From: Escherichia phage Baret
DNA length: 64,000 nucleotides
Sequence record: OR896834.1
Reading direction: 5' to 3' (one strand)
This document shows, piece after piece, positions 1 through 64,000 of the stretch. The notes beneath the pieces were generated by a model. It did not search any database. It was given only the letters and a program-made list of their open reading frames with translations, and was not told the origin of the DNA. The position numbers and the translations under genes are program-made. Numbering within the stretch: the first letter of the stretch is position 1; each line of letters begins with the position of its first letter.

Positions 1-1317
1 ATGGAAGTATCAAGACCTTACGTTAATACAGTAGATGTTATTGATTTCGGAATAGATAAACGTTTCTTTCGTCTACCTGTTTCGGGAATACTAGCACAAG
101 AAGGTATTACACCTAATGGTCCTCAAATAGCGATTATTAATGCTCTAGAGGATCCTAGACATCGTTTTGTAACGGCGTGTGTATCACGCCGTGTAGGTAA
201 ATCCTTCATCGCATATACTCTTGGGTTCCTAAAATTGCTGGAACCTAATGTGAAGGTGTTAGTAGTTGCTCCTAACTATTCACTGGCCAACATCGGATGG
301 TCTCAGATTCGTGGTCTTATTAAAAAATATGGCCTACAAACTGAACGTGAGAACGCTAAAGATAAGGAAATTGAGTTAGCTAATGGTTCTCTGTTTAAAC
401 TAGCTTCCGCTGCTCAGGCTGACTCCGCAGTTGGACGTTCATATGATTTTATCATCTTTGACGAGGCGGCAATTTCCGATGTGGGTGGTGATGCCTTCAG
501 GGTTCAGCTGCGTCCTACTCTAGATAAACCTAATTCTAAGGCTCTATTTATTTCCACACCTCGTGGAGGTAACTGGTTTAAAGAGTTTTACGCCTACGGA
601 TTTGATGATACGTTGCCTAACTGGGTATCTATTCATGGTACATATCGTGATAACCCTCGTGCTGACCTGAATGATATAGAAGAAGCACGTCGTACGGTTA
701 GTAAAAACTACTTCCGCCAGGAATATGAAGCTGACTTCTCTGTATTTGAAGGTCAGATTTTTGATACTTTCAATGCTATTGACCATGTTAAAGACCTTAA
801 GGGTATGCGTCACTTCTTTAAAGATGATGAAGCATTCGAAACGTTGCTCGGTATTGACGTTGGTTATCGTGATCCTACAGCAGTTCTTACTATTAAATAT
901 CATTACGATACGGATACTTACTATGTATTAGAAGAGTACCAGCAGGCGGAGAAAACCACAGCTCAGCATGCTGCATATATTCAGCACTGTATAGATCGTT
1001 ATAACGTAGATCGTATCTTCGTTGACTCCGCGGCTGCCCAGTTCCGCCAGGACTTAGCTTATGAACATGAAATTGCATCAGCTCCAGCTAAAAAATCTGT
1101 CCTAGACGGTCTAGCATGCTTGCAAGCGCTATTCCAGCAGGGTAAGATTATTGTAGATGCTTCATGTTCTTCATTAATCCATGCATTGCAAAACTATAAA
1201 TGGGATTTCCAAGAAGGCGAAGAAAAATTATCACGTGAAAAACCACGTCATGATGCTAACTCTCACCTTTGTGATGCTCTGCGCTATGGAATTTACTCTA
1301 TTTCCCGTGGTAAATAA
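1..1317 (+). CDS. terminase large subunit (ORF begins at window position 1; N-terminus may be clipped)
   Basis: 438-aa ORF with P-loop-like VSRRVGKS and Walker-B-like DFIIFDEAA; first gene of a head-morphogenesis cluster (portal, protease, capsid follow). Confidence 0.8.
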   Translation: MEVSRPYVNTVDVIDFGIDKRFFRLPVSGILAQEGITPNGPQIAIINALEDPRHRFVTACVSRRVGKSFIAYTLGFLKLLEPNVKVLVVAPNYSLANIGWSQIRGLIKKYGLQTERENAKDKEIELANGSLFKLASAAQADSAVGRSYDFIIFDEAAISDVGGDAFRVQLRPTLDKPNSKALFISTPRGGNWFKEFYAYGFDDTLPNWVSIHGTYRDNPRADLNDIEEARRTVSKNYFRQEYEADFSVFEGQIFDTFNAIDHVKDLKGMRHFFKDDEAFETLLGIDVGYRDPTAVLTIKYHYDTDTYYVLEEYQQAEKTTAQHAAYIQHCIDRYNVDRIFVDSAAAQFRQDLAYEHEIASAPAKKSVLDGLACLQALFQQGKIIVDASCSSLIHALQNYKWDFQEGEEKLSREKPRHDANSHLCDALRYGIYSISRGK

Positions 1318-1330
1318 ATAAGTATAGGAA

Positions 1331-1354
1331 GGGATACTACTCAGTTGGTATCCC
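1331..1354 (+). other. perfect 7-bp stem-loop (GGGATAC-10nt-GTATCCC) between terminase and HNH genes
   Basis: inverted repeat read directly; no clear U-tract, so terminator function uncertain. Confidence 0.3.
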
Positions 1355-1431
1355 ATTCCTGCATTTTAAAATCCCCTTTACAAATTCGATACGATTATGT
1401 ATACTATATTCATACAGTTGAGGAGAACACT

Positions 1432-1869
1432 ATGGCAAGCAATGTAAAATATAAACGCGATGCTATATCCCTTATGAGAGACGGAATAAAAAGTCAATAT
1501 AAAAAAGACTCTCAATGTGCTATCTGCGGTTGTGCTGAAGAATTAGAGCTTCATCATTACCATACGGTGTCTCTACTAGTTAAAAAATTTGCTAAAGAAC
1601 TCCAATTGGATTTCACTGACGAAGAAATAGTCCTTTCAAATAGGACGGCATTCTATGATCGATATAGGCATGAGCTAGTAGAAGACACTGTTACCCTTTG
1701 TGTACACCATCACCAATTATTACATAAGGTTTACACAAAAGAACCTCCTTTATTTTCTGCTAATAAGCAAAAAGTGTGGGTTCAAAAGCAGAAAGACAAA
1801 TTACAGAATCCTCAAGAAAAGACACAAGTCAAGACTGAAACAAAATCAGGATTCGCAAGGTTCTTATAA
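1432..1869 (+). CDS. HNH endonuclease (terminase-adjacent)
   Basis: CAICGC...HHYH...CVHHHQLLH zinc/HNH motif; ATG 1432 preceded by GAGGAG RBS; ORF-track start 1345 is a TTG extension. Confidence 0.7.
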   Translation: MASNVKYKRDAISLMRDGIKSQYKKDSQCAICGCAEELELHHYHTVSLLVKKFAKELQLDFTDEEIVLSNRTAFYDRYRHELVEDTVTLCVHHHQLLHKVYTKEPPLFSANKQKVWVQKQKDKLQNPQEKTQVKTETKSGFARFL

Positions 1870-3080
1870 TGGGTTTTAAAAGCTGGATTACTGAAAAGCT
1901 AAATCCGGGTCAACGTATTATAAGAGACATGGAACCAGTTAGTCATCGCACTAACCGTAAGCCTTTTACCACTGGACAAGCCTACAGTAAAATTGAGATT
2001 CTCAATAGAACTGCTAACATGGTTATAGATAGTGCGGCGGAGTGTTCTTATACTGTCGGAGATAAATATAATATTGTCACGTATGCCAATGGCATCAAGA
2101 CAAAGACTCTAGACACTCTCTTAAATGTACGACCTAATCCATTCATGGATATAAGCACATTCCGTAGACTTGTAGTCACTGACCTACTTTTTGAAGGTTG
2201 TGCATACATCTATTGGGATGGCACAGCACTTTATCATGTCCCTGCTGCACTAATGCAAGTAGAGGCAGATGCCAATAAGTTTATCAAAAAATTTATATTT
2301 AATAACCAGATAGACTATCGCGTAGATGAGATTATCTTTATAAAGGATAACAGTTACGTGTGTGGCACAAATTCTCAAATTTCTGGGCAATCTCGTGTTG
2401 CTACTGTTATTGATTCTCTTGAGAAGCGTTCCAAGATGCTTAACTTTAAAGAGAAATTCCTCGATAACGGAACCGTGATTGGTCTTATTCTTGAGACGGA
2501 TGAAATCCTGAACAAGAAATTGCGTGAGCGTAAACAAGAAGAATTACAACTAGATTATAATCCTAGTACTGGTCAGTCCTCTGTCCTGATTCTAGATGGT
2601 GGTATGAAAGCTAAACCGTACTCCCAAATATCCTCTTTTAAAGATCTAGACTTTAAGGAAGACATTGAAGGATTTAATAAATCTATCTGTCTAGCCTTTG
2701 GTGTTCCGCAAGTGTTGCTTGATGGGGGTAATAATGCGAACATTCGACCAAACATCGAACTGTTCTATTATATGACTATCATTCCTATGCTGAACAAACT
2801 GACTAGTTCTCTTACTTTCTTTTTTGGTTATAAGATCACTCCGAATACTAAGGAAGTCGCAGCATTAACACCAGATAAAGAAGCAGAGGCTAAACATTTA
2901 ACCTCATTGGTTAATAATGGTATTATAACCGGTAACGAAGCTCGTTCAGAGCTGAACCTTGAACCTTTAGATGATGAGCAGATGAATAAGATCCGTATTC
3001 CTGCTAACGTCGCTGGTTCTGCAACAGGTGTATCTGGTCAAGAAGGTGGTAGACCCAAGAGTTCCACCGAGGGAGATTAA
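1869..3080 (+). CDS. portal protein
   Basis: 403-aa ORF between terminase and prohead protease; start overlaps upstream stop (TAATG); assigned by synteny and size. Confidence 0.7.
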   Translation: MGFKSWITEKLNPGQRIIRDMEPVSHRTNRKPFTTGQAYSKIEILNRTANMVIDSAAECSYTVGDKYNIVTYANGIKTKTLDTLLNVRPNPFMDISTFRRLVVTDLLFEGCAYIYWDGTALYHVPAALMQVEADANKFIKKFIFNNQIDYRVDEIIFIKDNSYVCGTNSQISGQSRVATVIDSLEKRSKMLNFKEKFLDNGTVIGLILETDEILNKKLRERKQEELQLDYNPSTGQSSVLILDGGMKAKPYSQISSFKDLDFKEDIEGFNKSICLAFGVPQVLLDGGNNANIRPNIELFYYMTIIPMLNKLTSSLTFFFGYKITPNTKEVAALTPDKEAEAKHLTSLVNNGIITGNEARSELNLEPLDDEQMNKIRIPANVAGSATGVSGQEGGRPKSSTEGD

Positions 3081-3082
3081 GA

Positions 3083-3568
3083 ATGATTGATTATAGTGGT
3101 CTGAGGACCATTTTTGGTGAAAAACTGCCAGAATCTCATATCTTCTTTGCTACGGTTGCTGCGCATAAATATGTTCCTAGCTATGCTTTTCTGCGTAGAG
3201 AACTAGGGCTTTCATCTGCGCATACTAATCGTAAAGTATGGAAGAAATTTGTAGAGGCTTATGGTAAAGCAATTCCTCCGGCTCCACCATTAACTCTTTC
3301 TAAAGATTTAACTGCGAGCATGTCAGTTGAAGAGGGAGCAGCATTAACACTTTCTGTTACTGCAACTGGGGGTACTGGTCCATATACTTATGCATGGACT
3401 AAAGATGGTTCTCCTATTCCTGGTGCTTCAGGAGCTACCTATACTAAGCCTACAGCAGCAGCTGAGGATGCCGGCTCTTATAAAGTAACTGTAACAGATA
3501 GTAAGCAAGTAAGTAAGGATTCTACTGCATGTGCTGTAACAGTTAATCCTACTGTTCCTGGAGGCTAA
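3083..3568 (+). CDS. capsid decoration protein with C-terminal Ig-like domain (pb10-like)
   Basis: 161 aa; C-terminal segment TLSVTATGGTGPYTYAWTKDG...SYKVTVTD is Ig-like; position between portal and protease. Confidence 0.6.
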   Translation: MIDYSGLRTIFGEKLPESHIFFATVAAHKYVPSYAFLRRELGLSSAHTNRKVWKKFVEAYGKAIPPAPPLTLSKDLTASMSVEEGAALTLSVTATGGTGPYTYAWTKDGSPIPGASGATYTKPTAAAEDAGSYKVTVTDSKQVSKDSTACAVTVNPTVPGG

Positions 3569-3571
3569 TAA

Positions 3572-4204
3572 ATGACACAAGCTGCTATTGACTATAACAA
3601 GTTAAAATCAGCACCGGTTCATTTAGATGCTTATATTAAATCTATTGATAGCGAATCCAAAGAGGGTGTTGTAAAAATACGTGGATTCGCTAATACAATT
3701 AGTAAAGATCGCGCTGGTGATGTAATTCCTGCTTCTGCATGGAAAACATCTAATGCACTTACTAACTACATGAAAAACCCGATTATTCTTTTCGGACACG
3801 ATCATCGTCGTCCAATCGGTAAGTGTATTGATCTTAACCCCACTGAAATGGGTCTCGAAATCGAATGCGAGATCTATGAAAGTTCTGACCCGGCTATCTT
3901 TTCACTAATTAAAAACGGTGTACTGAAAACTTTTAGTATCGGATTCCGCTGCCTAGATGCAGAGTGGGATGAAGCTACTGATATATTTATTATTAAAGAT
4001 TTAGAACTATACGAAGTTTCGGTAGTTTCTGTACCTTGTAATCAGGACTCAACATTCAATCTCGCTAAGAGCATGAATGGTCATGATTATACTGAATGGC
4101 GTAAATCTTTTACTGCAATAAGTTCTAAAGCTGTCCCAGCTCAAGAACGTAATCTTTCTGAACTAGAAAAACTTGCGATAGCTTTAGGCTACGTTAAAGA
4201 ATAA
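3572..4204 (+). CDS. prohead maturation protease
   Basis: 210 aa immediately upstream of major capsid gene; GGAGG RBS; assigned by synteny and size. Confidence 0.65.
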   Translation: MTQAAIDYNKLKSAPVHLDAYIKSIDSESKEGVVKIRGFANTISKDRAGDVIPASAWKTSNALTNYMKNPIILFGHDHRRPIGKCIDLNPTEMGLEIECEIYESSDPAIFSLIKNGVLKTFSIGFRCLDAEWDEATDIFIIKDLELYEVSVVSVPCNQDSTFNLAKSMNGHDYTEWRKSFTAISSKAVPAQERNLSELEKLAIALGYVKE

Positions 4205-4221
4205 CGGAGAATTATTTAAAA

Positions 4222-5598
4222 ATGACTATTGATATTAATAAGCTGAAAGAAGAACTTGGTCTGGGTGATCTGGCTAAATCTCTGGAAGGTCTGACCGCTG
4301 CTCAGAAAGCCCAGGAAGCTGAACGTATGCGTAAAGAGCAGGAAGAAAAAGAACTGGCTCGTATGAATGACCTGGTTTCTAAAGCAGTTGGCGAAGATCG
4401 TCAGAAACTGGAACAAGCTCTGGAACTGGTTAAGTCCCTGGATGAAAAATCTAAGAAGAGCGCAGAACTGTTCGCACAGACTGTAGAAAAGCAGCAGGAA
4501 ACCATTGTTGGTCTTCAGGATGAAATTAAATCTCTGCTAGCAGCTCGTGAAGGTCGTTCCTTCGTCGGTGATAGCGTAGCTAAAGCACTGTATGGTACTC
4601 AGGAAGCTTTTGAAGATGAAGTTGAAAAACTAGTTCTCCTGTCTTATATGATGGAGAAGGACGTATTTGAAACTGAACATGGTAAAGCCCACGTTAAAGC
4701 CGTTAATACTTCTTCCTCTGTACAGGTTTCCAGTGAAAACTACGAAACTATTTTCTCTACCCGTATCCTTCGTGACCTGCAGAAAGAGTTAGTAGTTGGT
4801 GCACTGTTCGATGAACTGCCAATGTCCAGCAAAATTCTTACTATGCTGGTTGAGCCTGAAGCTGGAAAAGCTACTTGGGTAGATGCTGGTTCCTACGGTA
4901 CTGATGCTACTGTTGGTAACGAAGTTAAAGGTACATTAACTGAAATTAGTTTTAAAACCTACAAACTGGCTGCTAAGTCCTTCATTACTGATGAAACTGA
5001 AGAAGATGCAATCTTCTCCCTGCTGCCGCTGCTGCGTAAGCGTCTGATTGAAGCACACGCTGTTTCTATCGAAGAAGCTTTTATGACTGGTGATGGTACT
5101 GGTAAGCCGAAAGGTCTGTTGAAACTGGCTGAAGATGATGGTGCTAAAGTTACTACTGAAGCTAAAGCTGATGGTACTGTTCTGGTAACTGCTAAAACTA
5201 TCTCTAAACTGCGTCGTAAACTGGGTCGTCATGGTCTGAAACTGAGCAAACTGGTACTGATAGTATCTATGGATGCTTACTACGATCTGCTGGAAGACGA
5301 AGAATGGCAGGATGTTGCACAGGTTGGTAACGATGCTGTTAAACTGCAAGGTCAGGTTGGTCGTATCTATGGTCTTCCGGTTGTAGTTTCTGAATACTTC
5401 CCAGCTAAAGCAGCAGATAAAGAGTTCGCAGTTATTGTTTATAAAGATAACTTCGTAATGCCGCGTCAGCGTGCTGTTACTGTTGAACGTGAGCGCCAAG
5501 CTGGTAAACAGCGTGATGCGTACTACGTTACTCAGCGTGTTAACCTGCAACGTTACTTCGAAAACGGCGTTGTATCTGGTGCTTACGCTGCATCTTAA
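4222..5598 (+). CDS. major capsid protein precursor with N-terminal coiled-coil scaffolding (delta) domain
   Basis: 458 aa; first ~150 aa charged coiled-coil (KLKEELGLGD...EIKSLLAAREG), then capsid-like body; strong codon bias (ctg/cgt/ggt) typical of a highly expressed gene. Confidence 0.85.
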   Translation: MTIDINKLKEELGLGDLAKSLEGLTAAQKAQEAERMRKEQEEKELARMNDLVSKAVGEDRQKLEQALELVKSLDEKSKKSAELFAQTVEKQQETIVGLQDEIKSLLAAREGRSFVGDSVAKALYGTQEAFEDEVEKLVLLSYMMEKDVFETEHGKAHVKAVNTSSSVQVSSENYETIFSTRILRDLQKELVVGALFDELPMSSKILTMLVEPEAGKATWVDAGSYGTDATVGNEVKGTLTEISFKTYKLAAKSFITDETEEDAIFSLLPLLRKRLIEAHAVSIEEAFMTGDGTGKPKGLLKLAEDDGAKVTTEAKADGTVLVTAKTISKLRRKLGRHGLKLSKLVLIVSMDAYYDLLEDEEWQDVAQVGNDAVKLQGQVGRIYGLPVVVSEYFPAKAADKEFAVIVYKDNFVMPRQRAVTVERERQAGKQRDAYYVTQRVNLQRYFENGVVSGAYAAS

Positions 5599-5618
5599 TA
5601 CAGGCTTTTCAGCCGATA

Positions 5619-5644
5619 AGGAGAGCTTCGGCTCTCCTTTTTTA
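5619..5644 (+). terminator. rho-independent terminator after capsid gene
   Basis: GGAGAGC-ttcg-GCTCTCC hairpin followed by TTTTTT. Confidence 0.7.
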
Positions 5645-5657
5645 TTGGGAAAAATAA

Positions 5658-6170
5658 ATGCAAATCATCACAGCCGAAGATTATAGATTATATGGTGGTT
5701 TAAAACGACCTGAATTAGAATCTGGTGTAGAAATGATGATTACTGCTGCCAATGCGCTGATCACAAGCCTTCTAGGCATGGATGACGCTGATGCGGTAGA
5801 CCAGTTAATCAATACAAAACCTACACGTAGGAAATATTTTCTGAGCTCACCATCTGCTACCTCCGTAACTAAAGTGACGATTAACGATAATGAGATTGAC
5901 CCAGAGCAGTATAGGCTATACTCTGACGGTATTATCCTCCTAAAGTTTAATCCTCCAGAAGGTTATATGGATGTAGCATATACACAAGGTGGATTCAATC
6001 CAATACCTGAAGATCTTAAGTTAGCAGCATGTATGCTAGTAGATCATTGGCATAAACAAGATTACCGCCAAGCTAAAACAATTGGTGGTGAAACAGTAAC
6101 CTTCAATAATACTAAATCTGGTATTCCAGAGCATATTCGTACTATTATTGAAGTATATAGGAGAGTATAA
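5658..6170 (+). CDS. head completion / connector protein (putative)
   Basis: 170 aa directly after capsid gene; synteny with T5-like head-tail joining genes. Confidence 0.45.
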   Translation: MQIITAEDYRLYGGLKRPELESGVEMMITAANALITSLLGMDDADAVDQLINTKPTRRKYFLSSPSATSVTKVTINDNEIDPEQYRLYSDGIILLKFNPPEGYMDVAYTQGGFNPIPEDLKLAACMLVDHWHKQDYRQAKTIGGETVTFNNTKSGIPEHIRTIIEVYRRV

Positions 6171-6937
6171 TGTCTCTTTCCGATCTAGCTAGACAAATTA
6201 TTAAAGAGCAGCTAGATACTGCAGGACGATCTGAAAATAATAAGAATACTGTTGTATACTCTGTTGAAACAGGGTTAAAAGATCCTACCAGAGACGGTAC
6301 TGTTGCTCAAGTATCTTTTAAGTTTTCAAAACCTGTATCACAAGATCTCCTTAACATTAGAACAGCTTCTATATTAAAAGCTGTATCCTCTAGCTTAGAT
6401 CTTTCTGGAGATTTAGGTGCTCTGGAGAATCTAATACAAGCAACCGCAGGTAAAAAATCTGCTGTAGGTAAAAAACGTTCTACAGGCAGAGTACAGGTAA
6501 ACTTTGGAGATCCTAAAGACGTAGAGGATGGATACTCAGGTGCAATAACAGGTGCTTCCGGACGTTTCGTGTCTAATAGCAATATGAAGGTTATATTAGA
6601 GATAGTTGCTAAAGAATACTTAATAAAGGATATGAAAAAGACAGGAGCGCCATTAAAATTTAGAACCGGTCGCTTTGCAAATTCTCTAAAAATTAAAGAT
6701 GTTATGCTTAGAGACGCAGAGACTAGTAAAGGTTCTCCTGAATTGAACGTAACATATAATTATATGACTCGTCCATATTCTGTGTTCAACCCCGCAGTAT
6801 CTACGTATAGAAGATTATCTCTACGACCTTATCCTGGCGCTAGAAACCCACAAAAACTTATTGGTGAGGCTATAGCAAAAGCTGCAAGAGACCTGATTCA
6901 CTCCAGATATAAAATTAAGGTTAATCAAGGAACCTAA
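6170..6937 (+). CDS. tail completion / neck protein (putative)
   Basis: 255 aa; ATG overlaps upstream stop; synteny. Confidence 0.4.
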   Translation: MSLSDLARQIIKEQLDTAGRSENNKNTVVYSVETGLKDPTRDGTVAQVSFKFSKPVSQDLLNIRTASILKAVSSSLDLSGDLGALENLIQATAGKKSAVGKKRSTGRVQVNFGDPKDVEDGYSGAITGASGRFVSNSNMKVILEIVAKEYLIKDMKKTGAPLKFRTGRFANSLKIKDVMLRDAETSKGSPELNVTYNYMTRPYSVFNPAVSTYRRLSLRPYPGARNPQKLIGEAIAKAARDLIHSRYKIKVNQGT

Positions 6938-6940
6938 TAA

Positions 6941-7426
6941 ATGGACCATAGAACAAGTATTGCACAAGCTATGGTTGACCGAATCTCTAAACAAATGGAT
7001 GGTTCTCAACCTGACGAATATTTTAATAACCTATACGGAAACGTTTCTCGTCAAACTTATAAATTTGAGGAAATACGAGAGTTTCCTTATGTGGCAGTTC
7101 ATATCGGAACTGAAACTGGGCAGTATCTTCCTTCGGGCCAACAGTGGATGTTTTTAGAACTTCCAATCCTGGTGTACGATAAAGAGAAAACAGACATTCA
7201 AGAGCAACTTGAAAAACTCGTAGCGGATATAAAAACCGTTATTGACACAGGTGGAAATTTAGAATATACTGTTAGTAAACCTAATGGATCGATCTTCCCA
7301 TGTGAGGCAACTGATATGATCATTACATCAGTTAGTACAGATGAGGGTCTACTGGCCCCATATGGTTTAGCAGAAATAAATGTAACAGTGAGGTATCAGC
7401 CTCCACGTAGGTCACTTCGCAGATAA
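6941..7426 (+). CDS. tail terminator protein (putative)
   Basis: 161 aa immediately upstream of tail tube gene. Confidence 0.45.
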   Translation: MDHRTSIAQAMVDRISKQMDGSQPDEYFNNLYGNVSRQTYKFEEIREFPYVAVHIGTETGQYLPSGQQWMFLELPILVYDKEKTDIQEQLEKLVADIKTVIDTGGNLEYTVSKPNGSIFPCEATDMIITSVSTDEGLLAPYGLAEINVTVRYQPPRRSLRR

Positions 7427-7452
7427 GTTACAGATTAGGAGAAAATAATTAA

Positions 7453-8859
7453 ATGTCTTTACAACTATTACGTAATACTCGAATCTTCGTGTCTACGGTT
7501 AAGACCGGTCACAATAAGACCAACACGCAAGAGATTCTAGTTCAGGATGATATTTCTTGGGGTCAGGACAGTAACTCAACAGATATTACTGTTAATGAAG
7601 CTGGTCCGCGTCCAACTCGTGGTTCTAAACGTTTTAATGACTCTTTAAACGCAGCTGAGTGGAGTTTCTCTACTTATATCCTGCCATATAAAGATAAAAC
7701 TACTAACAAACAAATTGTTCCTGACTATATGTTATGGCATGCACTTTCTAGTGGTAAAGCTATTAACTTAGAAGGTAATACAGGGGCACACAATAACGAA
7801 GCTAACTTTATGGTTAACTTCAAAGATAACTCTTATCACGAGTTAGCAATGTTACATATTTATATTCTGACTGATAAAGCATGGAGTTATATCGATTCCT
7901 GTCAGATTAATCAGGCAGAAGTTAACGTTGATATCGAAGATATTGGTCGTGTAACTTGGTCTGGTAATGGTAATCAGCTTATTCCTCTGGATGCTCAGCC
8001 ATTTGATCCAGATGTGGTAGGTATTGATGATGAAACTTATATGACTATTCAGAGTTCTTATATTAAGAACAAACTGACTATCCTGAAAATTAAGGATATG
8101 GATTCTGATAAGGCATATGATATCCCTATTACTGGTGGTACTTTCACCATTAATAATAACATCACGTACCTAACCCCAAATATTATGTCCCGTGTAAATA
8201 TTCCAATCGGTTCATTTACTGGTGCGTTTGAACTAACTGGTTCTCTGACAGCTTACCTTAATGATAAAGCTCTAGGATCTATAGAGCTATATAAAGATCT
8301 AATTAAAACTCTTAAGGTAGTTAACAAGTTTGAGATTGCACTTATCCTTGGTGGTGAATATGATGATGAACGTCCTGCAGCTGTGTTAGTTGCTAAACAG
8401 GCGCATGTTAACATTCCTACTATTGAGACTGATGATGTACTTGGTACTTCAGTAGAGTTTAAGGCTATCCCTACAGATCTGGATACTGGTGATGAAGGTT
8501 ATCTTGGTTTCTCTAGCAAGTATACTAAAACCACTGTGGCTAATCTGATTGCTACAGGAGATGGCGCTAAAACTCCACCAAAATTAGTTGAATCAATCAC
8601 AGTTAAATCTGCGGGTAATGTTACTTCAGTAGAGAATAGCAATACTTTGCAAATGTCTGTTGAGGTAACTCCGCCAGATGCTACTAATAGTGCTGTAACT
8701 TGGTCTATTTCTAGTGGTAATGCAGCTACAATTGATCCAGAATCTGGTCTATTAACTGCGGATACTACTAAGACTGGAGAAGTTACTGTGAAAGCTGTAG
8801 CTAAAGACGGTTCTGGTGTAGAAGGTACTAAGAGCATTACAGTTACTGCTGGTGGCTAA
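7453..8859 (+). CDS. tail tube protein with C-terminal Ig-like domain (pb6-like)
   Basis: 468 aa; AGGAG RBS; C-terminal ~90 aa (ITVKSAGNVTSVENSNTLQMSVEVTPPDATNSAVTWSISSG...) reads as a bacterial Ig-like fold; position before chaperones and tape measure. Confidence 0.7.
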   Translation: MSLQLLRNTRIFVSTVKTGHNKTNTQEILVQDDISWGQDSNSTDITVNEAGPRPTRGSKRFNDSLNAAEWSFSTYILPYKDKTTNKQIVPDYMLWHALSSGKAINLEGNTGAHNNEANFMVNFKDNSYHELAMLHIYILTDKAWSYIDSCQINQAEVNVDIEDIGRVTWSGNGNQLIPLDAQPFDPDVVGIDDETYMTIQSSYIKNKLTILKIKDMDSDKAYDIPITGGTFTINNNITYLTPNIMSRVNIPIGSFTGAFELTGSLTAYLNDKALGSIELYKDLIKTLKVVNKFEIALILGGEYDDERPAAVLVAKQAHVNIPTIETDDVLGTSVEFKAIPTDLDTGDEGYLGFSSKYTKTTVANLIATGDGAKTPPKLVESITVKSAGNVTSVENSNTLQMSVEVTPPDATNSAVTWSISSGNAATIDPESGLLTADTTKTGEVTVKAVAKDGSGVEGTKSITVTAGG

Positions 8860-8863
8860 TTAA

Positions 8864-9766
8864 ATGTACTACTCTCTAATGAGAGAGTCAAAAGTTATAG
8901 TTGAGTATGATGGTAGGGCATTTCATTTTGATGCCCTATCAAACTATGATATACAGACTTCCTACGAGGAATTCAAGACTCTTCGTAGGACTGTCCATCG
9001 TAGAACTAACTATGCAGACTCTATTATAAATGCTCAAACCCCCTCTTCTATCTCTCTAGCAGTAAATTTCAGTAATACTCTTACTGAGGCTAACTTCTTT
9101 GAATGGTTAGGTTTTGATAGAAAAGGTAATACTTTCTTACTCCCACTATATAGTAGTAATATTGAACCTATTATGTTCAATATCTATATAGTAAATAAAG
9201 ATAATAACTGTGTATATTTTGAAAACTGCTATGTATCTACAGTAGATTTTTCTTTAGATAAGAATATACCAATTCTTAATGTTGGTATTGAATCGGGGAA
9301 ATTTTCCGAAGTATCTACATATAGAGAAGCAGCTTCTATTATACAGGGTGAAGTAATGTCTTATAGCCCAGTAGTAGCTTCTACTAATGGCAGCATCTTA
9401 CCCGGTCTTATTTCTGCCTCTTTATCTTTCCAACAGCAGTGCTCCTGGAGAGAGGATAAGAGTGTTTTTGATATAAATAAAATTTATAATAATAAAAGAG
9501 CTTATGTAAATGAAATGAATGCTTCGGCAACCATTTCTCTATATTACTTAAAACGTTTTGCAGGAGATATGGTTTACAATATCGAACCGGAGACAGATGT
9601 ACCTTTAAATATAAGAAATAATAATATTTCTATAGATTTTCCTTCAGCACGTATTACAAAACGCCTAGATTTCTCAGATGTGTATAGAGTTGAGTGGGAT
9701 ATTATACCTACTGCTTCTTCAGACCCAGTGAGAATAGATTTCTTTGGAGAAATTAAAAATGATTAA
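8864..9766 (+). CDS. tail-associated structural protein (p140-like, putative)
   Basis: 300 aa between tail tube and chaperone ORFs. Confidence 0.4.
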   Translation: MYYSLMRESKVIVEYDGRAFHFDALSNYDIQTSYEEFKTLRRTVHRRTNYADSIINAQTPSSISLAVNFSNTLTEANFFEWLGFDRKGNTFLLPLYSSNIEPIMFNIYIVNKDNNCVYFENCYVSTVDFSLDKNIPILNVGIESGKFSEVSTYREAASIIQGEVMSYSPVVASTNGSILPGLISASLSFQQQCSWREDKSVFDINKIYNNKRAYVNEMNASATISLYYLKRFAGDMVYNIEPETDVPLNIRNNNISIDFPSARITKRLDFSDVYRVEWDIIPTASSDPVRIDFFGEIKND

Positions 9767-10163
9767 TTTAAAAGATATTACTCTTGATACTCGTACTATT
9801 ACTCTTTCCTACCCAGGTATGCCTAACTTTAAATTAGAACTTAACTATATGTCTCGTGCTACCTCTAAACGTGTTATTTCTTCTGCTAAACGCGATGAAT
9901 GGGTTAATGGTACTTTGATTCAGGTACAGGATGATGATAAGTTCATTGAAGCCTTCGTTGACGCAGCTATTAAAGGTTGGACCGGTTTGACTGTAGGTGA
10001 CGTTGAAAAACTGATGCTGATTGAAACAGATGCTGATCCTGCTACTGAAGTTCCTTTTAGCCGCGATAATGCTGTAATGCTCATGCAGAACTCTGCTGCG
10101 TTTGATTCTTGGATCAACCAGACAGTGTTCCACTTAGACACTTTTCGTAGCCCAAAAGCGTAA
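9759..10163 (+). CDS. tail assembly chaperone, short form (putative)
   Basis: ATG 9759 with GGAG RBS 9 nt upstream (ORF-track start 9744 is TTG); sits just upstream of tape measure gene; downstream ORF is open in +1 frame across its stop. Confidence 0.45.
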   Translation: MINLKDITLDTRTITLSYPGMPNFKLELNYMSRATSKRVISSAKRDEWVNGTLIQVQDDDKFIEAFVDAAIKGWTGLTVGDVEKLMLIETDADPATEVPFSRDNAVMLMQNSAAFDSWINQTVFHLDTFRSPKA

Positions 10164-10224
10164 AGAACTCCTAGATGCTGTTGCTGATTTTGCAGATAAG
10201 TGTATTAAAAGCTCAGCGTCTAAA

Positions 10225-10593
10225 ATGACTAAACAACAATATTTAATACTTTGTGAATCAATGGGTATAGAGCCTGATCCTAAGGCCATGCCTGTTGAAC
10301 TTGAAGACTTTCCACCTATTGTGGCTACTAGTATGAATATTTATAACAGTCTAATTGACTGCTTCATACCAGGTGACTTTCCTATCTTTATAGGTAAAGA
10401 TAAGGCTGCTCTAGGTGTTTTATTTGATATTTATGGGATTACTGATCCTATAGAGAAAGAATTTGTTCTACACATTATCAATATATTTGATGCTAAAGCT
10501 GTAGATGCTGCACGTAAACGTGCTGAGAAGCATAAACCGCAAAACGGAAGGATTCCTAACGTTAAGCCACATGCTAGATCTCGTGCACGGTAA
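10225..10593 (+). CDS. tail assembly chaperone C-terminal extension ORF (possibly expressed as frameshift fusion)
   Basis: no recognisable RBS before ATG 10225; its frame is open from 10138 and overlaps end of upstream ORF. Confidence 0.4.
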   Translation: MTKQQYLILCESMGIEPDPKAMPVELEDFPPIVATSMNIYNSLIDCFIPGDFPIFIGKDKAALGVLFDIYGITDPIEKEFVLHIINIFDAKAVDAARKRAEKHKPQNGRIPNVKPHARSRAR

Positions 10594-10628
10594 AAGTTTC
10601 CTCCAATGGGCGTTCCACGATGAGGCTT

Positions 10629-10660
10629 GGCTCTGGGTGATTTGCCCAGAGCCTTTTTTA
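10629..10660 (+). terminator. rho-independent terminator
   Basis: GGCTCTGGG-7nt-CCCAGAGCC hairpin followed by TTTTTT. Confidence 0.7.
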
Positions 10661-10676
10661 TTGGGAAAAATAAAAT

Positions 10677-13600
10677 ATGACTGATAAGCTAATACGAGAA
10701 TTACTAATAGACGTTAAACAGAAGGGGGCAACCCGTACTGCAAAGTCTATTGAAAACGTATCTGATGCATTAGAAAATGCTGCTGCTGCTTCCGAACTGA
10801 CAAATGAACAGTTAGGTAAAATGCCCAAAACTCTATATTCCATTGAGAGGGCAGCAGATAGAGCAGCGAAAAGTCTTACTAAAATGCAAGCTAGTAGGGG
10901 TATGGCTGGTATCACTAAATCCATTGATGGTATTGGTGATAAGCTAGATTACCTGGCTATCCAACTTATTGAAGTAACAGATAAGCTAGAAATTGGATTC
11001 GATGGAGTTTCTAGATCTGTTAAAGCAATGGGTAATGATGTTGCAGCTGCAACAGAGAAAGTTCAAGATAGATTGTATGACACTAATAGAGTTTTAGGCG
11101 GTACAACTAGAGGTTTTAATGATACTGCTGGTGCCGCTGGTAGAGCGTCTAGAGCCATTGGTAATACTTCTGGTTCAGCTCGTGGTGCAACTCGTGATTT
11201 TGCAGCAATGGCTAAGATAGGTGGTAGTTTACCTATTATGTACGCAGCTCTTGCTTCCAACATCTTCGTTTTGCAATCTGCATTCGAACAACTTAAATTA
11301 GGTGATCAGCTAAATCGTCTAGAAAAATTTGGTGTTATAGTAGGTACTCAGACAGGTACTCCTGTTCAGACCCTTGCTAGATCACTACAAGAAGCTGCTG
11401 GATATGCTATTTCTTTTGAGGAAGCAATGAGACAGGCATCTTCAGCATCTGCTTATGGATTTGATGCCGAACAACTTAATAAATTTGGTTTAGTAGCTCG
11501 TCGTGCTGCTGCTGTTCTTGGTGTTGATATGACTGATGCACTTAACCGTGTAATTAAGGGCGTATCTAAACAAGAAATCGAACTTCTGGATGAACTTGGT
11601 GTCACCATCCGTCTTAATGACGCATACGCTGATTATGTTAAACAGTTAAATGCTGCAAACACAGGTATAACATATAATGTTAATAGTCTTACCACTTTCC
11701 AGAAACAACAAGCATACGCTAATGCTGTTATAGCAGAGTCTACTAAACGTTTTGGTTACTTAGATGAAGTTTTACGTGCTACTCCGTGGGAGCAGTTTGC
11801 CGCTAATGCTGATGCCGCACTGAGAAAGATTCAGCAGGCTGCTGCTAAGTATTTAGGGCCGGTAATTGATGCTATCAACACAGTATTTTATACTTCTCAG
11901 GCTTCTATATCTGCTGAAGCAGCTAGAGCTCAAGAAAAAACCAATAGACAGATAGATCCTACCAACGTTGGTGCTGTTGCTTTAAGTTTGGCCGCTTCTG
12001 AAGAAGGCTATAATAAAGCTCTAGATATGTACAAGGAATCTCTTGATAAGCGTAATAAGCTAAAATCCGAATTCGATAAACGAATGGAGCAAGCGGATTT
12101 CTATACAAGATTAGCCATACGTCAAGTTGGTGAAGGTATTCCTGTTGGTCTTGCTGCTGCTGGTGCTTCCGAAGCTAATAAAAAGTTCGTAGAAGAAACT
12201 GCGGCTATGGGTCTACAAGTAACCAGACTAGGTAAGGAAGTAGAAGATTCTACTGAAAACCTTAATGCTTGGAAGTCAGCCTATCAAGCTGCGGGTGCTG
12301 CTGCTGCAAAAGCTAATCCAGAGTTTCAGAAACAGATTAATCTACAGAGAGATACTACTGATCCTGGTGCTGTATATGACTTTAACTCCACAGTATTAAA
12401 AGGACTAACTGAACAACAGAAAGCATATAATCAAACTAAGAAAACTGCTAGTGACTTAGCTAATGATATACAGAACGTTGCTCAGAATACAGATACTGCT
12501 GCTAAAACTAGTGCTACTTTAGCAGATGCTATAAAAAACATAGAATCTCTATCATTAGGCACTGGTAAGAGTGCCGATGAGTATGTTAAAAACCTTAACC
12601 TGGGCTATAACACACTGTCTGAAATGAAAACTGCATCTCAGGCTCTATCTGAGTATGTTAAACTAACTGGTAATGAAACTAAAAATCAGTTAGCAGTTCA
12701 ACAGAAAATAGCTGATGTGTACAACCAAACTAAGGATAAGGAAAAGGCTCAGGAAGCTGGTAGACGTTTAGAGTTGCAACAGTTAGAAGAGCAAGAAGCT
12801 GCTTTACGCCGTGTTCTTCAAACAAACCAGGGAAATAAAGCTGTTGAGAAAGAAATTGAAAAAATTCAGCTGGAGAAACTTAGACTTACCAATCAGGGTA
12901 TGGAAGCCCAGAAGAAGGTCAAGGATTACACAGATAAAATTCTTGGTGTAGATCGTGAGATAGCTCTCCTGAATGACCGTACTATGACTACTACTCAATA
13001 TAGATTAGCTCAGCTAAAACTAGAACTAACTGTAGAGAAAGAGAAGTACGAATGGTATACAAAACAAGCGGACAAACAGAAAGAGGCGGAACAGTCTAGA
13101 CGTGCGCAAGCACAAATAAGCCGGGAGTTATGGGAAGCGGAGAAGCAGGCAACTGCCTCACATGTATCAGCTCTCATGGATGCACTAGAAGTCAGCCAAA
13201 CACAAAGAAATGTTACTGGCCAAGCTCAGATTCTTACGGAAAGATTATCTGTTTTGCAAGAACAGCTAGAACTATCTAAGGGCAATACCGAAGAAGAGAT
13301 CAAGTATCGTAATGAGATCTATAAAACTGCTGCTGCTCTAGAGCAACTTAGAAAGCAAAGAGAAGGCCAAATGCAGCAACAGGTAGGATCTTCTGTGGGT
13401 GCTGTGTACACTCCTACAACTGGACTATCTGGGGAAGACAAAGATTTTGCAGATATGCAAAATAGAATGGCTTCTTATGATCAGGCAATCTCTAAGCTAT
13501 CTGAATTAAATTCTGAAGCAACCGCTGTGGCTCAAAGTATGGGTAACTTAACTAACGCTATGATTCAGTTCTCTCAGGGATCCTTAGATACTACCTCCTT

Positions 13601-14357
13601 GATTGCTTCTGGCATGCAAACTGTATCTTCTATGATTCAGTATAGTACTAGTCAACAGGTTAGTGCTATTGATGCAGCTATCGCAGCGGAGCAGAAACGT
13701 GATGGTAAATCAGAAGCATCTAAAGCTAAATTGAAGAAGCTAGAAGCTGAAAAGCTGAAGATTCAACAAGACGCAGCTAAGAAGCAGATTATCATCCAAA
13801 CTGCGGTAGCAGTAATGCAAGCGGCAACAGCTGTACCGTACCCGTTCTCTATTCCTTTGATGGTGGCGGCAGGTTTAGCAGGTGCCTTAGCTCTTGCTCA
13901 AGCATCTTCTGCTTCTGGTATGTCAAGTATTGCTGATTCTGGAGCGGATACAACTAGTTACTTAACCTTAGGAGAGCGTCAGAAGAATATAGATGTGTCT
14001 ATGTCTGCTAATGCTGGTGAATTATCTTATATCCGTGGTGATAAAGGCATAGGCGGTGCTAACTCTTTCGTTCCTCGTGCTGAGGGTGGTAATATGTACC
14101 CTGGGGTTAGCTATCAAATGGGTGAGCATGGTACAGAAGTAGTTACCCCTATGGTTCCTATGAAAGCTACGCCTAATGATGAGCTAAAAACCTCATCTAA
14201 CTCAACTTCAGGAAGACCTATCATCCTGAATATTAGTGCTATGGATGCTGCAAGTTTTAGAGAGTTTGCTTCTAGTAATAGTAGTGCTCTAAGAGACGCA
14301 GTGGAATTAGCTCTGAATGAGAACGGTGCTAGTCTGAAAACATTAGGAAATTCTTAA
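10677..14357 (+). CDS. tail tape measure protein
   Basis: 1226 aa, long alpha-helical/coiled-coil protein with Ala/Gln-rich repeats, upstream of distal tail and hub genes. Confidence 0.85.
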   Translation: MTDKLIRELLIDVKQKGATRTAKSIENVSDALENAAAASELTNEQLGKMPKTLYSIERAADRAAKSLTKMQASRGMAGITKSIDGIGDKLDYLAIQLIEVTDKLEIGFDGVSRSVKAMGNDVAAATEKVQDRLYDTNRVLGGTTRGFNDTAGAAGRASRAIGNTSGSARGATRDFAAMAKIGGSLPIMYAALASNIFVLQSAFEQLKLGDQLNRLEKFGVIVGTQTGTPVQTLARSLQEAAGYAISFEEAMRQASSASAYGFDAEQLNKFGLVARRAAAVLGVDMTDALNRVIKGVSKQEIELLDELGVTIRLNDAYADYVKQLNAANTGITYNVNSLTTFQKQQAYANAVIAESTKRFGYLDEVLRATPWEQFAANADAALRKIQQAAAKYLGPVIDAINTVFYTSQASISAEAARAQEKTNRQIDPTNVGAVALSLAASEEGYNKALDMYKESLDKRNKLKSEFDKRMEQADFYTRLAIRQVGEGIPVGLAAAGASEANKKFVEETAAMGLQVTRLGKEVEDSTENLNAWKSAYQAAGAAAAKANPEFQKQINLQRDTTDPGAVYDFNSTVLKGLTEQQKAYNQTKKTASDLANDIQNVAQNTDTAAKTSATLADAIKNIESLSLGTGKSADEYVKNLNLGYNTLSEMKTASQALSEYVKLTGNETKNQLAVQQKIADVYNQTKDKEKAQEAGRRLELQQLEEQEAALRRVLQTNQGNKAVEKEIEKIQLEKLRLTNQGMEAQKKVKDYTDKILGVDREIALLNDRTMTTTQYRLAQLKLELTVEKEKYEWYTKQADKQKEAEQSRRAQAQISRELWEAEKQATASHVSALMDALEVSQTQRNVTGQAQILTERLSVLQEQLELSKGNTEEEIKYRNEIYKTAAALEQLRKQREGQMQQQVGSSVGAVYTPTTGLSGEDKDFADMQNRMASYDQAISKLSELNSEATAVAQSMGNLTNAMIQFSQGSLDTTSLIASGMQTVSSMIQYSTSQQVSAIDAAIAAEQKRDGKSEASKAKLKKLEAEKLKIQQDAAKKQIIIQTAVAVMQAATAVPYPFSIPLMVAAGLAGALALAQASSASGMSSIADSGADTTSYLTLGERQKNIDVSMSANAGELSYIRGDKGIGGANSFVPRAEGGNMYPGVSYQMGEHGTEVVTPMVPMKATPNDELKTSSNSTSGRPIILNISAMDAASFREFASSNSSALRDAVELALNENGASLKTLGNS

Positions 14358-14364
14358 AACTGGA

Positions 14365-14390
14365 GGAGGACTTTGAGTCCTCCTTTTCTT
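14365..14390 (+). terminator. rho-independent terminator after tape measure gene
   Basis: GGAGGACT-ttg-AGTCCTCC hairpin followed by TTTT. Confidence 0.7.
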
Positions 14391-14410
14391 TATGGAAAAA
14401 TAAAAATTTC

Positions 14411-14439
14411 TTGATAAAATTTTCTAATACTATTATAAT
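14411..14439 (+). promoter_or_regulatory. sigma70-type promoter (TTGATA-17-TATAAT) inside late structural operon
   Basis: -35 TTGATA 14411-14416, 17-nt spacer, -10 TATAAT 14434-14439, AT-rich upstream; GAGGAG RBS and ATG 14467 follow. Confidence 0.5.
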
Positions 14440-14466
14440 ATTGTTATTAAAGAGGAGAAATTAACT

Positions 14467-15081
14467 ATGAGATTACCAGACCCATACACGAATCCAGAAC
14501 TTTCAGGCTTAGGATTCGAAAGTGTTAACCTGATTGATAATGACCCAGTAATTCGTGATGAGTTACCAAATGGTAAAGTTAACGAAGTTAAGGTATCTGC
14601 TCAATACTGGGGTATAAATATTTCTTATCCAGAATTATTTCCAGATGAATATAGTGTTCTAGATGCATTTATTCTAGAATACAAAAGGACTGGTGGTTAT
14701 ATAGATGTTATATTACCCCAATACGAAGCTTTTAGAGTTAGAGGTAATACTAGTCTAGTAAATATACCTGCTGGACAGAAAGGTTCTAATATAACTATGG
14801 ATACAAAAGGACTTCTTACAGGTACTCCAAAACCGGGGGATCTATTTAAGCTGTCTAACCACCCAAAAGTATATAAAATAACATCATTTAACAAATCAGG
14901 TAATACATGGTCTATAAACTTATACCCTGATTTATTTATAACTACTACTGGAGCGGAGAAGCCAGTATTTAATGGAATACTATTTAGAACAAAACTCATG
15001 AATGGTGATGCTTTTGGATCTACACTAAATAATAACGGAACATACTCCAACATCTCATTAAATTTACGGGAAAGTCTATGA
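14467..15081 (+). CDS. distal tail protein (pb9-like)
   Basis: 204 aa immediately after tape measure; synteny. Confidence 0.55.
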   Translation: MRLPDPYTNPELSGLGFESVNLIDNDPVIRDELPNGKVNEVKVSAQYWGINISYPELFPDEYSVLDAFILEYKRTGGYIDVILPQYEAFRVRGNTSLVNIPAGQKGSNITMDTKGLLTGTPKPGDLFKLSNHPKVYKITSFNKSGNTWSINLYPDLFITTTGAEKPVFNGILFRTKLMNGDAFGSTLNNNGTYSNISLNLRESL

Positions 15082-17927
15082 AAAAAATATTAGATAGTGC
15101 CAGAAACTACTTAAAAAATAATAGCAGAATAAAAACTGCTAGTCTAATTTCTCTAGAATTACCCGGCTCTACTGGTACTAGTACTGCTTTTATTTACTTA
15201 ACTGACTATTTTAGAGATGTACTATATAACGGTATTCTGTATCAGGCCGGTAAAGTTAAGTCTATTAGCACACATAAACAAAATAGAGATTTATCTATTG
15301 GCAGCCTATCTTTTACTATTACAGGTACAGCTCAGGATGAAGTACTGAAATTAGTGCAGAATGGTGTGTCCTTTTTAGATAGACTAGTATCAATTCATCA
15401 AGCAGTTATTACAGAGGATGGTTCTATTTTACCTGTAGACCCAGACACAAATGGGCCTTTATTATACTTTAGAGGTAGAATTACTGGTGGAGGTATTAAG
15501 GATAATATTAGTACTTCGGGAGTTGGAACCTCCACAATTACTTGGAATTGTTCTAACCAATTCTATGATTTTGATAGGGTTAATGGTAGATTTACTGATG
15601 ATGCTTCTCATAGAGGGCTTGAGATTGTAGCAGGACAATTAGTTCCATCTAACGGGGCTAAAAGACTTGAGTACCAAGAAGATTATGGGTTCTTTCATGC
15701 CAATAAAAGTATCTCTATTCTAGCAAAATATCAGGTACAGGAAGAAAGATACAAGCTAAAGTCTAAGAAAAAGCTATTTGGACTATCTAGAAGTTATAGT
15801 CTTAAAAAGTATTATGAGACTGTTACTAAAGAAGTAGATATAGATTTTAACCTTGCTGCTAAGTATATACCAGTAGTTTATGGTGTACAGAAAATACCAG
15901 GAATACCTATTTTTGCGGATACGGAATTACACAATCCTAATATAGTTTATGTAGTATATGCTTTTGCTGAAGGAGAGATAGACGGTTTTCTTGACTTTTC
16001 CTTTGGTGATAATCCTATGATTTGTATGGACTCTAATGATAGCTCTGCTAGAACCTGCTTCGGTGTTAAAAAAGTAGCAGGAGACACCATGCAAAGAATA
16101 GCATCAGGAATACCTTCTAGTAGTCCTTCTGTGCATGGCCAGGAATACAAGTATAACGATGGTAATGGTGATATAAGGATTTGGACTTACCATGGAAAAG
16201 CTGATCAAACAGCTTCTGAAGTATTAGTAGATATAGCGAAGGAACGTGGGTTCTACCTCCAAAATATGAATGGTAATGGGCCTGAGTACTGGGATGCTAG
16301 ATATAAACTATTAGATACTGCATACGCGGTAGTACGCTTTACTATTAATGAAAACAGAACTGAGATTCCAGAAGTTAGTGCTGAGATTCAGGGTAAGAAG
16401 ATAAAAATCTACCATTCTGATGGTAGAGTAACTGCTAATAGTACTAGTTTAAATGGTATTTGGCAAACACTTGACTACTTAACTTCAGATAGGTATGGTG
16501 CAAACATTGCTATTGATCAGTTCCCTCTCCAACAATTAGTACAAGAAGCTGCTATCTTAGATATTATAGATGAATCTTACCAAGTATCCTGGCAGCCATA
16601 CTGGAGATATGTTGGGTGGACTGATCCATTAGCAGAAAATAGACAAATAGTACAAATGAATACTATTCTAGATACATCTGAATCAGTATTTAAAAACGTG
16701 CAAGGTTTGCTAGAGTCCTACGGTGGGGCTATTAACAACTTATCTGGTCAATATAGGATTACTGTAGAAAAATATTCTAATACTCCATTAGAGATTAATT
16801 TTCTGGATACTTATGGTGATTTAGAGCTATCAGATACTACTGGTAGAAATAAATTCAACTCAGTTCAAGCATCCATAGTAGACCCAGCTCTTAGCTGGAA
16901 AACTAACTCTATTACCTTTTATAACTCTAAATATAAAGAGCAAGATAAAAATTTAGATAAAAAATTACAATTATCTTTTGCAAATATAACTAACTACTAT
17001 ACTGCTAGAAGTTTTGCAGACAGAGAACTTAAGAAATCTAGGTATTCTAGAACCCTCTCATTCTCTTTACCATATCAATTCATTGGTATTGAGCCTAACG
17101 ATGCTATTGCATTTACATACGACCGTTACGGATGGGATAAGAAGTACTTTTTAGTAGATGAAGTAGAAAACTCTAGAGAAGGAAAGATAAATGTTACTCT
17201 ACAGGAATATGGGGAAGATGTATTTATCAACTCTGATCAAGTAGATAATAGTGGTAATGATATACCAGATATTAGTAACAACGTTCTTCCTCCTAGAGAT
17301 TTTAAATATACTCCTACACCCGGTGGTTTAGTTGGTTCTATAGGAAAAAATGGTGAGTTATCTTGGCTTCCAAGCTTAACTAATAACGTAGTTTATTATT
17401 CTATCGTACATTCCGGTCATGCTGAGCCTTATACTGTGCAGCAACTAGAAACAAATCCCAATGAACGCATGATCCAAGAGATAATTGGAGAGCCTGCAGG
17501 CTTAGCGATATTTGAAATAAGAGCTGTGGATATAAACGGTAGAAGAAGTTCTCCAGTAACATTATCTATAGAACTTAACTCTGCTAAAAACCTTAGTGTA
17601 GTATCTAATTTTAGGGTAACTAATACTGCTTCTGGAGATGTAACTGAGTTTGTTGGCCCAGATGTGAAACTAGCCTGGGATAGAATACCTGAAGAAGATA
17701 TAATAGAGAGTATATTTTATACCCTTGAAATACACGATTCGCAAAATAGGATGTTAAGAAGTGTACGTATTGAAAATCAGTATACTTATGACTATTTATT
17801 AACATATAATAAGGCAGACTTTGCTCTCCAGAACAGCGGTGCTCTAGGTATAAATAGAAAATTGTATTTTCGTATTAGAGCTGAAGGGGATGATGGAGAA
17901 CAGTCTGTGGAGTGGGCATCCATTTAA
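15078..17927 (+). CDS. baseplate hub protein (pb3-like)
   Basis: 949 aa following distal tail protein; start overlaps upstream stop. Confidence 0.6.
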   Translation: MKKILDSARNYLKNNSRIKTASLISLELPGSTGTSTAFIYLTDYFRDVLYNGILYQAGKVKSISTHKQNRDLSIGSLSFTITGTAQDEVLKLVQNGVSFLDRLVSIHQAVITEDGSILPVDPDTNGPLLYFRGRITGGGIKDNISTSGVGTSTITWNCSNQFYDFDRVNGRFTDDASHRGLEIVAGQLVPSNGAKRLEYQEDYGFFHANKSISILAKYQVQEERYKLKSKKKLFGLSRSYSLKKYYETVTKEVDIDFNLAAKYIPVVYGVQKIPGIPIFADTELHNPNIVYVVYAFAEGEIDGFLDFSFGDNPMICMDSNDSSARTCFGVKKVAGDTMQRIASGIPSSSPSVHGQEYKYNDGNGDIRIWTYHGKADQTASEVLVDIAKERGFYLQNMNGNGPEYWDARYKLLDTAYAVVRFTINENRTEIPEVSAEIQGKKIKIYHSDGRVTANSTSLNGIWQTLDYLTSDRYGANIAIDQFPLQQLVQEAAILDIIDESYQVSWQPYWRYVGWTDPLAENRQIVQMNTILDTSESVFKNVQGLLESYGGAINNLSGQYRITVEKYSNTPLEINFLDTYGDLELSDTTGRNKFNSVQASIVDPALSWKTNSITFYNSKYKEQDKNLDKKLQLSFANITNYYTARSFADRELKKSRYSRTLSFSLPYQFIGIEPNDAIAFTYDRYGWDKKYFLVDEVENSREGKINVTLQEYGEDVFINSDQVDNSGNDIPDISNNVLPPRDFKYTPTPGGLVGSIGKNGELSWLPSLTNNVVYYSIVHSGHAEPYTVQQLETNPNERMIQEIIGEPAGLAIFEIRAVDINGRRSSPVTLSIELNSAKNLSVVSNFRVTNTASGDVTEFVGPDVKLAWDRIPEEDIIESIFYTLEIHDSQNRMLRSVRIENQYTYDYLLTYNKADFALQNSGALGINRKLYFRIRAEGDDGEQSVEWASI

Positions 17928-19984
17928 TGATTTCAAATAATGCACCAGCCAAAATGGTCTTAAATAGTATAATGACTGGATATACTTTGGCATATGTCCA
18001 GCACTCTATATATACTGACTATGACGTTATTGGTAGATCTTTTTGGTTAAAAACAGGGGAAAGTATAGATAGACGTGATTATACTGGTATAGATACTTTC
18101 TTCGTAATGATTAATAACCTGACCCCTTCAACCTCTTACGAGATTCAAGGGGCTTTTTATGATTCTATTATAGACTCTGAGCTATTAGAGGCTAAGATCG
18201 GTATAAATTTATCTAATAAAACTACCTTTAGTACTAAGAGAAAACCTACTATTACTGCTGCTCGATCAGAAGCAGATCCAGTAGATGTGGGTGTTGGTGC
18301 TCCAATAGTAGTTATAGAAACTACGGGAGAAGCTAGTTATTGTACTATTGAGCTAAAGAGTACTCAACCTTCAAATAGCCCGTGGGTAAAGCATTATATA
18401 GGTCCACTATCCCCCACTATTAGATTTGGTGGTGTTCCTGTTGGGGATTACAAAGTACGCATATCAGGGCAAGTTACTATGCCTGATGGTGTAACGGTAG
18501 ACTCCTCTGGGTACTTTGAATTTTCCAAAGTTCTTACTGTAGAATATAACTTTGTACCTCCTACTGCTCCTAATAACATTACCTTCAAAGCTGCAAGAAT
18601 AGCGGATGGTAAAGAGAGATATGACCTCCGTGTACAGTGGGAATGGGATAGAGGAGCTGGAGCTAACGTTCGCGAATTTGTTGTTTCTTACATAGATTCA
18701 GTAGAATTCAAAAAAACTGGATGGACTAAAGCCCAAAAAATTAACGTAGGTGCTGCACAAGCGGCAACTATTATATCGTTTCCGTGGAAAATTGAGCATA
18801 AATTTAAAGTCTCTTCTATAGCATGGGGGCCAGATGCTCAAGATGTTACAGATTCCGCAGTACAGACTTTTATACTAAATGAGGATACTCCTCTTGACAA
18901 TAGTTTTGTTAATGAAACGGGTATTGAAGTAAACTATGCGTATATTAAGGGTAAGATCAAAGATGGATCTACTTGGAAACAAACATTTTTAATTGATGCC
19001 GCTACCGGTGCTATTAACATAGGTCTTCTAGATGCTGAAGGAAAAGCACCAATATCTTTTGATCCGATTAAAAAGATAGTTAACGTTGATGGTAGTGTTA
19101 TAACTAAAACTATCAATGCTGCTAACTTTGTAATGACCAATCTAACTGGCCAAGATAACCCTGCAATCTATACTCAAGGTAAAACTTGGGGGGATACAAA
19201 ATCTGGTATCTGGATGGGAATGGATAATACTTCCGCTAAACCAAAGTTAGATATAGGTAATGCTACTCAGTGGATACGCTATGATGGTACTACACTTCGT
19301 ATTTCTAGTGGTGTTGTTATAGGAACTCCTAATGGTGACGTGGATCTTGGTACAGGTATGCAAGGTAAGCAAACGGTATTTGTTTACAAACTCGGTAAAA
19401 GCTTGCCTGCTAAACCTCTAGAACAAGATTACCCGCCTCCTGGATGGTCTAAAACACCACCAAATCGTACTGATATGACCCAAAATATCTATGCTACTAC
19501 TGGTACTCTAGATCCTGTTACTAATAAGTTATTAGAGGGTACTAGTTGGGCAGATGTGGTTCAGTGGAGTGGTACTGAAGGTACTATAGGGCATGATGGA
19601 CAACGTGGTCCTGGGATGTATTCTGTAGGTATAGCAGGTTTAGGTGGTTGGGATGATGGACAAGCTAATTCCTTCTTTCAAAGTAACTTCGGTTCTCCCC
19701 CAGTTAAATATGATGTATTAACTGAATTTAATAGTAATGCCCCACAATCAGCATTTACAAGGCAATGGAATGGGTCTGGTTGGATTAACCCTGCAATGGT
19801 TCTCCATGGAAACATGATTGTTAATGGGACGGTGACGGCAGATAAAATTGTAGCAGGAAATGCTTTCTTATCTCAGATCGGTGTTAACATCATTTATGAT
19901 AGGAATGCTGCATTATCGGGAAACCCTGAGGCATACTACAAGATGAAGATAGACCTAAATAGTGGGTATATCCATATAAGGTAA
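17927..19984 (+). CDS. central straight fibre / tail tip protein (pb4-like)
   Basis: ATG 17927 overlaps hub stop (TAATG); ORF-track start 17912 is GTG; synteny. Confidence 0.5.
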   Translation: MISNNAPAKMVLNSIMTGYTLAYVQHSIYTDYDVIGRSFWLKTGESIDRRDYTGIDTFFVMINNLTPSTSYEIQGAFYDSIIDSELLEAKIGINLSNKTTFSTKRKPTITAARSEADPVDVGVGAPIVVIETTGEASYCTIELKSTQPSNSPWVKHYIGPLSPTIRFGGVPVGDYKVRISGQVTMPDGVTVDSSGYFEFSKVLTVEYNFVPPTAPNNITFKAARIADGKERYDLRVQWEWDRGAGANVREFVVSYIDSVEFKKTGWTKAQKINVGAAQAATIISFPWKIEHKFKVSSIAWGPDAQDVTDSAVQTFILNEDTPLDNSFVNETGIEVNYAYIKGKIKDGSTWKQTFLIDAATGAINIGLLDAEGKAPISFDPIKKIVNVDGSVITKTINAANFVMTNLTGQDNPAIYTQGKTWGDTKSGIWMGMDNTSAKPKLDIGNATQWIRYDGTTLRISSGVVIGTPNGDVDLGTGMQGKQTVFVYKLGKSLPAKPLEQDYPPPGWSKTPPNRTDMTQNIYATTGTLDPVTNKLLEGTSWADVVQWSGTEGTIGHDGQRGPGMYSVGIAGLGGWDDGQANSFFQSNFGSPPVKYDVLTEFNSNAPQSAFTRQWNGSGWINPAMVLHGNMIVNGTVTADKIVAGNAFLSQIGVNIIYDRNAALSGNPEAYYKMKIDLNSGYIHIR

Positions 19985-19990
19985 TAAATA

Positions 19991-20413
19991 ATGAGTACTG
20001 AAAATAGAGTTATAGACTTAGTGATAGATGAGAAAGTACCTTATGGTCTAATGATGCAATTCTTAGATGTTGATGATAGTACTTATCCGCATACAAATAC
20101 CCCTGTTAACTTAACAGGGTATTCTCTAAGAGGTACTATAAAGACCAGTCTTGATGAGAATGCGGAAACTTTGGCATCTTTTACTACTAAAATTATTGAT
20201 GCTGCTCAAGGTGCTATAGCCATAAGTTTGCCCGTAGAGGCGGTAGAGAATATTGGTGCCAAAGCCACCAAAGAAAGAGATAAATATAATCCTCGCCAAC
20301 GTTTTGCAGGATACTATGACATAATTATGACACGAGATGTCATAGGATCAGCTATTAGCTCCTTTCGTATAATGGAGGGTAAAGTATTTATCAGTGATGG
20401 GGTAACTAAATAA
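19991..20413 (+). CDS. small tail collar protein (p132-like)
   Basis: 140 aa between pb4-like gene and tail-fibre gene. Confidence 0.45.
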
Positions 20414-22803
20414 TGGCAGTAACTACTAAAATTATTGTGCAACAAATACTGAATATAGATGATACGAAAGCTACTGCTAGTAAATTTCCTAGATACACCG
20501 TAATTCTTGGAAATTCTATTAGTTCTATTACTGCTAGTGAGTTAGTATCTTCTATAGAAGCCGCTGCTAAATCTGCTGCAGCTGCTAAAGATTCTGAAAT
20601 AGCAGCTAAGACTTCAGAGCTTAATGCTAAGAACTCTGAACAGAAAGCTGCTATTTCTGCTGGAGCTTCTGAAGCTTCTGCTACTCAGTCTGCTACCTCT
20701 GCTACTCAGTCTGCCACTTCTGCTACTAAATCCGCAGAATCAGCTGCAGCTGCAAAAACCTCTGAAACCAATGCTAAGTCTAGTGAAACAAAAGCTAAAA
20801 CTAGCGAAACTAATGCAAAAGCTAGTGAAACAAAAGCTAAAACTAGCGAAACTAATGCAAAAGCTAGTGAGGATAAGGCAAAGGCTAGTGAAACTAATGC
20901 TGCTGCTTCGGCTGCAGCGGCAAAACTTAGTGAGGATAATGCAAAGGTCAGTGAGACTAATGCTGCCGCTTCTGCTGCGGATTCCAGTGGTTTTAGGAAT
21001 GAGGCGGAAACATTCTCTACACAAGCTGCGACATCAGCTTCTGCTGCAAAAACCTCCGAAACAAAGGCTAAAACTAGCGAAACTAATGCAAAAGCTAGTG
21101 AGACTAAAGCCAAAGCTAGTGAGACTAACGCAGCTAGTTCCGCAACTTCAGCTAGTCAGTCAGTAACTACTATTCAAGGCTTAAAATCAGATGTTGAGCA
21201 ACTAAAATCAGATACTCAGGCCATTAAAAACAGTGCTGTAACAGAGACAACAGCTATAAAAGCAGATGTTGCACAGTTAAAAACAGACACACAAGGCATT
21301 AAGAATAGCGCGATAACAGAAACTACCACGCTAAAAAACCAAGCTGCAACTTCTGCAACTAATGCTGCTAATTCTGCAGCAGAAGCGGGGAGACAGGCTA
21401 CTGCTGCTGCTAATAGTGCTAATACTGCTAAAACTGAAGCCGATCGTTCAAAAACTGAGGCTGATAGATCAGAAGCTGCTGCTAATTCTACCCCCGACAT
21501 TCAACCTCTTCCAGATGTATGGATACCGTTTAATGACTCTCTGGACATGCTAGCAGGATTTGCACCAGGCTATAAAAAAATAACAGTCGGTGATGAGGAA
21601 ATAACAATACCTAGTGACAAGATTGTTAGCTTTACACGTGCATCAACTGCGACATATATTAATAAATCAGGTGTATTAGCTGTTGCGGAGATTGACGAGC
21701 CGCGATTTGAACTAGATGGGTTGTTAATTGAAGGGCAAAGAACTAACCTGCTAATCAACTCAACCAATCCGACTAAATGGAACAAGTCGTCAAATATGAT
21801 CTTAGATAGATCAGGTGTAGATGATTTCGGATTCCAGTACGCAAAATTCACATTAAAACCAGAAATGGTAGGACAAACTTCAGCTATTAACATAGTAACC
21901 GTTTCCGGCAGTAGAGGTTTTGATGTAACAGGAAATGAAAAGTATGTAACCATATCATGCAGGGCGCAAAGTGGGACTCCAAATTTAAGATGCCGATTAC
22001 GATTTGAAAATTACGATGGATCTGCTTATACATTTTTGGGTGATGCTTACGTAAATCTGACAGATTTATCAATTGAAAAAACTGGCGGCGCTGCAAATCG
22101 TATTACTGCAAGGGCTGTTAAAGATGAAGCAAGCAAATGGATTTTCTTTGAGGCAACAATTAAAGCGCTTGATACAGAAAATATGATAGGTGGAATGGTT
22201 CAGTATGCGCCAGCAAAAGGGGAAGGTACTGGTGCAGATGATTATATTTATATTGCGACACCTCAAGTTGAAGGCGGGGCGTGCGCTTCATCGTTTATTA
22301 TTACAGAAGCGACTCCAGTAACACGGGCAAGCGATATGGTCACATTACCAATAAAAAACAACCTTTACAATTTGCCGTTTACAGTACTTGTGGAAGCTCA
22401 TAAAAACTGGAGTATAACGCCAAATGCAGCGCCACGTGTTTTTGATACCAGCGGTCATCAAACCGGAGCGGCTATTATTCTTGCTTTCGGATCTGCCGAA
22501 GGCGATAATGATGGTTTCCCTTATTGCGATATAGGTAAATCAAACAGAAGGGTTTACGAGAATGCAAAACTAAAAAAGATGATCATGGGAATGAGAGTAA
22601 AGAGTGATTACAATACTTGCTGTGTAAGTAATGCCAGAATATCAAGCGAAACAAAAACGGAATGGAGATACATACAATCAACGGCTACTATAAGGATTGG
22701 AGGACAAACAACTACGGGCGAACGTCATCTTTTCGGGCACGTTAGAAACTTTAGAATCTGGCATAAGGAACTAACTGATAGACAAATGAAGGAGTATGTA
22801 TGA
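20413..22803 (+). CDS. L-shaped tail fibre protein A: N-terminal heptad-repeat shaft, C-terminal globular receptor-binding region
   Basis: 796 aa; residues ~90-250 are 7-residue repeats (SETNAKA/SETKAKT...), then 20-residue repeats, then Cys-containing globular C-terminus. Confidence 0.65.
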   Translation: MAVTTKIIVQQILNIDDTKATASKFPRYTVILGNSISSITASELVSSIEAAAKSAAAAKDSEIAAKTSELNAKNSEQKAAISAGASEASATQSATSATQSATSATKSAESAAAAKTSETNAKSSETKAKTSETNAKASETKAKTSETNAKASEDKAKASETNAAASAAAAKLSEDNAKVSETNAAASAADSSGFRNEAETFSTQAATSASAAKTSETKAKTSETNAKASETKAKASETNAASSATSASQSVTTIQGLKSDVEQLKSDTQAIKNSAVTETTAIKADVAQLKTDTQGIKNSAITETTTLKNQAATSATNAANSAAEAGRQATAAANSANTAKTEADRSKTEADRSEAAANSTPDIQPLPDVWIPFNDSLDMLAGFAPGYKKITVGDEEITIPSDKIVSFTRASTATYINKSGVLAVAEIDEPRFELDGLLIEGQRTNLLINSTNPTKWNKSSNMILDRSGVDDFGFQYAKFTLKPEMVGQTSAINIVTVSGSRGFDVTGNEKYVTISCRAQSGTPNLRCRLRFENYDGSAYTFLGDAYVNLTDLSIEKTGGAANRITARAVKDEASKWIFFEATIKALDTENMIGGMVQYAPAKGEGTGADDYIYIATPQVEGGACASSFIITEATPVTRASDMVTLPIKNNLYNLPFTVLVEAHKNWSITPNAAPRVFDTSGHQTGAAIILAFGSAEGDNDGFPYCDIGKSNRRVYENAKLKKMIMGMRVKSDYNTCCVSNARISSETKTEWRYIQSTATIRIGGQTTTGERHLFGHVRNFRIWHKELTDRQMKEYV
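20680..21165 (+). repeat. in-frame tandem repeat tract within tail-fibre gene, including a perfect 42-bp tandem duplication (20782-20823 = 20824-20865)
   Basis: repeat read directly from sequence; encodes heptad repeats; explains spurious antisense/out-of-frame ORFs at 20624-21166. Confidence 0.85.
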
Positions 22804-23078
22804 GAGATATAATCCTAAAATTCACGGATAAATCAGCATATAAAGATTTTCTCTTAAAAATAGAGTGGGATACTAATGAAAATTTGCAAAACCAAATAAT
22901 GCTTGACGAAATTGGATATACTTATACTGAAATCTCTCCGCTAGGTGATGAGGAACCTAGATGCATCCGTAATGAAGGGTATTATATTAATGTAAGGATT
23001 CTTGATGAATCCTTTACTTACGAATCCTTCGAGCCTTTTATAGTTCAGCTAGAACAGCCTCTTAGAGTATGGGCATAA
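22800..23078 (+). CDS. hypothetical protein between the two tail-fibre genes
   Basis: 92 aa; AAGGAG RBS 5 nt upstream; ATG overlaps upstream stop. Confidence 0.45.
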   Translation: MRDIILKFTDKSAYKDFLLKIEWDTNENLQNQIMLDEIGYTYTEISPLGDEEPRCIRNEGYYINVRILDESFTYESFEPFIVQLEQPLRVWA

Positions 23079-23087
23079 GGTTTTATA

Positions 23088-24839
23088 ATGGTAACTAAAA
23101 CAGTAATTCCTACGGATATTACAAAACTTAAAAATGAGTCACTTAATAAAAATAATAACCTGAGTGACTTAGCAGACCGTGCAGCAGCATGGCTAAATGT
23201 ACGTCCTATTGGATCTACTCCCCTTGCGGGAGACCCCGTTAATGATTATGATGCTGTAACTAAGCGTTGGGTAGAAAATAAGATTAATACTGGCACAGTA
23301 GGACCCACAATGAATGGTGTCATGAACTATGGTGTAGGTGATTTTCACCTTCGCGATAGCCGTGCGTATATTCAACCTTATGAGGTAGTTTCTGATGGGC
23401 AGCTTCTTAACAGGGCTGACTGGCCGGAGCTTTGGGCTTACGCTCAAATGGTGGGGGCTATAGAGGATTCTGAATGGCTGGCTGATAAATTTCAGCGCGG
23501 CAAATACTCTAAAGGGAATGGAACAACAACCTTTCGTGTTCCAGATAAGAATGGTGTACAAGATGGGTCAATACGCGCTCTTTATGGCCGCGGAGATGGT
23601 GGGAATAGCAATGCAAATGGGCAACTGTTCGAATCCGCTGCGCCTAATATCTATGGGCGTATTGCTAGTTATTCTGGCTCGTCATATGCTCAGGTATTCA
23701 GCGATATCAATCAAGGTGCATTTAGAACAAGTAATGATCTATACCCTGCTGCGGCAGGTGATGCAATCCCGATGACGGGTGCAATTTCAATATCTGGGCG
23801 CTACAACACCCTTGAGATTGATGCGTCACGCTCAAGCCCGATCTACGGGGCATCAAATGACGAAATCCTTACACGAAACTTTGTCGGCGTCTGGGTGATT
23901 CGTGCATCTGGTGGATTTGTTGCTGCGAAGACATCATGGAGTGTGATAAACGCTGATGCTGTTAAACCTTCTGCTAGTACTACTGTTTATGGCGGAAGTG
24001 TACTATCTGAATATAAAGTAGGTACTAGCAGTGAAGCTATAAGTACATTACGTGCTAAAGCTACTATTGATGGCAACTACTCTACTGAGCTACTAATAGA
24101 TAATAAATCTACTGGTAAATCGAGTTCCGCCCAGCTTGTAGATACTGGGAATTTTGTAGCGGATCGTTTTGAAGCTAATCTAGTAACTGGTATGGCGTGG
24201 TCTCAGACGGGCTGGGTACAAGGTACTTTTTCTCAGAGCGAAGCGAATATAGGCAGTACATTTAATTTTAATAGTATTTTGAGTGGTTCCCAGTATTCTA
24301 CTGCGGGGTATAAAACATCTGCACATTTTGGATTAATTCATAATGACTTGGGTTCCTTTGCTGATTCTTGCTGGCATGTATCAGGAGATGCGGATAACAA
24401 ATTTGGTGTACGTTTAAAAATTCAACCAAACAATAATAGTATTTATTTCTATTCTTGGTGGCCAGGTGCTTCAGCAACCTATACTTTGCAATTAAATGCT
24501 GTATCTGATTCTCGCTTAAAGCATGATATTAAGGCTATAGACGCAACTAAGTCCATCGAGGTATTAAAAGGATTAGAATTCCAATCCTTTGTATATAATA
24601 ACGATGAAAAATCTCGTGTCCGACGTGGGGTTATTGCTCAGCAAGTAGAGACTATAGAACCACTTTATGTAAAAACTAGAAAATTTTATAATGATGACGG
24701 AATAGAGCAGGAGCAAAAGGAATTAGATACAACTCCAATGCTTCTTGACACTATGCATGTTGTGCAAGATCTTATTAAACGGATTGAAGATCTAGAGAAA
24801 GAGCTTGAGCAATTAAAGGTACAATTAGTATCACAATAA
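23088..24839 (+). CDS. L-shaped tail fibre protein B with tail-collar-type domain and C-terminal intramolecular chaperone (peptidase S74-like) domain
   Basis: 583 aa; N-terminal DAVTKRWVENK and ADWPELWAY motifs; C-terminal NAVSDSRLKHDIKAID...RRGVIAQQVE typical of self-cleaving tail-fibre chaperone domains. Confidence 0.75.
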   Translation: MVTKTVIPTDITKLKNESLNKNNNLSDLADRAAAWLNVRPIGSTPLAGDPVNDYDAVTKRWVENKINTGTVGPTMNGVMNYGVGDFHLRDSRAYIQPYEVVSDGQLLNRADWPELWAYAQMVGAIEDSEWLADKFQRGKYSKGNGTTTFRVPDKNGVQDGSIRALYGRGDGGNSNANGQLFESAAPNIYGRIASYSGSSYAQVFSDINQGAFRTSNDLYPAAAGDAIPMTGAISISGRYNTLEIDASRSSPIYGASNDEILTRNFVGVWVIRASGGFVAAKTSWSVINADAVKPSASTTVYGGSVLSEYKVGTSSEAISTLRAKATIDGNYSTELLIDNKSTGKSSSAQLVDTGNFVADRFEANLVTGMAWSQTGWVQGTFSQSEANIGSTFNFNSILSGSQYSTAGYKTSAHFGLIHNDLGSFADSCWHVSGDADNKFGVRLKIQPNNNSIYFYSWWPGASATYTLQLNAVSDSRLKHDIKAIDATKSIEVLKGLEFQSFVYNNDEKSRVRRGVIAQQVETIEPLYVKTRKFYNDDGIEQEQKELDTTPMLLDTMHVVQDLIKRIEDLEKELEQLKVQLVSQ

Positions 24840-24840
24840 A

Positions 24841-24885
24841 AGAAAACCCCAGTGGACAAAATCCACTGGGGTTTATTATTTATTT
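24841..24885. terminator. bidirectional rho-independent terminator at convergence of late (+) and early (-) transcription
   Basis: 10-bp perfect stem CCCCAGTGGA/TCCACTGGGG, A-run upstream and T-run downstream. Confidence 0.8.
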
Positions 24886-24895
24886 TATATGTAGA

Positions 24896-25342
24896 TTACT
24901 TACTTCCTGAACTTCCAAATCCTCCTTCTCCACGTACAGTCTCTTCTAACTCATCAACGATTTCAAAATTATGAGTTGAGTAATGTGGCAATACCACTAG
25001 CTGACAAAGTCTCTCGAAATTCTCCAGAGTTTGCATTTCAGAACCGTAATTATAGAGGTTCATCTTAATAGTACCACGATAGTCTGAGTCGATCACCCCT
25101 GCGGTGTTTGCAATCATCAAATAGCGCTTACCTAAAGAGCTACGAGGAACCACCAAACCGAACCAACCTCGCGGAATTTCTACCGCGACACCGGTGTCAA
25201 TCATTAGGGATTTGCCTGGCGCAATAGCACGTAAATCTGCGGCAGGGTTTGTACCAAAGAATGCTCGCAGATCCATACCTGCGGCATCTTCGGAACCAAT
25301 CTTAGGCATACAATCTGGATGAGTTAATTTAATTTTAATCAT
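24896..25342 (-). CDS. dut: dUTP diphosphatase
   Basis: AGMDL, PRSSL, GVIDSDYRG and RGEGGFGSSG motifs (dUTPase motifs I-V). Confidence 0.9.
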   Translation of the reverse strand: MIKIKLTHPDCMPKIGSEDAAGMDLRAFFGTNPAADLRAIAPGKSLMIDTGVAVEIPRGWFGLVVPRSSLGKRYLMIANTAGVIDSDYRGTIKMNLYNYGSEMQTLENFERLCQLVVLPHYSTHNFEIVDELEETVRGEGGFGSSGSK

Positions 25343-26214
25343 TGTTCTGCAATCTCCAAAATATCTTTTGTAAACTTATCTAATACATCTTGACCTACAG
25401 CAGCAATAGCGTCCACACAGTAGGTAGGTAAATCCACCAGAATTAGGTTTCGATAAAGCAATTCTTCCGAAGCATTTAAATTCTGTATATATTTCTGTTT
25501 TCCAGGTAGTGGAAGCTGATCAATAATATCCAGAACGTTACCAAATTCACGGATAATATTATATCCGCGTTTTGCCCCAATACCTTCAACACCACGGATA
25601 TTATCCCCTAAATCACCCATAATTGCTTTCAGAGAGATAAACTGCTCTACATCGTCAACATTATGGTGCTCATACATATCACGAAGATGATATTCACGAC
25701 GTGTTGTGAAAGAAAAACGGGAAACTTTATCTGTTAATAAAGTATCCCAGTCACCATCGGTAGAAATTAGCCAAACATGATCATATAGATGCCCAATCAG
25801 CTTAACAATATAAGCTGCCATATCATCTGCTTCTACGCCACGAATAGTGAAGGTTGGGAATGTAGTTTCACATAGTTCGAAAGCATCTTTCAAATACTCG
25901 AAGAACTGCTCATCTAACGCTTTTTCCTCTTCCGTACGCTGAGAGTATTTCTCATCTCGATTCCCTTTATACTCTGGAAGATGCTCTAGGCGGAATGCAG
26001 ACTTTCCTTTATCCCCTAAAACTATTGTAGTTCTAGCAGAATAAGATTTTGCTAGAGACTGAATAGTGGAAACATAACTTGAGGCAAATGGTTTTTTACT
26101 GTTGTTATGTTTGAAGCGAAAGCCTAAGTTAGTTCCATCGACAATCATTAGGTTACGACGGGAAGCCATTTCAGCTTCCTCTTCTTCAATAAATTTTCCC
26201 CAGGATTTACTCAT
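25339..26214 (-). CDS. flap endonuclease / 5'-3' exonuclease (D15-like)
   Basis: 291 aa; MIVDGTNLGFR, GVEADD, LISTDGD acidic clusters typical of FEN/5'-exonuclease fold. Confidence 0.85.
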   Translation of the reverse strand: MSKSWGKFIEEEEAEMASRRNLMIVDGTNLGFRFKHNNSKKPFASSYVSTIQSLAKSYSARTTIVLGDKGKSAFRLEHLPEYKGNRDEKYSQRTEEEKALDEQFFEYLKDAFELCETTFPTFTIRGVEADDMAAYIVKLIGHLYDHVWLISTDGDWDTLLTDKVSRFSFTTRREYHLRDMYEHHNVDDVEQFISLKAIMGDLGDNIRGVEGIGAKRGYNIIREFGNVLDIIDQLPLPGKQKYIQNLNASEELLYRNLILVDLPTYCVDAIAAVGQDVLDKFTKDILEIAEQ

Positions 26215-26696
26215 TATTTAATTAAGTCCTCAACAGATGCATGATGTAGCCACGGCTCAAATAAACCAATTACGATTTCCATGTCTTTTTTATTTAACAC
26301 CATATGGGTACGACTCATTAAGTTGTCAACCATCGGGTCTGAGCTATCCAAAGCTATTAACCACTGTCCTCTGTCTTTTTTGAATATTAATGCAGGCTTG
26401 GAGTTCATCTGCTCACCTTCACGTGAGCACTGCTGCCACCACTTCTCTAGAGTGGATTCACCAACATTAAATAAATTACTTGAGATATTATCATCTTTAT
26501 ACCACTTAACTTCGAAGCAGTATTTACTAATGTGTCCACTTTGTGGTGGAAGGTAGATGTCACCCTTCAGTCCATGGCTCTGGCCAAAAGCACCAGAGCC
26601 AGGAACACGTTCCCACTCAAGACCTGTACGCTCACGTAGAATATCTCTTACCTGATATTCACCACGTTTACCTTTCTCTCTACTATCTACAGCCAT
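26214..26696 (-). CDS. putative PD-(D/E)XK nuclease (possible junction-resolving enzyme)
   Basis: 160 aa; GKRGEYQV...KGDIY...CFEVK arrangement resembles D...E-x-K nuclease core; sits in recombination gene cluster. Confidence 0.4.
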   Translation of the reverse strand: MAVDSREKGKRGEYQVRDILRERTGLEWERVPGSGAFGQSHGLKGDIYLPPQSGHISKYCFEVKWYKDDNISSNLFNVGESTLEKWWQQCSREGEQMNSKPALIFKKDRGQWLIALDSSDPMVDNLMSRTHMVLNKKDMEIVIGLFEPWLHHASVEDLIK

Positions 26697-26699
26697 GTT

Positions 26700-28538
26700 T
26701 TATTCTAAGTAGGAAAATCCTTCTGCATCTTTTTTGACAGTAATCTTATGAGCTAGTGGATGCGTATGCCCATGAGAAACAATGATAGAATTTAGACTCT
26801 CTTCCTCATTTAATAATTCAACGAGAGTATCAAGTCCTTTAGTATCAATAAAGCTAATTACTTCATCAAGGAATAGAAGATTAATATTAACTTTACTAAT
26901 AGATGTTAGCAGCATCCGAATAGCTAACAGGGTTGCTAGATTAATTCGACTTTGCTGACCAGTAGAGCAGTTCTCCATACTGGTACGATTTCCATCATTG
27001 AAGATTACTACTTGCAATTTCGTTTCATCAAGTTCAAATCCAAGTGCGAACTTACCGCCAGTCATAATGGAAAGGTATTTATTAATTAGTTCTTCAAATA
27101 CTTTCACACTATGCTCTAGCTTATATCCTACTAGATTCTTTAACGCAGCAATCAGAATATCGAGATCAGCAACAGCTTCTGATACTCCATCCAGTTTGGA
27201 AGTAATCTCAGACATTTCTGCCTCAGCTTTCTCAATCTGTTCTAGTTTCGCCTTATATTTTGCATTGGCTAATTCAACATTTGCATTATGTTCTTTAGCA
27301 ATTGCAACCTTAGAACGTCCATCAGCGATTTCCTGTTCTAATTGTCGGATTTGCACCTGTAGGATTTGCACATTGAGTTCTTCAAAAGAGGCGTCACTCA
27401 TTGAATTTTTGAACTCGTCTCTAGCTGCCACTGCTTTATCCAAAGCATCCTTTGCTCTAGTATACGCAACGTACTCAAGTTGTTCTTTCTTCAACTGTTC
27501 TAGCTTAGCTTCAAGAGATTGCTTCTCTTTGAACAGAGGGTCATATTCTATTCTAGCCATATCCATTGCTTTTTGAGCAGCAGTTGTATCCAGATGAGTA
27601 CCACAAGTAGGGCATTCAGTATTTGAAGCCTCTTGCTTGAACTTCTGATAACGTTTCTTAACTTCACCCGCACGTGAGGTCACAATCGTTAGGTCACGCG
27701 TAACACTTGAGATTTCTTCGTTTTGGTCAGTGGGCGCAGGCAGATTTTTGAAAGGCTCGAAAGATTGTTCGGCAACTTGTACAGCTTTGTCCAAATTACG
27801 CAATTTAGTAATATTAGCCTCTTGAGACTTGGCTAATGCCGCCTTAATTTTCGATTCAGTAAGTTCTTGTGCTAATGGTTCTTCATCAAACTCTGGTACT
27901 TCTATAGGTTCCTGCAAAGTTCCCAGATTATTCTTTCCATTAAGAATTTTCGTAATTACAGCCATTTGGCCCTGCAAATTATTTAAGGTATTTGCTATTT
28001 CTTTACGGTCAGCCTTAATAGTTTCTGACATTTCTTTGTACTGTTCTTGATTGAACAAGTTAACAAGAAAAGCCTTACGTGTTGCATCTGTTGCTTTTAG
28101 AAAGTCTAGATTAGAACCCACTGATTGATAGATTAGTTTGGTGAATGTTTGGAAGTCACCTCCCATAATCTCTTCAATCATCTTGTATGTTTGAGTTGCC
28201 GTGTGTCCACTAATATCTTCCCCATTCTTAATAAGAGTTACTTTAGCAGTTGACTTAACTACTTTATGTAGTTCGTATTCATCCTCATCTTTTGAGAAGT
28301 AAGCGTGCATATCATACTCTTTTTTCGGAGAAGACCAAGAGAACAGAGCATCTTTCTTAATACCGCGTGAGTTCTTATTATAAAATAGTTCTTCAATAAC
28401 AGTAGCGATGGTGGATTTCCCTAGCCCATTACCACCAATTAGTTGAGTAACTGGATTCTTATCGAAATGAATTACGATGTCCTTACCGTAAGACATAACG
28501 TTACTAAATTTTAGTGTCTTAATTGTAATCTTTGACAT
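26700..28538 (-). CDS. sbcC: SbcC/Rad50-like recombination ATPase
   Basis: Walker A GGNGLGKST, long coiled coil with CPTCG zinc hook, C-terminal LLFLDEVISFID; start at ATG 28538 (MSKITIK), ORF-track start is an upstream extension. Confidence 0.8.
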   Translation of the reverse strand: MSKITIKTLKFSNVMSYGKDIVIHFDKNPVTQLIGGNGLGKSTIATVIEELFYNKNSRGIKKDALFSWSSPKKEYDMHAYFSKDEDEYELHKVVKSTAKVTLIKNGEDISGHTATQTYKMIEEIMGGDFQTFTKLIYQSVGSNLDFLKATDATRKAFLVNLFNQEQYKEMSETIKADRKEIANTLNNLQGQMAVITKILNGKNNLGTLQEPIEVPEFDEEPLAQELTESKIKAALAKSQEANITKLRNLDKAVQVAEQSFEPFKNLPAPTDQNEEISSVTRDLTIVTSRAGEVKKRYQKFKQEASNTECPTCGTHLDTTAAQKAMDMARIEYDPLFKEKQSLEAKLEQLKKEQLEYVAYTRAKDALDKAVAARDEFKNSMSDASFEELNVQILQVQIRQLEQEIADGRSKVAIAKEHNANVELANAKYKAKLEQIEKAEAEMSEITSKLDGVSEAVADLDILIAALKNLVGYKLEHSVKVFEELINKYLSIMTGGKFALGFELDETKLQVVIFNDGNRTSMENCSTGQQSRINLATLLAIRMLLTSISKVNINLLFLDEVISFIDTKGLDTLVELLNEEESLNSIIVSHGHTHPLAHKITVKKDAEGFSYLE

Positions 28539-29496
28539 ATTTCGCAGCTCTAGCCAAGATTCTATCAATGTCGCCTTGAGATAGCTTCTCGACTTCACGG
28601 AAGTAAAGTTCAAGTTCGCCTAATATATCAAGATCAACAAGATTTAACTTAGCGTCTTTAGTAACTCGATGATTAATTTTCTTATCTAATAAATCAGAGT
28701 CTTTGATAGACTTTAATTGAACAACGTCACCAGTAACTTCATAGACTACACGATCATAATCACTAGGTTCCATCTCTTCACCAGCCCCGATTGTTTTACG
28801 AATCAGTTGTGGTAAATCACCGAGTTCAATCCACTCTACTTTTAATGTATCGGTATCAATGATAAAGCAACCATTTGTACCTTTTGTGCGTTCTCTATGG
28901 AACGATGTAGTTAATGGAGACCCTGGGTAGAGAAGTCTAGTAGATCCGATAGTCTGGCTATTAGTATAAGAATGTAAATCACCAGCAATTACAGTATCAT
29001 AACAGTTGTACTTAGTTAGATCAATTTCTGGTTTTACATGCGGAGGGATTTCACCGCGAACATGCGTGAAACATAGTTTTGATTCAGATGGTTTCCACTT
29101 AGATTTATGGATCTCATCATATGGAACAATATCAAATTCAGGAGAACGATATGGTTTGGTAATTACTTCCCACTTCCCACTAGTTACTTTATTAATAACT
29201 CCTGCATAGTGATATAGACATGAAATGGTTTTAGTTAGCATTTCATGATTTCCAGTAAAGATTTTGCCTGGATGGTCAAGTCTTGACATGAACTGTTCAA
29301 GCAGCTCTATTTCTTCTGACGACGGGTCGGAATGGTCAAATAAATCACCACCAATAATATGAAGATCACAGTTATGATTATGGAATACATCATTTAAACG
29401 GCCTCCCAACATTAAGAATCTCTTCTTTTGCCATTCTTTGGGAATTTTGTCCTGCCCAAGTTTTATATGATGATCTGCGCTAAAGAGTATTTTCAT
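28519..29496 (-). CDS. sbcD: SbcD/Mre11-like nuclease
   Basis: N-terminal MKILFSADHH metallophosphoesterase motif, GDLFDH, GNHE; overlaps sbcC start by 20 nt. Confidence 0.8.
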   Translation of the reverse strand: MKILFSADHHIKLGQDKIPKEWQKKRFLMLGGRLNDVFHNHNCDLHIIGGDLFDHSDPSSEEIELLEQFMSRLDHPGKIFTGNHEMLTKTISCLYHYAGVINKVTSGKWEVITKPYRSPEFDIVPYDEIHKSKWKPSESKLCFTHVRGEIPPHVKPEIDLTKYNCYDTVIAGDLHSYTNSQTIGSTRLLYPGSPLTTSFHRERTKGTNGCFIIDTDTLKVEWIELGDLPQLIRKTIGAGEEMEPSDYDRVVYEVTGDVVQLKSIKDSDLLDKKINHRVTKDAKLNLVDLDILGELELYFREVEKLSQGDIDRILARAAKYVKDYN

Positions 29497-30008
29497 CTTT
29501 GTGCATACTTTCGCTTTATCTCTTGAATATCTATTCCTTGTTTCAGTTCACTCAAAACTTGGTCTAAGATGCCCTCGAGATCTTTTCGTTCTTTACTAGC
29601 CATTATATGGTAGTGTTTTTTATTATAGTACAAACGTAGAGTATATGTACTTGATTTGGCATTGTAGCTTATATTTCCAGAATAATTTTCTATATTCTGC
29701 ATGTTAGATCGGTGATCACCATTTTTGAGATTGTCCCACCTATTATCGTGTCGTATGCGATTATCATGGTCAATTTCTTCTGGCATCTCCCCGGTTTGCA
29801 TTAACCAAATAAGTCTGTGCAACCTATATTTAGTTCCAAATACCCTAGCGTCTAAATATCCAGACTGCTTAGAGGGAGTTCCCACAGGTTTTCCTACACA
29901 ATCTTTAGGAAGCCCATTTGACCATACTTTATAGGTTACAATACCTGTACCTGGATCATATGAGAATCTACGATGACATTCATCGTACAACTTAACTAAA
30001 TCATCCAT
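29493..30008 (-). CDS. HNH homing endonuclease (AP2-domain type), paralog of 36672-37205
   Basis: EEIDHDNRIRHDNRWDNL HNH core; inserted between sbcD and SSB-like gene. Confidence 0.75.
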   Translation of the reverse strand: MDDLVKLYDECHRRFSYDPGTGIVTYKVWSNGLPKDCVGKPVGTPSKQSGYLDARVFGTKYRLHRLIWLMQTGEMPEEIDHDNRIRHDNRWDNLKNGDHRSNMQNIENYSGNISYNAKSSTYTLRLYYNKKHYHIMASKERKDLEGILDQVLSELKQGIDIQEIKRKYAQR

Positions 30009-30009
30009 A

Positions 30010-30036
30010 AGTTAAAAAGAAAGGGGCCGAAGCCCC
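30010..30036 (-). terminator. rho-independent terminator (minus strand)
   Basis: AGGGGC-ttcg-GCCCCT hairpin followed on minus strand by TTTCTTTTT. Confidence 0.6.
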
Positions 30037-30044
30037 TCTATTTA

Positions 30045-30818
30045 TTAGTCGTCCAGATCGCTTGCAGCTTCTGTGTCAATACCTTTCTGGGAGCCTGCAT
30101 TGCTATTACCAGATTTGGCATCATCATCTTTATTCTCACGACCCTCCATGAAGGCTTGAATTGCTTCTTTCTGCTCTTCATAGGTAGGAACCGGATAGGT
30201 TTGTTCCAGAGAAGGAACTTTTTCGAACTTAATGATGTCGCCATCTTCATCACACATAGCTTCACCGATCAGATCTACATCTGCAGCATATTGCTTAGAT
30301 TCTGCACTGTTAGGATCTTGCAGCTTAATCTGGAACTGCATAGCAGCAATCTGCTGTACATCATACTCAGTATCGAAACCTTTACCTTTTTTCTCGATAG
30401 AAATATCAATATCAAACGGAGTTGCCAGATTCAACTGCTTCATGATAGACTGGATGCCTTTCAGAATAGTAGCCTTGACTTCCATTACTTTCAGTTTGTT
30501 ATCAGAACGGTCGATAACAAAAGCGATATAGTTTTTCTTCGGTTTCAGCGGAACACGATTACCGTCTTTATCCAGCTCTTTCTCAAAGAAGCCCATCTCA
30601 TGAACCGGATCGGCTTTACCACGAACAAAGCTCTCTTTGTCACGGTTGAAACGAAGACATTCGAAAGGAGCTACGCTACCCTCTTTATTAGTCAGCCAAT
30701 AGACATAACGTGGAAGAACACCAGAAACGATACGAACACGAGTGATACCGTTGTTGAACTTCAGGAATTCGATTTTATCGTTAGAACCGCCAGTAGTTTC
30801 GCCCCAAGACTTAGCCAT
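30045..30818 (-). CDS. putative ssDNA-binding protein with acidic C-terminal tail
   Basis: 257 aa; strongly acidic C-terminus (...TEAASDLDD) as in T7 gp2.5-type SSBs; high-expression codon bias; replication-module position. Confidence 0.4.
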   Translation of the reverse strand: MAKSWGETTGGSNDKIEFLKFNNGITRVRIVSGVLPRYVYWLTNKEGSVAPFECLRFNRDKESFVRGKADPVHEMGFFEKELDKDGNRVPLKPKKNYIAFVIDRSDNKLKVMEVKATILKGIQSIMKQLNLATPFDIDISIEKKGKGFDTEYDVQQIAAMQFQIKLQDPNSAESKQYAADVDLIGEAMCDEDGDIIKFEKVPSLEQTYPVPTYEEQKEAIQAFMEGRENKDDDAKSGNSNAGSQKGIDTEAASDLDD

Positions 30819-31095
30819 ATTTTATTTCCTCTTTAAAGATTAATTTCGATTTGTTAATTGCGATTAGTGGGTTAGTGTCGATTACTAAACGTGGTATCCA
30901 TACTGGAACATATTGTATGTCCAAACTAGGATCGTTTGTAAACTTGTATTCGGCATAATTTCGTAGACTTAAAATTCCTAGATATTCTGCCAGTTGTCTA
31001 TTAGACAACTTATTTGGATTATCAACTATTGTTGATTCATTCAAAATGAATGAGGAACCGACCAATAATTGATGAGCATCAGGCTCTGTAAGCAT
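30811..31095 (-). CDS. hypothetical protein
   Basis: 94-aa ORF downstream of tandem promoters. Confidence 0.35.
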   Translation of the reverse strand: MLTEPDAHQLLVGSSFILNESTIVDNPNKLSNRQLAEYLGILSLRNYAEYKFTNDPSLDIQYVPVWIPRLVIDTNPLIAINKSKLIFKEEIKYG

Positions 31096-31202
31096 TCTTT
31101 TGAATAGCTTAATAATTAGGTCGGAATTTCCTCTAGCTAGTAAGTATAGCTTTTCATAATCGAAGAATTTAATTTTTGTTTTCTCCTCGAATTTATGTAT
31201 AT

Positions 31203-31232
31203 ATTATACTAGATTTCGAGAGAATTTAGCAA
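31203..31232 (-). promoter_or_regulatory. sigma70-type early promoter (TTGCTA-18-TATAAT)
   Basis: minus-strand -35 at 31227-31232, -10 at 31203-31208, AT-rich upstream block. Confidence 0.65.
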
Positions 31233-31303
31233 CTAAAATTTTTATTTTTCTGCTTCGGACTTTCTTATCAATCCGAAACTTTCTCTCTCAAATTTATGTA
31301 TAT

Positions 31304-31331
31304 ATTATACACCATTTATAAGCTGTTGCCA
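31304..31331 (-). promoter_or_regulatory. sigma70-type early promoter (TTGGCA-16-TATAAT), tandem with 31203-31232
   Basis: minus-strand -10 at 31304-31309, -35 at 31326-31331; shares 22-nt downstream element AATTTATGTATATATTATAC with neighbour. Confidence 0.5.
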
Positions 31332-32668
31332 AATGCAATTTTAGCTAATTGAACTGCTTTCTCCGGAGTCATAGTAATAGTTTTCCACCCGTTGTTACGA
31401 TATACTGCCATACGCCCAGAAGCCTGCCTTAGTCCAGTGCCACCTTTCATAATTAGATCTACAACAATCGGGTCGAGTTTACCATCAACAATACGTTGAA
31501 CACGACCTGCAAGCTGTTCAATGAGAGACTCATTATTAATGAGACTTCCCATTATTAAACAAGACAACTCATTAAGAGAAATACCTTCAGAGAAGATACT
31601 TTGAGCTGCTGCAAGTACACAAGGTCCACCTTTTGCTATATCTTCCTGAATTTTTAATCGGTCATCCAAGTGGGTTGCCCCTATAATTTCATACGTTGTA
31701 ACACCACGCTGTGCAAGAGCTTCTAGTACTGTTTGGATTAACTCTGTTCTATCGCTTACAATGAGTACTTTATGCCCCATATTCACGTATAAATGTGCTA
31801 GATTTATAATAGTCTCTCGATATTCAGGATGATTATATACATCGTTAGCACGTAATGCCCATGGCACATTCTGATTTCCGGATAACTCAACAGGTACAGA
31901 GTACCTGTGGATTGTAGGTGCAACAGTATTATTAACCGGTGGGCTAAAGATCTTATATCCAAAGAAATCTTTGAACATAACTTGTAGACCATCTTTACGT
32001 TTTAATGTTCCAGATAGCCCAATCTTATAGCGAGCACATGATATTTCTAGGAAGTTAGTGAAAGTTGTAGCCACACAATGGTGAACTTCATCAACTATAA
32101 CAGTACCGAATACTTTAGAAAGATTATTCGCATGTTTATTCACTGTTTGAATATTACTGACCACAATTGGTGGATCAATATTGTATTTCCCAGAACCTAT
32201 TATACCGGGTTCAAACCCAAACCATTTACGAACTTCTGCTGCCCACATCTCACGAATAGATGTATTTGTACAGATTACCAAAGTTTTCTGGCCAAATTTA
32301 TACGCAAGTGCAAGGGCTAGGATAGTTTTACCAAATCCAGGTTTACCATTAATAATACAGGTATCGTCACATTCTTCATATATTGGAAGCTGATCTTCTT
32401 CACGCAGCTTGAACTTAGGTTCTGGTATAGCTACCGGAGCTAATGTGCGTTTATCTACTAATTCGTATTTTACTCCTTTAGCATCTAGTAAGTCCAGACG
32501 CGTAATAGGAATCCACTTAATCTCTTTGGCAACAACACCACTATTCTTGTACATAATAGGGTATTTACTAGTCATTGTCTCTATGTGATAAGTGGTTTGC
32601 TTGCTACAATAATCCCAAAGTTCATCATCGGGCTTGAAATAGGCTTTATTAGATATAACAACTTTCAT
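31316..32668 (-). CDS. SF2 DNA helicase (D10-like)
   Basis: Walker A GKPGFGKT, DEVH box (VIVDEVHH), 450 aa. Confidence 0.75.
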   Translation of the reverse strand: MKVVISNKAYFKPDDELWDYCSKQTTYHIETMTSKYPIMYKNSGVVAKEIKWIPITRLDLLDAKGVKYELVDKRTLAPVAIPEPKFKLREEDQLPIYEECDDTCIINGKPGFGKTILALALAYKFGQKTLVICTNTSIREMWAAEVRKWFGFEPGIIGSGKYNIDPPIVVSNIQTVNKHANNLSKVFGTVIVDEVHHCVATTFTNFLEISCARYKIGLSGTLKRKDGLQVMFKDFFGYKIFSPPVNNTVAPTIHRYSVPVELSGNQNVPWALRANDVYNHPEYRETIINLAHLYVNMGHKVLIVSDRTELIQTVLEALAQRGVTTYEIIGATHLDDRLKIQEDIAKGGPCVLAAAQSIFSEGISLNELSCLIMGSLINNESLIEQLAGRVQRIVDGKLDPIVVDLIMKGGTGLRQASGRMAVYRNNGWKTITMTPEKAVQLAKIAFGNSL

Positions 32669-33162
32669 AATTTTATTCTAAGTCTAGGAATTTCAGGCTC
32701 CTCTTGATGGACTTGATAAATAACAGGGCTATTATTTACCAGAATATAGCTTATATAAGCTGGAACATAGGATAATACAAATGGATATGGAACTTTAGCC
32801 ACATAGCATTGGTATTTTCCATTATAAATTCTAGCTGAATGCAAAACTTTAGAGGTGACAACATCATAGAACGTAGTTTTCTTCCAATTAATAAGATTTC
32901 CATCAGAATCTATAAATTGGTTACGCTTTGACCCCACTAATTGAGACAACATTGATATTCTACCCCTAATAGGATAGAGCTTGTATGGTAATTCTTTCCG
33001 TTTCTCAAATAGAATAAGCCTACGTTGAGAAAACGTGCCAGGCAACTTCCTGTTATCTAGCACATATTTATTATATCTTGTTGTAATTACGGAATAATCA
33101 CCTTCTTGCTCAATTGATACAAATGCCCGTAACGCATAGACGGGCAATTTGAAATTAAGCAC
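32665..33162 (-). CDS. hypothetical protein (start uncertain, GTG or TTG)
   Basis: 166-aa ORF with no ATG near 5' end; AAGGA RBS ahead of GTG 33162. Confidence 0.35.
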   Translation of the reverse strand: MLNFKLPVYALRAFVSIEQEGDYSVITTRYNKYVLDNRKLPGTFSQRRLILFEKRKELPYKLYPIRGRISMLSQLVGSKRNQFIDSDGNLINWKKTTFYDVVTSKVLHSARIYNGKYQCYVAKVPYPFVLSYVPAYISYILVNNSPVIYQVHQEEPEIPRLRIKL

Positions 33163-35722
33163 CAAGAATCCTTTTCACGTTATCCAGATCTTTACATACA
33201 GCAATAAACTTATCATCCTTGTACTTGCTATGATCTGGATGCTCTTTATCCATTGCAGCTAGTTTCTTATACTCGAACTCTGCATCAAGTAATACACCCT
33301 TGACATAACGAGTATATTCATCATCATCAATACAAGCGATTGATGGATGCTGTTTCTTCATCTTACCACAGGAGTAGTCACGAGAACCCCCAGCCTCAGA
33401 ATCAGAATCAATACCAATCGGACAGCCAGGGATACTGATACCACGGTCTTTCTGAATATTACGAATCAGGATTTCATTGTATTGGTCGATCAAATCCTCA
33501 CGAACAATAGCAACTACGGAGTCATGAACCAGCATAACAATCTTCATCTCTTGTTCTAGGCCAAGAGAAATGATCTCATTATCTGCATCTACCGCACCTA
33601 AAAGGAGGCTATCAGAAGAAGCAGACTGAATGATTGCGTTAAATCCAGAACGGATTTCTTCACCCTGAACACCACGGTCTTCGGAGTGGATATTATGCAG
33701 ACGACGTTTACGACCAAAGTGACTATAGATAAATCCATGATTCTTGATCTGATCGTGGCACTTATCAATCCAACGCTTAAGCTGCGGGAACTGACCGAAG
33801 TAAGTTTCAATGTACTCTTTAGCATCTGCAACAGTACACTCTACAAACGGTTCGCCTGTCTTAGCAGCCTGTTCCAGAAGAGCTTCGTTAACAGAATGAG
33901 CTACTTTAGCTGGGCCAGAACCATACAGAATACCAAAGGTGATTGCTTTAGCTGCTTGACGCAGAGCTGGGAATAACTTTTTAACATCACGAGGTTCGCA
34001 TTGGAGCTTAAATACCATGTGTGCGATGTTAGAGTGGAAGTCAGGGTATTTATCAGGTTCATTTCTCATGTTGATAAATACCTGTTGCATATTTCTATCA
34101 CCAGATAGAACAGCAGCATAATAAACTTCCGCAGTTGTTAAGTCCCATGCGATTACACGGTATCCAGGTGGTGCAACCACACAACCCTTGATAATAGATT
34201 CATCACGAGGTAACTGTTGCAGGTTCAGTTTACCAGAAGAACTCAGACGACCAGAAGTAGTCATGTGTTCGTGGAAGCCAGTACGAATGCAACCATCAGC
34301 ATCAATGCTCAGAAGAATCTTCTCAACGTAAGTAGAGATCAGCTTAGTCAGCTTACGAATCTCTAGTAGAGTCTTAGCAATTGGATGCTGCGTAGCCAGT
34401 TCATTCAGAGCTTCTGCATCTGTAGAGTCTGCCCCAGTATCCGTCAATTTACCTGTTGGAGTTAAGCCAACATAATCAAACAGAAGAACACGCAGTTGCT
34501 TAACAGAGTTTGGGTTAAACGCCTCGTTCTGGTCTTTTTCTAGCTGAACGACTTCTGGATAAGTATACAGTTTCTCACGAGCCTTATTCAGATTATGGGT
34601 TAACTGGTACTGAGCTTCTTTTAAACGATCAATAGAAATAGGTACACCACGATCCTCAACACGCTGGAGAAATACACAACCAGGCATTAGGACATCATAA
34701 TACAGACTGCAAAGTTTTTCATTCTTCTCAATTTTTGGTAAGAAGAAGTTGTGCAAACGTATGGTGGCATCGGTATCTTTTGCAGCGTAAGGCCACATAA
34801 TATCAAACGGAATTAAATCATAGGTGAAATCTTCTTTCTTGATTTTATGTGCTTTGCAGTAATCCTCCTTGAACTTATCTAGTTCAAAGTCATAGTCGCC
34901 CATATCGGTATACTTCATTGCTAGAGATTTCAAGCCATGAGTACCACGACGCTCATCTAGAACATAATGCTGCAACATGGTATCATGGAGCCTGCGTTCT
35001 TTATGTGCTTTATCAAAAGTAAGTCCCAGATGGTACTTATAAAAGTGCATATCAAACTTCAAGTTGTGAAAAACAATAGTGTGGTTTTCACTATCCAGAA
35101 TTTTCTGGAGATAATATACTGCAACCTCTGTGAGACAATCAGAATCGATATATACACCCTGATACTCTTGGTGAGACATAGAAACACCAAGCAGATAACC
35201 ATCTCGACAGTATAGTGCTGAGGTTTCGGAGTCGAATGCGACAGGTCCGATAACCATATTATACACCATCTTGATATATTCTTCCGCCTCGTCAGGGTCA
35301 GTAATAGGACGGTAATCACCAGCTTTTGCAATCTTCTCACGACCATTGATAATATCGTGGATATTCTCTACTGTTGCATCGAAAACTGGTTTCATTTCAG
35401 GCTTAAAGTGTAACTGGGCTGGGCTGATACTCGCAATCCAGTTAGCATATCCATTATACTCTACACGTTTACCAGTATAGTCACCAATGCCTTTCTTACC
35501 TGCAAAGTACAGGAAAGGCTCGGCACCTACCAGTATAACAAAATCATAATCATTCGGGTCAAATGGGTTTTCCGGAGTCCCGATAGTAATATGCTTTTTG
35601 AGCAAACGACCGGATAACTTCTCGTTACACATATGGAATACATCAACTTCCTCGCCGTATAGCTGGAAATGTTTATCATAACGAGTGTTATTTAGAGCTT
35701 TATCAACTACTGCTATTTTCAA
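33155..35722 (-). CDS. DNA polymerase, family A, with 3'-5' exonuclease domain (TTG start codon)
   Basis: 855 aa; exo motif FDSETSAL; pol motifs RQAAKAITFGILYGSG and LVHDS; start codon is TTG preceded by GAGGAG RBS. Confidence 0.9.
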   Translation of the reverse strand: MKIAVVDKALNNTRYDKHFQLYGEEVDVFHMCNEKLSGRLLKKHITIGTPENPFDPNDYDFVILVGAEPFLYFAGKKGIGDYTGKRVEYNGYANWIASISPAQLHFKPEMKPVFDATVENIHDIINGREKIAKAGDYRPITDPDEAEEYIKMVYNMVIGPVAFDSETSALYCRDGYLLGVSMSHQEYQGVYIDSDCLTEVAVYYLQKILDSENHTIVFHNLKFDMHFYKYHLGLTFDKAHKERRLHDTMLQHYVLDERRGTHGLKSLAMKYTDMGDYDFELDKFKEDYCKAHKIKKEDFTYDLIPFDIMWPYAAKDTDATIRLHNFFLPKIEKNEKLCSLYYDVLMPGCVFLQRVEDRGVPISIDRLKEAQYQLTHNLNKAREKLYTYPEVVQLEKDQNEAFNPNSVKQLRVLLFDYVGLTPTGKLTDTGADSTDAEALNELATQHPIAKTLLEIRKLTKLISTYVEKILLSIDADGCIRTGFHEHMTTSGRLSSSGKLNLQQLPRDESIIKGCVVAPPGYRVIAWDLTTAEVYYAAVLSGDRNMQQVFINMRNEPDKYPDFHSNIAHMVFKLQCEPRDVKKLFPALRQAAKAITFGILYGSGPAKVAHSVNEALLEQAAKTGEPFVECTVADAKEYIETYFGQFPQLKRWIDKCHDQIKNHGFIYSHFGRKRRLHNIHSEDRGVQGEEIRSGFNAIIQSASSDSLLLGAVDADNEIISLGLEQEMKIVMLVHDSVVAIVREDLIDQYNEILIRNIQKDRGISIPGCPIGIDSDSEAGGSRDYSCGKMKKQHPSIACIDDDEYTRYVKGVLLDAEFEYKKLAAMDKEHPDHSKYKDDKFIAVCKDLDNVKRILGA

Positions 35723-35783
35723 ATTTAATCTCCTCTTGGTAAGTAAGTATAACTTCAGTGTTTCTTCTCTAACTTACCAATAT

Positions 35784-35813
35784 ATTATACCAAATCTTTA
35801 AGCGATTCAGCAA
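35784..35813 (-). promoter_or_regulatory. sigma70-type early promoter (TTGCTG-18-TATAAT) upstream of polymerase gene
   Basis: minus-strand -10 at 35784-35789, -35 at 35808-35813; overlaps 3' end of primase gene. Confidence 0.6.
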
Positions 35814-36675
35814 CTAAAATTTCAATACGTTTTGCTAACATATCAATTTCATCTTTGTTTAAATCACCCGGATCTTTGCCTTCAGGCAGGAGAAAGTTAG
35901 CAACTACAGGTGTTAGACGCGTTTTTGTACGAATTAGCTTAGCCAATGCTTGTGCAGCTTTATTACCAGAAGCATCATTATCTAGTAAGATAACAACAAC
36001 TTTTACACCAGCAATAATATAAGGACTGAACTTATCTGCAATGTTATCTGAAGTGAACTGATGTGTACCAAAGCAGCAAGAAGCATAATCTATACCATTA
36101 TCCTCTAGGTTCAGCATATCAAAGATACCTTCAACTAGAATAAGAACTGGAGTATTATATCGTACAGGGAAAATCGGTGGTGAAACTTGTTTTGGTTTTA
36201 CTAAGTATTTAGGAGGGGCAGAACTGTTTATAGAACGACCCAAAAATAGGATATTGCGTCCAACAGCATCTGTGATTGGGAATACAATTCTGCCTTCCCA
36301 GTTCTCTTGGTGTTGGAAAGCAAAATATTTCTTCAAGGTCTTAGAACTGATACCTCGGAAATCACCTTCAAAAAGAAAGGCAGATTCTGGGATTGCAAGA
36401 TTCGTAGATCCATTTCTAATCTCAGAAATTTTTTTACGTACTTGGGATAGTCTTGGAGATTGTCTATATTGAGTCTCATTAAAATAATGATAAATACTAG
36501 GTATACCTTTGCCAAAACCGCAACTCAAGCAGTGCATAATCCCGGTTTCAGGATCAATACGCAAACTTGGGTGTTTATCCTCGTGTTCAGGATTAAGACA
36601 ACAGATTAAAATATCCCCACCAGTATCTTTATACTCAATTCCTTTAAGATCAAGTAATTCTGTTATTCTACTCAT
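35785..36675 (-). CDS. DNA primase (DnaG-like, zinc finger + TOPRIM)
   Basis: CLNPEHEDKHPS...CLSCGFGKG zinc-binding motif; TOPRIM acidic motifs LVEGIFDM and ILLDNDASG. Confidence 0.75.
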   Translation of the reverse strand: MSRITELLDLKGIEYKDTGGDILICCLNPEHEDKHPSLRIDPETGIMHCLSCGFGKGIPSIYHYFNETQYRQSPRLSQVRKKISEIRNGSTNLAIPESAFLFEGDFRGISSKTLKKYFAFQHQENWEGRIVFPITDAVGRNILFLGRSINSSAPPKYLVKPKQVSPPIFPVRYNTPVLILVEGIFDMLNLEDNGIDYASCCFGTHQFTSDNIADKFSPYIIAGVKVVVILLDNDASGNKAAQALAKLIRTKTRLTPVVANFLLPEGKDPGDLNKDEIDMLAKRIEILVAESLKDLV

Positions 36676-37205
36676 GAATTTATCTCCTCTAATGCAGGAT
36701 AATTAGACGGGTCGAATATTTCTTGAATAGCATTTTCCCCATGAAATTGTAATCGTAGCTTATTAATCTTATCTACTGCTGATTCTAAATTCTGGTACTC
36801 AAAATATCCACCGAATACTTTCTTTTTATTGGTATCTCTTAGTTGAACTTGCCATTTTTGCCGTTGTTTATTCCAACTAACTCCTATATACCCTGATTTA
36901 CTTTTAGCTGCTTTATTCCTACTATTCTCTTGGTGAGAAGAATCTTTAAGATTAACCCAACGATTATCACTTCGTATACGGTTTATATGGTCTACTTCTT
37001 CAGGTAAATAACCTTCCATATAGAGAAAAGCTAGTTGATGCGCATAGTAAGGCTTTCCATCTACCCATATACATATATAACCGTCTTTTCTTAAAGAGCC
37101 AGCTATACTACCAGCTTTCTGATTGCCTCTAGATACTTTTCTAGTAAACTCCCCAGTTTCTGGGGAGTAATCAAATAACTCTTTTAGCCTTTTCTGTGTT
37201 ATCAT
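36672..37205 (-). CDS. HNH homing endonuclease (AP2-domain type), paralog of 29493-30008
   Basis: EEVDHINRIRSDNRWVNL HNH core plus GYIGVSW...KW AP2-like motif; inserted between helicase and primase genes. Confidence 0.75.
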   Translation of the reverse strand: MITQKRLKELFDYSPETGEFTRKVSRGNQKAGSIAGSLRKDGYICIWVDGKPYYAHQLAFLYMEGYLPEEVDHINRIRSDNRWVNLKDSSHQENSRNKAAKSKSGYIGVSWNKQRQKWQVQLRDTNKKKVFGGYFEYQNLESAVDKINKLRLQFHGENAIQEIFDPSNYPALEEINS

Positions 37206-38674
37206 ATATCGCTGGCCTGTTCACCTGTTGAATTTTCAGCTTTGTCTTTCTTAGCACGTTTAGATTGAGCCGGCTTATCCTTCTCAATAGGGATAACGAA
37301 CTCAGCTTCCATTTGAGATATATCTTCCATTGCTAGGTTGGTAGTGTTATCCATCCGCAGGGTTTCCCAGTTCATTTTAGGCATAAACTTCACGCTATCA
37401 GAAGAACGAGTCTTAACGAAGTCAAACATAATAGCACCTTGACCATTATCAGCTTTTGCAGCATTAAGATTAGCAGCCATGTCTGCGGAATCAAGAATCC
37501 CCTTTGACATACGTGTTCTACCATCTTGATCGATCTGGTAAGGAGCTACACCAGCTACGTTATGTTTCTGGCAGATAGATTTGAAAGACGAGCTAACAAC
37601 CATCTGTTCTTTCCAGTCATACATATCAATGGTTTTAGAGTCTGGGAGTCGGGTTTGGTTAATATAGTCCAGTAAAGCTACTGTAACTTTATCACCATAT
37701 CTAGCAACTAATTTATTTAATTCTACGTCAACTGTTGTAATGGACAGTTCAGGGTCATAAACGATAATCATAGGAGTATGTAGTTCATACCCTTCTATTA
37801 GTTTACTCTCCATATCGTAGAAATCACTCATCTTAGCCATTGTGTACTGTTTAACGAAGTTATCGAAAAGCTCTTCACCGCCATTAAACATCCTAGCTCT
37901 AGTTCTGGCTAATCTCAACAGAGCTGCACCTTCTAGAGTATTATTACGCATTGCTAGTGCTGATACACCAGCTAACATGGCTAGATTACGTCTAAATACT
38001 TCATGTTCTTTCATCTCAATTGAGAAGTATGGAGCAATATCTCCATTCAAATATTGCTGAACCTGTATGTTTGAACAGATAATGGATTTACCAGTACCAC
38101 GCCAACCACCAAGCAGTAACGTTTCTGTGCGAGCTAAACCAATTTGAGCGTCGAACTCATTACAAATACCAAGAGCGATTAAGTTCAGTTTGGTATCTTC
38201 TTCTCTCTGGAAAATACGCATGTTATCTGCGTTGAATACTTTTCCAGTATTCGTTACTTTCTCTTCTAATTTTAAGTGAAGGGAGGCAACTCGGTTGAGA
38301 ATTTCTCCCTGATCCAGCATTGTTAAATCTTGAAGCACGTCTGTTTCTAGAAGCTTCAGGAATAAATCCTGTGTATATTCAGCCTCTAGGACTTCAAGTG
38401 CCTGTTCCATGCTAACTTCTGGAATTTGAGTGTTAGCTAAAACGACTAGAGCTTGAGAAAGGCGGGCGTTCCTATTAGCCTCAAGCATCAGTGCGTCAAT
38501 GGACGGCATTGTGTTATATTTTTTATAATAATTCTGGACGGCTTGGTAAATTGAGGAGAAAGCGTCATTAAAATGATCTTTATGCAGTTTTGAGAATGTT
38601 TCCAATGCTATTTGCTTCTGTTCGGAAGCTAGAAGCATCTTCAACACTACAGCTTGCACGTTAAACAAGGTCAT
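37202..38674 (-). CDS. DnaB-like replicative helicase (RecA-fold ATPase)
   Basis: Walker A GGWRGTGKS; adjacent to primase; start taken as ATG 38674 (MTLFNV...), the upstream ATG lies in a terminator hairpin loop. Confidence 0.55.
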   Translation of the reverse strand: MTLFNVQAVVLKMLLASEQKQIALETFSKLHKDHFNDAFSSIYQAVQNYYKKYNTMPSIDALMLEANRNARLSQALVVLANTQIPEVSMEQALEVLEAEYTQDLFLKLLETDVLQDLTMLDQGEILNRVASLHLKLEEKVTNTGKVFNADNMRIFQREEDTKLNLIALGICNEFDAQIGLARTETLLLGGWRGTGKSIICSNIQVQQYLNGDIAPYFSIEMKEHEVFRRNLAMLAGVSALAMRNNTLEGAALLRLARTRARMFNGGEELFDNFVKQYTMAKMSDFYDMESKLIEGYELHTPMIIVYDPELSITTVDVELNKLVARYGDKVTVALLDYINQTRLPDSKTIDMYDWKEQMVVSSSFKSICQKHNVAGVAPYQIDQDGRTRMSKGILDSADMAANLNAAKADNGQGAIMFDFVKTRSSDSVKFMPKMNWETLRMDNTTNLAMEDISQMEAEFVIPIEKDKPAQSKRAKKDKAENSTGEQASDI

Positions 38675-38705
38675 TCTCCTTTGCACGCTTTCGTGCCTTC
38701 TAAAT

Positions 38706-38740
38706 GCAAAAAGGGGAAGGAGCATAGCCCCCTCCCCTTA
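38706..38740 (-). terminator. rho-independent terminator (minus strand)
   Basis: AAGGGGAGG...CCTTCCCCTT imperfect hairpin followed on minus strand by TTTTT. Confidence 0.5.
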
Positions 38741-38756
38741 GGTTTAATTTACCAGA

Positions 38757-39524
38757 TTATTCAGCAGCCGCAGCTTTTGCATCCAGTTTAGCACGCTTAG
38801 CGGCACCATCATAGTCCTTAGCAACCAGACCACGACGAGACAACATAGATTTAACACCACGCTCAGACTTACCAGTTTTCTCAGCGATCTCAGCAACGGT
38901 CATGTTAACCAGATCCAGACCTTCTAGCAGATCTTCACGAGTTTTAGCACTTGAAGTTTCCTGTACCGGCATAGCAGCGATACGACCTTCACGAAGCAGG
39001 CTCAGAGCTTTACCACGGATCTGCTTGATATTACGACCGAAGTGAGCAGCGATAGCTTCAATAGTAGCTCCAGCAACAACCTGATTAACAAAATCGGTTT
39101 CTTCATCAGGAGTGAAGGAACGAACAGCAGCAGCTTTTTCAGTTGGTTTAACAGAGGCGGTCATTTCCAGACTCAGGATCTTACCCTGTACCTGCTTAGC
39201 ACCAAATTGACCACCAGCTACAGCAGCAGCGATTTCAGCATAAGTATACTGACCAGCATGAGCGTTCAGGAAATCAACCAGTTCAGCTTCCTGCTCAGGA
39301 GTCCATGGGGATTTCTGTACTTCGTTAGCTTTCTGTACTTCAAAACCTTCTTTACGCAGTTTAGAGCCAACAGAGCGAGCAGTAACATCTTTGCCAGTTT
39401 CAGCAGCCAGTTCAGCAGCAATAGCAGCTACTTGTTCTTGAGAGATTACAGAAACACCCAGAGCGGTGGCTTTTGCTTTCAGAGACTCGGTTACACCTTC
39501 TACGTTCCAGTTCAGTTTAGACAT
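38757..39524 (-). CDS. DNA-binding protein with four repeated helix-turn-helix-like modules (D5-like, putative)
   Basis: 255 aa, Ala-rich, four ~55-aa internal repeats each with T.AEIA...GK...LS signature; high-expression codon bias. Confidence 0.5.
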   Translation of the reverse strand: MSKLNWNVEGVTESLKAKATALGVSVISQEQVAAIAAELAAETGKDVTARSVGSKLRKEGFEVQKANEVQKSPWTPEQEAELVDFLNAHAGQYTYAEIAAAVAGGQFGAKQVQGKILSLEMTASVKPTEKAAAVRSFTPDEETDFVNQVVAGATIEAIAAHFGRNIKQIRGKALSLLREGRIAAMPVQETSSAKTREDLLEGLDLVNMTVAEIAEKTGKSERGVKSMLSRRGLVAKDYDGAAKRAKLDAKAAAAE

Positions 39525-40287
39525 TATTATTTTTCTCCAATAGTTCTTTAATCGACAGGATTTCTATCCCATTCGTTTCGGCTTTCTTATAAGATGAGGA
39601 AGAACGCTTCGATTCATCCTCACAGATTAGGTATTTGACGTCTTTGGTAACGGATTTCTTAACCGTGTATCCTAGACCTTCTAAATAGTTTGTTGCATCC
39701 GTTCGGTTTGCAAAGTCTTGCAAAGATCCGGTAATACATACCGCGATTCCATTTGGCTGGGCAACTAAATCATCAGTAACGACGGTTTTAGCTTTAGCAC
39801 CAGTTGAGAATTTCCACGGTAATTCGATAACATCCTTGCCTTGTGGGGAATTTAGCCAGGCTTTATAGTTTTCTCCAGCCTTGCCGTCAGCCTTCACATC
39901 GTGAAAGCCAGTGCAATTTTGGGATAATTTCTTTGCTGCAACCTCTCCAATTAGAGGGATTCCTAAAGAACCGAGAACTGAACCAAAGTCAATGTCTCCG
40001 CGAACTTTAGTATTTAATTCGCTAATTAACTTAGCGGCAACCTTGCTACCCACGGCTCTAACCAAATCTTCTTCGGTTAGGTAAAATAGTTCTGAAATCT
40101 TCGTCAGCTCCAGCTTCTCAATAGTTTTCGGGCCAAAGCCCTTTAACTTCATTTTTGTACAGAAGTTCTCAATTAACTTACTTGATTGCGCTGGACAGTT
40201 GGACTTATTCCGACAGAATAATTGTCCGTTGACAAGATCTAGCTTAGAACCACAAGAGGGACATTGTGTTGGAATTTCGATTTTCAT
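39517..40287 (-). CDS. NAD-dependent DNA ligase, C-terminal segment (Zn finger + HhH + BRCT)
   Basis: CPSCGSKL...C...C zinc finger, HhH-like GIPLIGEVAAKKL, BRCT-like C-terminus; real ATG at 40287. Confidence 0.8.
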   Translation of the reverse strand: MKIEIPTQCPSCGSKLDLVNGQLFCRNKSNCPAQSSKLIENFCTKMKLKGFGPKTIEKLELTKISELFYLTEEDLVRAVGSKVAAKLISELNTKVRGDIDFGSVLGSLGIPLIGEVAAKKLSQNCTGFHDVKADGKAGENYKAWLNSPQGKDVIELPWKFSTGAKAKTVVTDDLVAQPNGIAVCITGSLQDFANRTDATNYLEGLGYTVKKSVTKDVKYLICEDESKRSSSSYKKAETNGIEILSIKELLEKNNNV

Positions 40288-40317
40288 CAAATTTCTTCCT
40301 TATCAATTTATATAAAT

Positions 40318-40346
40318 ATTATAGCAAGTATTTAAGCATTTAGCAA
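40318..40346 (-). promoter_or_regulatory. sigma70-type early promoter (TTGCTA-17-TATAAT) in ligase inter-segment spacer
   Basis: minus-strand -10 at 40318-40323, -35 at 40341-40346. Confidence 0.65.
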
Positions 40347-40410
40347 CTACAATTTTAACTAACTTTGCTTACCCTCGCCATAACTTTCTATCCCTCAACT
40401 GAATGATAAT

Positions 40411-40439
40411 AGTATATACCTAAGCGGCGAAAATGTCAA
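40411..40439 (-). promoter_or_regulatory. sigma70-type promoter (TTGACA-17-TATACT) in ligase inter-segment spacer
   Basis: minus-strand -10 at 40411-40416, -35 at 40434-40439. Confidence 0.5.
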
Positions 40440-40489
40440 TAACCACTTTATAATTCCGATATGGTAGATGGGTAGCAAAGGGTTATGTA

Positions 40490-41461
40490 TTAATCATATA
40501 CTCGCTCTACTATGCACGGGATTACACCACCAGCACGAATCACTCGAATCTGGCAACCGATCTCTAGATCAAGAGAGTTAATATAATCAACGTTATTAAG
40601 AGTCGCTTTAACAATTGTAGCATCATCAATAATTACCGGTTCGAAATAACCAACTGGAGTTACTTTACCAGAGGCCCCTACCTGCCACTCAACTTTAGTA
40701 AGAGTAGTAATCTCACCTTCTTCATCCTCTTTAATAGCGAATGCTCCACGAGGGAATTTATTAGTCCAGCCTTCTCGGAAGAATTTGTTGTTGTCATTAA
40801 TACGAACAACTTTACCATCCGTTGGAATCCACTTAAAGAAGGAACGCACATTAACAACTGTTAAGAAATCTTCATTCTCTAGCCAAAGCATATCTTTTAA
40901 ATACGTTTCTGTAATACCTACAGATTCAGCAGAACACTGGATACCATATGCAACGAAGATTAAACCACCTTCCCCTATACGTTGTACGAAATCATCGCTA
41001 TCTTTGAGGTTAATAGCACCAGAGGCAAAGTTACGTTTATTTTCTACTTCTTTTGTAATTAGAACTTCACCAGTGATTTGAGTAGGTACTTTTTGGGAAA
41101 TCTTTTGAGGGATGTTCAGCAATCTTACGTTGCTTGTGACATCATTCCCTAGAATACCATTACCACGAGTTAGTGCTTGAACAAATTCGCCATTAATATA
41201 TAACAGAGAAATCGCACAACCATCTAACTTATCAGTTTCTACCTGACCTAATGGGTTAAACGGAGGTTTATCTCCACGATTATAATAAACTTTCTGTAAA
41301 GAATACATACGATACAGATGTGGAATATCGCCCTTAGGCCCGATCTCTTCTTCTAACGGAAATCTTTTAATCAGACGATCATATTCTTCGTCAGAGATTA
41401 AAGACATTCCCTGGTAATATGCTTCTTGGCAACGTTTAATAAAGTCTTTTACATTAGTCAT
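40490..41461 (-). CDS. NAD-dependent DNA ligase, N-terminal segment (Ia + adenylation + OB domains)
   Basis: adenylation motif KLDGCAISLLY (KxDG), NAD-binding N-terminus (SDEEYDRL), OB-fold C-terminus. Confidence 0.85.
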   Translation of the reverse strand: MTNVKDFIKRCQEAYYQGMSLISDEEYDRLIKRFPLEEEIGPKGDIPHLYRMYSLQKVYYNRGDKPPFNPLGQVETDKLDGCAISLLYINGEFVQALTRGNGILGNDVTSNVRLLNIPQKISQKVPTQITGEVLITKEVENKRNFASGAINLKDSDDFVQRIGEGGLIFVAYGIQCSAESVGITETYLKDMLWLENEDFLTVVNVRSFFKWIPTDGKVVRINDNNKFFREGWTNKFPRGAFAIKEDEEGEITTLTKVEWQVGASGKVTPVGYFEPVIIDDATIVKATLNNVDYINSLDLEIGCQIRVIRAGGVIPCIVERVYD

Positions 41462-41492
41462 TTATTTGTATCTCTCATTAATTTATATAAAT

Positions 41493-41521
41493 ATTATATA
41501 ACAAAACTGAGTTGAAAGCAA
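41493..41521 (-). promoter_or_regulatory. sigma70-type early promoter (TTGCTT-17-TATAAT)
   Basis: minus-strand -10 at 41493-41498, -35 at 41516-41521. Confidence 0.6.
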
Positions 41522-41548
41522 ATACATTTATAAAGAAAAAGCCAAGAA

Positions 41549-41857
41549 CTAGGCATTCTTGGCTTTGAGTTCTTCAGCTCGTTTCTGTACTTCATGTAAA
41601 ACCTCAGATTCGCTAAGAATCTGTGTAAACGCATAGAAAAGCTGCGATGTTGTTTCTAGGGTGTAAGGAAAAGAGAAGCCAGATTTCGTTGGAAACCATT
41701 CATCATTAATATCAAGAAGCCAGTAACGAATACCCATGTATAGATTCCCACGAAATTCAGATACTGTTAATCTTACTTGTTCTCCCTCCTTCTCCCAGAG
41801 TATGATGGACTGGTCATCAACGTGTCCTTCATAGTTTTGATTTACCTGTTCGCTCAT
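41549..41857 (-). CDS. hypothetical protein
   Basis: 102-aa ORF with ATG start. Confidence 0.45.
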   Translation of the reverse strand: MSEQVNQNYEGHVDDQSIILWEKEGEQVRLTVSEFRGNLYMGIRYWLLDINDEWFPTKSGFSFPYTLETTSQLFYAFTQILSESEVLHEVQKRAEELKAKNA

Positions 41858-41907
41858 TTACATATCCCAAATACACAAAAAGCCCCATATAGGGGCTAAT
41901 TGGTTTC

Positions 41908-42204
41908 TTATCGGCCTACTGGAGAAGCACGATCTAACTCTGATTGGAGGCTAGTCACACGACGGACTTTCTCGACAGGAATAAAACGGAAGCTATCATT
42001 AGTACGAGAGAAGACAAGGATCTCATCATCTTTCGCTTTACGAATACGTTCACGTTTAATACGCTCAGCCAGATATTTATCTTGGGCTGGATCAAATTCC
42101 ATCGTACCCTGAAGGTACGTGGTTCCTTTCTGACGAAGTTTCTCGTAATGAAGATAAAACTCACCAAATTTTTCACATTGTGCGATAATTTCAGCTTTGG
42201 TCAT
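41908..42204 (-). CDS. hypothetical protein
   Basis: 98-aa ORF with ATG start. Confidence 0.45.
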   Translation of the reverse strand: MTKAEIIAQCEKFGEFYLHYEKLRQKGTTYLQGTMEFDPAQDKYLAERIKRERIRKAKDDEILVFSRTNDSFRFIPVEKVRRVTSLQSELDRASPVGR

Positions 42205-42240
42205 AACTGTGTTCCTTTTGTTGGTGGATTTATCTAAAAA

Positions 42241-42651
42241 TTACTTAGTGATAGCTCGGATTGCTTCTGCCAGATGAGCAGCCGCTTTACCAGTCAGTTT
42301 GTCGATAATTGCATCATCCAGAAAATCTGGTGCTAAGCCAGCATCAGAGAATGCTGAACGAAGATCGGCATGAGCTTGGGCTTTGGAAGTACGAGAACCA
42401 CCAGAAGCTTTTTCTCCAGTAGATGCGCTAGATTTAGAAGCAGAGCCAGCAGCTTTCTTGATATACACACCTGCTTTAGTTAGCTTCATACGAAAACCGT
42501 TCGGAGTTACACCATTTTCCTGGGCAATTTCGCTAACAATTTCCATGCTAACACCCGGACGTTCATCCTCTGGGAATTGCTCCATACGAGCAACGTATTC
42601 GGAAGACATTTTTTCGAACAGTTCATCAGTCCACTGAGTTGGAGTAGTCAT
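42241..42651 (-). CDS. hypothetical protein with HTH-like segment related to the 38757-39524 repeats
   Basis: 136 aa; Ala/Ser-rich; downstream of promoter 42709-42737. Confidence 0.45.
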   Translation of the reverse strand: MTTPTQWTDELFEKMSSEYVARMEQFPEDERPGVSMEIVSEIAQENGVTPNGFRMKLTKAGVYIKKAAGSASKSSASTGEKASGGSRTSKAQAHADLRSAFSDAGLAPDFLDDAIIDKLTGKAAAHLAEAIRAITK

Positions 42652-42708
42652 ATTTTATATTTCCTTAATTAATAATTAAACAGAATAGTTCTTTCAAACT
42701 ATGAGAAT

Positions 42709-42737
42709 ATTATACCAAGAATTATAGGATTAAGCAA
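42709..42737 (-). promoter_or_regulatory. sigma70-type early promoter (TTGCTT-17-TATAAT)
   Basis: minus-strand -10 at 42709-42714, -35 at 42732-42737. Confidence 0.6.
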
Positions 42738-42757
42738 CTGAAATTTTTCTGTAATTG

Positions 42758-43021
42758 CTACACATCTAGCTCAACGATCTCCCAATCATCCGCCAGAGCT
42801 TCTTCTAGGGTTAGGGAGGAGGTTTTCCATGTTGCGTCTTTTATATCGAACTTGGTATACCCATCTTCATTGGGCCACCAGGTAAACTCGACAATATCAT
42901 TATTATCAACATCTACTTTTATAATGGTAGAGTAATAAGTACGAGCGTCCCAATTACCCCAGCTATCCCGCTGGAGATATTTTACATCTCCATCTTTAAG
43001 CAAATCTGTTAGCTTACTCAC
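42758..43021 (-). CDS. hypothetical protein (non-ATG start, GTG 43021 or TTG 43045)
   Basis: ORF has no internal Met; AAGGAAA RBS 5 nt before GTG 43021. Confidence 0.35.
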   Translation of the reverse strand: MSKLTDLLKDGDVKYLQRDSWGNWDARTYYSTIIKVDVDNNDIVEFTWWPNEDGYTKFDIKDATWKTSSLTLEEALADDWEIVELDV

Positions 43022-43718
43022 GGCGTTTTCCTTTTTCTTTATCAAGCTTCAGGGCGGCCTTAACAGCTTCGTTAATCAACGTAATAATTTCTTCACGAGT
43101 CCACTTGTACCCTAGAGATTTTACGTCAACCCCTAACTTTTCTAGATGCTTAACAGAGGCCAACTCGTAATTCATATAATGGACGTTCTGTTGTTTGCCT
43201 TCCGATAGAAGCCATACACGGTAACAACCAACAGGATTATCCATTGCTTTTTTGATTTCACCGATACACTGGTATCCAGGAACCCAAACAAGCTCACCAA
43301 CTGCAAATTCTTCTGCTACAGCATCATCAGGAATAATTGGAGGATTCAATGGATCTACAATATCGTTCAAACGAAGTAGAGCACCATATCGTTCCAGAAC
43401 AGATTTAACCATTGCTACAGAGCGGTAATTACGATCGGCAATTTCTTCAAAAGAATCACCAGATAAATACTGCTCAATAACGTTAGCTAACTCAATGCCT
43501 TCAATGAGTGTGCCACGTTTCTTTTTCTTCATTTCGGCAACTTGAATCTGGCGGTCTTGCCATTCTTCAATCATTCTTTCCATAGTTGGATTAGATGATA
43601 CGCCGAGCATTTCACACGCTGCTTTCTTAGTACCACCGTTCTCCAGATGCTCTATAACCTTTTTAAAGACTTCATCCGGGATTTCATGGATATGTTTCTT
43701 TCTACGAGAACCAGCCAT
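43014..43718 (-). CDS. hypothetical protein with N-terminal HTH-like region
   Basis: 234 aa; GAGGAG RBS 7 nt upstream of ATG; immediately downstream of PN25-like promoter. Confidence 0.5.
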   Translation of the reverse strand: MAGSRRKKHIHEIPDEVFKKVIEHLENGGTKKAACEMLGVSSNPTMERMIEEWQDRQIQVAEMKKKKRGTLIEGIELANVIEQYLSGDSFEEIADRNYRSVAMVKSVLERYGALLRLNDIVDPLNPPIIPDDAVAEEFAVGELVWVPGYQCIGEIKKAMDNPVGCYRVWLLSEGKQQNVHYMNYELASVKHLEKLGVDVKSLGYKWTREEIITLINEAVKAALKLDKEKGKRRE

Positions 43719-43749
43719 ATTTAAACTCCTCTCTCAAATTTATGAATCT

Positions 43750-43778
43750 ATTATACAGAAATTTTTTGCACTATGCAA
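43750..43778 (-). promoter_or_regulatory. PN25-like T5 early promoter (TTGCAT-17-TATAAT followed by AGATTCATAAATTTGAGAGAGGAG)
   Basis: minus-strand -10 at 43750-43755, -35 at 43773-43778; downstream sequence closely matches the T5 PN25 promoter as I recall it. Confidence 0.7.
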
Positions 43779-43786
43779 ATAAATTT

Positions 43787-44020
43787 TTACGATTCCTTGA
43801 GCAAAGAAGCAAGTTCAGCATAGACTTTATCTAATTCAAAGCCGATGCGAAGAGACACGTTTGTTTTCCGTTGTTTAAGTAACCACTCGGATATGTTAGG
43901 GATGCCAGCTAATCTAGCAGGAACCACCCTACATAGCTTTTCCGAAGTATCGTAAACAGGAACTTTACGCTCTTTTACTGGGAACTTCCTTGTTTCCCAT
44001 TTTTTATTCTTCACTGTCAT
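43787..44020 (-). CDS. hypothetical protein
   Basis: 77 aa from ATG 44020 (ORF-track start is GTG 44029). Confidence 0.4.
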   Translation of the reverse strand: MTVKNKKWETRKFPVKERKVPVYDTSEKLCRVVPARLAGIPNISEWLLKQRKTNVSLRIGFELDKVYAELASLLKES

Positions 44021-46793
44021 TTCTAGCACCTAGCTCTGCCATTGCTTCATCATGCATATGTTTCTCCTCATCAGGCATAAACTTATAAGGAATTGGCATA
44101 CACTCGATTTTACAATAGGTTCTGTACCAGTCTACAATATTTTCAGTGTTCATATCCTTACCAATACCCATCATACCAAGATACATTCTAGCATATTTTG
44201 GGTTAGCACTCTGACCTGTTTTAAGGAAGAAGTCCTTCTTCTTACCTTTCAGAGCTTCTATGAATGGTTTGATAGTGACGTTTGAACACTTCTTAATATC
44301 TTCCCAAAACATCTCGTGCATTTTATGGAAGAATGCCGCTCGATCATTAGGTTTATCCTTGATATATTGTTCAACATGCTCAACTGTTACATCTTTAATA
44401 GACTCAAGATGATAATAGCGAACAAGAAGTAGTTTAGCTTCATACGCATCCGCATGACGTGGAGCACAATAATCAGGAGTTGAATGTAGAATAGCTTTGA
44501 TTCGCTCTTCCATATATTCTTTCCCTGCACCTTCAATAGTTCCCCAGCTTTCGCTGAAAATATCAATAGTTGCACCCTGATCAAGCAAGTAATAACGTAA
44601 AGTACTAGTATAATTTCTAGATTCCAGCTCTCTACGACGTGCATATAATTGCTGTGCTAACTCCAGCCAGCCCTCATCAATATTATATTGTTCAGAACCT
44701 GCAGAGAATCCACTCGTAGATTTATCAATAAAATAATAGATATTCTGAGCACCACGGTCGCGCCTGATTGCTTGAAAACGCATGTTTGGCGCTTGGTTAC
44801 TGGTTCTAGTAATAACGAATACGTTATCAAAATAGTTGAAGTCAACCCCACTCGTTACGGATGGACTACATAATAAGCAATCAATTTGTTGATCAATCAG
44901 CTCATTAGTTGTGTAATCCAGAATACGTCTAATATCCACATCAGACGTAGAATTTGAGTGGATTTCCTTAACTAACGCACCCGTATTACGACGTAATGCC
45001 ATACCCTTCTCATTCAGCTCATCAGGGGCACAATCAGATACCAGAATAGATTTCTCACCCATCTCTAGAGAAGTCTGAAGTGCAACCCAAATACTGGATT
45101 CATCAGGAAACTCATAAGCATGAGCTTTTGACAGCATTTTACGGTGATGATTATAAAATGCAACCGGTTTATCAAACTCGATCAAAGAACCATATGCTTC
45201 AATTGTTTCTGCACTAATATCACCATCTGATAATATAATGATTTTTGCAGTTGCAAGAATATCCCGAAGAACCTGAATACATTCACGACGTTGTTTAACA
45301 ACCGGGGCGAATAGTAGGTCATTCATTACTGCATCACATTCATCTATAAAGATTGCATCAATTTGACCAATAAAACTCTTGAACTTATGCAAAGAGTGAA
45401 TAGTTGTGGACATACGGTCAATAGCACCACGCTTAAAATTAAGCATATCTACAGACTTATCATATTGTCCTGCACTAAATTTCTTAGCATTGGAAGATAC
45501 CAGTGCTCGAGTATTGGTAATTGCTAAGAAATTACCTTTAATAACTCTTGAATCTAACCAACGCACAACCGCTGTAGTTTTACCTGTACCTAGACTCGCT
45601 TTTACAAAAGTCATATAACCTTCTGGTGGCACAGTATTTAATTTCAAGAAGTTATCAGTCTCTAAAGAGTTAGTTTCTAGCTTTTTGAGTGGAATACCTT
45701 TTAAAACATCCGGTATATCACGTTTAGAATTATTAACAAATGCTTTTAGAGCCTGTTTACGACCATTATTAAAGTAGTCTTGAATATTACGACTATTATC
45801 TTTAGTTGCAATATATTCTGATAAGGCTGGACGGATTTCTTTTTCTAGCCATGCAAAATCAACACCATCCTCTAAAGCCCTGTGATAGAGTTTAGGAATA
45901 ATACGTAGATACACTCCATCCTCAGCTTCTTCTAGTTCGCTGATGGTTTCTTCTACTTTATCAGAGGCAGCTTTTTTACCCTTAATTTGGTCGAGTAAAG
46001 AGTAGAACTCTTCTTTAAACTCACCTCTAGTTGTTTCATAGTCAACCAGATTATTGGGTAAATTTACTTTAGAACCCTTAACAAATACCAGACGTGAAGC
46101 ACCCTCCGCTTTAAACGGATCTACTATACCATCGGTAAATAACGGATCTGCAAAATAATGGAGCTGTACGGAAGAGTAATAAGCTAAGTCGGCAATATCA
46201 AAGCCATACTTTTGTCTACTACTTTCGTTGATAGATGTAAATAAGAATTTGATTTGACCCTGAGTTACTTTAACATTAGATTCTAGTATTAAGTGCATTC
46301 GGATACCTGGTTTTAGCCCAGCCGAAGATGATGCATGAGCGATAAACCCTGCATCAAGAGGAAACATATCCTCACTAATACTATTTAACATTCTAATAAT
46401 ATGTCGAGCCATGCCAACAAGATCAAACTTGTTACAACCACCTGTATCTACAATACCATCCACGTCCATTGCAATTATATGACTTGGGTTAGATACATTA
46501 AAGTTGCCCTTCTTACGTCGCACATTATTTTTAGGTGCAAGACATCGACCTCGTACCGCAACGATATGAGGGTCAGACGTTAAACGTCTCATAAGAGGAA
46601 GCATTTCTACTAGGGTTTGAGGATCAACTTCGTCAATTACATCAAACTTGAAGGGCATTGAAGCTGGTTTACCTTCAGGATGCTTTGAGGAAAATCTTTT
46701 AGCAAAAAGATAATCTTCTGCTTTAACTTCTCGCCAATTGCCTGTGGCTAAATCGCGATGAAATCCTGCATGACCTTGTAGGATTGAAAACAC
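44004..46793 (-). CDS. large P-loop NTPase, putative replication-initiation/origin-binding helicase (start uncertain)
   Basis: Walker A SLGTGKTT and Walker B IFIDECD; ORF-track start 46871 is TTG; GTG 46793 has AGGAG RBS 7 nt upstream. Confidence 0.55.
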   Translation of the reverse strand: MFSILQGHAGFHRDLATGNWREVKAEDYLFAKRFSSKHPEGKPASMPFKFDVIDEVDPQTLVEMLPLMRRLTSDPHIVAVRGRCLAPKNNVRRKKGNFNVSNPSHIIAMDVDGIVDTGGCNKFDLVGMARHIIRMLNSISEDMFPLDAGFIAHASSSAGLKPGIRMHLILESNVKVTQGQIKFLFTSINESSRQKYGFDIADLAYYSSVQLHYFADPLFTDGIVDPFKAEGASRLVFVKGSKVNLPNNLVDYETTRGEFKEEFYSLLDQIKGKKAASDKVEETISELEEAEDGVYLRIIPKLYHRALEDGVDFAWLEKEIRPALSEYIATKDNSRNIQDYFNNGRKQALKAFVNNSKRDIPDVLKGIPLKKLETNSLETDNFLKLNTVPPEGYMTFVKASLGTGKTTAVVRWLDSRVIKGNFLAITNTRALVSSNAKKFSAGQYDKSVDMLNFKRGAIDRMSTTIHSLHKFKSFIGQIDAIFIDECDAVMNDLLFAPVVKQRRECIQVLRDILATAKIIILSDGDISAETIEAYGSLIEFDKPVAFYNHHRKMLSKAHAYEFPDESSIWVALQTSLEMGEKSILVSDCAPDELNEKGMALRRNTGALVKEIHSNSTSDVDIRRILDYTTNELIDQQIDCLLCSPSVTSGVDFNYFDNVFVITRTSNQAPNMRFQAIRRDRGAQNIYYFIDKSTSGFSAGSEQYNIDEGWLELAQQLYARRRELESRNYTSTLRYYLLDQGATIDIFSESWGTIEGAGKEYMEERIKAILHSTPDYCAPRHADAYEAKLLLVRYYHLESIKDVTVEHVEQYIKDKPNDRAAFFHKMHEMFWEDIKKCSNVTIKPFIEALKGKKKDFFLKTGQSANPKYARMYLGMMGIGKDMNTENIVDWYRTYCKIECMPIPYKFMPDEEKHMHDEAMAELGARNDSEE

Positions 46794-46871
46794 AACAATA
46801 CTCCTGTGTTGAAAATGAAATAAGTTTTCTTTAGGACTATTCAGAAAGAATAGAACAACTGTTACTGTCAA

Positions 46872-47292
46872 TTTCTCAACAAATTAATCGCAAATACTGA
46901 AGGGGGGTGGCAACTTCCCCTTTCACGCTACACTGCCGCTTCACTATACCGCACAAATCCTTGAGGATGGCCGCTAAGCCAGATTTGCTCACCTAATGCT
47001 TCATGTACTAGCTCATACTAGATGCAGTATACCTTACGTCATCACTTCTCAGAGTTTTTCACTCTTCCCGTCTCACTTCACAACCACCTCACACTAGGTT
47101 GCTTCGAGGCCTTACCAGGGTTCCTACGGGATGTAGATCGCTAAGTATTCTATTAACTATTTGTTTAAAAACTAACACGTAACAGTTAAAACAACCCTTA
47201 ATGGGGCAGCCTAACTGTTCCGTATCGCGGATTGTAAACAAGAAAAATTAGCAAAATCAATTTTTACTAATGTCTCTCAATTCAATATAAAT
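46872..47292 (-). other. ORF-free, compositionally distinct leader/non-coding island downstream of promoter 47293-47321
   Basis: no ORF of 60 aa or more on either strand; plus strand C/T-rich, unlike flanking AT-rich DNA; transcribed leftward from a consensus promoter. Confidence 0.5.
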
Positions 47293-47321
47293 ATTATATC
47301 AAGATTTTGGGCATCCTGCAA
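47293..47321 (-). promoter_or_regulatory. sigma70-type early promoter (TTGCAG-17-TATAAT)
   Basis: minus-strand -10 at 47293-47298, -35 at 47316-47321. Confidence 0.55.
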
Positions 47322-47397
47322 GTAAAATTTTCCGGATGGTGCTATCATTGGTCTTGAGTACGGATAAAACCGAGCCAAAATGACTCGGTTATGTGGA

Positions 47398-47595
47398 TTA
47401 GACGCTTAAAATACTTCTAATCTCTTCTATATACTTACCTACTTTTTTAGCATCTACTTTACTTAGTTTTCCTATATCAAAATCAGGATCAGTAAACATT
47501 CTAGCTATCTCTATCTCTAGAGACTTACTAATTTTCCCGGTAGTATTCCACTTAGAAATCTTACCTTTTATTTTCCAAAATTCCTTATTCATCAT
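47398..47595 (-). CDS. hypothetical small protein
   Basis: 65-aa ORF, Lys-rich. Confidence 0.4.
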   Translation of the reverse strand: MMNKEFWKIKGKISKWNTTGKISKSLEIEIARMFTDPDFDIGKLSKVDAKKVGKYIEEIRSILSV

Positions 47596-47977
47596 TTAGG
47601 CCTGGAACATAAATCCCAACACGGTTTAATTGTTCTTTAGCTTCTTTGAGAATATCTGGAGTGTACTCCCAAATATCATCTTCTACCTGTAAAAGATGGG
47701 GCGAACAACCGTCATCAGGCACACGACATATGGCCAAACCACGTGGATGGAATATAGAGAAGTTTAGGGCAACAATTAAACCCATAGCAGACAATTCATT
47801 CCAATCCAATTCCCATTCCCTAGCGTAGCCTGATAGGAAAACACCAACACAGGGATCATCTATTTGCTGCTCTGGAAAAGTGAAGGAGGCTTGTCTTACC
47901 CCCAACCAACGTTGTAGCAGCTTCTCAGCACGCTTCACCAAACTAGGATCAATCTGACGCCAATATACTTGTTCCAT
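47585..47977 (-). CDS. hypothetical protein, tandem paralog of 47987-48415
   Basis: 130 aa; shared pattern (PC[IV]G...MGL[IV].ALN...F.P...L.V.....W.Y.P...PGL) with neighbour; AAGGAGG RBS. Confidence 0.55.
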   Translation of the reverse strand: MEQVYWRQIDPSLVKRAEKLLQRWLGVRQASFTFPEQQIDDPCVGVFLSGYAREWELDWNELSAMGLIVALNFSIFHPRGLAICRVPDDGCSPHLLQVEDDIWEYTPDILKEAKEQLNRVGIYVPGLNDE

Positions 47978-47986
47978 TCTGCCTCC

Positions 47987-48415
47987 TTAAGCAGTTAAAC
48001 CTGGGATCATATACCCGAAATGGCGAAGTTTCTGAATCCCCTCATTCACTTCTTCCGGTGAGTAAGACCAACCATAACGTTCATTAACCTGAAAACCAGG
48101 AGATTCACTAGTTTTATAGTTAACAACTAGGCGATGCTTAGCAGGCATAAACAGCTTATAGTTTAACGCAAAAACTAAGCCCATTTCGTCTAACTCTTTC
48201 CAGCCCACAATCTCTTCAAGACCATCCTCTACCTGCACAATTAAACCAATACAGGGGGCCTCATCAATATCATCCTTAAAAGCAAAGGAGATTTCGTTAT
48301 TCTCACACCATATTTTCAAAGAGTTAATAGCCTCATTATACAGGCTAGCTGGGAGAGTACGCCAAAAGTTAACCAAAATTGGGTTAGCTTCTTTAGAGAA
48401 TACATTATTGAACAT
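47987..48415 (-). CDS. hypothetical protein, tandem paralog of 47585-47977
   Basis: 142 aa; see paralog. Confidence 0.55.
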   Translation of the reverse strand: MFNNVFSKEANPILVNFWRTLPASLYNEAINSLKIWCENNEISFAFKDDIDEAPCIGLIVQVEDGLEEIVGWKELDEMGLVFALNYKLFMPAKHRLVVNYKTSESPGFQVNERYGWSYSPEEVNEGIQKLRHFGYMIPGLTA

Positions 48416-48417
48416 AT

Positions 48418-48924
48418 TTACACCTTAAATTGTTGTAAGGATTTACACATTTCAATATCTGGGCTAAATTCTAGCATATAGCTAACAGCTTTTAAATCTT
48501 GAAGATTTATCCCAGTCCTACCGTTGACTATAACCGTTGGATACTGATACATCATAGCACCAGCATCATCAAGCACACACCAATGTTTGAGCTTATGCTT
48601 TTCAACGAAACGGAGAACAGAATTACCTCTAGATAGCCCACCCCCAGTAAAATCAGTTGTACCAAGAAAACGATCGATAAGACCTAATCCGGTCATAATC
48701 TGAACGTTCTCCATCTCATTCCTGACAGAGAACCATGAGGATACTCCAACAATCATTATCGGAGAAGGACGAATAAAATCCTGAAAAGCCTTGAGAAGCG
48801 GTTTGAAAACCCAGTCACTTCCAAAGAAAATCTTTTCATTATCAGGTGCATGATGATGGGAGATGCTCGAATTGAGCACCCCATCAATGTCTAGAAAAAT
48901 AATTGGAGTATTACTTATTTCCAT
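48418..48924 (-). CDS. HAD-superfamily hydrolase (putative phosphatase/nucleotidase)
   Basis: motif I FLDIDGVLN near N-terminus and C-terminal VLDDAG (DD motif). Confidence 0.55.
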   Translation of the reverse strand: MEISNTPIIFLDIDGVLNSSISHHHAPDNEKIFFGSDWVFKPLLKAFQDFIRPSPIMIVGVSSWFSVRNEMENVQIMTGLGLIDRFLGTTDFTGGGLSRGNSVLRFVEKHKLKHWCVLDDAGAMMYQYPTVIVNGRTGINLQDLKAVSYMLEFSPDIEMCKSLQQFKV

Positions 48925-49093
48925 TTTTGTTCCTTTCTAAGAACGTATCATACTCAACCGTATCAACATATATAACACCATAGTCATCAGATTTATAGTC
49001 CATTTCCCACAGCTCACAACGATAGCACCAACTACCGTCCGCCCATACAAATATATCATCAGGGTGTGTATACACAGATTTAATTATGGACAT
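48911..49093 (-). CDS. hypothetical small protein
   Basis: 60-aa ORF, ATG start. Confidence 0.35.
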   Translation of the reverse strand: MSIIKSVYTHPDDIFVWADGSWCYRCELWEMDYKSDDYGVIYVDTVEYDTFLERNKNGNK

Positions 49094-49908
49094 ATTTGTT
49101 TCCCCGGCACATAAGGTCTACCCTCTAAATGGGCTTCTACACGAGCGATAAAATCAGGGTCATTGAAAGCATCTACCGCACCTTTACTCCAGTAAGAGAT
49201 ACCACGTTCTTCCAGCTGGTACATCTCACTACGAGTCATACCTTGATAGCCAGGTTCCGCTGCGAGGGCACTATCATAGTAGTTAACAACCATAAGTTTC
49301 GCAGCAGTCAAATTAAGAACAGGAAATAATTCCCAGTAGAAGTTAATTACTTGGTTAGAGCAACCAACCACAATGATCATATCTTGACTGGTAATACCAT
49401 CAAAAATATTGTACATTTCTGCATACGCTGGAGCATGCTCCCCAAAGAAGATTACATTAGGTTTAACCCATTTATAATCATCTGGATCAATAGAAGTGTA
49501 CCCTACATCAATAATCCGTTTATTGCTACTATTGTAGCTATCAGCTACAACAACCTCTTTTAAATATCCGTGAATGTGCAGAATGTCACTATGTGGAACG
49601 CCAGCACGCTCAATAAGGTCATCAACGTTGGTAGTCAAGTTTACTACCTGACCTGGATATTGTTTATACCATTCACCAATACGCAAATGTGCAAGATTGG
49701 GTTCAACAGTTTTTAGCTCTTCACGACGTTTGTTGTAAAACATATGGGTTTTATGGTAAAAATTACCACGAAAGGCATGAATATTACATACTTCTTCTAG
49801 ATCATAATCATCCCACAGTGCTTTACCACTAGCAGTATCAGTACGAAAAGCTCGTACACCACTTTCAACACTCAAACCCGCACCGCTAATAATAATTAAT
49901 CTACGCAT
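49084..49908 (-). CDS. Sir2-like (sirtuin-fold) protein lacking the zinc-ribbon module
   Basis: GAGLSVESGVRAFR (cf. sirtuin GAGIS..SGIP.FR), HG motif, FFGE motif, VVGCSNQV (cf. GTSL.V); no Cys4 cluster; ATG 49908 with AGGTGG RBS (ORF-track start is TTG). Confidence 0.55.
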   Translation of the reverse strand: MRRLIIISGAGLSVESGVRAFRTDTASGKALWDDYDLEEVCNIHAFRGNFYHKTHMFYNKRREELKTVEPNLAHLRIGEWYKQYPGQVVNLTTNVDDLIERAGVPHSDILHIHGYLKEVVVADSYNSSNKRIIDVGYTSIDPDDYKWVKPNVIFFGEHAPAYAEMYNIFDGITSQDMIIVVGCSNQVINFYWELFPVLNLTAAKLMVVNYYDSALAAEPGYQGMTRSEMYQLEERGISYWSKGAVDAFNDPDFIARVEAHLEGRPYVPGKQICP

Positions 49909-50122
49909 TTTCCACCTGTTCTCTGAAGTTTTGCCCAATACTGTCTAATAGCTCAGCTAATTCTTTATTGCCTTTCTCCATTAAGGTATTAGCAATAACT
50001 TCTAGCATATTAGCGCAGGATTCAACACCATCCTTATAGCCAGTTTCCCAATACTGCATTAATGCGTTTTCCAAAGCGGCATTTAAACCCTTATCTGGTA
50101 GCATCGGCTTCGAGAATGCCAT
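49901..50122 (-). CDS. hypothetical small protein
   Basis: 73-aa ORF. Confidence 0.35.
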   Translation of the reverse strand: MAFSKPMLPDKGLNAALENALMQYWETGYKDGVESCANMLEVIANTLMEKGNKELAELLDSIGQNFREQVENA

Positions 50123-50297
50123 AAAGTTTCTCCTCTAGTTCCATAACACGATTTTCATAAGAAGCACGCAACTTTTCAATTGCCAGCGCACGCACTGTAA
50201 CCTCATTAGAATTAATAGCTAACTGGGCTAGGTCTTCTGTTTCCATACGTCCGTTGTAAATTAAGCGATATTTAAGGTGTTTCACATTCTTAGTCAT
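50091..50297 (-). CDS. hypothetical small protein
   Basis: 68 aa from ATG 50297 with GGAG RBS. Confidence 0.35.
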   Translation of the reverse strand: MTKNVKHLKYRLIYNGRMETEDLAQLAINSNEVTVRALAIEKLRASYENRVMELEEKLYGILEADATR

Positions 50298-50670
50298 TAT
50301 TAAACTCCACTGCAACTGTTTCTAGGTCTTCATCAGAAAAACTAGAGTATACATCTTTAAGATATTGTTTAATACTCCAAGTAATATCTTCGTACCCATG
50401 GGGGCTACGTTGGTACACTTTTAGCACTCTATTATACACAAATTCAAGATTACATTTTACTTCATCTCTGTCTTCATCAAACAAGCAATATGGATTATAA
50501 GGTGATACATCTAGATTTGTTCCCACCCAATCGCCAATAATTGATGAATATCCAATACCCTCTAGATGGGAATAATCTCCAGTAGATGCAAAAATAGCTT
50601 CTCTAAGATCGTCTACGCCAAGATGGAAACTACCACATGTAGACTCAACTATATAGGGCTTTAATTCCAT
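50290..50670 (-). CDS. hypothetical protein
   Basis: 126 aa; GGAGAAAGG RBS; downstream of promoter 50699-50727. Confidence 0.45.
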   Translation of the reverse strand: MELKPYIVESTCGSFHLGVDDLREAIFASTGDYSHLEGIGYSSIIGDWVGTNLDVSPYNPYCLFDEDRDEVKCNLEFVYNRVLKVYQRSPHGYEDITWSIKQYLKDVYSSFSDEDLETVAVEFNND

Positions 50671-50698
50671 ACCTTTCTCCTATCAAATTTATAAATCT

Positions 50699-50727
50699 AT
50701 TATATATAAATTTTTGGCTGAAAGCAA
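50699..50727 (-). promoter_or_regulatory. PN25-like early promoter (TTGCTT-17-TATAAT)
   Basis: minus-strand -10 at 50699-50704, -35 at 50722-50727, immediately after nrdD terminator. Confidence 0.6.
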
Positions 50728-50732
50728 ATAAA

Positions 50733-50769
50733 ATAAAAGCCAGGTCGACTAGCAACCCGGCTGATTAGC
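50733..50769 (-). terminator. rho-independent terminator after nrdD (minus strand)
   Basis: GCCGGG-11nt-CCTGGC hairpin followed on minus strand by TTTTATTTTATTT. Confidence 0.5.
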
Positions 50770-52644
50770 TTACTTAGCTCGAATATCCTGATGCTTCACC
50801 CTGCCCATCACCTCGTGCTGTTTGCCAGGGTTAAATGGACGAGCACCCGGATTTCCAAGATACCCACAAACCCGACGAGTTACTTCAAGAGTTTCAGGGT
50901 CATGATTACCACAGATAGGGCACTTGAATCCATCTTCGGATGCTACTGTTTCACCTAAGAATCCACATTTACCACAAGAATCCACTGGAGTATTAATACC
51001 AAAGTAATGAACCTTACTAGCAGCATAATTAATAACCCATTCCAGTGCATCTGGGAATCGTTTCATATCCGGTAGTTCTACATAGGAAATGCACCCACCA
51101 GAAGCAATCGGAGTAAAGTTAGATTCATAATCAAATTTGACGTTAGGAGCAACTTTACGTTCCACATCAAGGTGGTGAGAGTTAGTGTAGTAACCTTTGG
51201 ACAGAATATCTTCATGCTCCGGGAAATATTCACGGTCTAGACGACAAAAGCGATCACATAGGGACTCTGATGGTGTAGCATACAGACTATAGCCTAACTG
51301 AGTCTCTTCCTTCTTCTGATCGACTCTATCTCGCATGTACTGCAATACACGCTGAACAAACTTGATGCAGGTCTCGGACATTGTATCTACATCTTTGCCA
51401 AACATGAACTGTAGCATTTCATGGCAACCAATATACCCTAGAGATACAGAAGCACGGTTATAGAAATGATCGAATACATATTCATCAGGCCCCAAGCGTA
51501 ACCCAAAGGCTCCTGACATATAGAGGATGGGTGCAGCTTTAGCTTGAATGTATTTTAAGCGATCAACTCTCCACTCCAACGCTTTTAATGCTGTATCCAC
51601 ACGTAGCTCAAGCAAATCAAAGAATAGATCAATATTTCCTTCAGCTTCGATAGCAATTCTAGGCAAGTTTACAGAAACAACACCTAAGTTATTACGACCG
51701 GCAGTTTCACCATCTTCTGTAGCAGCTAGGAATGAACGGCAGCCCATAGAAACTTTGTAGTCTCCAGTAACCTCTACAACTTTGTCATAGCTGATATAAT
51801 CTGGATACATACGTTCAGCAGTACATTTCATAGATAACTTCTTGATGTCATAATTAACATCTCCTGGTTTCATATTAACGCCATCACGAAGTACAAATAC
51901 CAGTTTCGGGAAGATAGCTGTACGTTTATTGATACCTAAACCATCCATGCGTACTTTCAGTATTGCCCTCTGTACTAGACGTGCTTCCCAAGAAGTTCCT
52001 AGACCAAAACCAAAGGTAATAAATGGGCTCTGACCATTAGAGTTGAACATGGTATTGATTTCATATTCTAAACCCTGACAAGCGTCATAGACTTCTTTTT
52101 CAGTCATCTCCGTAGCCATTACGGATGCTTTGGCTTCATCCTTAGTCCAACGTTTTGCAAACGCATGATTTTTATCATAGGATTTACGAACATAAGGTGC
52201 TAATACTTCATCAAGGCGATCTACAGAAGTACCACCATACTGATGGGAGCTAACTTGAGTGATAATCTGAGCAGTGATAGCCGCCGCAGTAGTGATAGAG
52301 TTTGGAGTGCTAATTTCAGCATTACCAACCTTCATACCATTCTTCAACATATCTTCCAGAGCTACCAGGCAACAGTTAGTCATGCCTAATGCAGCATAAT
52401 CAGCATCATGGAAATGAATATCCCCAATCATATGAGCATTTCGAATCTGAATTGGCATTTCTTCTAGAATCAGATACTTACTCAATTCACCTGCAAGCAT
52501 ATCCCTTTGTGTAGGGAAACGTTCTGAGGGTTTATTGGCATTATTAAACAGCAGCTCTTCATCTGCTGACCCTTCGATAATCTCTTTGCAGTTTCTAATT
52601 AACGCCTGCATTTCTTTATACTTTAGTTCTTCATTGCGATTCAT
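50770..52644 (-). CDS. nrdD: anaerobic ribonucleoside-triphosphate reductase (class III)
   Basis: 624 aa; C-terminal zinc ribbon CGKCG...CPICG and glycyl-radical motif RVCGYLG. Confidence 0.85.
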   Translation of the reverse strand: MNRNEELKYKEMQALIRNCKEIIEGSADEELLFNNANKPSERFPTQRDMLAGELSKYLILEEMPIQIRNAHMIGDIHFHDADYAALGMTNCCLVALEDMLKNGMKVGNAEISTPNSITTAAAITAQIITQVSSHQYGGTSVDRLDEVLAPYVRKSYDKNHAFAKRWTKDEAKASVMATEMTEKEVYDACQGLEYEINTMFNSNGQSPFITFGFGLGTSWEARLVQRAILKVRMDGLGINKRTAIFPKLVFVLRDGVNMKPGDVNYDIKKLSMKCTAERMYPDYISYDKVVEVTGDYKVSMGCRSFLAATEDGETAGRNNLGVVSVNLPRIAIEAEGNIDLFFDLLELRVDTALKALEWRVDRLKYIQAKAAPILYMSGAFGLRLGPDEYVFDHFYNRASVSLGYIGCHEMLQFMFGKDVDTMSETCIKFVQRVLQYMRDRVDQKKEETQLGYSLYATPSESLCDRFCRLDREYFPEHEDILSKGYYTNSHHLDVERKVAPNVKFDYESNFTPIASGGCISYVELPDMKRFPDALEWVINYAASKVHYFGINTPVDSCGKCGFLGETVASEDGFKCPICGNHDPETLEVTRRVCGYLGNPGARPFNPGKQHEVMGRVKHQDIRAK

Positions 52645-52673
52645 TATACTCTCCTTCTCTAACTAAGACTACT

Positions 52674-52702
52674 ATTATAACTCATTCGAGGGCGGATGTC
52701 AA
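52674..52702 (-). promoter_or_regulatory. consensus sigma70 promoter (TTGACA-17-TATAAT) for nrdD
   Basis: minus-strand -35 at 52697-52702, -10 at 52674-52679; AAGGAGAG RBS and ATG 52644 follow. Confidence 0.7.
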
Positions 52703-52753
52703 CAATATTTTACTATAAAGTTCTGTAACATGATCTGAGTCAAAAAATTTTAT

Positions 52754-52782
52754 TTGCCAATCTCTATTAAAAATTGTATAAT
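52754..52782 (+). promoter_or_regulatory. sigma70-type promoter (TTGCCA-17-TATAAT)
   Basis: -35 52754-52759, -10 52777-52782, AT-rich upstream. Confidence 0.55.
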
Positions 52783-52894
52783 CACGCACTCGTACACGCG
52801 ATATAAAATGATTATCTAGTATCACACATCTCACGTTAAAAGCAAGCAAATTTTTTATTTAAATGCAATATCATAGGCTTATTTAAAATTGTAG

Positions 52895-52923
52895 TTGCTT
52901 TTTACTGTATATATTGGTATAAT
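52895..52923 (+). promoter_or_regulatory. sigma70-type early promoter (TTGCTT-17-TATAAT) upstream of phoH
   Basis: -35 52895-52900, -10 52918-52923. Confidence 0.65.
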
Positions 52924-52996
52924 ATATTTGTAAGTTGATAAACAAGATCTTTTTGTTGATCCTCTGTTAGCGAAGTACACTATAGGAGTGTTATTT

Positions 52997-53749
52997 ATGG
53001 GAAAAGCACGTCAAAAAAGAGAGAACCGCAATGGTTCAAGAAAGCGTGGCAACAAATATGAGAATAACGTAATTCAGGCTGATTTTTCTAATGATTACGC
53101 TAACCCAGTTGCTAAATCCCTAGTAGGTAAAAACCGCGAGCAAAAATCATATATCAATATGATCAAGAACAACACAGTGACTGTGGGTATCGGTGAGCCA
53201 GGTACTGGTAAAACCTTTATTCCGTCCGTTCTTGCAGCTCAGGAACTCGTAGACATTCACTCAGATATTGAGCAAGTGATTCTCGTACGTCCTAATGAAC
53301 CTCTAGGTAAGTCTCTTGGTATGCTTCCTGGTGATCTGGCGGAAAAGCTAGAGCCTTGGTTAGAGCCAATAGCTGATGGTATGAAATGGGCCATCGGCGA
53401 TCATGCCTATAAGGGATATGTCGAACGTCAGAAAATTAAATTTTTGGCTGTCGAACATGCTCGTGGCAGAACTTTCAACAACTCCTATGTAATTGTCGAT
53501 GAAGCTCAGAATATTTCCGTTGAGGCAATGATTTGTCTCCTAACTCGTGTAGGGCAAGACTGCCGTTTAATTATCTGTGGAGATATAGCTCAGAAAGACA
53601 TTAAAGGTGACTCAGGTCTAGCACTCCTTATGGAAGTCTATGAGAAATATGAAAATGCCCCATTCTCAATGATCGAATTGATTGATAACGTTCGTTCTGT
53701 TGAGTCTAAAGCATTCTATGATATTTTTAAAGATATGGGAAAGGTGTAA
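52997..53749 (+). CDS. phoH: PhoH-like ATPase
   Basis: Walker A GEPGTGKTF, Walker B VIVDEAQN; ATG 52997 with AGGAG RBS. Confidence 0.8.
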   Translation: MGKARQKRENRNGSRKRGNKYENNVIQADFSNDYANPVAKSLVGKNREQKSYINMIKNNTVTVGIGEPGTGKTFIPSVLAAQELVDIHSDIEQVILVRPNEPLGKSLGMLPGDLAEKLEPWLEPIADGMKWAIGDHAYKGYVERQKIKFLAVEHARGRTFNNSYVIVDEAQNISVEAMICLLTRVGQDCRLIICGDIAQKDIKGDSGLALLMEVYEKYENAPFSMIELIDNVRSVESKAFYDIFKDMGKV

Positions 53750-53750
53750 T

Positions 53751-53993
53751 ATGGGAAACGTCGTTCATCTGAGCCGTAAAACTAAAATACATCGTACTTC
53801 ACTGAGTGCTGCTAATATGATTACACGTAAGGAAGGGGAAGAAAGTCCTAAGACAACCCTAGCGTGGAAAATTGTAACCTCAAATCCAAATAAACCATTC
53901 AATTATAACGAGCTGAGCACCTCTATAGATATTCTATTAAAAGAAGTAGCTAGAGCTAAAGTAATTGAACAAGCTAAAAAGCTAGACTGGTAA
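53751..53993 (+). CDS. hypothetical small protein
   Basis: 80 aa from ATG 53751 (ORF-track extension upstream overlaps phoH). Confidence 0.4.
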   Translation: MGNVVHLSRKTKIHRTSLSAANMITRKEGEESPKTTLAWKIVTSNPNKPFNYNELSTSIDILLKEVARAKVIEQAKKLDW

Positions 53994-54114
53994 TATACAG
54001 GGCCTGGGTATGAAAATACTCGGGCCTTTTCTATCAGAAAATTTTATTTGCCTAATGACAGATAATAAAGTAGAATATTCCTTAAATCCTGATAACTATA
54101 AAAAGGAAAGCCAA

Positions 54115-56445
54115 ATGAGCCATCGCATTGAAAAAGTAATTAAACGTGACGGTACTGTAGAAGACTTTGCTCCTGAAAAACTCAATGGTTGGGCAGAGTA
54201 TGGTTGCAAAACAGTTGATGTAAGTTGGTCAGCCATTACTATGGCTGCTCAAAAAACTCTGCCTAAGGGGGTTGTAGATTCCGACACTCTGATGGACGCA
54301 TTAATTAAAGCTGCTGAAAGTCTTATCAAAGATAACCCAGCATACGATGTGCCAGCAAAGGAATTACGTCTTGCGCAAATGCGTAAACGCCTTTACGACT
54401 CTTTCGAACCACCTTCTCTACGCTTCTTCCATGACCATATGGTTAGCGTAGGTGCATGGGAAGACATGAGTGCATGGATTACCGATGAGCAGTTCGAAGC
54501 TCTGAATCAGGTTATCGACCATGATCGTGACCGTCTTTTTACTAGTGGTGGACTGAAACAGTTCTTTGATAAGTATTCCCGTCGTAACATAGCCACTGGT
54601 GAAATTTATGAAACTCCGCAGTTTGCCTACATGGGTATGGCAATGGCGATGTTATCTCAACCTAGCTGGACAATTCTAGATGCAATCGACCTCTACAACG
54701 CAATGTCACTCCACAAAATCAACGTTCCTACGCCGCCACTGGTTGGTCTGCGCTCTAGTGACCGTGGATTTGCTAGTTGCTGCCTCGTGGATTCCACTGA
54801 CACGTTGGATTCAATCGACACCGCCGAGCACATCGTCTTCAAAATGGTCGCAGCCAGAGCGGGAATCGGGTATCATCTTGAAAGCCGATCAATTGCTGAT
54901 CCGGTGCGAAATGGGGCATTCCCGCATTCCGGAAAACTGCCATATTATCGACACATTGACCGCTCAGTAAAGGCCAATACTCAGCAAACTCGTGGTGGTT
55001 CTGCCACAGTGTCTTATCCGTACTTCGACCCTGAAATCATTCAATTGATGCAGGTTAAGCAACAACGTGCTACAGATGAGAATAAAATCGATAAGATGGA
55101 TTATTCTCTGAGCTTTAACAATCTTTTGTTAAAACGTTATCTTAAAAACGAAGATATTACGCTAATGTCATACTTCTATGCTCCAGAAGTTCATGAAGCG
55201 TTTTATAGTGATGACGAGGCTAAATTTGAAGAAATCTACGTGGCAGCGGAGAAACGTGTGGCATCTCTTACAAAGATCGACCACGAAGGAAAAACAGTTC
55301 CAGCAGCTCCTAAAGTCTCTGCAAAAGAAATCCTAGATACTTGGCTACGTATCCGAATGGAAACAGGACGTATGTATGCGCATCACATCGGGGAATCTAA
55401 TCGTCACGGTAATTTCCTTGATCCGATCCGTATGACAAACCTTTGTGTTGAGATTACTCAGCCTACACGCCCGTTCCACCATATCACGGAACTGTATAAA
55501 ACAAAAGAACAACTTGATCAAATGAAGCCGGAGGATATTGGTGAAGTATCTCTGTGTAACTTAGGTGGTGTTGTACTTGGACGCATGGAATCTCTGGCTG
55601 AGTGGGAAAAAACTTGCTACATCCTCCTGAAATTCGTTGATACAATTATTGAAATCCAGGATTATCCGTTCCCAACTATGGAATATACGGCTAAGAAACG
55701 TCGTAATGTTGGTATTGGACTGATGAACGCAGCAGGTGCAATGGCAGCAGAAGGTCTGGCTTATGAAGGTATTGAAGCCCGTAACTGGATTCACCGTGAG
55801 GCTGAAAAACTGTCTTACTTCCTGCATAAAGCCTCTGTACGCCTAGCTAAAGAACAGGGTGCATGTGAGTGGTTTGATCGTACTAAACCATCTAAAGGAA
55901 TTCTGGTAATCGACACGTACAAGAAAACTGTTGATGAGCTGGTATCCGTAGGTCTAGAAATGGATTGGGAGTCTCTACGTGCAGATATTCTGAAATATGG
56001 TATGCGTAACTCTGTTCTGACTGCTCAGATGCCGGGAGAAAGTTCTTCTGTTCTGTTAGGTGTTACTAACTCTATTGAACCACCTCGTAAGATTGTATCT
56101 ATCAAGGGTAGTGCAGTAAATAAAGTAATTGCAATTGCTCCAGGTGCAACCGATTGGGAAACGTTAATGAGCTATAAACTGGCCTATGATGTAGATCGTA
56201 TCGAGTGGATCAAGTGGGTAGCAACTATGCAGAAATTCTTCAGTCAGTCTATCAGTACTAATATGTACTATGACTACACCAAGTTTGAGAATGAAATCAT
56301 TCCTGGCCCAGTAGTAGTTCGTGATTTCATGACTGCTGTTAAGTATGGGTGGAAAACTTGGTATTATGCTAACTTCAATACCGCAAATGGTGGAGGTGCT
56401 GGAGAAGAAGCAGCCGGTTGTGCATCCGGTGGTTGTACTATTTAA
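54115..56445 (+). CDS. nrdA: ribonucleoside-diphosphate reductase alpha subunit (class Ia)
   Basis: N-terminal ATP-cone (IEKVIKRDGTVEDF), C-terminal Cys pair (GCASGGCTI); ATG 54115 with AAAGGAAAG RBS. Confidence 0.9.
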   Translation: MSHRIEKVIKRDGTVEDFAPEKLNGWAEYGCKTVDVSWSAITMAAQKTLPKGVVDSDTLMDALIKAAESLIKDNPAYDVPAKELRLAQMRKRLYDSFEPPSLRFFHDHMVSVGAWEDMSAWITDEQFEALNQVIDHDRDRLFTSGGLKQFFDKYSRRNIATGEIYETPQFAYMGMAMAMLSQPSWTILDAIDLYNAMSLHKINVPTPPLVGLRSSDRGFASCCLVDSTDTLDSIDTAEHIVFKMVAARAGIGYHLESRSIADPVRNGAFPHSGKLPYYRHIDRSVKANTQQTRGGSATVSYPYFDPEIIQLMQVKQQRATDENKIDKMDYSLSFNNLLLKRYLKNEDITLMSYFYAPEVHEAFYSDDEAKFEEIYVAAEKRVASLTKIDHEGKTVPAAPKVSAKEILDTWLRIRMETGRMYAHHIGESNRHGNFLDPIRMTNLCVEITQPTRPFHHITELYKTKEQLDQMKPEDIGEVSLCNLGGVVLGRMESLAEWEKTCYILLKFVDTIIEIQDYPFPTMEYTAKKRRNVGIGLMNAAGAMAAEGLAYEGIEARNWIHREAEKLSYFLHKASVRLAKEQGACEWFDRTKPSKGILVIDTYKKTVDELVSVGLEMDWESLRADILKYGMRNSVLTAQMPGESSSVLLGVTNSIEPPRKIVSIKGSAVNKVIAIAPGATDWETLMSYKLAYDVDRIEWIKWVATMQKFFSQSISTNMYYDYTKFENEIIPGPVVVRDFMTAVKYGWKTWYYANFNTANGGGAGEEAAGCASGGCTI

Positions 56446-56452
56446 TAAAAAC

Positions 56453-56480
56453 AAGGAGATCTTCGGGTCTCCTTTTTCTT
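56453..56480 (+). terminator. rho-independent terminator after nrdA
   Basis: GGAGATC-ttcg-GGTCTCC hairpin followed by TTTTT. Confidence 0.7.
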
Positions 56481-56491
56481 TGAAATTTTAC

Positions 56492-56520
56492 TTGCTAATC
56501 GCTACCAGATTTGCTATAAT
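56492..56520 (+). promoter_or_regulatory. sigma70-type early promoter (TTGCTA-17-TATAAT) upstream of nrdB
   Basis: -35 56492-56497, -10 56515-56520. Confidence 0.7.
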
Positions 56521-56551
56521 ATTCCTGAAATAGTGAGAAAGAGGAAAATCA

Positions 56552-57697
56552 ATGACTACTTTACTAAACCTGAATTGGGATCATACTAACGCTGACCTTT
56601 TCCTGGGAGATTCTCTCGGTATCGCAGATTATGTACGTGTAGCACATCCAGAACTAGAACGTCTGGCACTTCTGCAACGCTCTCAATTTTGGACTGAAAC
56701 TGAAATTAGTCTGGAAGCAGATAAGAAACAGTGGCCTAATCTCCCGCGTGAAATTCAGGAAATTACACTCCTGAACTTAGCATGGCAGACTCAAACAGAT
56801 TCCTTTATCAGTCGTGCCCCTGAAGCAGCTATTATGCCGCTTGTAAGTCGTCCAGAGTTGGAAGGTATGCTCAAGCAGTGGAGCTACTTCGAAGATCTGC
56901 ATAGCCGTGCATATAGTAATATTATTCGTAATGTGCTGACTGATCCAGCAGAATTTATTGATTCTGTAACCAAAAACCAAGAAGCATTCGCACGCATCGC
57001 TGATTCTGTTGAACTATTCGATGAACTGTACCAGTTAGGTCAGTATTTCATCGCAGTACGCGATCATCGTGGCGACAATACATATCCAGAAACTGAGTTC
57101 CCTGAAGTTAAACGTGAAACTCAGGCTAAGCTATTAGATGCTTACTTTGCGATCTATGGTCTGGAAGCAATGCAGTTTTACGCATCCTTTGCATGTACCT
57201 TTGCATTAGCAGAGAACGATATTCTGCAAGGTATTGCTAAAAATCTGCAATTAATCGCTAAAGATGAAGCTCTGCACACTCAGATGTCCAAAGCAATCAT
57301 CCAGATTATGTTTCAACAATTTGACAAAGATCTGGTAGATGAAGCAGTGGCTAAAGCACCAGCACAGCTCCTGAAAACTCTGAAAACTGAAATTGAATGG
57401 GGTCATTTCATTTTCAAAGGTCGTAGTCTGATTGGTTTGAACGCAGAACTTCTAGAAGAGTATCTATATTTTGTGGGGCGTAATGCGTTTATGCACATTG
57501 GTGTAGAATGGCCTAGTCATTTACCAGTAATCACCAAAAACCCTATTCCGTGGATCATGAACTGGTTGGATACCACTTCTTTACAGCCTGCTCCACAAGA
57601 AATCCAGATTGGTGCAGCCTACCGTGTGGGTCAGGTAACTGAGACCTCTACTGATACTCTGAAAGATCTGGGTAATGAATTTGGAGATTTCTTATGA
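56552..57697 (+). CDS. nrdB: ribonucleoside-diphosphate reductase beta subunit (class Ia)
   Basis: 381 aa directly after nrdA; ferritin-like helical protein with acidic C-terminal tail. Confidence 0.85.
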   Translation: MTTLLNLNWDHTNADLFLGDSLGIADYVRVAHPELERLALLQRSQFWTETEISLEADKKQWPNLPREIQEITLLNLAWQTQTDSFISRAPEAAIMPLVSRPELEGMLKQWSYFEDLHSRAYSNIIRNVLTDPAEFIDSVTKNQEAFARIADSVELFDELYQLGQYFIAVRDHRGDNTYPETEFPEVKRETQAKLLDAYFAIYGLEAMQFYASFACTFALAENDILQGIAKNLQLIAKDEALHTQMSKAIIQIMFQQFDKDLVDEAVAKAPAQLLKTLKTEIEWGHFIFKGRSLIGLNAELLEEYLYFVGRNAFMHIGVEWPSHLPVITKNPIPWIMNWLDTTSLQPAPQEIQIGAAYRVGQVTETSTDTLKDLGNEFGDFL

Positions 57698-58227
57698 TAA
57701 CGGCATTATATGCAGTTGGGCCGAATGGGGAGTTCGGCCTCCGAGGTAAACTCCCTTGGGGTTCCTTCAAAGAAGAACTAGATGCTTTCTACTCTCAACT
57801 GGACGTGTTGAACCCAGATAACATCATCATTGGTGCGGGTACTTATTTAGCACTTCCAGAAGTTATTCGGCAACGTATGATTGGAGAATCTGACCTCTTT
57901 ATTCGTGCGGATCGTCCTCTGCCTGATGATATTAAACATGGTATCTATACCCCAATTTCTAAGATTGGGGATACATTACCTACGTTCTTAAAAGATCAGC
58001 AAACAGTAGTTCTAGGCGGAGCTAATCTTCTCCTAGAAATGTATCAGCATGGACATATAGAAAGTGCTTTTGTATCTACAATCTTTAGCGAGCAGAAGCT
58101 AGAGGCGGATATACACCTAGATAGTATGATACTGGATTATAACTACGAATCCACTCGATTAGTCTATGCAGTTGGCGCAAACAGTGATAACAGCCTGCGA
58201 TTTGTACAGGAATTGGTTACTTATTAA
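57694..58227 (+). CDS. frd: dihydrofolate reductase
   Basis: 177 aa between nrdB and thyA with overlapping start/stop codons; N-terminal MITALYAVGPNGEFG and internal glycine-rich segment. Confidence 0.6.
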   Translation: MITALYAVGPNGEFGLRGKLPWGSFKEELDAFYSQLDVLNPDNIIIGAGTYLALPEVIRQRMIGESDLFIRADRPLPDDIKHGIYTPISKIGDTLPTFLKDQQTVVLGGANLLLEMYQHGHIESAFVSTIFSEQKLEADIHLDSMILDYNYESTRLVYAVGANSDNSLRFVQELVTY

Positions 58228-59066
58228 TGCAACAATACTTAAAAATTTTGACAGATGTAATTTTACTAGGTGAACCCCGTAATGACCGTACAGGAACAGG
58301 CACAGTTTCAATTTTTGATTCCTATGCTAAATTCGACCTACGTGAGGGGTTTCCGGCTGTAACTACCAAACGTCTAGCTTGGAAATCCGTAGTAGGAGAA
58401 CTCTTATGGTTCTTGTCTGGTTCCACAAATCTCCATGATCTACGTGTATTCACATTTGGTCGTGACGAAGGACAGTGGACCATCTGGACTCCAAATTATG
58501 AAGATCAAGCTATAAGTATGGGGTATGATAAGGGTAATCTAGGACCGGTATATGGTAAACAGTGGCGTAACTTTGGTGGGCGAGATCAGATTCTAGAACT
58601 TATTGAAGGACTCAAGAATAATCCTCATGGCCGCAGACATCTAGTTTCTGCGTGGAACGTAGCTGAACTTGATAAAATGGCATTACCACCTTGTCACTAC
58701 GGCTTCCAGTGCTATGTAAGTAACGATGGATACCTAGATCTTAAATGGACACAACGCTCTGTGGATTGTTTCCTCGGTTTACCTTTCAATATTGCTAGTT
58801 ATGCTTTATTAACACATATCCTGGCAAAACTGACTGGATTAAAACCTCGCTACCTTATCTTTAGTGGCGGTGATACTCATATCTATAATGACCATATGGA
58901 ACAGGTAGAAGAACAGGTAAAACGTAAACCTCGTTCTTTACCAACTCTAGTAATGCCAGAATTTGTAGATCTCTACGATTTACTGGAGAATAATACTGCA
59001 GCTTGGTCATTCCATTTAGAGGGGTACGATCCTCACCCAGCTCTTAAAGCTAAGATGTCTTCTTAA
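58227..59066 (+). CDS. thyA: thymidylate synthase
   Basis: active-site motif PPCHYGFQCYV and conserved RSVD/C-terminal regions. Confidence 0.9.
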   Translation: MQQYLKILTDVILLGEPRNDRTGTGTVSIFDSYAKFDLREGFPAVTTKRLAWKSVVGELLWFLSGSTNLHDLRVFTFGRDEGQWTIWTPNYEDQAISMGYDKGNLGPVYGKQWRNFGGRDQILELIEGLKNNPHGRRHLVSAWNVAELDKMALPPCHYGFQCYVSNDGYLDLKWTQRSVDCFLGLPFNIASYALLTHILAKLTGLKPRYLIFSGGDTHIYNDHMEQVEEQVKRKPRSLPTLVMPEFVDLYDLLENNTAAWSFHLEGYDPHPALKAKMSS

Positions 59067-59069
59067 CTC

Positions 59070-59097
59070 AAATAGCCCTTCGGGGCTATTATATTTA
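59070..59097 (+). terminator. stem-loop terminator after thyA
   Basis: ATAGCCCC-ttc-GGGGCTAT hairpin followed by T-rich tract. Confidence 0.5.
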
Positions 59098-59105
59098 AAT
59101 TTCAT

Positions 59106-59134
59106 TTGCTTACTGAGTGAAATTTAGATATAAT
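59106..59134 (+). promoter_or_regulatory. sigma70-type early promoter (TTGCTT-17-TATAAT)
   Basis: -35 59106-59111, -10 59129-59134. Confidence 0.7.
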
Positions 59135-59158
59135 ATATTTTATAAATCGGAGACAACT

Positions 59159-59413
59159 ATGGGACTATTTAAAAAGAAAGTTTATTTAACACAAAGTCAA
59201 GAACGTAGGTTCTTAGCTCTGTCTCAGTATTATCACTTACCTTTCGATCATTTTGTAGAACGGGCGTTAGAACAATTCATAGAAAAGGAATTAAAGGCAA
59301 TTAGACCTGAACCGCCAAGAGTACTAAATGATGCACAGAGAGGTCAACCATGTATTCCTCCTATGCCGCCAATTCCTCCAGCGACTAGGGTAATTATAGA
59401 AGGCGAAAACTAA
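59159..59413 (+). CDS. hypothetical protein
   Basis: 85 aa from ATG 59159 downstream of promoter; Pro-rich C-terminus. Confidence 0.45.
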   Translation: MGLFKKKVYLTQSQERRFLALSQYYHLPFDHFVERALEQFIEKELKAIRPEPPRVLNDAQRGQPCIPPMPPIPPATRVIIEGEN

Positions 59414-59682
59414 TGTCTATTCTTTTATCTGCTTTAGAAGCAAAACAAAATACTATTGCTGTTATTAAACAGGAAGTACTTAATCTAGAGTCACTTATTG
59501 CCGTAGAGATTGATAAAGCAATCAAAGAAAAAGAATTTAACTGCCATATTCAGGGATTAACTGAATATTCAGAAAACGCCAGAAACAGCGTTATGCAACG
59601 ACTCACTAAACTAGGCTACGTCGTAGAAGCTAAGTATGAGCAGCGTGAAGGTTTTTGGCTTGAAATTGACTGGAGCAAATAA
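59413..59682 (+). CDS. hypothetical protein
   Basis: 89 aa; start overlaps upstream stop. Confidence 0.45.
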   Translation: MSILLSALEAKQNTIAVIKQEVLNLESLIAVEIDKAIKEKEFNCHIQGLTEYSENARNSVMQRLTKLGYVVEAKYEQREGFWLEIDWSK

Positions 59683-60158
59683 TGTCGGTTTTCCACATTT
59701 ACACAGATGGTGCTTGTAAGTCTAACCCAGGTCCAGGTGCTTGGGGATTTATTGTCTATGATGATAACGATGATCGTTTAGGTTCTAAATCTGGATATAG
59801 TCCTAAAACTACAAATAATGAGATGGAACTCACGGCTATTGTAGAGGCTCTACGTTGGTCAGTTAAAAAAGATAATAGACCAATTGTTATCTATACTGAT
59901 TCTGCTTATTGCAAAAATGGTATGGAAAGTTGGATGTTTTCTTGGCAAAGGAAAGGCTGGAAGAAAGCAGATGGTGAAGTTCCTCTTAATCTAGAACTTT
60001 GGCAGGAAGCATTTAAATTAACACAGCAGTATATCAACTTTCATAATACTAACCCTACCTTTATTAAGGTTAAAGGACATTCTGGTATTAGTGGTAATGA
60101 AGCTGTAGACGCCTTATGTAACACAGTTATTACTGAAGCTGAAATGGCTGAGATGTGA
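59682..60158 (+). CDS. rnhA: ribonuclease H (RNase HI type)
   Basis: N-terminal YTDGACKSNPGPGAWGFIV and TNNEMEL, YTDSAY motifs. Confidence 0.85.
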   Translation: MSVFHIYTDGACKSNPGPGAWGFIVYDDNDDRLGSKSGYSPKTTNNEMELTAIVEALRWSVKKDNRPIVIYTDSAYCKNGMESWMFSWQRKGWKKADGEVPLNLELWQEAFKLTQQYINFHNTNPTFIKVKGHSGISGNEAVDALCNTVITEAEMAEM

Positions 60159-60179
60159 TAAATAAATTAAAAAATTTTC

Positions 60180-60208
60180 TTGCTTAAAGCCCTCTAATTT
60201 AGTATAAT
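60180..60208 (+). promoter_or_regulatory. sigma70-type early promoter (TTGCTT-17-TATAAT)
   Basis: -35 60180-60185, -10 60203-60208. Confidence 0.7.
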
Positions 60209-60235
60209 ATTCGTATTGAAAGTGAGGAGGGCTTT

Positions 60236-60514
60236 ATGAGAATTTATAACTCAAATTCATTAGGATTTAAACCGTTGAGAAAACGTGCACAATCACCTCG
60301 TCAAATAAGAAAGGCTAATATTGGTGAGCCAGAAACACGTCTTCCACCTCCTCCGGAACAACGTTTAGTTTATCTGGATGAAGAATTAGCTGAACGCGAA
60401 AGAAAAGCTCAAGAAGAGATTGAGCGTAAGAAAATGTGTACTGCTCCAGCATATAATAAAGGAGCGTATCAATATGTTTCCGATGCAGAACAAGCCAAGA
60501 TGGTTGGTAGATAA
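60236..60514 (+). CDS. hypothetical protein
   Basis: 92 aa; GAGGAGGG RBS. Confidence 0.45.
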   Translation: MRIYNSNSLGFKPLRKRAQSPRQIRKANIGEPETRLPPPPEQRLVYLDEELAERERKAQEEIERKKMCTAPAYNKGAYQYVSDAEQAKMVGR

Positions 60515-60530
60515 TTTTTAAAAAATTCAT

Positions 60531-60559
60531 TTGCTAAACGCTTCAAATTCTCGTATAAT
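60531..60559 (+). promoter_or_regulatory. sigma70-type early promoter (TTGCTA-17-TATAAT)
   Basis: -35 60531-60536, -10 60554-60559. Confidence 0.7.
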
Positions 60560-60597
60560 ATACTTCATAAATTGATAAACAAAAAGGAAAATAAATA

Positions 60598-61113
60598 ATG
60601 GCTAAGCAGAAAAACGCAAAAACTCAAGCAGCCCCGGCAGTTAAAACTTTCCCTCAGACTGAGGCTAACCGCAAAGCTCGTCTGGAACGCCACCTGCGCA
60701 AGCACCCTACTGATGCTCAAGCTGCACAGGCACTGAATCGTCCGGCTCCGATTCGTCAAAAGCCGAAGGCTAAGAATACCACTCGTTCTGTAGCCCGCCT
60801 TGTGACCTATGTACAGGGTTATGGTCACAAATCTGTTCCAGTAGCACTGAGTTTCAATGCTGGAGCAGAATTGTTCCCTCGTAATGGCATGGCCATGAAA
60901 GATTACGAGAAAGCAGTTAACCAGAAACGCAAACCAACGGCAGATGTATTGCGTGATACTCGTGGACAGTTTGGTTCTGTTAAGCCAAATATCTTCGGTG
61001 TAGGGTATAGCAAAGATAATGTTCGTGCTCTATGTTACGGTGTAGGCATTAAGTTCACGGGTGATTCTGCTCGTAAATCTGCTAAACCAGCTCGTAAACG
61101 TAAAGCGAAGTAA
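60598..61113 (+). CDS. hypothetical basic protein (Lys/Arg-rich), probably abundant
   Basis: 171 aa; strong high-expression codon bias; N- and C-terminal basic tracts (ARKSAKPARKRKAK). Confidence 0.55.
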   Translation: MAKQKNAKTQAAPAVKTFPQTEANRKARLERHLRKHPTDAQAAQALNRPAPIRQKPKAKNTTRSVARLVTYVQGYGHKSVPVALSFNAGAELFPRNGMAMKDYEKAVNQKRKPTADVLRDTRGQFGSVKPNIFGVGYSKDNVRALCYGVGIKFTGDSARKSAKPARKRKAK

Positions 61114-61122
61114 TAGATAAAT

Positions 61123-61138
61123 AGGGGCAGAAGCCCCT
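61123..61138 (+). other. GC stem-loop (AGGGGC-agaa-GCCCCT) without U-tract
   Basis: inverted repeat read directly; same hairpin family as 30022-30035 and 61403-61416. Confidence 0.35.
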
Positions 61139-61176
61139 ACAATCTACTAATTCTCTAACTAATCAAGGATATTTTT

Positions 61177-61392
61177 ATGTTCTCTAAGAAACCACGTTCC
61201 GTTACTGAAATCGTTGCTTCCTTTACCACTATCACTGATGAGCTTCAAGCTCGTATTGAGGCTGATCAAAAAATTGCGGCGGATATTCAGAAACAGCAGG
61301 AAGAACTCGCTTTAAAGTTGGCTGAAACCAACAAGAGTGAAAAATCTGCCCAAACTATTATGGAAAATATCCTTAAACTGCTGGGCAAGTGA
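61177..61392 (+). CDS. hypothetical small coiled-coil protein
   Basis: 71 aa; AAGGA RBS. Confidence 0.45.
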   Translation: MFSKKPRSVTEIVASFTTITDELQARIEADQKIAADIQKQQEELALKLAETNKSEKSAQTIMENILKLLGK

Positions 61393-61399
61393 TTTAAAT

Positions 61400-61425
61400 C
61401 AGGGGGCGAAAGCCCCTCTTATTTG
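61400..61425 (+). terminator. stem-loop terminator (GGGGC-gaaa-GCCCC) followed by T-rich tract
   Basis: hairpin plus CTTATTT. Confidence 0.5.
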
Positions 61426-61433
61426 GAGAAACT

Positions 61434-61670
61434 ATGCGTAATTTTGTAGCAAAGAATGATTTTAACCGTGCTAGCACTCATAAGTCCGCTAGAGATTATA
61501 CACGACTTTCTAGTCATGAGGTAATGGACACCTGTTATGAAGAGCTGGAAGGTAGCTGGAATGAATGGCCCGACTTCTCTATGGAAGAGAACTGGGATGT
61601 CAGTGAGGATATGCTTCCTGGCTTTAAAGACCCCAAGAAGTGGGAGTCTATTAAAGAGACAGCTCTTTAA
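61434..61670 (+). CDS. hypothetical protein
   Basis: 78-aa ORF with ATG start. Confidence 0.45.
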   Translation: MRNFVAKNDFNRASTHKSARDYTRLSSHEVMDTCYEELEGSWNEWPDFSMEENWDVSEDMLPGFKDPKKWESIKETAL

Positions 61671-61698
61671 TAGTTTTCTACACAGTAAAGGATAAGTT

Positions 61699-62400
61699 AT
61701 GAAAGTAAAACCATTTGGTATGCTAGATATTGAATCTCTAGGAACTCCAGGAGATTGTGGTACTACTCATATCGTAATGCCTTCTTTCGCTTTTGTGGCT
61801 ATGCATGGGGTTGATAAAGACCCTGATCTAGTATTTGTTACTTTGGATGTGCAGGATCAGCTTAATTCTGGTGCCAAAGTTACAGCATCTACTCTAGCAT
61901 TCTGGATGGATCAAGCTAAAAATAGCCCCTCTGCTATCCACATTATGGAAGCTATGAAGGAACGTAATACAAAACTGATTGCCTTCCAAAATGGTAAACA
62001 TCATTGCACTAATAAATTAGGCTCAAACTATGCTGCCTTCTCTATGGCTCAAAATATTATGGAGTTGGCTCTAGGCGAAAATGCTTTGTATTATGGCAAT
62101 GGCCCAGAGTTTGATATGACTATCTACTCTGCAAACACGTTCCATGCTGGAACCAATGAAGAGGTAGTTCCATGGAAATTCTGGAATTTGGGTAATGTTC
62201 GATCTCTTCGTAATCTCTGGATGCAAGCTGGATACAGTTATAAGGCTCTAGAGACCGAAGGTATTAGCTGGGCAATAGCTAAAATGGAGAAGATGGACAC
62301 CATTCGTTATGGGATCTATCCGGTTAAGCACGACCCAGCATTCGATGCCCTAGTTGAGAGTTATTGTGTTGCAGCTATGATCGAAAAAATGAAAATTTGA
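61699..62400 (+). CDS. putative DEDDh-type 3'-5' exonuclease (low confidence on function)
   Basis: N-terminal MLDIESLG (D-x-E motif) and C-terminal H-x4-D (KHDPAFD); AAAGGA RBS. Confidence 0.4.
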   Translation: MKVKPFGMLDIESLGTPGDCGTTHIVMPSFAFVAMHGVDKDPDLVFVTLDVQDQLNSGAKVTASTLAFWMDQAKNSPSAIHIMEAMKERNTKLIAFQNGKHHCTNKLGSNYAAFSMAQNIMELALGENALYYGNGPEFDMTIYSANTFHAGTNEEVVPWKFWNLGNVRSLRNLWMQAGYSYKALETEGISWAIAKMEKMDTIRYGIYPVKHDPAFDALVESYCVAAMIEKMKI

Positions 62401-62401
62401 T

Positions 62402-62430
62402 TTGCTTCCGGCTCCAAAATTCTGTATAAT
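62402..62430 (+). promoter_or_regulatory. sigma70-type early promoter (TTGCTT-17-TATAAT)
   Basis: -35 62402-62407, -10 62425-62430. Confidence 0.7.
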
Positions 62431-62470
62431 ATATTCATAAATTTGAGAAAACAATAAAAGGAAAACAAAT

Positions 62471-62653
62471 ATGCCAGTATCTAAAAATGTTCGTAAAAAT
62501 GGTAAGAAAGCTACTCGTAATCTGGGTATCCGTCGTATGGCTGAACGTCAATCAGGTATCCAGAAAATCTTTGATCTGCTAAATCGTGCTAATCCTAAAA
62601 TTGATAACAGTAATGATACTGTTCTGCGCACTCTGCTGGCAATTGGTCTGTAA
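62471..62653 (+). CDS. hypothetical small basic protein
   Basis: 60 aa; AAAGG RBS; high-expression codon bias. Confidence 0.45.
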   Translation: MPVSKNVRKNGKKATRNLGIRRMAERQSGIQKIFDLLNRANPKIDNSNDTVLRTLLAIGL

Positions 62654-62706
62654 TAGACCAAATTTAAACAAATTCAAATCTCAAACTTCATATAAGGAAG
62701 CAAATA

Positions 62707-63345
62707 ATGACTACTCGTATCTCTAAAACTCGCGCTCTAGCAACTATCAAATCTCTGGAAGCTAAAATCCGTAAAGCTACTGAACAACAGCTTCTGATCG
62801 CTGTTGGTGAAGGTAAGGATAAAAATAAGGTTGTAGTTGGCGCTGCAATCGAAGTAGATGATTTATCTGAGCGTATTAAGACAGATTTCCAGTCTCTGCT
62901 GGATATGATGTCTCAGCGTGATCGTATCAAAGCTGCTCTGATTAAGAGCAATGCGGAAACAGTAGTTGAGATTGGCTCTCGTAAGATGACTGTTGCGGAA
63001 GCAATTGAAGCTAAGCGTTCTATGGAGCTTAAAGCTCAACTGCTGGCTAACATGCGTAAGCAGTTCCATGCCGCTACGGTTAAATTTAATACGCAGAAAG
63101 CACAGTTTGATGCTAAATATGAGCGTTTGCAGGATAGCATGGCTACCCGCGATAAGAAAACTTCCGAAGATGAAGTTAAAATGCAGCTCAACCTGCTGGA
63201 ACTCAAGAATACTCCATTCTTGATTGATCCGCTGGAACTGGAGAAGCTGATTAAGCAGCATGACGAGGAATACCAGGACTTTGCAACAAATGTTGACTTT
63301 GTTCTGTCCGAGTCTAACGCCTCTACCTTCATTGAAGTAGAGTAA
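62707..63345 (+). CDS. hypothetical alpha-helical protein
   Basis: 212 aa; AAGGAAG RBS; strong codon bias. Confidence 0.55.
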   Translation: MTTRISKTRALATIKSLEAKIRKATEQQLLIAVGEGKDKNKVVVGAAIEVDDLSERIKTDFQSLLDMMSQRDRIKAALIKSNAETVVEIGSRKMTVAEAIEAKRSMELKAQLLANMRKQFHAATVKFNTQKAQFDAKYERLQDSMATRDKKTSEDEVKMQLNLLELKNTPFLIDPLELEKLIKQHDEEYQDFATNVDFVLSESNASTFIEVE

Positions 63346-63728
63346 TAATTTAAAAGCTAGTAAATCGGTAGACGAAAGCCCAAGCATCTTACCTCGCAGC
63401 AGCGGTTGAAATACGAGGTTAAATAAGACCGCTGACCATACTATAAAGTATAATCTATTGGAGATTATGTTTATTACACCAGCCTTTTAAGCTGACACGT
63501 AAGAACAAAGCGTCGTTGATATTACCGACACAACTTCAAAGATCAACATTTAAGTATGAAAGCTGAAAAGTTTAAAGAACTCAAACTTCTAAACTTCTAA
63601 AGCTAAAAGATGCAAAGTATTCGTTGATGATTCAAACCCTAGATCAAAGGTACATGGCTCATAAGATATGGCCTGTGGCGCCTCTAGGCTGTTTATCGGT
63701 TTACTAGTTTCACAATTTAAAAATGTAT

Positions 63729-63757
63729 TTGCTAATCCACTAAATTATATGTATAAT
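63729..63757 (+). promoter_or_regulatory. sigma70-type early promoter (TTGCTA-17-TATAAT)
   Basis: -35 63729-63734, -10 63752-63757. Confidence 0.7.
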
Positions 63758-63787
63758 ATATTTTTAAATTGATGAAACGAGGCTATT

Positions 63788-64000
63788 ATGACTTTTCATA
63801 TTTTGATTGATGATGTGCGTAATCTTCATGGAATGGACATTATCATTCGAACCCCAGAAGCCGCTGTAGAGTTTCTGAATAAAACTGATACCACAGGCCA
63901 TTTCGTTTATATGGATAATGACTTGGCTGTAGATGGTATGGAAGGTTATCAAATTCTTCGTTTACTCTTAGAATTTGGGCAGAGACCAAAGAAAGTGGTA
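63788..64000 (+). CDS. hypothetical protein, 3'-truncated by window end
   Basis: ATG 63788 with GAGG RBS; open to end of window (71 codons); absent from ORF track because no stop in window. Confidence 0.45.
   Translation, partial: MTFHILIDDVRNLHGMDIIIRTPEAAVEFLNKTDTTGHFVYMDNDLAVDGMEGYQILRLLLEFGQRPKKVV

Follow-up and report, generated by a model that had tools for sequence, protein, structure and literature searches.

C-terminal Ig-like domains of two sequence families on the capsid decoration and tail tube proteins of the T5-like Escherichia phage Baret

Do the head and the tail of this phage both display Ig-like domains, and what might such domains do on the virion? We addressed these questions in a window of 64,000 nucleotides from Escherichia phage Baret (OR896834.1), in which an earlier note had read the C-termini of a decoration protein and a tail tube protein as bacterial Ig-like folds linked to weak adherence to carbohydrates or mucus. 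The genome in the window is that of a Tequintavirus (T5-like); over region 3083-8859 its DNA shares 97.6% identity with phages mar004NP2 and PMBT29, and the gene order around both genes is that of T5. Mass spectrometry showed the orthologues of both proteins to be structural in one sequenced Tequintavirus with 97.6% DNA identity. Our reading, to which we assign a probability of about 0.9, is that of a T5-like siphophage encoding orthologues of pb10, the decoration protein, and pb6, the tail tube protein, each with an exposed C-terminal Ig-like domain and a putative adhesin role. PDB and Pfam matches agree with the gene identities proposed in the earlier note. The Ig-like C-termini of both proteins are supported far above chance, by Pfam scores over the gathering cut-offs and by solved homologous structures 67-100% identical within the Ig-like domains (98% for pb10, 67-100% for pb6). 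Identity to proteins already solved and tested establishes the predicted folds, exposure and anchoring.

The head protein comprises the following features:

3083..3568, plus strand: gene of the capsid decoration protein pb10, 161 aa (ORF; full-length match to the T5 decoration protein, PDB 8zvi, E 9e-101)
3086..3262, plus strand: N-terminal alpha-helical capsid-anchoring domain of pb10, residues 2-60 (Pfam PF21393, Phage_pb10_N)
3272..3289, plus strand: Pro/Ala linker IPPAPP of pb10, residues 64-69, with PPAPP at 65-69 (alignment to 8zvi, 3-residue gap)
3290..3565, plus strand: C-terminal Ig-like domain of pb10, I-set/Ig_3/Hoc-like and solvent-exposed, residues 70-161 (Pfam, 5lxk)

The pb10 gene is flanked by those of the portal (pb7, 1869-3080, Phage_portal) and the prohead protease (pb11, 3572-4204, Peptidase_S78), an order shared with T5 (T5.151 synteny), and its product is 100% identical in amino acids to the orthologues of Salmonella phage PMBT29 and of mar004NP2. 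The anchoring domain scored 132.3 bits against a Pfam cut-off of 27, is identical to T5 at 62 of 62 positions, and also matches PDB 5lxl. The pb10 family motif is defined as F-G-x2-L-P-x4-5-F-F (PMC5292684), and we read it in this anchor, in the form F-G-x2-L-P-x4-F-F, as IFGEKLPESHIFF. The PPAPP linker is 3 residues shorter than the PPAPPAPP of T5 pb10. Beyond it, the C-terminal domain is identical to the NMR structure 5lxk at 90 of 92 positions (E 3e-51), and over residues ~78-154 it exceeded the Pfam cut-offs of Ig_3 (34.1, cut-off 30), Ig_2 (30.9, 27) and I-set (24.7, 23.7), the Pfam core corresponding to nt 3314-3544. This domain also hit, less strongly, Hoc of RB49 and T4, RAGE, titin and Fab light chains, and it matches the PHROG "Hoc-like head decoration". 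A single-sequence AlphaFold2 model of pb10 (mean pLDDT 36.9, pTM 0.21) was unusable and carries no weight. The earlier note was right to place an Ig fold at this C-terminus; its start at about 3380, however, is ~90 nt too late, since the domain begins at ~3290, and would cut away ~30 residues at its beginning, the first beta-strands among them. GenBank entries of many relatives annotate the pb10 orthologue as "tail fiber", "tail protein" or "neck whiskers"; the one in the window should be named capsid decoration protein.

We predict that a pb10 monomer occupies the 120 hexamers at their centres with picomolar affinity, the value for the N-terminal domain of T5, because the anchor is 100% identical to that of T5 and the capsid protein region is 95% or more conserved. 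The N-terminal helical domain would lock into the middle of every one of the 120 capsid hexamers, and the short Pro/Ala linker would project a flexible Ig-like domain into solvent.

The tail protein comprises the following features:

7453..8859, plus strand: gene of the tail tube protein pb6, 468 aa (ORF; full-length matches to PDB 8hqz, E 3e-286, and 7qg9/5ngj, E ~8e-269)
7453..8556, plus strand: tube-forming domain of pb6, residues 1-368 (alignment to T5, DT57C and SaI_NFG_5581)
8557..8583, plus strand: linker GDGAKTPPK of pb6, residues 369-377 (alignment to 7qg9, 3-residue gap)
8584..8856, plus strand: C-terminal Ig-like domain of pb6, Big_2, residues ~378-468 (Pfam PF02368; alignments to 5ngj and 8hqz)

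The pb6 gene lies between those of the tail terminator p142 (Phage_tail_terminator_7) and the baseplate tube p140 (Baseplate_Tube_p140), and residues 1-466 of its product match PHROG 3575, major tail protein (E 3e-263). Residues 1-365 are 93-100% identical to T5, DT57C and SaI_NFG_5581, and the duplicated tube domain of ~370 residues is colinear with T5 pb6 in full-length alignments to 5ngj, 7qg9 and 8hqz. In T5, the crystal structure 5NGJ has a duplicated tube fold and trimeric pseudo-hexameric rings; the tube consists of 40 pb6 trimers, with the Big-2 domain peripheral and flexible (PMC5717097). The window pb6 is predicted to form the same kind of rings because its tube domain is 93% identical to T5; the duplicated domain would stack as about 40 trimeric rings, and one C-terminal Big_2 domain would protrude from every subunit. 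Compared with T5, the linker has 3 extra residues. Big_2 scored 49.6 bits (cut-off 22.8) over residues 379-456, with its core at nt 8587-8820; the domain aligns to T5 residues 375-462, called Big-2 in PMC5717097, and is 100% identical to SaI_NFG_5581, 83% to DT57C and 67% to T5. This agrees with the Ig domain that had been proposed at 8560-8859, a range that adds the linker and the stop codon.

The two domains belong to different Ig-like families, Ig_3/I-set in pb10 and Big_2 in pb6, since mutual sequence similarity is absent; the BLASTP matches between them are all at chance level (E 1.6 and 1.9), and we rejected the possibility that they are duplicates of each other. The label "bacterial Ig-like", which had been applied to both, therefore suits the tail domain (Big_2) but not the head domain, which is of the sequence-unrelated I-set/Ig_3/Hoc type. 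The Pfam search that the earlier note had suggested as a check gave an Ig-like fold in both proteins, with Big_2 on the tail and I-set on the head above the cut-offs. The virion would then show ~120 head and ~120 tail Ig-like modules, of two unrelated families. Programmed frameshifting as the means of adding the domains was also rejected, as both are in-frame C-terminal parts of uninterrupted single ORFs; full-length pb10 and pb6 align unbroken to solved chains. Recent foreign insertion was rejected too: GC3 in the Ig segments is 0.15-0.17, below the rest of the genes, and the segments are fully adapted to phage codon usage. Two antisense ORFs, 4936-5550 (204 aa) and 8499-8837 (112 aa), have low-complexity, unsupported translations and were treated as chance ORFs. 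A Pfam scan of the virion module found as further domains three Fn3-like domains in pb4 and the LtfC beta-sandwich, both standard in T5.

Architectures of this kind are widespread, as the earlier note had implied in calling them typical of T5-like virions: the pb10 anchor was found in 527 phage records, the window pb10 architecture in 382 and the window pb6 Ig domain in 455 (the latter two at >=80% query coverage). Comparison of the junction sequences of 11 phages (the window and 10 relatives) revealed that the pb10 anchor carries one Ig domain, two Ig domains, fn3, one Big_2, two Big_2 or a deleted domain across the 10 relatives. The swap junction is fixed, after FVEAYGKA at the pb10 linker. 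Ig cargo at this junction of T5-like phages consists of one or two Ig_3-type domains; the fn3 cargo has its nearest relatives from outside in tail proteins of Lactobacillus phages, at 63% identity, and STyj5-1 has an internal deletion. Klebsiella phage K7_rec1, the only Klebsiella relative examined in full, has Big_2 on the head and no Ig domain on its tail tube protein, which ends NPVTP shortly after GDG, inside the linker; 4 Klebsiella records match the window pb6 Ig domain, against 78 that match region 3083-8859. Modules are thus swapped, duplicated, deleted or missing in relatives while the virion genes remain intact. Against T5, the pb6 Ig domain has 67% identity and a dS of 1.48, the tube domain 93% and 0.49, and exchange of Ig modules among T5-like phages is evident in these alignments. 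Nei-Gojobori dN/dS (omega) was 0.12-0.34 for the Ig modules and 0.03-0.08 for the tube domain, and the Ig modules are under relaxed purifying selection.

What, then, are the modules for? By analogy with other phages, we hypothesize glycan or mucus adhesion for T5-like phages. Both modules would be accessory adhesins that the virion can do without, touching surface glycans (LPS/O-antigen on cells, possibly mucins) in a weak, multivalent and reversible way, and such contacts would hold virions close to their hosts. Hoc-like, whisker and lambdoid tail-tube proteins carry homologous Ig modules (40-50% identical), and modules of this class, for example in T4 Hoc, have been proposed or shown to bind glycans or mucin (cited in PMC5292684). 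For the T5 proteins themselves, carbohydrate or mucus adherence is only a cited general proposal (PMC5292684, PMC5717097), and our literature searches found no mucin- or glycan-binding experiment and no proven ligand for either T5-type Ig-like domain. A bolder version, in which the pb10 anchor is a natural plug-in scaffold for display and its cargo determines ecological or host preference, the two modules having distinct specific glycan ligands, seems to us quite improbable; were it true, the glycan ligands of the two unrelated modules would contribute to host range or to the site where virions persist.

The domains might instead serve the particle itself. Loss of the Ig domain of lambda gpV alters burst size and temperature sensitivity, as cited in PMC5717097, and pb10 guards against DNA release in harsh buffers (PMC5292684); a point against the adhesin reading is that the protein is dispensable in the laboratory, its sole measured phenotype being delayed DNA release at high temperature in acidic or low-Mg buffers (PMC5292684). 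Yet the stabilising interaction maps to the N-terminal anchor, with the C-terminal domain moving independently and solvent-exposed (PMC5292684); capsid stabilisation by pb10 comes from the anchor and not from the Ig domain. Moreover, mCherry or ovalbumin can take the place of the C-terminal domain and the anchor still binds with picomolar affinity (PMC10766600), while pb6 tubes assemble without their Ig domain, which certain T5-like tail tube proteins naturally lack (PMC5717097). A specific structural contact is also difficult to square with relatives in which this junction bears an unrelated cargo fold or no cargo at all, and we consider a particle role unlikely, even though purifying selection at the omega values above fits any useful function. 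At the other extreme, the modules could be near-neutral mobile passengers, harmless, devoid of a specific ligand and spread by recombination among phage structural genes. The frequent exchange (seen in the contrast between the pb6 domains in identity and dS), the deletion in STyj5-1, the Klebsiella clade without the tail domain and the dispensability of both domains in the laboratory all fit such passengers. However, omega is far under 1 in all comparisons of homologous modules, the reading frames are unbroken, GC3 is low and host-adapted, and both architectures recur in hundreds of phage records (382 and 455); together these argue for long-term selection keeping a folded domain, and make the passenger explanation highly improbable.

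Regarded as a discovery, the observation has little importance: the head and tail Ig-like domains of the window are already known, this is an ordinary T5-like phage, and the window itself holds no novelty; the ligand question is general to T5-like phages rather than specific to the window. T5 genome papers are said to have predicted both domains already. The structures were solved in 2017, pb10 by NMR (5LXK, PMC5292684) and pb6 by crystallography (5NGJ, PMC5717097). Both Ig-like domains were seen once more in the cryo-EM structures obtained later for virions of T5 and DT57C. The usefulness for display engineering that the earlier note suggested is already a reality, as T5 capsid-like particles have been decorated with chimeras of pb10 and mCherry or ovalbumin, and display on pb10 has been published as a vaccine platform (PMC10766600).

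Among known systems, the closest is T5 pb10 (T5.151; PDB 5LXK, 5LXL, 8ZVI; Vernhes et al. 2017, PMC5292684), with which the window protein shares gene position and two-domain architecture. It differs in the linker and in two Ig-domain substitutions, D to G at window residue 114 and T to A at 149; these differences are trivial. The window pb6 is likewise colinear over its full length with the T5/DT57C tail tube protein (T5.145; 5NGJ, 7QG9, 8HQZ; Arnaud et al. 2017, PMC5717097; Ayala et al. 2023, PMC10713586), sharing 93-94% identity in the tube domain and likewise ending in a Big_2 domain; unlike in T5, however, its Ig module is of the DT57C/SaI_NFG_5581 type. With T4 and RB49 Hoc, pb10 shares an exposed I-set-type module on a monomeric decoration protein at the hexamer centre (C-terminal domain against RB49 3shs, E 1.7e-5; T4 5vf3, E 6.4e-3). 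The pb10 anchor, in contrast, is N-terminal and unrelated to the C-terminal capsid-binding domain of Hoc, and pb10 has one Ig domain where Hoc has three. The T5-type anchor binds about 1000 times tighter than Hoc (PMC10766600).

In SPP1 gp17.1*, the Ig domain is added via a frameshift, whereas that of the window pb6 is in frame. As in lambda gpV and the SPP1 tail tube proteins, a Big_2-type domain that is dispensable for assembly is appended to the tube protein (PMC5717097). Unlike in those phages, the pb6 tube domain is duplicated and the rings are trimeric. On phage surfaces more broadly, Fraser et al. 2006/2007 are said to have reported Ig-like domains, and Barr et al. 2013 reportedly put forward the model of "bacteriophage adherence to mucus".

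Both proteins that the earlier note had singled out as carrying Ig-like folds at their C-termini, the capsid decoration protein pb10 and the tail tube protein pb6, do so, as judged from Pfam matches above the cut-offs and from solved structures (5lxk, 5ngj, 7qg9 and 8hqz). Mapping of ORFs over the first 14 kb, together with Pfam scans, places their genes in the canonical T5 late-gene order:

1-1317: large terminase (ORF map and Pfam)
1432-1869: conserved 145-aa ORF, 115 nt after the large terminase gene
1869-3080: portal (Pfam Phage_portal)
3083-3568 (+): 161-aa ORF, pb10, between portal and prohead protease
next: prohead protease (Peptidase_S78), then major capsid protein (Phage_capsid)
next, in order: head completion protein (HCP), tail completion protein p143, tail terminator
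7453-8859 (+): 468-aa ORF, pb6, between tail terminator and baseplate tube protein p140
downstream of p140: two chaperone-like ORFs, then the 1226-aa tape measure protein
beyond tape measure: pb9, pb3, pb4 (three Fn3-like domains and a spike), LtfC and two lateral-fibre genes

In pb10, Phage_pb10_N matched residues 2-60 (132.3 bits, cut-off 27), and residues ~78-154 scored above the gathering cut-offs of Ig_3 (34.1, cut-off 30), Ig_2 (30.9, 27) and I-set (24.7, 23.7). Window pb10 matched the T5 full-length decoration protein (PDB 8zvi, E 9e-101), the T5 pb10 N-terminal domain (5lxl) and its C-terminal domain (5lxk, E 3e-51, identical at 90/92 residues), and, more weakly, proteins with classical Ig-superfamily folds (RB49 Hoc, T4 Hoc, RAGE, titin and antibody light chains). 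The N-terminal anchor is identical to that of T5 (62/62 residues); the T5 linker is PPAPPAPP, in contrast to PPAPP in the window, and two Ig-domain positions differ. In the solved T5 protein, the N-terminal domain is alpha-helical and binds the capsid, a poly-proline linker follows, and the Ig-like C-terminal domain is exposed to solvent and partly independent; the protein is present in 120 copies, one per hexamer centre (PMC5292684). Based on the T5 structure and on these matches, the Ig domain begins at residue ~70 (nt 3290); of the span initially proposed (about 3380-3568), the end holds but the start does not. A single-sequence AlphaFold2 model of low confidence (pLDDT 36.9) was given no weight. 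Experimental structures settle the fold. Orthologues of pb10 are widely misannotated in GenBank ("tail fiber protein", "tail protein", "neck whiskers", "whisker protein", "tail fibers protein"), and the pb6 orthologue of SP01 is also labelled "tail fibers protein".

In pb6, Big_2 matched residues 379-456 (49.6 bits, cut-off 22.8). The protein aligned end to end with 8hqz (E 3e-286), whose sequence is that of DT57C, and with the T5 pb6 structures 7qg9 and 5ngj (E ~8e-269); its linker is 3 residues longer than that of T5. The Ig-like domain spans residues ~378-468 (nt 8584-8856), in agreement with the 8560-8859 first suggested. The T5 tube consists of 40 trimeric rings with the flexible Ig-like domain of pb6 at the periphery; tube formation is independent of this domain, and some T5-like tube proteins do not have it (PMC5717097).

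The label "bacterial Ig-like", applied earlier to both domains, suits only the tail domain (Big_2), the head domain being of the Ig_3/Ig_2/I-set type. BLASTP between the two C-terminal segments gave chance matches only (E 1.6 and 1.9). Since the Pfam families also differ, head and tail must have acquired their modules independently, from two Ig-like families, and duplication of one from the other was rejected. Both domains are in frame with the rest of their own protein in the ORF map, so no frameshift is involved. Overall, the observation is confirmed and its interpretation supported once the family names and one coordinate are slightly corrected. Every element of it is already published, including the pb10 Ig-like C-terminal domain (5LXK), the pb6 Big-2 domain (5NGJ), the presence of such domains on T5-like virions (DT57C and mature T5) and the use of pb10 for display, in which the anchor tolerates mCherry or ovalbumin in place of the C-terminal domain (PMC10766600); finding these domains on window pb10 and pb6 adds nothing new.

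The region was also taken from ten relatives, and both proteins were extracted and their variants scanned. The pb10 anchor is conserved among the relatives compared; the cargo that follows the junction FVEAYGKA varies:

one Ig_3-type domain: window, T5, BB1, SP01 and SaI_NFG_5581
two Ig_3-type domains: DT57C (pb10 of 245 aa; already noted in PMC10713586)
fn3 domain: Salmonella phage Spc35 (L009:7196-7486)
one Big_2 domain: Yersinia phage phiR2-01
two Big_2 domains: Klebsiella phage vB_Kpl_K7_rec1 (pb10 at L008:3672-4391)
internally deleted stump: Salmonella phage vB STyj5-1 (pb10 of 107 aa, L006:1198-1521)

In STyj5-1 most of the Ig domain is lost through an in-frame internal deletion that spares the anchor; this is a natural "anchor-only" variant or possibly an assembly error. 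The anchor occurs in 527 records of the phage collection; the full pb10 query (anchor plus window-type Ig C-terminal domain) is covered to at least 80% in 382 phage records, and the pb6 Big_2 domain, at coverage of at least 80%, in 455. The Spc35-type fn3 cargo was found in 26 records at identity of at least 90%, and its next-best relatives, with identity of up to 63%, form part of major tail proteins in Lactobacillus phages; phages of Gram-negative and of Gram-positive hosts thus seem to share this module. The K7_rec1 tube protein (L008:8421-9548, 375 aa) ends a few residues past the GDG linker motif, and a domain scan of the extracted protein revealed no Ig domain.

Nei-Gojobori omega values of the relatives against the window were 0.03-0.08 for the tube domain and higher for the Ig modules (0.12-0.32 in pb6, 0.17-0.34 in homologous Ig domains of pb10), so the Ig modules are under purifying but relaxed selection. 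Compared with T5, identity is 67% for the pb6 Ig domain and 93% for the tube domain, and synonymous divergence of the Ig domain is three times that of the tube domain (1.48 against 0.49), which points to exchange of the pb6 Ig module among T5-like phages rather than faster drift alone. Region 3083-8859 is a mosaic at the gene level (compared with loci L001 and L007): window pb10 is 100% identical to that of PMBT29 and mar004NP2, and window pb6 is ~100% identical to that of SaI_NFG_5581, with zero synonymous differences, whereas the pb10 Ig domain of the latter is only 85% identical. The GC3 of the Ig segments (0.15-0.17) argues against recent import from a GC-richer source, which we reject.

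The pb10 N-terminal domain would anchor quasi-irreversibly at hexamer centres, as shown for near-identical tested proteins. In T5, pb10 delays DNA release under harsh conditions only (PMC5292684), and the Ig-like domains of pb10 and pb6 are both peripheral and mobile (PMC5292684, PMC5717097). The ~240 exposed modules per virion may serve as adhesins that bind surface carbohydrates weakly and multivalently. Such adhesion has been proposed for Ig-like domains of phages in general, with experimental support for T4 Hoc (cited via PMC5292684). The literature found, including these two papers, reports no ligand for the Ig-like domains of T5 pb10 or pb6. A role in structure or assembly is weakened by the exchangeability and dispensability of the modules. 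That the domains are near-neutral passengers is likewise weakened, omega being well below 1 and the domains widely retained.

Along its full length, region 3083-8859 shares 97.6% DNA identity with two phages of Tequintavirus (Demerecviridae), Escherichia phage vB_Eco_mar004NP2 and Salmonella phage PMBT29, and it matches 550 phage records in all; the best records for the first 25 kb reach about 94%. The window thus adds a further member to a genus that has already been sampled very densely. Its 24896-58000 segment is the standard T5 replication/nucleotide-metabolism module (dUTPase, flap endonuclease, SbcCD-like ATPase and nuclease, helicase, family A DNA polymerase, DnaB-like helicase, NAD-dependent ligase, NrdD and NrdAB), and no tRNA genes were found in the 64-kb window. 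The 145-aa ORF matches PHROG 3497 (unknown function), with a weak HNH-like match (E 5.8e-6). Two antisense ORFs (-), at 4936-5550 (204 aa, inside the capsid gene) and 8499-8837 (112 aa, inside the pb6 Ig-coding segment), have low-complexity translations and no support as genes.

Two strong intrinsic-terminator-like hairpins with T-runs, at 5618-5639 (after the major capsid gene) and 10629-10653 (before the tape measure gene), lie where the T5 and BB1 records annotate terminators. The homing endonuclease gene found between the large terminase and the 145-aa ORF in T5 (T5.154) and mar004NP2 (gp071) is absent from the window (1317-1869), as is the T5.141 endonuclease that precedes the T5 tape measure gene (10593-10677 in the window). 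The two lateral tail fibre genes (20413-24839) encode a 796-aa protein without a Pfam match and a 583-aa protein with a Peptidase_S74 intramolecular chaperone domain; they are arranged like LtfA/LtfB of DT57C, unlike T5, which has a single 1396-aa pb1.

Follow-up and report, generated by a model that had tools for sequence, protein, structure and literature searches.

A 23-nt string at two late gene junctions of the T5-like Escherichia phage Baret is probably a terminator tail joined to a weak ribosome binding site

Two intergenic junctions in the late region of Escherichia phage Baret, a T5-like (Demerecviridae) phage, share an identical string of 23 nt, CCTTTTTTATTGGGAAAAATAAA. Exact copies lie on the + strand at 5636–5658 and 10652–10674 of the window, that is, the whole 64,000-nt stretch of record OR896834.1 that was analysed here. 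Going by annotated relatives, the first junction (J1) separates the major capsid gene from the head-completion gene, the second (J2) the tape-measure chaperone gene from the tape measure gene, and the third (J3) the tape measure gene from that of the distal tail protein. The original prediction had described both copies as identical, as directly following a terminator hairpin, and as leading into the head-completion and tape measure genes, and all of this was borne out. In both copies, the 23-mer begins inside a strong terminator-like hairpin, whose stem is completed by its first two bases. The further claim that the string ends 0–2 nt before an ATG is right for J2, where it stops 2 nt short of the start codon at 10677, but not for J1, where its final A is also the A of the ATG (5658–5660), a 1-nt overlap with the start codon.

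At J1, the major capsid gene (4222–5598) is followed by a small hairpin, GGCT-TTTC-AGCC (5603–5614, +; MFE fold), placed just 3' of the capsid stop and 5' of the terminator; its stem is kept in relatives while the loops vary (e.g., GGC-TATACT-GCC, GGC-TTAAC-GCC, and GGCT-AAT-AGCC). The terminator hairpin itself, AAGGAGAGC-UUCG-GCUCUCCUU (5618–5639, +; 9 bp), was recovered by both the terminator scan and the fold centroid and starts 20 nt past the capsid stop codon. It is identical in the T5-like phages of E. coli, Klebsiella, Pectobacterium, and Proteus, its stem is invariant in most genera, and it carries a "terminator" annotation in phage BB1. The T-tract, TTTTTTATT (5638–5646, +), makes up the first module of the 23-mer together with the stem CC at 5636–5637; it varies in length among relatives (6, 13, or 23 T), and TTTTTTATT is also found in Vibrio phage JSF12. 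The second module is the translation initiation region (5647–5657, +), composed of GGGA at 5647–5650 and an AAAATAA spacer, which leads to the head-completion ATG at 5658.

The J1 GGGA gives an anti-Shine–Dalgarno (SD) duplex of −4.2 kcal/mol at a spacing of 6, and the region is annotated as a ribosome binding site (RBS) in phage Seafire. At the homologous positions, relatives possess GGA, AGGA, GGGT, AGAGG, GGAG, GGGG, or GGAGG. Over 29 unique Markadamsvirinae sequences, 44 columns of the 59-nt J1 spacer do not vary at all, and the majority base has a mean frequency of 0.981, compared with 0.79–0.86 for third codon positions; by this measure, the spacer is under purifying selection. Conservation of the spacer within the Markadamsvirinae is above what a generic A-rich spacer would need.

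At J2, the tape-measure chaperone gene (10225–10593) is followed by a conserved non-coding hairpin with a near-invariant loop, GGGCRUUCCACG (10594–10628, +), located 5' of the terminator. Two pairs of its stem show compensatory change, and it had no match in Rfam. Frame-breaking indels between relatives argue against reading this hairpin as coding sequence, and a single occurrence in the window argues against the J2 upstream block being a repeated site (e.g., a T5 nick site); the BF23 paper offers no consensus for nicks. The terminator hairpin, GGCUCUGGGU-GAUUU-GCCCAGAGCC (10629–10653, +; 11 bp), lies 3' of the chaperone gene, 36 nt past its stop, and is annotated "terminator" in BB1 and Lindwurm. 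In Klebsiella and Proteus relatives, its stem shows compensatory changes: over only eight lineages, both partners are altered in two pairs, and 87% of cells remain paired.

The J2 T-tract, again TTTTTTATT (10654–10662, +), runs into a translation initiation region (10663–10676, +) made of GGGA at 10663–10666 and the spacer AAAATAAAAT, after which comes the ATG of the tape measure gene at 10677. Here, too, the anti-SD duplex is −4.2 kcal/mol, at a spacing of 9, and an RBS is annotated at this place in Lindwurm. The 10-nt gap to the ATG is close to the upper limit of what is usual for an SD, and GGGA is weak. Relatives possess GGA, AGGTGA, GAGG, GGAG, or AGGAG in place of GGGA, and their spacers range from 7 to 12 nt, with indels of one base either way in the A-run. 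In T5, the T-tract is kept and everything 3' of it is replaced: exactly GGGAAAAATAAAAT (14 nt) has been exchanged for a CapR-domain mobile ORF, which brings its own AGGA and ends AGGAAAACATTAG-ATG before the tape measure gene.

The J3 terminator (14362–14393, +) consists of a hairpin (14362–14386) and a T-tract, TTTTCTTTAT (14384–14393), the last three Ts of the stem doubling as the start of the tract; it is likewise annotated "terminator" in BB1. A related copy of the 23-mer had been placed here, and a string, TTTATGGAAAAATAAAAA, is indeed present (at 14389–14406, and not from 14388), but it belongs with a different element. The A/T tract GAAAAATAAAAATTT (14395–14409, +) resembles an UP element and lies 1 nt upstream of TTGATA, at about −36 to −50 of a sigma70-type promoter, TTGATA-17-TATAAT (14411–14439, +; 11/12 match). 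This exact 15-mer occurs twice in the window, and its second copy (31236–31250, −) is found 3 nt upstream of a −35 hexamer, TTGCTA, at 31232(−). The J3 −35/−10 pair is conserved in 8/8 compared genomes, to which JSF12 and D124 add, by eye, TTGCAT-18-TATAAT and TTGAAA-17-TATAGT; six genera keep an A-tract at the J3 distance from the −35, but not the TGG. Downstream, a strong SD, GAGGAG (14452–14457; duplex −9.1 kcal/mol), precedes the distal tail protein gene, whose ATG is at 14467. Judging from these sequences, the third "copy" is the UP-type A-tract of a conserved sigma70 promoter, unlike the element at J1 and J2.

Conserved promoters were found in the late region only at 1377, 7242, and 14411. 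The first, TTTACA-17-TATACT (1377–1405, +), is conserved in 8/9 compared genomes and is predicted to start a unit that extends from the nicking endonuclease to the major capsid gene and ends at the J1 terminator. The second, TTGACA-17-TATACT (7242–7270, +), is located in the tail-terminator gene, 211 nt upstream of the tail-tube gene, and its unit stops at the J2 terminator; nine of ten genomes, from E. coli to Vibrio phages, possess it 198–211 nt away with an 11–12/12 match. With the predicted terminators at 5618, 10629, and 14362, these promoters provide a unit map of the late region for T5-like phages. A scan for −35/−10 matches of at least 9/12 found none at J1 or J2, and a hidden sigma70 promoter 3' of the A-tract at these junctions was rejected on that ground. 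The late promoters of T5 have been described as sigma70-type with −35, −10, and UP elements, and validated by primer extension (PMC7472727).

One way of assessing the 23-mer is to ask how often it occurs. The window holds no third copy at three mismatches or fewer, and none was seen across 100 shuffled sequences. A motif search of the kind suggested with the original prediction found it at none of the remaining late gene starts in the window; in relatives, J1 and J2 again carry it. The 12-mer core GGGAAAAATAAA, with one mismatch allowed, occurs three times against 0.88 expected, each time 3' of one of the three late terminators; since at least three matches were reached in 6/100 shuffles, the count is only mildly unusual, and it is the positions that are striking. 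Folded alone, the 23-mer reaches −1.5 kcal/mol, a value equalled by 18/200 shuffles, so a secondary structure of its own (the hairpin UUUAUU-GGGAAA-AAUAAA) was rejected; the J1 centroid fold leaves these bases unpaired. An Rfam scan of the whole window returned no family.

The junctions were compared in about 45 of the roughly 900 Demerecviridae genomes. Across about ten genera, all that persists 3' of the T-tract is a G-patch 4–12 nt upstream of the ATG, and its forms are always SD-like (GGGA, GGA, AGGA, AGAGG, GGAG, and similar). The T-tract followed by GG is present at both junctions in Klebsiella, Pectobacterium, and Proteus phages and through to Vibrio cholerae phage JSF12, and those Vibrio phages that share the TTTTTTATT tail have a canonical GGAGG, AGGAG, or AGGAGG in place of GGGA. 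In the window, the SD duplexes of 20 late genes range from −0.1 to −9.3 kcal/mol, with the −4.2 kcal/mol of J1 and J2 inside this range, and other genes share the style of a purine patch with an A/T spacer (e.g., the tail-tube gene, GGAGAAAATAATTAA-ATG).

The comparison lends no support to gene conversion or concerted evolution between J1 and J2, as lineages with an altered J1 (L166 and L145) retain an unaltered J2. A variant at one junction has no counterpart at the other; the copies are therefore most likely identical through the common descent of two similarly constrained junctions, and not through ongoing homogenisation. The identity over 23 nt exceeds what a common function needs; the other terminator tails in the window differ from that of the 23-mer, and a common origin must therefore be invoked as well.

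We consider it highly probable (roughly 0.85) that the 23-mer is a terminator tail, CC+TTTTTTATT, joined to a weak RBS, with the next genes expressed by read-through at low output. It is a composite of two ordinary, separable modules and no single new element; the T-tract expansions, the A-run indels, and the swap of exactly GGGAAAAATAAAAT in T5 all demonstrate this separability. The CC and T-tract would be the stem end and U-tract of an intrinsic terminator, which would close the capsid unit at J1 and the tail-tube/chaperone unit at J2. At both junctions there is a stable GC-rich hairpin past the stop codon, with a 9-nt U-tract directly 3' of the stem, within the roughly 7–9 nt that one expects of such terminators.

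The remainder, GGGAAAAATAA(A), would be where translation of the next gene is initiated: GGGA would act as a weak SD (G.U, G-C, G-C, and A-U against the 3' end of 16S rRNA), and the A-rich run as an unstructured spacer. The purine patch has an SD-like spacing from the ATG (6 at J1 and 9 at J2), stays SD-like 4–12 nt from the ATG in relatives, and is not locked in stable structure at J1; at J2, it may pair with an upstream UUCCA. The original prediction saw in the GGGA the only room for an SD, which agrees with this division into SD and spacer. Its suggestion of a translation re-initiation or enhancer element survives as plain translation initiation from the GGGA; nothing points to re-initiation, given that 59 and 83 nt, with hairpins in them, separate the two genes from the stop codons upstream. 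Some public GenBank records already contain the terminator and RBS reading of these bases.

Hairpins, T-tract, and RBS take up the 59- and 83-nt intergenic regions and leave no room for a promoter; the head-completion and tape measure genes should therefore depend on terminator read-through. The head-completion gene with the two genes that follow it, and likewise the tape measure gene, would be expressed only by polymerases that read through. The placement is that of an attenuator, with a high-copy gene upstream and the next, lower-copy genes lacking a promoter of their own. Read-through and a weak SD together would set a low output of low-copy virion parts relative to capsid and tail tube, and, from the sequence, the head-completion and tape-measure proteins are probably made in far smaller amounts than those of the capsid and tail tube. 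Termination itself, the read-through fraction, and the stoichiometric purpose are what we infer from this arrangement. The strong SDs that Pectobacterium, Proteus, and Vibrio relatives possess at these junctions weaken any claim that the SD is weak by design. In the literature on T5-like phages, we found no transcript 5' or 3' ends, read-through measurements, or ribosome-binding data.

There are several other readings. It is unlikely, though it has the best prospects among them, that the U-tract, GGGA, and A-run form one dual-use unit: the U-tract would be a landing site for ribosomal protein S1 that offsets the weak SD on the minority of transcripts produced by read-through, the J2 SD would be gated by a UUCCA helix enclosing the terminator, and the whole would act as a combined transcriptional and translational attenuator fixing the ratio of tape measure to tail tube. 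The 10594–10628 hairpin may pair with the J2 SD, through UUCCA (10613–10617) and UGGGA (10662–10666); this pairing is 87.5% kept over eight lineages, with no compensatory change, and is broken in Proteus and My1.

Slightly more doubtful is an mRNA site for a phage or host regulator (a RegA-like repressor or activator) that would co-control both genes. The exact 23-nt identity at two genes and the very high conservation of the spacer in the Markadamsvirinae speak for it, as does the resemblance between J1 and J2 in Vibrio phage River4 (TATGGGGAATACAATG vs. TATGGAGAAAACAATG). However, A-run indels, a distance of 4–12 nt between G-patch and ATG, and T-tract expansions are all tolerated, a change at one junction comes without a matching change at the other, and the J2 of T5 lacks the element; across genera the SD-like character alone is preserved, and no candidate regulator was found.

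RNase E typically targets single-stranded A/U-rich contexts beside stable hairpins, with a preference for R-N-|-W-U-U. The 23-mer is a single-stranded A/U-rich stretch adjoining stable hairpins, and could be imagined as a processing site, another option of the original prediction, at which RNase E or another endonuclease cuts 3' of the hairpin and splits a stable, hairpin-capped upstream mRNA from the downstream one. We regard this as improbable: by eye, the purine-rich core mismatches the enzyme's preference, a constant SD-like G-patch at SD distance is left unexplained, and cleavage would add to the terminator and RBS reading without replacing it.

Still less credence is due to a local duplication, or a tract left by gene conversion, that is neutral and without a function. 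It would account for an exact identity that starts inside the stems of hairpins that otherwise differ, and the CapR-domain mobile ORFs inserted at both junctions in relatives show these to be recombination-prone spots; yet conservation at both junctions is far higher than at synonymous sites, the T-tract and GG are kept at both out to JSF12, and there is no sign of ongoing homogenisation. The two copies may still have a common origin, which is compatible with the terminator and RBS explanation.

Least credible is a T4-like late −10 driving the next late gene, as the original prediction also proposed from the loose resemblance of AAAAATAAA to TATAAATA: although the related J3 A-tract does belong to a promoter region, J1 and J2 have no −35/−10 pair, T5 late promoters are sigma70-type and the T5 J2 is without the element, TATAAATA is not enriched (10 in the window vs. 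7.8 expected) and by coordinate comparison 0/10 lie in intergenic spacers before late gene starts, and a −10 ending 0–2 nt from the ATG would place the transcription start inside the ORF, contradicting promoter geometry. Going by its similarity to the UP-type tract at J3, the A-rich core could conceivably be the relic of a lost promoter.

The terminator-then-RBS layout is not restricted to J1 and J2. On the early strand of the window, a hairpin (AGCCCC-TATAT-GGGGCT), a T-tract, and TTGGGATATGTAA precede an ATG at 41857 (41855–41897, −), and the layout is found again at 30039(−). Outside the T5-like phages, unrelated IMG/VR phages have it 3' of the same UUCG hairpin, and in an unrelated 43-kb siphovirus an identical 20-mer has the same layout upstream of the tape-measure gene; overall, the 20-mer is present in three stretches of two non-T5 phages (L183/L186 and L188). 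Since this 20-mer is of low complexity and the collection is large, its count is about what chance allows, and we claim neither transfer nor a horizontally spread mobile "cassette".

A terminator tail abutting the next RBS is a standard compact arrangement in phages and should be given little weight as a discovery. The value of the analysis is that it marks late genes expected to depend on terminator read-through and alerts phage engineers that indels at J1 or J2 would alter both termination and the translation of the head-completion and tape measure genes.

The closest analogue is the Tphi/gene 11 junction of phage T7, which, like J1, has its terminator directly 3' of the major capsid gene; there, the SD and ATG of the next structural gene, a tail gene, come no more than 18 nt after the T-tract, and no promoter lies in between (GGGGTTTTTTG-CTGAAAGGAGGAACTAT-ATG). 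Tphi has been described as tuned to be leaky, such that upstream genes are expressed above downstream ones (PMC9157156). The differences are that T7 transcribes with an RNA polymerase of its own and has a G.U-rich hairpin of 13 bp with about 62% efficiency, whereas T5-like phages use the host sigma70 polymerase and the hairpins here, judged from sequence, resemble strong canonical E. coli terminators; that the downstream SD is a weak GGGA here and a strong AAGGAGG in T7; and that Baret, unlike T7, employs the layout twice with the same tail and RBS string. UP elements are A/T-rich tracts at about −40 to −60, directly upstream of a −35. T5 early and late promoter alignments have been described with them (PMC7472727). 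The J3 tract, at about −36 to −50 and next to a near-consensus −35, resembles them, whereas the J1 and J2 copies, having no −35/−10 downstream, fall outside the UP class. Compared with a canonical intrinsic terminator and SD region, J1 and J2 present the same GC-rich hairpin, 9-nt U-tract, and purine patch 6–10 nt from the ATG, and only the exact reuse of 23 nt at two junctions and the strong conservation are unusual.

The sequence comes from a T5-like phage (Demerecviridae, Markadamsvirinae) and represents the late-gene and early-gene region; its top matches are vB_Eco_mar004NP2 and vB_SalS-SIA3lw, and gene identities were assigned from annotated relatives. As the original prediction had it, the 23-mer CCTTTTTTATTGGGAAAAATAAA is present in two exact copies on the + strand: at 5636-5658, between the major capsid and head-completion genes (junction J1), and at 10652-10674, between the tape-measure chaperone and tape-measure genes (J2). 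At up to three mismatches, there were no further copies in the window and none in shuffled sequences. The core 12-mer, with one mismatch allowed, occurs three times in the window, in every case behind one of the three late terminators (expected 0.88; three reached in 6 of 100 shuffles).

The first two bases of each copy are also the last two in the stem of a strong terminator-like hairpin. At J1, the capsid stop codon (5596-5598) is followed by a small hairpin (5603-5614), the predicted terminator hairpin T1 with its UUCG loop (5618-5639), the T-tract TTTTTTATT (5638-5646), GGGA (5647-5650), AAAATAA, and the head-completion ATG (5658), whose A is the last A of the 23-mer. At J2, the order is chaperone stop codon (10591-10593), conserved hairpin (10594-10628), predicted terminator hairpin T2 (10629-10653), the same T-tract (10654-10662), GGGA (10663-10666), AAAATAAAAT, and the tape-measure ATG (10677), 2 nt beyond the end of the 23-mer. 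These elements take up the spacers (59 nt at J1, 83 nt at J2) completely. The 5' stem halves of the terminators at J1 (5618-5626) and at J3, the tape measure–distal tail junction (14362-14371), are themselves strong Shine–Dalgarno (SD)-like strings, AAGGAGAG and GGAGGAGGAC, sequestered in hairpins and too distant from start codons for use as ribosome binding sites (RBS).

The best explanation of the 23-mer is probably an ordinary one, the U-tract of a terminator running straight into a weak SD with an A-rich spacer, a combination which we infer is deployed at two predicted read-through junctions. Of the roles that had been proposed, the translational one is right in a plain sense: GGGA is a weak SD and the A-rich run is its spacer. 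The GGGA duplex with the 16S 3' end has an energy of -4.2 kcal/mol (spacings 6 and 9); among twenty late genes, SD duplexes vary between -0.1 and -9.3 kcal/mol, which places GGGA towards the weak end but within the normal range. Initiation regions in Baret typically consist of a purine patch, an A/T spacer, and ATG; that of the tail-tube gene reads GGAGAAAATAATTAA-ATG.

We compared J1 and J2 across about ten genera (Tequintavirus, Epseptimavirus, Sugarlandvirus, Pectobacterium phages DU_PP_V and My1, Proteus Novosibvirus, and three Vibrio genera), where the sole constant 3' of the T-tract is a G-patch, with the ATG 4-12 nt further on. Its variants are all SD-compatible (GGGA, GGA, AGGA, GGGT, AGAGG, GGAG, GAGG, AGGTGA, and GGGG). 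Vibrio phage JSF12 retains the same TTTTTTATT tail and has canonical GGAGG (J1) and AGGAG (J2) at the G-patch position, while Vibrio phage D124 has AGGAGG and AAGGA. Judged from these alignments, such variation is the behavior of an SD. Terminator and RBS annotation of J1 and J2 is already in public records: in Lindwurm, "terminator" spans the hairpin and TTTTTTATT, and the tape-measure "ribosome_binding_site" is GGA; in Seafire, the RBS assigned to the head-completion gene is GGGA; and BB1 has all three terminators.

Three natural experiments show that the 23-mer consists of two separable modules. The J1 T-tract between hairpin and ATTGGG has expanded from 6 T to 13 T in chee24-like phages (L024/L155) and to 23 T in DaisyDussoix (about 6120-6142 of L002); these expansions resemble slippage polymorphism and might alter termination efficiency. 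The A-run shows one-base gains or losses among relatives, with a variable distance to the ATG. In T5 (121,750 bp), J2 is identical through TTTTTTATT, and exactly GGGAAAAATAAAAT is exchanged for about 770 bp, which separate the T-tract from the tape-measure ATG (reverse strand of L108). Within this insert is an ORF of 250 aa whose CapR homology domain is typical of mobile endonuclease-like genes; the insert ends in ACAGGAAAACATTAG-ATG, which would supply the tape-measure gene with a new SD and A-rich spacer. Related CapR ORFs of 189-190 aa lie at J1 in smaug and Kenya-K36 (683-1252 of L181 and 687-1259 of L182); because they are inserted upstream of the hairpins, the head-completion gene retains both terminator and RBS. 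The two spacers look like insertion hot spots for mobile endonuclease-like genes in some T5-like phages.

Across 29 unique Markadamsvirinae sequences, 44 of the 59 columns of the J1 spacer are invariant (mean majority frequency 0.981, against 0.79-0.86 at flanking third codon positions), and purifying selection therefore acts on the junction in its entirety and not on the 23-mer alone. J1 is altered to ATTATTAGGAAAAATAA in L164/L166 and to GGAAAAATAA in L145/L147, with J2 unaltered (J2 being read for L166 and L145). The junctions would seem to evolve without ongoing homogenization and without a sign of co-evolution with a common specific factor.

As for RNA structure, the 23-mer alone folds at -1.5 kcal/mol, a value equalled by 18 of 200 shuffles, and the window holds no Rfam families. 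The J1 centroid leaves the initiation region unpaired beside the terminator hairpin; in the J2 centroid, UUAUUG-GGA pairs with an upstream UUCCA-CGAUGA. Over eight lineages, the 5-bp UUCCA:UGGRA helix is 87.5% paired with one-sided (wobble) changes only, and it is broken in Proteus and My1. The non-coding block UUUCCUCCAAUGGGCGUUCCACGAUGAGGCUU (10594-10628), which lies 3' of the chaperone stop codon and 5' of the J2 terminator, is conserved at the nucleotide level as far as Proteus and Vibrio phages, with a near-invariant core (GGGCRTTCCACG) and a hairpin fold with two compensatory pairs; frame-breaking indels speak against a coding role. It has no second occurrence in the window and no Rfam match. 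UUCCA in its loop might base-pair with the SD of the tape-measure gene. The chaperone ORFs upstream (9759-10163 and 10225-10593) are 61 nt apart, the second in the +1 frame relative to the first, unlike the usual overlapping -1 frameshift pair.

The related string reported after the third late terminator exists, one base from its predicted start (14389-14406), and shares only A-richness with the J1/J2 initiation regions. At J3, the order of elements differs: terminator T3 (14362-14393), GAAAAATAAAAATTT (14395-14409, +) ending 1 nt 5' of the -35 in TTGATA-17-TATAAT, a strong SD (GAGGAG), and ATG at 14467. The sole other exact GAAAAATAAAAATTT in the window, in the early region (31236-31250, -), stops 3 nt short of the -35 in TTGCTA-18-TATAAT. 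In eight genomes, the J3 -35/-10 pair and A-tract keep a constant distance, and the TGG that gives the string its likeness to the 23-mer is not conserved; JSF12 and D124 have promoter-like -35/-10 pairs by eye. T5 early and late promoters have been described with -35, -10, and UP elements (PMC7472727). From its -35-adjacent position, conserved A-tract, and unconserved TGG, the third copy is therefore a UP-type promoter tract, and the 15-mer is probably a UP element shared by one late and one early strong promoter. A late-promoter role for the 23-mer itself is rejected, the promoter scan having found no -35/-10 pair in the J1 and J2 spacers.

The terminator–start arrangement is a common one. 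Four strong terminators in the window run directly into a start codon (J1, J2, 41897(-), reading TTGGGATATGTAA-ATG, and 30039(-)), and four are followed by a promoter (J3, 41566(-), 50762(-), and 56453(+)). At 30006-30039 (-), CTTTTTAACTT separates the terminator hairpin AGAGGGGCTTCGGCCCCTTT from the ATG of an ORF of 171 aa (29493-30008), and no SD is recognizable outside the hairpin; this is an extreme instance of a terminator abutting a start codon. Where the late (+) and early (-) gene blocks converge, a perfect hairpin of 13-14 bp with A-tract and T-tract flanks (24844-24874) scored as a terminator on both strands and is therefore probably bidirectional. In unrelated IMG/VR phages, the same UUCG hairpin often has an SD and ATG within 10-25 nt downstream. 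An identical 20-mer, TTTTTATTGGGAAAAATAAA, abuts the tape-measure ATG behind a different terminator hairpin in an unrelated 43-kb siphovirus (L183/L186; IMG/VR, 42.6 kb; 639-aa gene at 7592-9530 (-) of L183), and in L188 it follows a terminator away from start codons. Given the low complexity of the 20-mer and the size of the collection, this number of matches is about chance level, and the siphovirus case reflects either a convergent solution or chance.

Promoters are predicted at 1377-1405 (TTTACA-17-TATACT, conserved) and, inside the tail-terminator gene, at 7242-7270 (TTGACA-17-TATACT, near-consensus). In 9 of 10 genomes, spanning E. coli to Vibrio phages, the latter precedes the tail-tube gene by 198-211 nt and gives an 11-12/12 match; its position implies a leader of ~175 nt on the tail-tube mRNA. 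We infer a model in which the unit from 1377 would comprise endonuclease, portal, decoration, protease, and capsid, ending at T1; read-through of T1 would express head completion, tail completion, and tail terminator, continuing into the unit from 7242 (tail tube, minor tail, and chaperones), which would end at T2; read-through of T2 would give the tape measure, ending at T3; and a promoter at 14411 would drive the distal tail and baseplate genes. We found no transcript-end data for T5-like phages in the literature. The T5 virion contains hundreds of capsid and about 120 tail-tube subunits, with about 12 copies of head completion and 3 of the tape measure. T1 and T2 sit at exactly the points where expression would need to drop by a large step. 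A documented analogue is Tphi of phage T7, located downstream of capsid gene 10 and upstream of tail gene 11, with the sequence GGGGTTTTTTG-CTGAAAGGAGGAACTAT-ATG; it has been described as tuned to be leaky, with upstream genes expressed more than downstream genes (PMC9157156).

Follow-up and report, generated by a model that had tools for sequence, protein, structure and literature searches.

Comparative evidence for a probable +1 ribosomal frameshift joining the two tail assembly chaperone genes upstream of the tape measure gene in T5-like phages

A frameshift between two chaperone genes upstream of the tape measure gene is among the most conserved features of long-tailed phages, with gpG/gpGT of lambda and its counterparts in other long-tailed phages as the described cases (Levin 1993; Xu, Hendrix and Duda 2004, 2013, 2014; summarised in PMC5009743). 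T5 is a classic structural model among these phages, and a passage of a genome paper (PMC6256483) describes T5 and Sugarland as phages without a predicted frameshift signal. Here we ask whether the two adjacent chaperone genes of a T5-like phage, Escherichia phage Baret (OR896834.1), are expressed as separate proteins or are joined by ribosomes that change frame, and at which codon such a change would take place. The window analysed, meaning the whole stretch of DNA to which all coordinates refer, is 64,000 nucleotides long. A preliminary description of it had proposed that a +1 shift near the end of the upstream gene produces a fusion of about 280 amino acids resembling the G/GT chaperone pair.

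The window comes from a Tequintavirus, a T5-like phage. Over positions 9700-10700 the window shows 100% identity to Salmonella phage vB_Si_CECAV_FGS017 (PP429239, Tequintavirus), and matches to this segment at 80-100% occur in 444 phage records. Along the window the order is tail tube gene, p140, ORF1, ORF2, a terminator-like hairpin and the tape measure gene:

7453 to 8859: pb6-like tail tube protein with an Ig domain.
8864 to 9766, plus strand: baseplate tube protein p140 (PF23779, E=2e-140); its stop overlaps the ORF1 start.
9759 to 10163, plus strand: ORF1, a short 'G-like' tail assembly (tape measure) chaperone of 134 aa, homolog of T5.143.
10225 to 10593, plus strand: ORF2 as annotated, the 'T-like' part, 122 aa, homolog of T5.142 (PHROG 3914, E=1e-56).
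10629 to 10659, plus strand: intrinsic-terminator-like hairpin followed by a T-run, separating the chaperone pair from the tape measure gene.
10677 to 14357, plus strand: pb2-like tape measure protein of 1226 aa, on which the chaperones presumably act.

The start of ORF1 is ATG 9759, with TTG 9744 as a possible alternative. The two ORFs match the 'tail assembly chaperone' families PHROG 313 and PHROG 3914. PHROG 313 is one 258-position profile spanning both ORFs (ORF2 at 170-258), and it may include annotated joined products. A Pfam search gave no match for the ORF1 or ORF2 protein. An annotated terminator is found in T5, Sugarland and KEY at the place that matches the hairpin of the window.

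ORF1 stops at TAA 10161-10163 and its 3′ end reads TTT CGT AGC CCA AAA GCG TAA; reading the bases confirmed the terminal AGC CCA AAA GCG TAA given in the preliminary description. In the +1 frame a TAG at 10135-10137 is followed by an open frame that runs from 10138 to the stop at 10591-10593, reproducing the overlap with the end of ORF1 that had been reported and giving it a length of 26 nt. Between 10138 and 10224 this frame contains no ATG, GTG or TTG, so that its first start codon is ATG 10225. As had also been remarked, this codon has no recognisable ribosome binding site: an SD core is missing at -18 to -4, compared with the presence of one in 41 of the 52 long ORFs of the window. Lying after the tube gene and immediately before the tape measure gene, and with no start of its own for the overlapping ORF2 frame, the pair conforms to the G/GT type. 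The elements of the junction are as follows:

10138 to 10163, plus strand: overlap between the end of ORF1 and the open +1 frame, 26 nt.
10143 to 10146, plus strand: proposed +1 shift site UUU_C, a candidate, at the invariant Phe129.
10146 to 10148, plus strand: zero-frame A-site codon CGT following UUU (motif UUU_CGN).
10147 to 10224, plus strand: +1-frame linker VAQKRKELLDAVADFADKCIKSSASK, without a start codon and reachable only from ORF1.
10155 to 10158, plus strand: AAA_G, the slip site of the preliminary description, kept within T5-likes only.

A shift at the candidate site would generate a predicted fusion of 277 aa, in which M1-F129 is followed by 148 aa and the junction reads HLDTF and then VAQKRKELLDAV. 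This product would include the tryptic peptide ELLDAVADFADK, which is encoded by 10165-10200, upstream of ATG 10225.

How far such a geometry departs from chance was estimated within the window. In its genes, 12.8% of 29-codon stretches of the +1 frame are stop-free (p about 0.13), and in 20 of 53 long ORFs another frame is open for at least 100 codons across the stop, because the genes are tightly packed and neighbours overlap. Judged from one genome, the open +1 overlap goes only weakly beyond chance; what is unusual at this locus is the distance of about 62 nt to the first start codon. Since the single-genome signal is weak, the case rests on comparison with other genomes.

Conservation of the overlap in relatives was one of the points on which the preliminary description had proposed that its idea should stand or fall, and the overlap proved to be conserved. 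A tblastn search with the simulated fusion identified 909 records, from phages of Salmonella, Escherichia, Klebsiella, Erwinia, Vibrio, Proteus, Aeromonas and other hosts; query coverage was 80% or more in 893 of these. Among the matches listed, all 59 full-length rows consisted of two pieces in two frames. Divergent lineages with ORF2 in the +1 frame numbered 16, equivalent to 14 clusters at 60% amino acid identity or less: T5-like, Sugarland, Erwinia KEY, Vibrio Ceto, VspSw_1, JSF10, D260 and D378, together with the metagenomic L071, L073, L075, L077, L082, L084, L089 and L090. In every one of them (16/16) the +1 frame stays open where it passes the ORF1 stop, with the proviso that these lineages may share a single origin or switch, so that their independence is incomplete.

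When the fusion was used as a HMMER query against 1.84 billion cluster representatives, 421 matches were obtained. Each of the 150 best of these covers either query positions 1-135 or 128-265, and no true single-ORF fusion was found among them. One protein of 94 aa (P0003) that spans the junction was considered as a natural fusion and was rejected as a sequencing artefact, because it shows additional differences of an indel-like kind, namely a Glu that is missing and a C-terminus that is scrambled.

Variable sites were counted in an ungapped alignment of 31 T5-like sequences with 85-100% nucleotide identity. The 61-nt 'spacer' at 10164-10224 contains 21 variable sites, which fall 5/1/15 at positions 1/2/3 of the +1-frame codons; this pattern is like that of the ORF1 and ORF2 bodies (26/4/88 and 19/12/74, respectively) and indicates that 10164-10224 is evolving as +1-frame coding sequence. 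A coding stretch that has no in-frame start codon needs ribosomes coming from ORF1. Further upstream, the variable sites 10133, 10134, 10136 and 10139 are synonymous in frame 0, and the last of these is non-synonymous in +1. From 10140 to 10163 the 31 sequences are invariant except at 10152, where C/T gives Pro/Ser in frame 0 and is synonymous (Ala) in +1. The selected frame therefore switches between 10139 and 10152. A G/GT-type pair is expected to be conserved in two frames and to be under selection upstream of the nominal ORF2 start, and both features were found here. In a predicted structural model of the +1-frame part (pLDDT 87), residues 2-21 of the linker form a confident helix (pLDDT about 90); a search with the modelled part returned no meaningful structural match.

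The coding periodicity of the spacer bears directly on the possibility that there is no frameshift and that ORF2 stands as a gene of its own, with weak initiation of a leaderless-like or coupled type at ATG 10225 and an upstream +1 opening that is fortuitous or a relic. Most database records, including RefSeq T5, annotate two CDS in this way, in line with the passage of PMC6256483 cited above; ATG 10225 is invariant across the T5-likes, and the chance level in a single genome is compatible with a fortuitous 29-codon opening. Yet a fortuitous or relic opening is difficult to reconcile with a spacer that shows +1-frame periodicity, and initiation at ATG 10225 would have to proceed without an SD and across 62 nt, which exceeds the distance for stop-start coupling. 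Moreover, the Met at 10225 is not conserved beyond the T5-likes, being replaced by Ile in Sugarland, Val in KEY, Phe in Ceto and JSF10, and Leu in VspSw_1 and D260. Outside the T5-likes the first ATG sits within a conserved TK.QY..C motif and starting there would truncate it, as the annotated ORF2 start of Sugarland does. Considered together with the open +1 frame in all 16 lineages, and with the canonical -1 heptamers found at the equivalent place in homologs (described below), independent translation of ORF2 is unlikely.

Existing annotations of the locus are divided. RefSeq T5 lists T5.143 and T5.142 as separate chaperone genes, and most relatives are treated likewise. The Salmonella phages Shivani (KP143763) and Sw2 (MH631454), relatives with 90-94% identity at the equivalent locus and with records from the Center for Phage Technology, carry a join annotated as 'Tape Measure Chaperone Frameshift Product', of a length that agrees with a +1 shift; such a join is present in two of the eight T5-like records inspected. 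It is an annotation only, with no motif, conservation analysis or experiment attached. Six possible Shivani junction proteins were sought in the protein collection; none was present, and the position of the join was not recovered. The Sugarland paper comes from the annotation centre that shares CPT locus tags with Shivani and Sw2, and it treats the genes as unframeshifted. Full-text literature searches identified no paper with a +1 shift, a UUU_C site or an experiment for the T5-type chaperone pair.

With a +1 shift favoured over separate genes, the question becomes where it would occur. The preliminary description had placed it at a tRNA-Lys slip from AAA to AAG at 10155-10158, whereas the comparison points to TTT_C, 12 nt upstream of AAA_G and still within the interval that the description had marked. 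TTT followed by C is found at the Phe codon in 16/16 of the +1 lineages, and these are the sole nucleotides common to all of them there. Phe129 is one of three invariant residues, present in 108/108 ORF1 cluster representatives. The codon after TTT is CGT in eight of the +1 lineages, CGA in four, CGC in three and CCA in one, and the codon before it varies between lineages (ACU, ACC, AAC, GGG, UUG and others; ACT here). In D378 and L089 the +1 opening proximal to the ORF1 stop is 14 nt long, and in L077 it is 17 nt, which confines the shift to F-2 to F+1, from two codons ahead of the Phe to the Arg codon after it.

AAA_G, on the other hand, is absent from most of the other lineages with +1 geometry, namely KEY, Ceto, VspSw_1, D260, D378, L071, L077 and L089. 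Among these, ORF1 ends TTT CGT AGC TAA in KEY, TTT CGA AAC TGA in Ceto, TTT CGT TAA in D378 and TTT CGC TAA in L071; CGN is directly followed by the stop only in D378, L071 and L089. In Sugarland the corresponding sequence is AAA_C, on which re-pairing would be impossible. For the T5-likes themselves a slip of tRNA-Lys from AAA (10155-10157) to AAG, giving TFRSPK joined to RKELL, would yield a fusion of equal length, and tRNA-Lys is notoriously slippery in E. coli (PMC5009743). AAA_G is also invariant in all 31 T5-like sequences, an observation that dual coding already explains, and JSF10 has AAA_AGG a few codons past its TTT_CGT. Against these points, GCG, a frequent codon, separates AAA from the stop, and the +1 peptide after Phe is conserved between T5, Sugarland and KEY (VAQKRK/VTQNRN/VANRQQ) but the frame-0 tails are not (RSPKA/RDSKQEPTA/RS). 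We therefore regard AAA_G as quite improbable as the place of the shift, although it may act as an additional slip site within the T5-likes. Thus, the frameshift fusion of the preliminary description received strong comparative support, while its slip site and mechanism gave way to a slip at 10143-10146.

A UUU_C tetranucleotide has precedents in other systems. UUU_Ynn sequences are +1-prone in bacteria (PMC5009743), with E. coli argI (Fu and Parker 1994) and the Yersinia YopN-TyeA fusion as the cases cited there. Influenza A PA-X shifts +1 on UCC_UUU_CGU (Firth 2012, PMC3498833), and related UUU_CGN sites occur in amalgaviruses and chronic bee paralysis virus (cited in PMC5009743). Compared with these, the site studied here has UUU followed by a pyrimidine and CGN in the A site, and it does not have UCC in the E site.

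The composition of the window was examined for signs that TTT_CGN is treated as a special sequence. Eight further in-frame occurrences lie in the window's ORFs, making nine observed against about 12 expected; TTT_CGN is about as frequent as expected, and the site is thus not unique. A pyrimidine follows TTT in 22% of cases in the window and TTC in 50%. Avoidance of TTT_Y was considered as evidence of shiftiness and was rejected, as a control showed a bias for almost every NNT/NNC pair. The contrast between TTT and TTC in +1 and -1 lineages (14:0 versus 4:2) was suggestive but did not reach significance at the level of 60%-identity clusters.

Elements known to stimulate or direct frameshifting were sought around the site. 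There is no SD-like (GGAGG-like) sequence upstream of TTT_C, and no significant RNA structure was detected downstream of it (z = -0.9 and -0.6). Because CGU is a common codon in E. coli, no obvious ribosome pause is expected. A 9-bp hairpin at 10172-10222 begins 26 nt past TTT_C and is probably irrelevant to shifting. ORF2 lies in +1, and no canonical X_XXY_YYZ heptamer gives access to the long ORF; a shift at C_CCA_AAA (10151-10157), which is polymorphic, would run into a stop after six codons. The prfB gene, encoding RF2, uses a +1 frameshift on CUU_UGA with an upstream SD-like stimulator. The event proposed here would resemble that of prfB in that, close to the end of a short ORF, the P-site tRNA moves +1 to pair with an overlapping codon. 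Unlike prfB, however, the T5-likes have no stop in the A site, the stop being found five codons after TTT, and they have neither the SD-like sequence nor the autoregulatory logic.

Sister lineages provided a further line of evidence. In 25 IMG/VR loci and several other contigs, whose ORF1 is 33-39% identical, the homologous ORF2 lies in the -1 frame. Here canonical -1 heptamers stand at or next to the equivalent Phe, either as CTG GGA AAC TTY (G_GGA_AAC) or as GCA AAT TTT (A_AAT_TTT). Other -1 sites are a U_UUU_C run (L078) and A_AAA_AAC at the stop (L080, L076); a C-terminal VKN immediately before the stop, matching the A_AAA_AAC-at-stop type, is found in 17/108 clusters. Fusions simulated with a +1 shift at TTT_C or a -1 shift at the heptamers are 255-278 aa long and are ungapped through the junction and linker. 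The relationship between the two geometries is most direct in L056 (-1), AACTTTTCGAAGAG, and L073 (+1), ATCTTTCGAAGAG, where the difference is one T in the run: L056 reads AAC TTT TCG AAG AG and L073 reads ATC TTT CGA AGA G, with the transframe F-E-E unchanged. One T fewer in the run therefore converts the -1 geometry into +1. Of the 108 ORF1-type clusters analysed, drawn from the 421 family matches, about half (52, against 56 others) carry the Phe-Arg signature. In a neighbour-joining tree of ORF1, which is too weak to root the direction of change, the Phe-Arg sequences mostly cluster and are not cleanly monophyletic.

A T-run (T3-T5) is present at the site in every lineage, which raises the further possibility that the frame is reached by RNA polymerase slippage on the run or by a -2 ribosomal shift, as -2 and +1 shifts lead to the identical frame. 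Transcriptional slippage requires runs of about 7-9 nt (reviewed in PMC5009743), and the T-runs observed here are only 3-5 nt long. Re-pairing of tRNA-Phe after a -2 shift would land on CUU, ACU, GGU and other codons that vary between lineages and are mismatched. Either of these routes is extremely improbable.

From the comparisons described above, the two chaperone genes upstream of the tape measure gene are quite probably joined by a +1 frameshift, and it is likely that they form a G/GT-type pair in which a +1 slip at UUU_C (10143-10146) produces the 277-aa fusion. In the mechanism that we propose, most ribosomes would end at TAA 10163 and synthesize the 134-aa short chaperone. In a minority, while CGU occupies the A site, the P-site peptidyl-tRNA-Phe (anticodon GAA) would leave UUU (10143-10145) and re-pair with UUC (10144-10146), which it matches better. 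The shifted ribosomes would then read GUA GCC CAA AAG and onwards in +1, crossing the spacer and continuing along ORF2 as far as 10593. The slipperiness inherent in UUU_C would keep the proportion of long to short product fixed and low, with no stimulator. The need of lambda for a G:GT ratio of roughly 30:1 (PMC5009743) fits such a low, unstimulated efficiency. By analogy with lambda, the shared N-terminal part may bind the tape measure protein pb2 while the C-terminal part may recruit the tail tube protein.

The T5-type pair would thus represent a +1 variant of the known G/GT chaperone frameshift. As in lambda, two ORFs lie just upstream of the tape measure gene and the downstream ORF is startless; the long product would contain the whole N-terminal domain of the short product, and the arrangement is kept despite low sequence similarity. 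The product is also presumably made at a low level and absent from virions. Unlike lambda, the shift would be +1 rather than -1, there is no productive X_XXY_YYZ, and a single-tRNA P-site slip on UUU_C is predicted. In addition, no Pfam sequence similarity to G/T was found, and the p140 gene separates the tube gene from the chaperones.

At the level of the site the closest resemblance is to UUU_CGN systems. With PA-X the locus shares the UUU_CGN dicodon, the P-site slip of tRNA-Phe onto UUC that is predicted here, the location of the site at the 5′ end of a conserved +1 overlapping ORF, and the lack of an evident stimulator, such that low efficiency is expected. It differs from PA-X in involving bacterial ribosomes, for which CGU is common in enterobacteria and not rare, and in that the E-site codon is neither UCC nor conserved, one lineage having UUU_CCA. 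The argI and YopN-TyeA sites are similar in host type, in the tetranucleotide and in needing no adjacent stop, and in YopN-TyeA, as proposed here, two adjacent ORFs give rise to a functional hybrid. In contrast to these cases, which concern host genes or translational errors, the T5-type shift would be programmed, conserved throughout the family and part of a phage morphogenesis module.

Extending this reading to the entire T5 family (Demerecviridae together with numerous uncultured relatives) is a larger step, and one that we consider to have somewhat better than even chances: the family would make its long chaperone by a stimulator-free +1 slip on UUU_CGN, a minimal cassette of the PA-X kind, and a single-base indel in the T-run of the invariant Phe codon would have switched the direction of the shift between -1 and +1. 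If the +1 slip on UUU_C is real, T5-like genomes would be largely mis-annotated at this locus, the DNA of which matches over 400 records, and frameshift predictors that demand a rare A-site codon or a heptamer would miss the UUU_CGN class. The family would then hold a natural, essential and family-wide bacterial UUU_CGN cassette, of a kind previously characterised mainly in eukaryotic RNA viruses, and T5 would offer a tractable bacterial model for UUU_CGN +1 frameshifting in which genetics is feasible in E. coli. It would also be a clean case of the direction and site of a frameshift evolving while the fusion protein stays constant, and it would overturn the published view of T5 as a phage that lacks the conserved chaperone frameshift.

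The tail chaperone family that includes ORF1 (the short, G-like product) and ORF2 (the T-like part of the predicted fusion) contains at least four predicted types of shift site, those other than the +1 type being at loci L039-L063, L067, L076, L078 and L080 of the relatives fetched for comparison:

UUU_C: +1 shift-site type
G_GGA_AAC and A_AAU_UUU/U_UUU_C: -1 shift-site types at the invariant Phe of ORF1
A_AAA_AAC: shift-site type at the ORF1 stop, where the C-terminus reads 'VKN*' (17 of the 108 ORF1 cluster representatives)

Compared at the sequence level, these types indicate that within the family the shift site would have been displaced by ~11 codons along the linker, leaving the length of the fusion unchanged. 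Distant ORF1 homologs (L073, L080, L090 and others) are labelled PF27119 (Phage_YdaY) by precomputed Pfam matches, a family name that gives no hint of a tail chaperone, and ORF1 of the window itself returned no Pfam match at E<=0.1.

Across 53 long ORFs of the whole window, a pyrimidine follows NNT codons much more rarely than it follows the NNC synonym, and this held for almost every pair (e.g. 22% after TTT versus 50% after TTC; 25% after AAT versus 51% after AAC). Phage Baret has a strong and general codon-context bias.

Two further elements lie near the ORF1/ORF2 junction:

10151-10157: C_CCA_AAA, a formal -1 slippery heptamer
10172-10180/10214-10222: 9-bp hairpin, its 3′ end 2 nt short of ATG 10225

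The heptamer is unlikely to be a working -1 site, because the -1 frame runs into a stop after 6 codons and because the initial C of the motif is polymorphic among the 31 T5-like sequences (C/T, 16 versus 15). The hairpin is conserved in the T5-likes, with one pair varying between U-G and U-A, and its stability was not significant relative to shuffled sequences; at ATG 10225, the nominal start of ORF2, it could act as an additional barrier to internal initiation.

At its 5′ end, ORF1 overlaps the stop of the baseplate tube protein gene p140 (9759-9766, ATGATTAA), which suggests that the two are translationally coupled. TTG 9744, listed by the ORF finder, is an unlikely start, since ORF1 homologs begin MINLKD and a GGAG lies at 9749-9752.

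Downstream, the chaperone pair is separated from the tape measure gene by a strong hairpin:

10629-10659: intrinsic-terminator-like hairpin (11 bp, 7 G-C pairs) with a T-run

The T5, Sugarland and KEY records annotate a terminator at the equivalent position. A 33-aa 'hypothetical protein' annotated over the hairpin in the matching GenBank record (~10583-10684), which runs into the 3′ end of ORF2 on one side and the 5′ end of the tape measure gene on the other, is probably not a real gene. In T5 proper (NC_005859, L091 1-658), the HNH-type endonuclease gene T5.141 lies between the terminator and the tape measure gene, whereas 10594-10676 holds no counterpart and the tape measure gene directly follows the terminator. 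It is odd for an essential late structural gene to have a terminator immediately 5′ of it. The terminator may tune the chaperone-to-tape-measure ratio.
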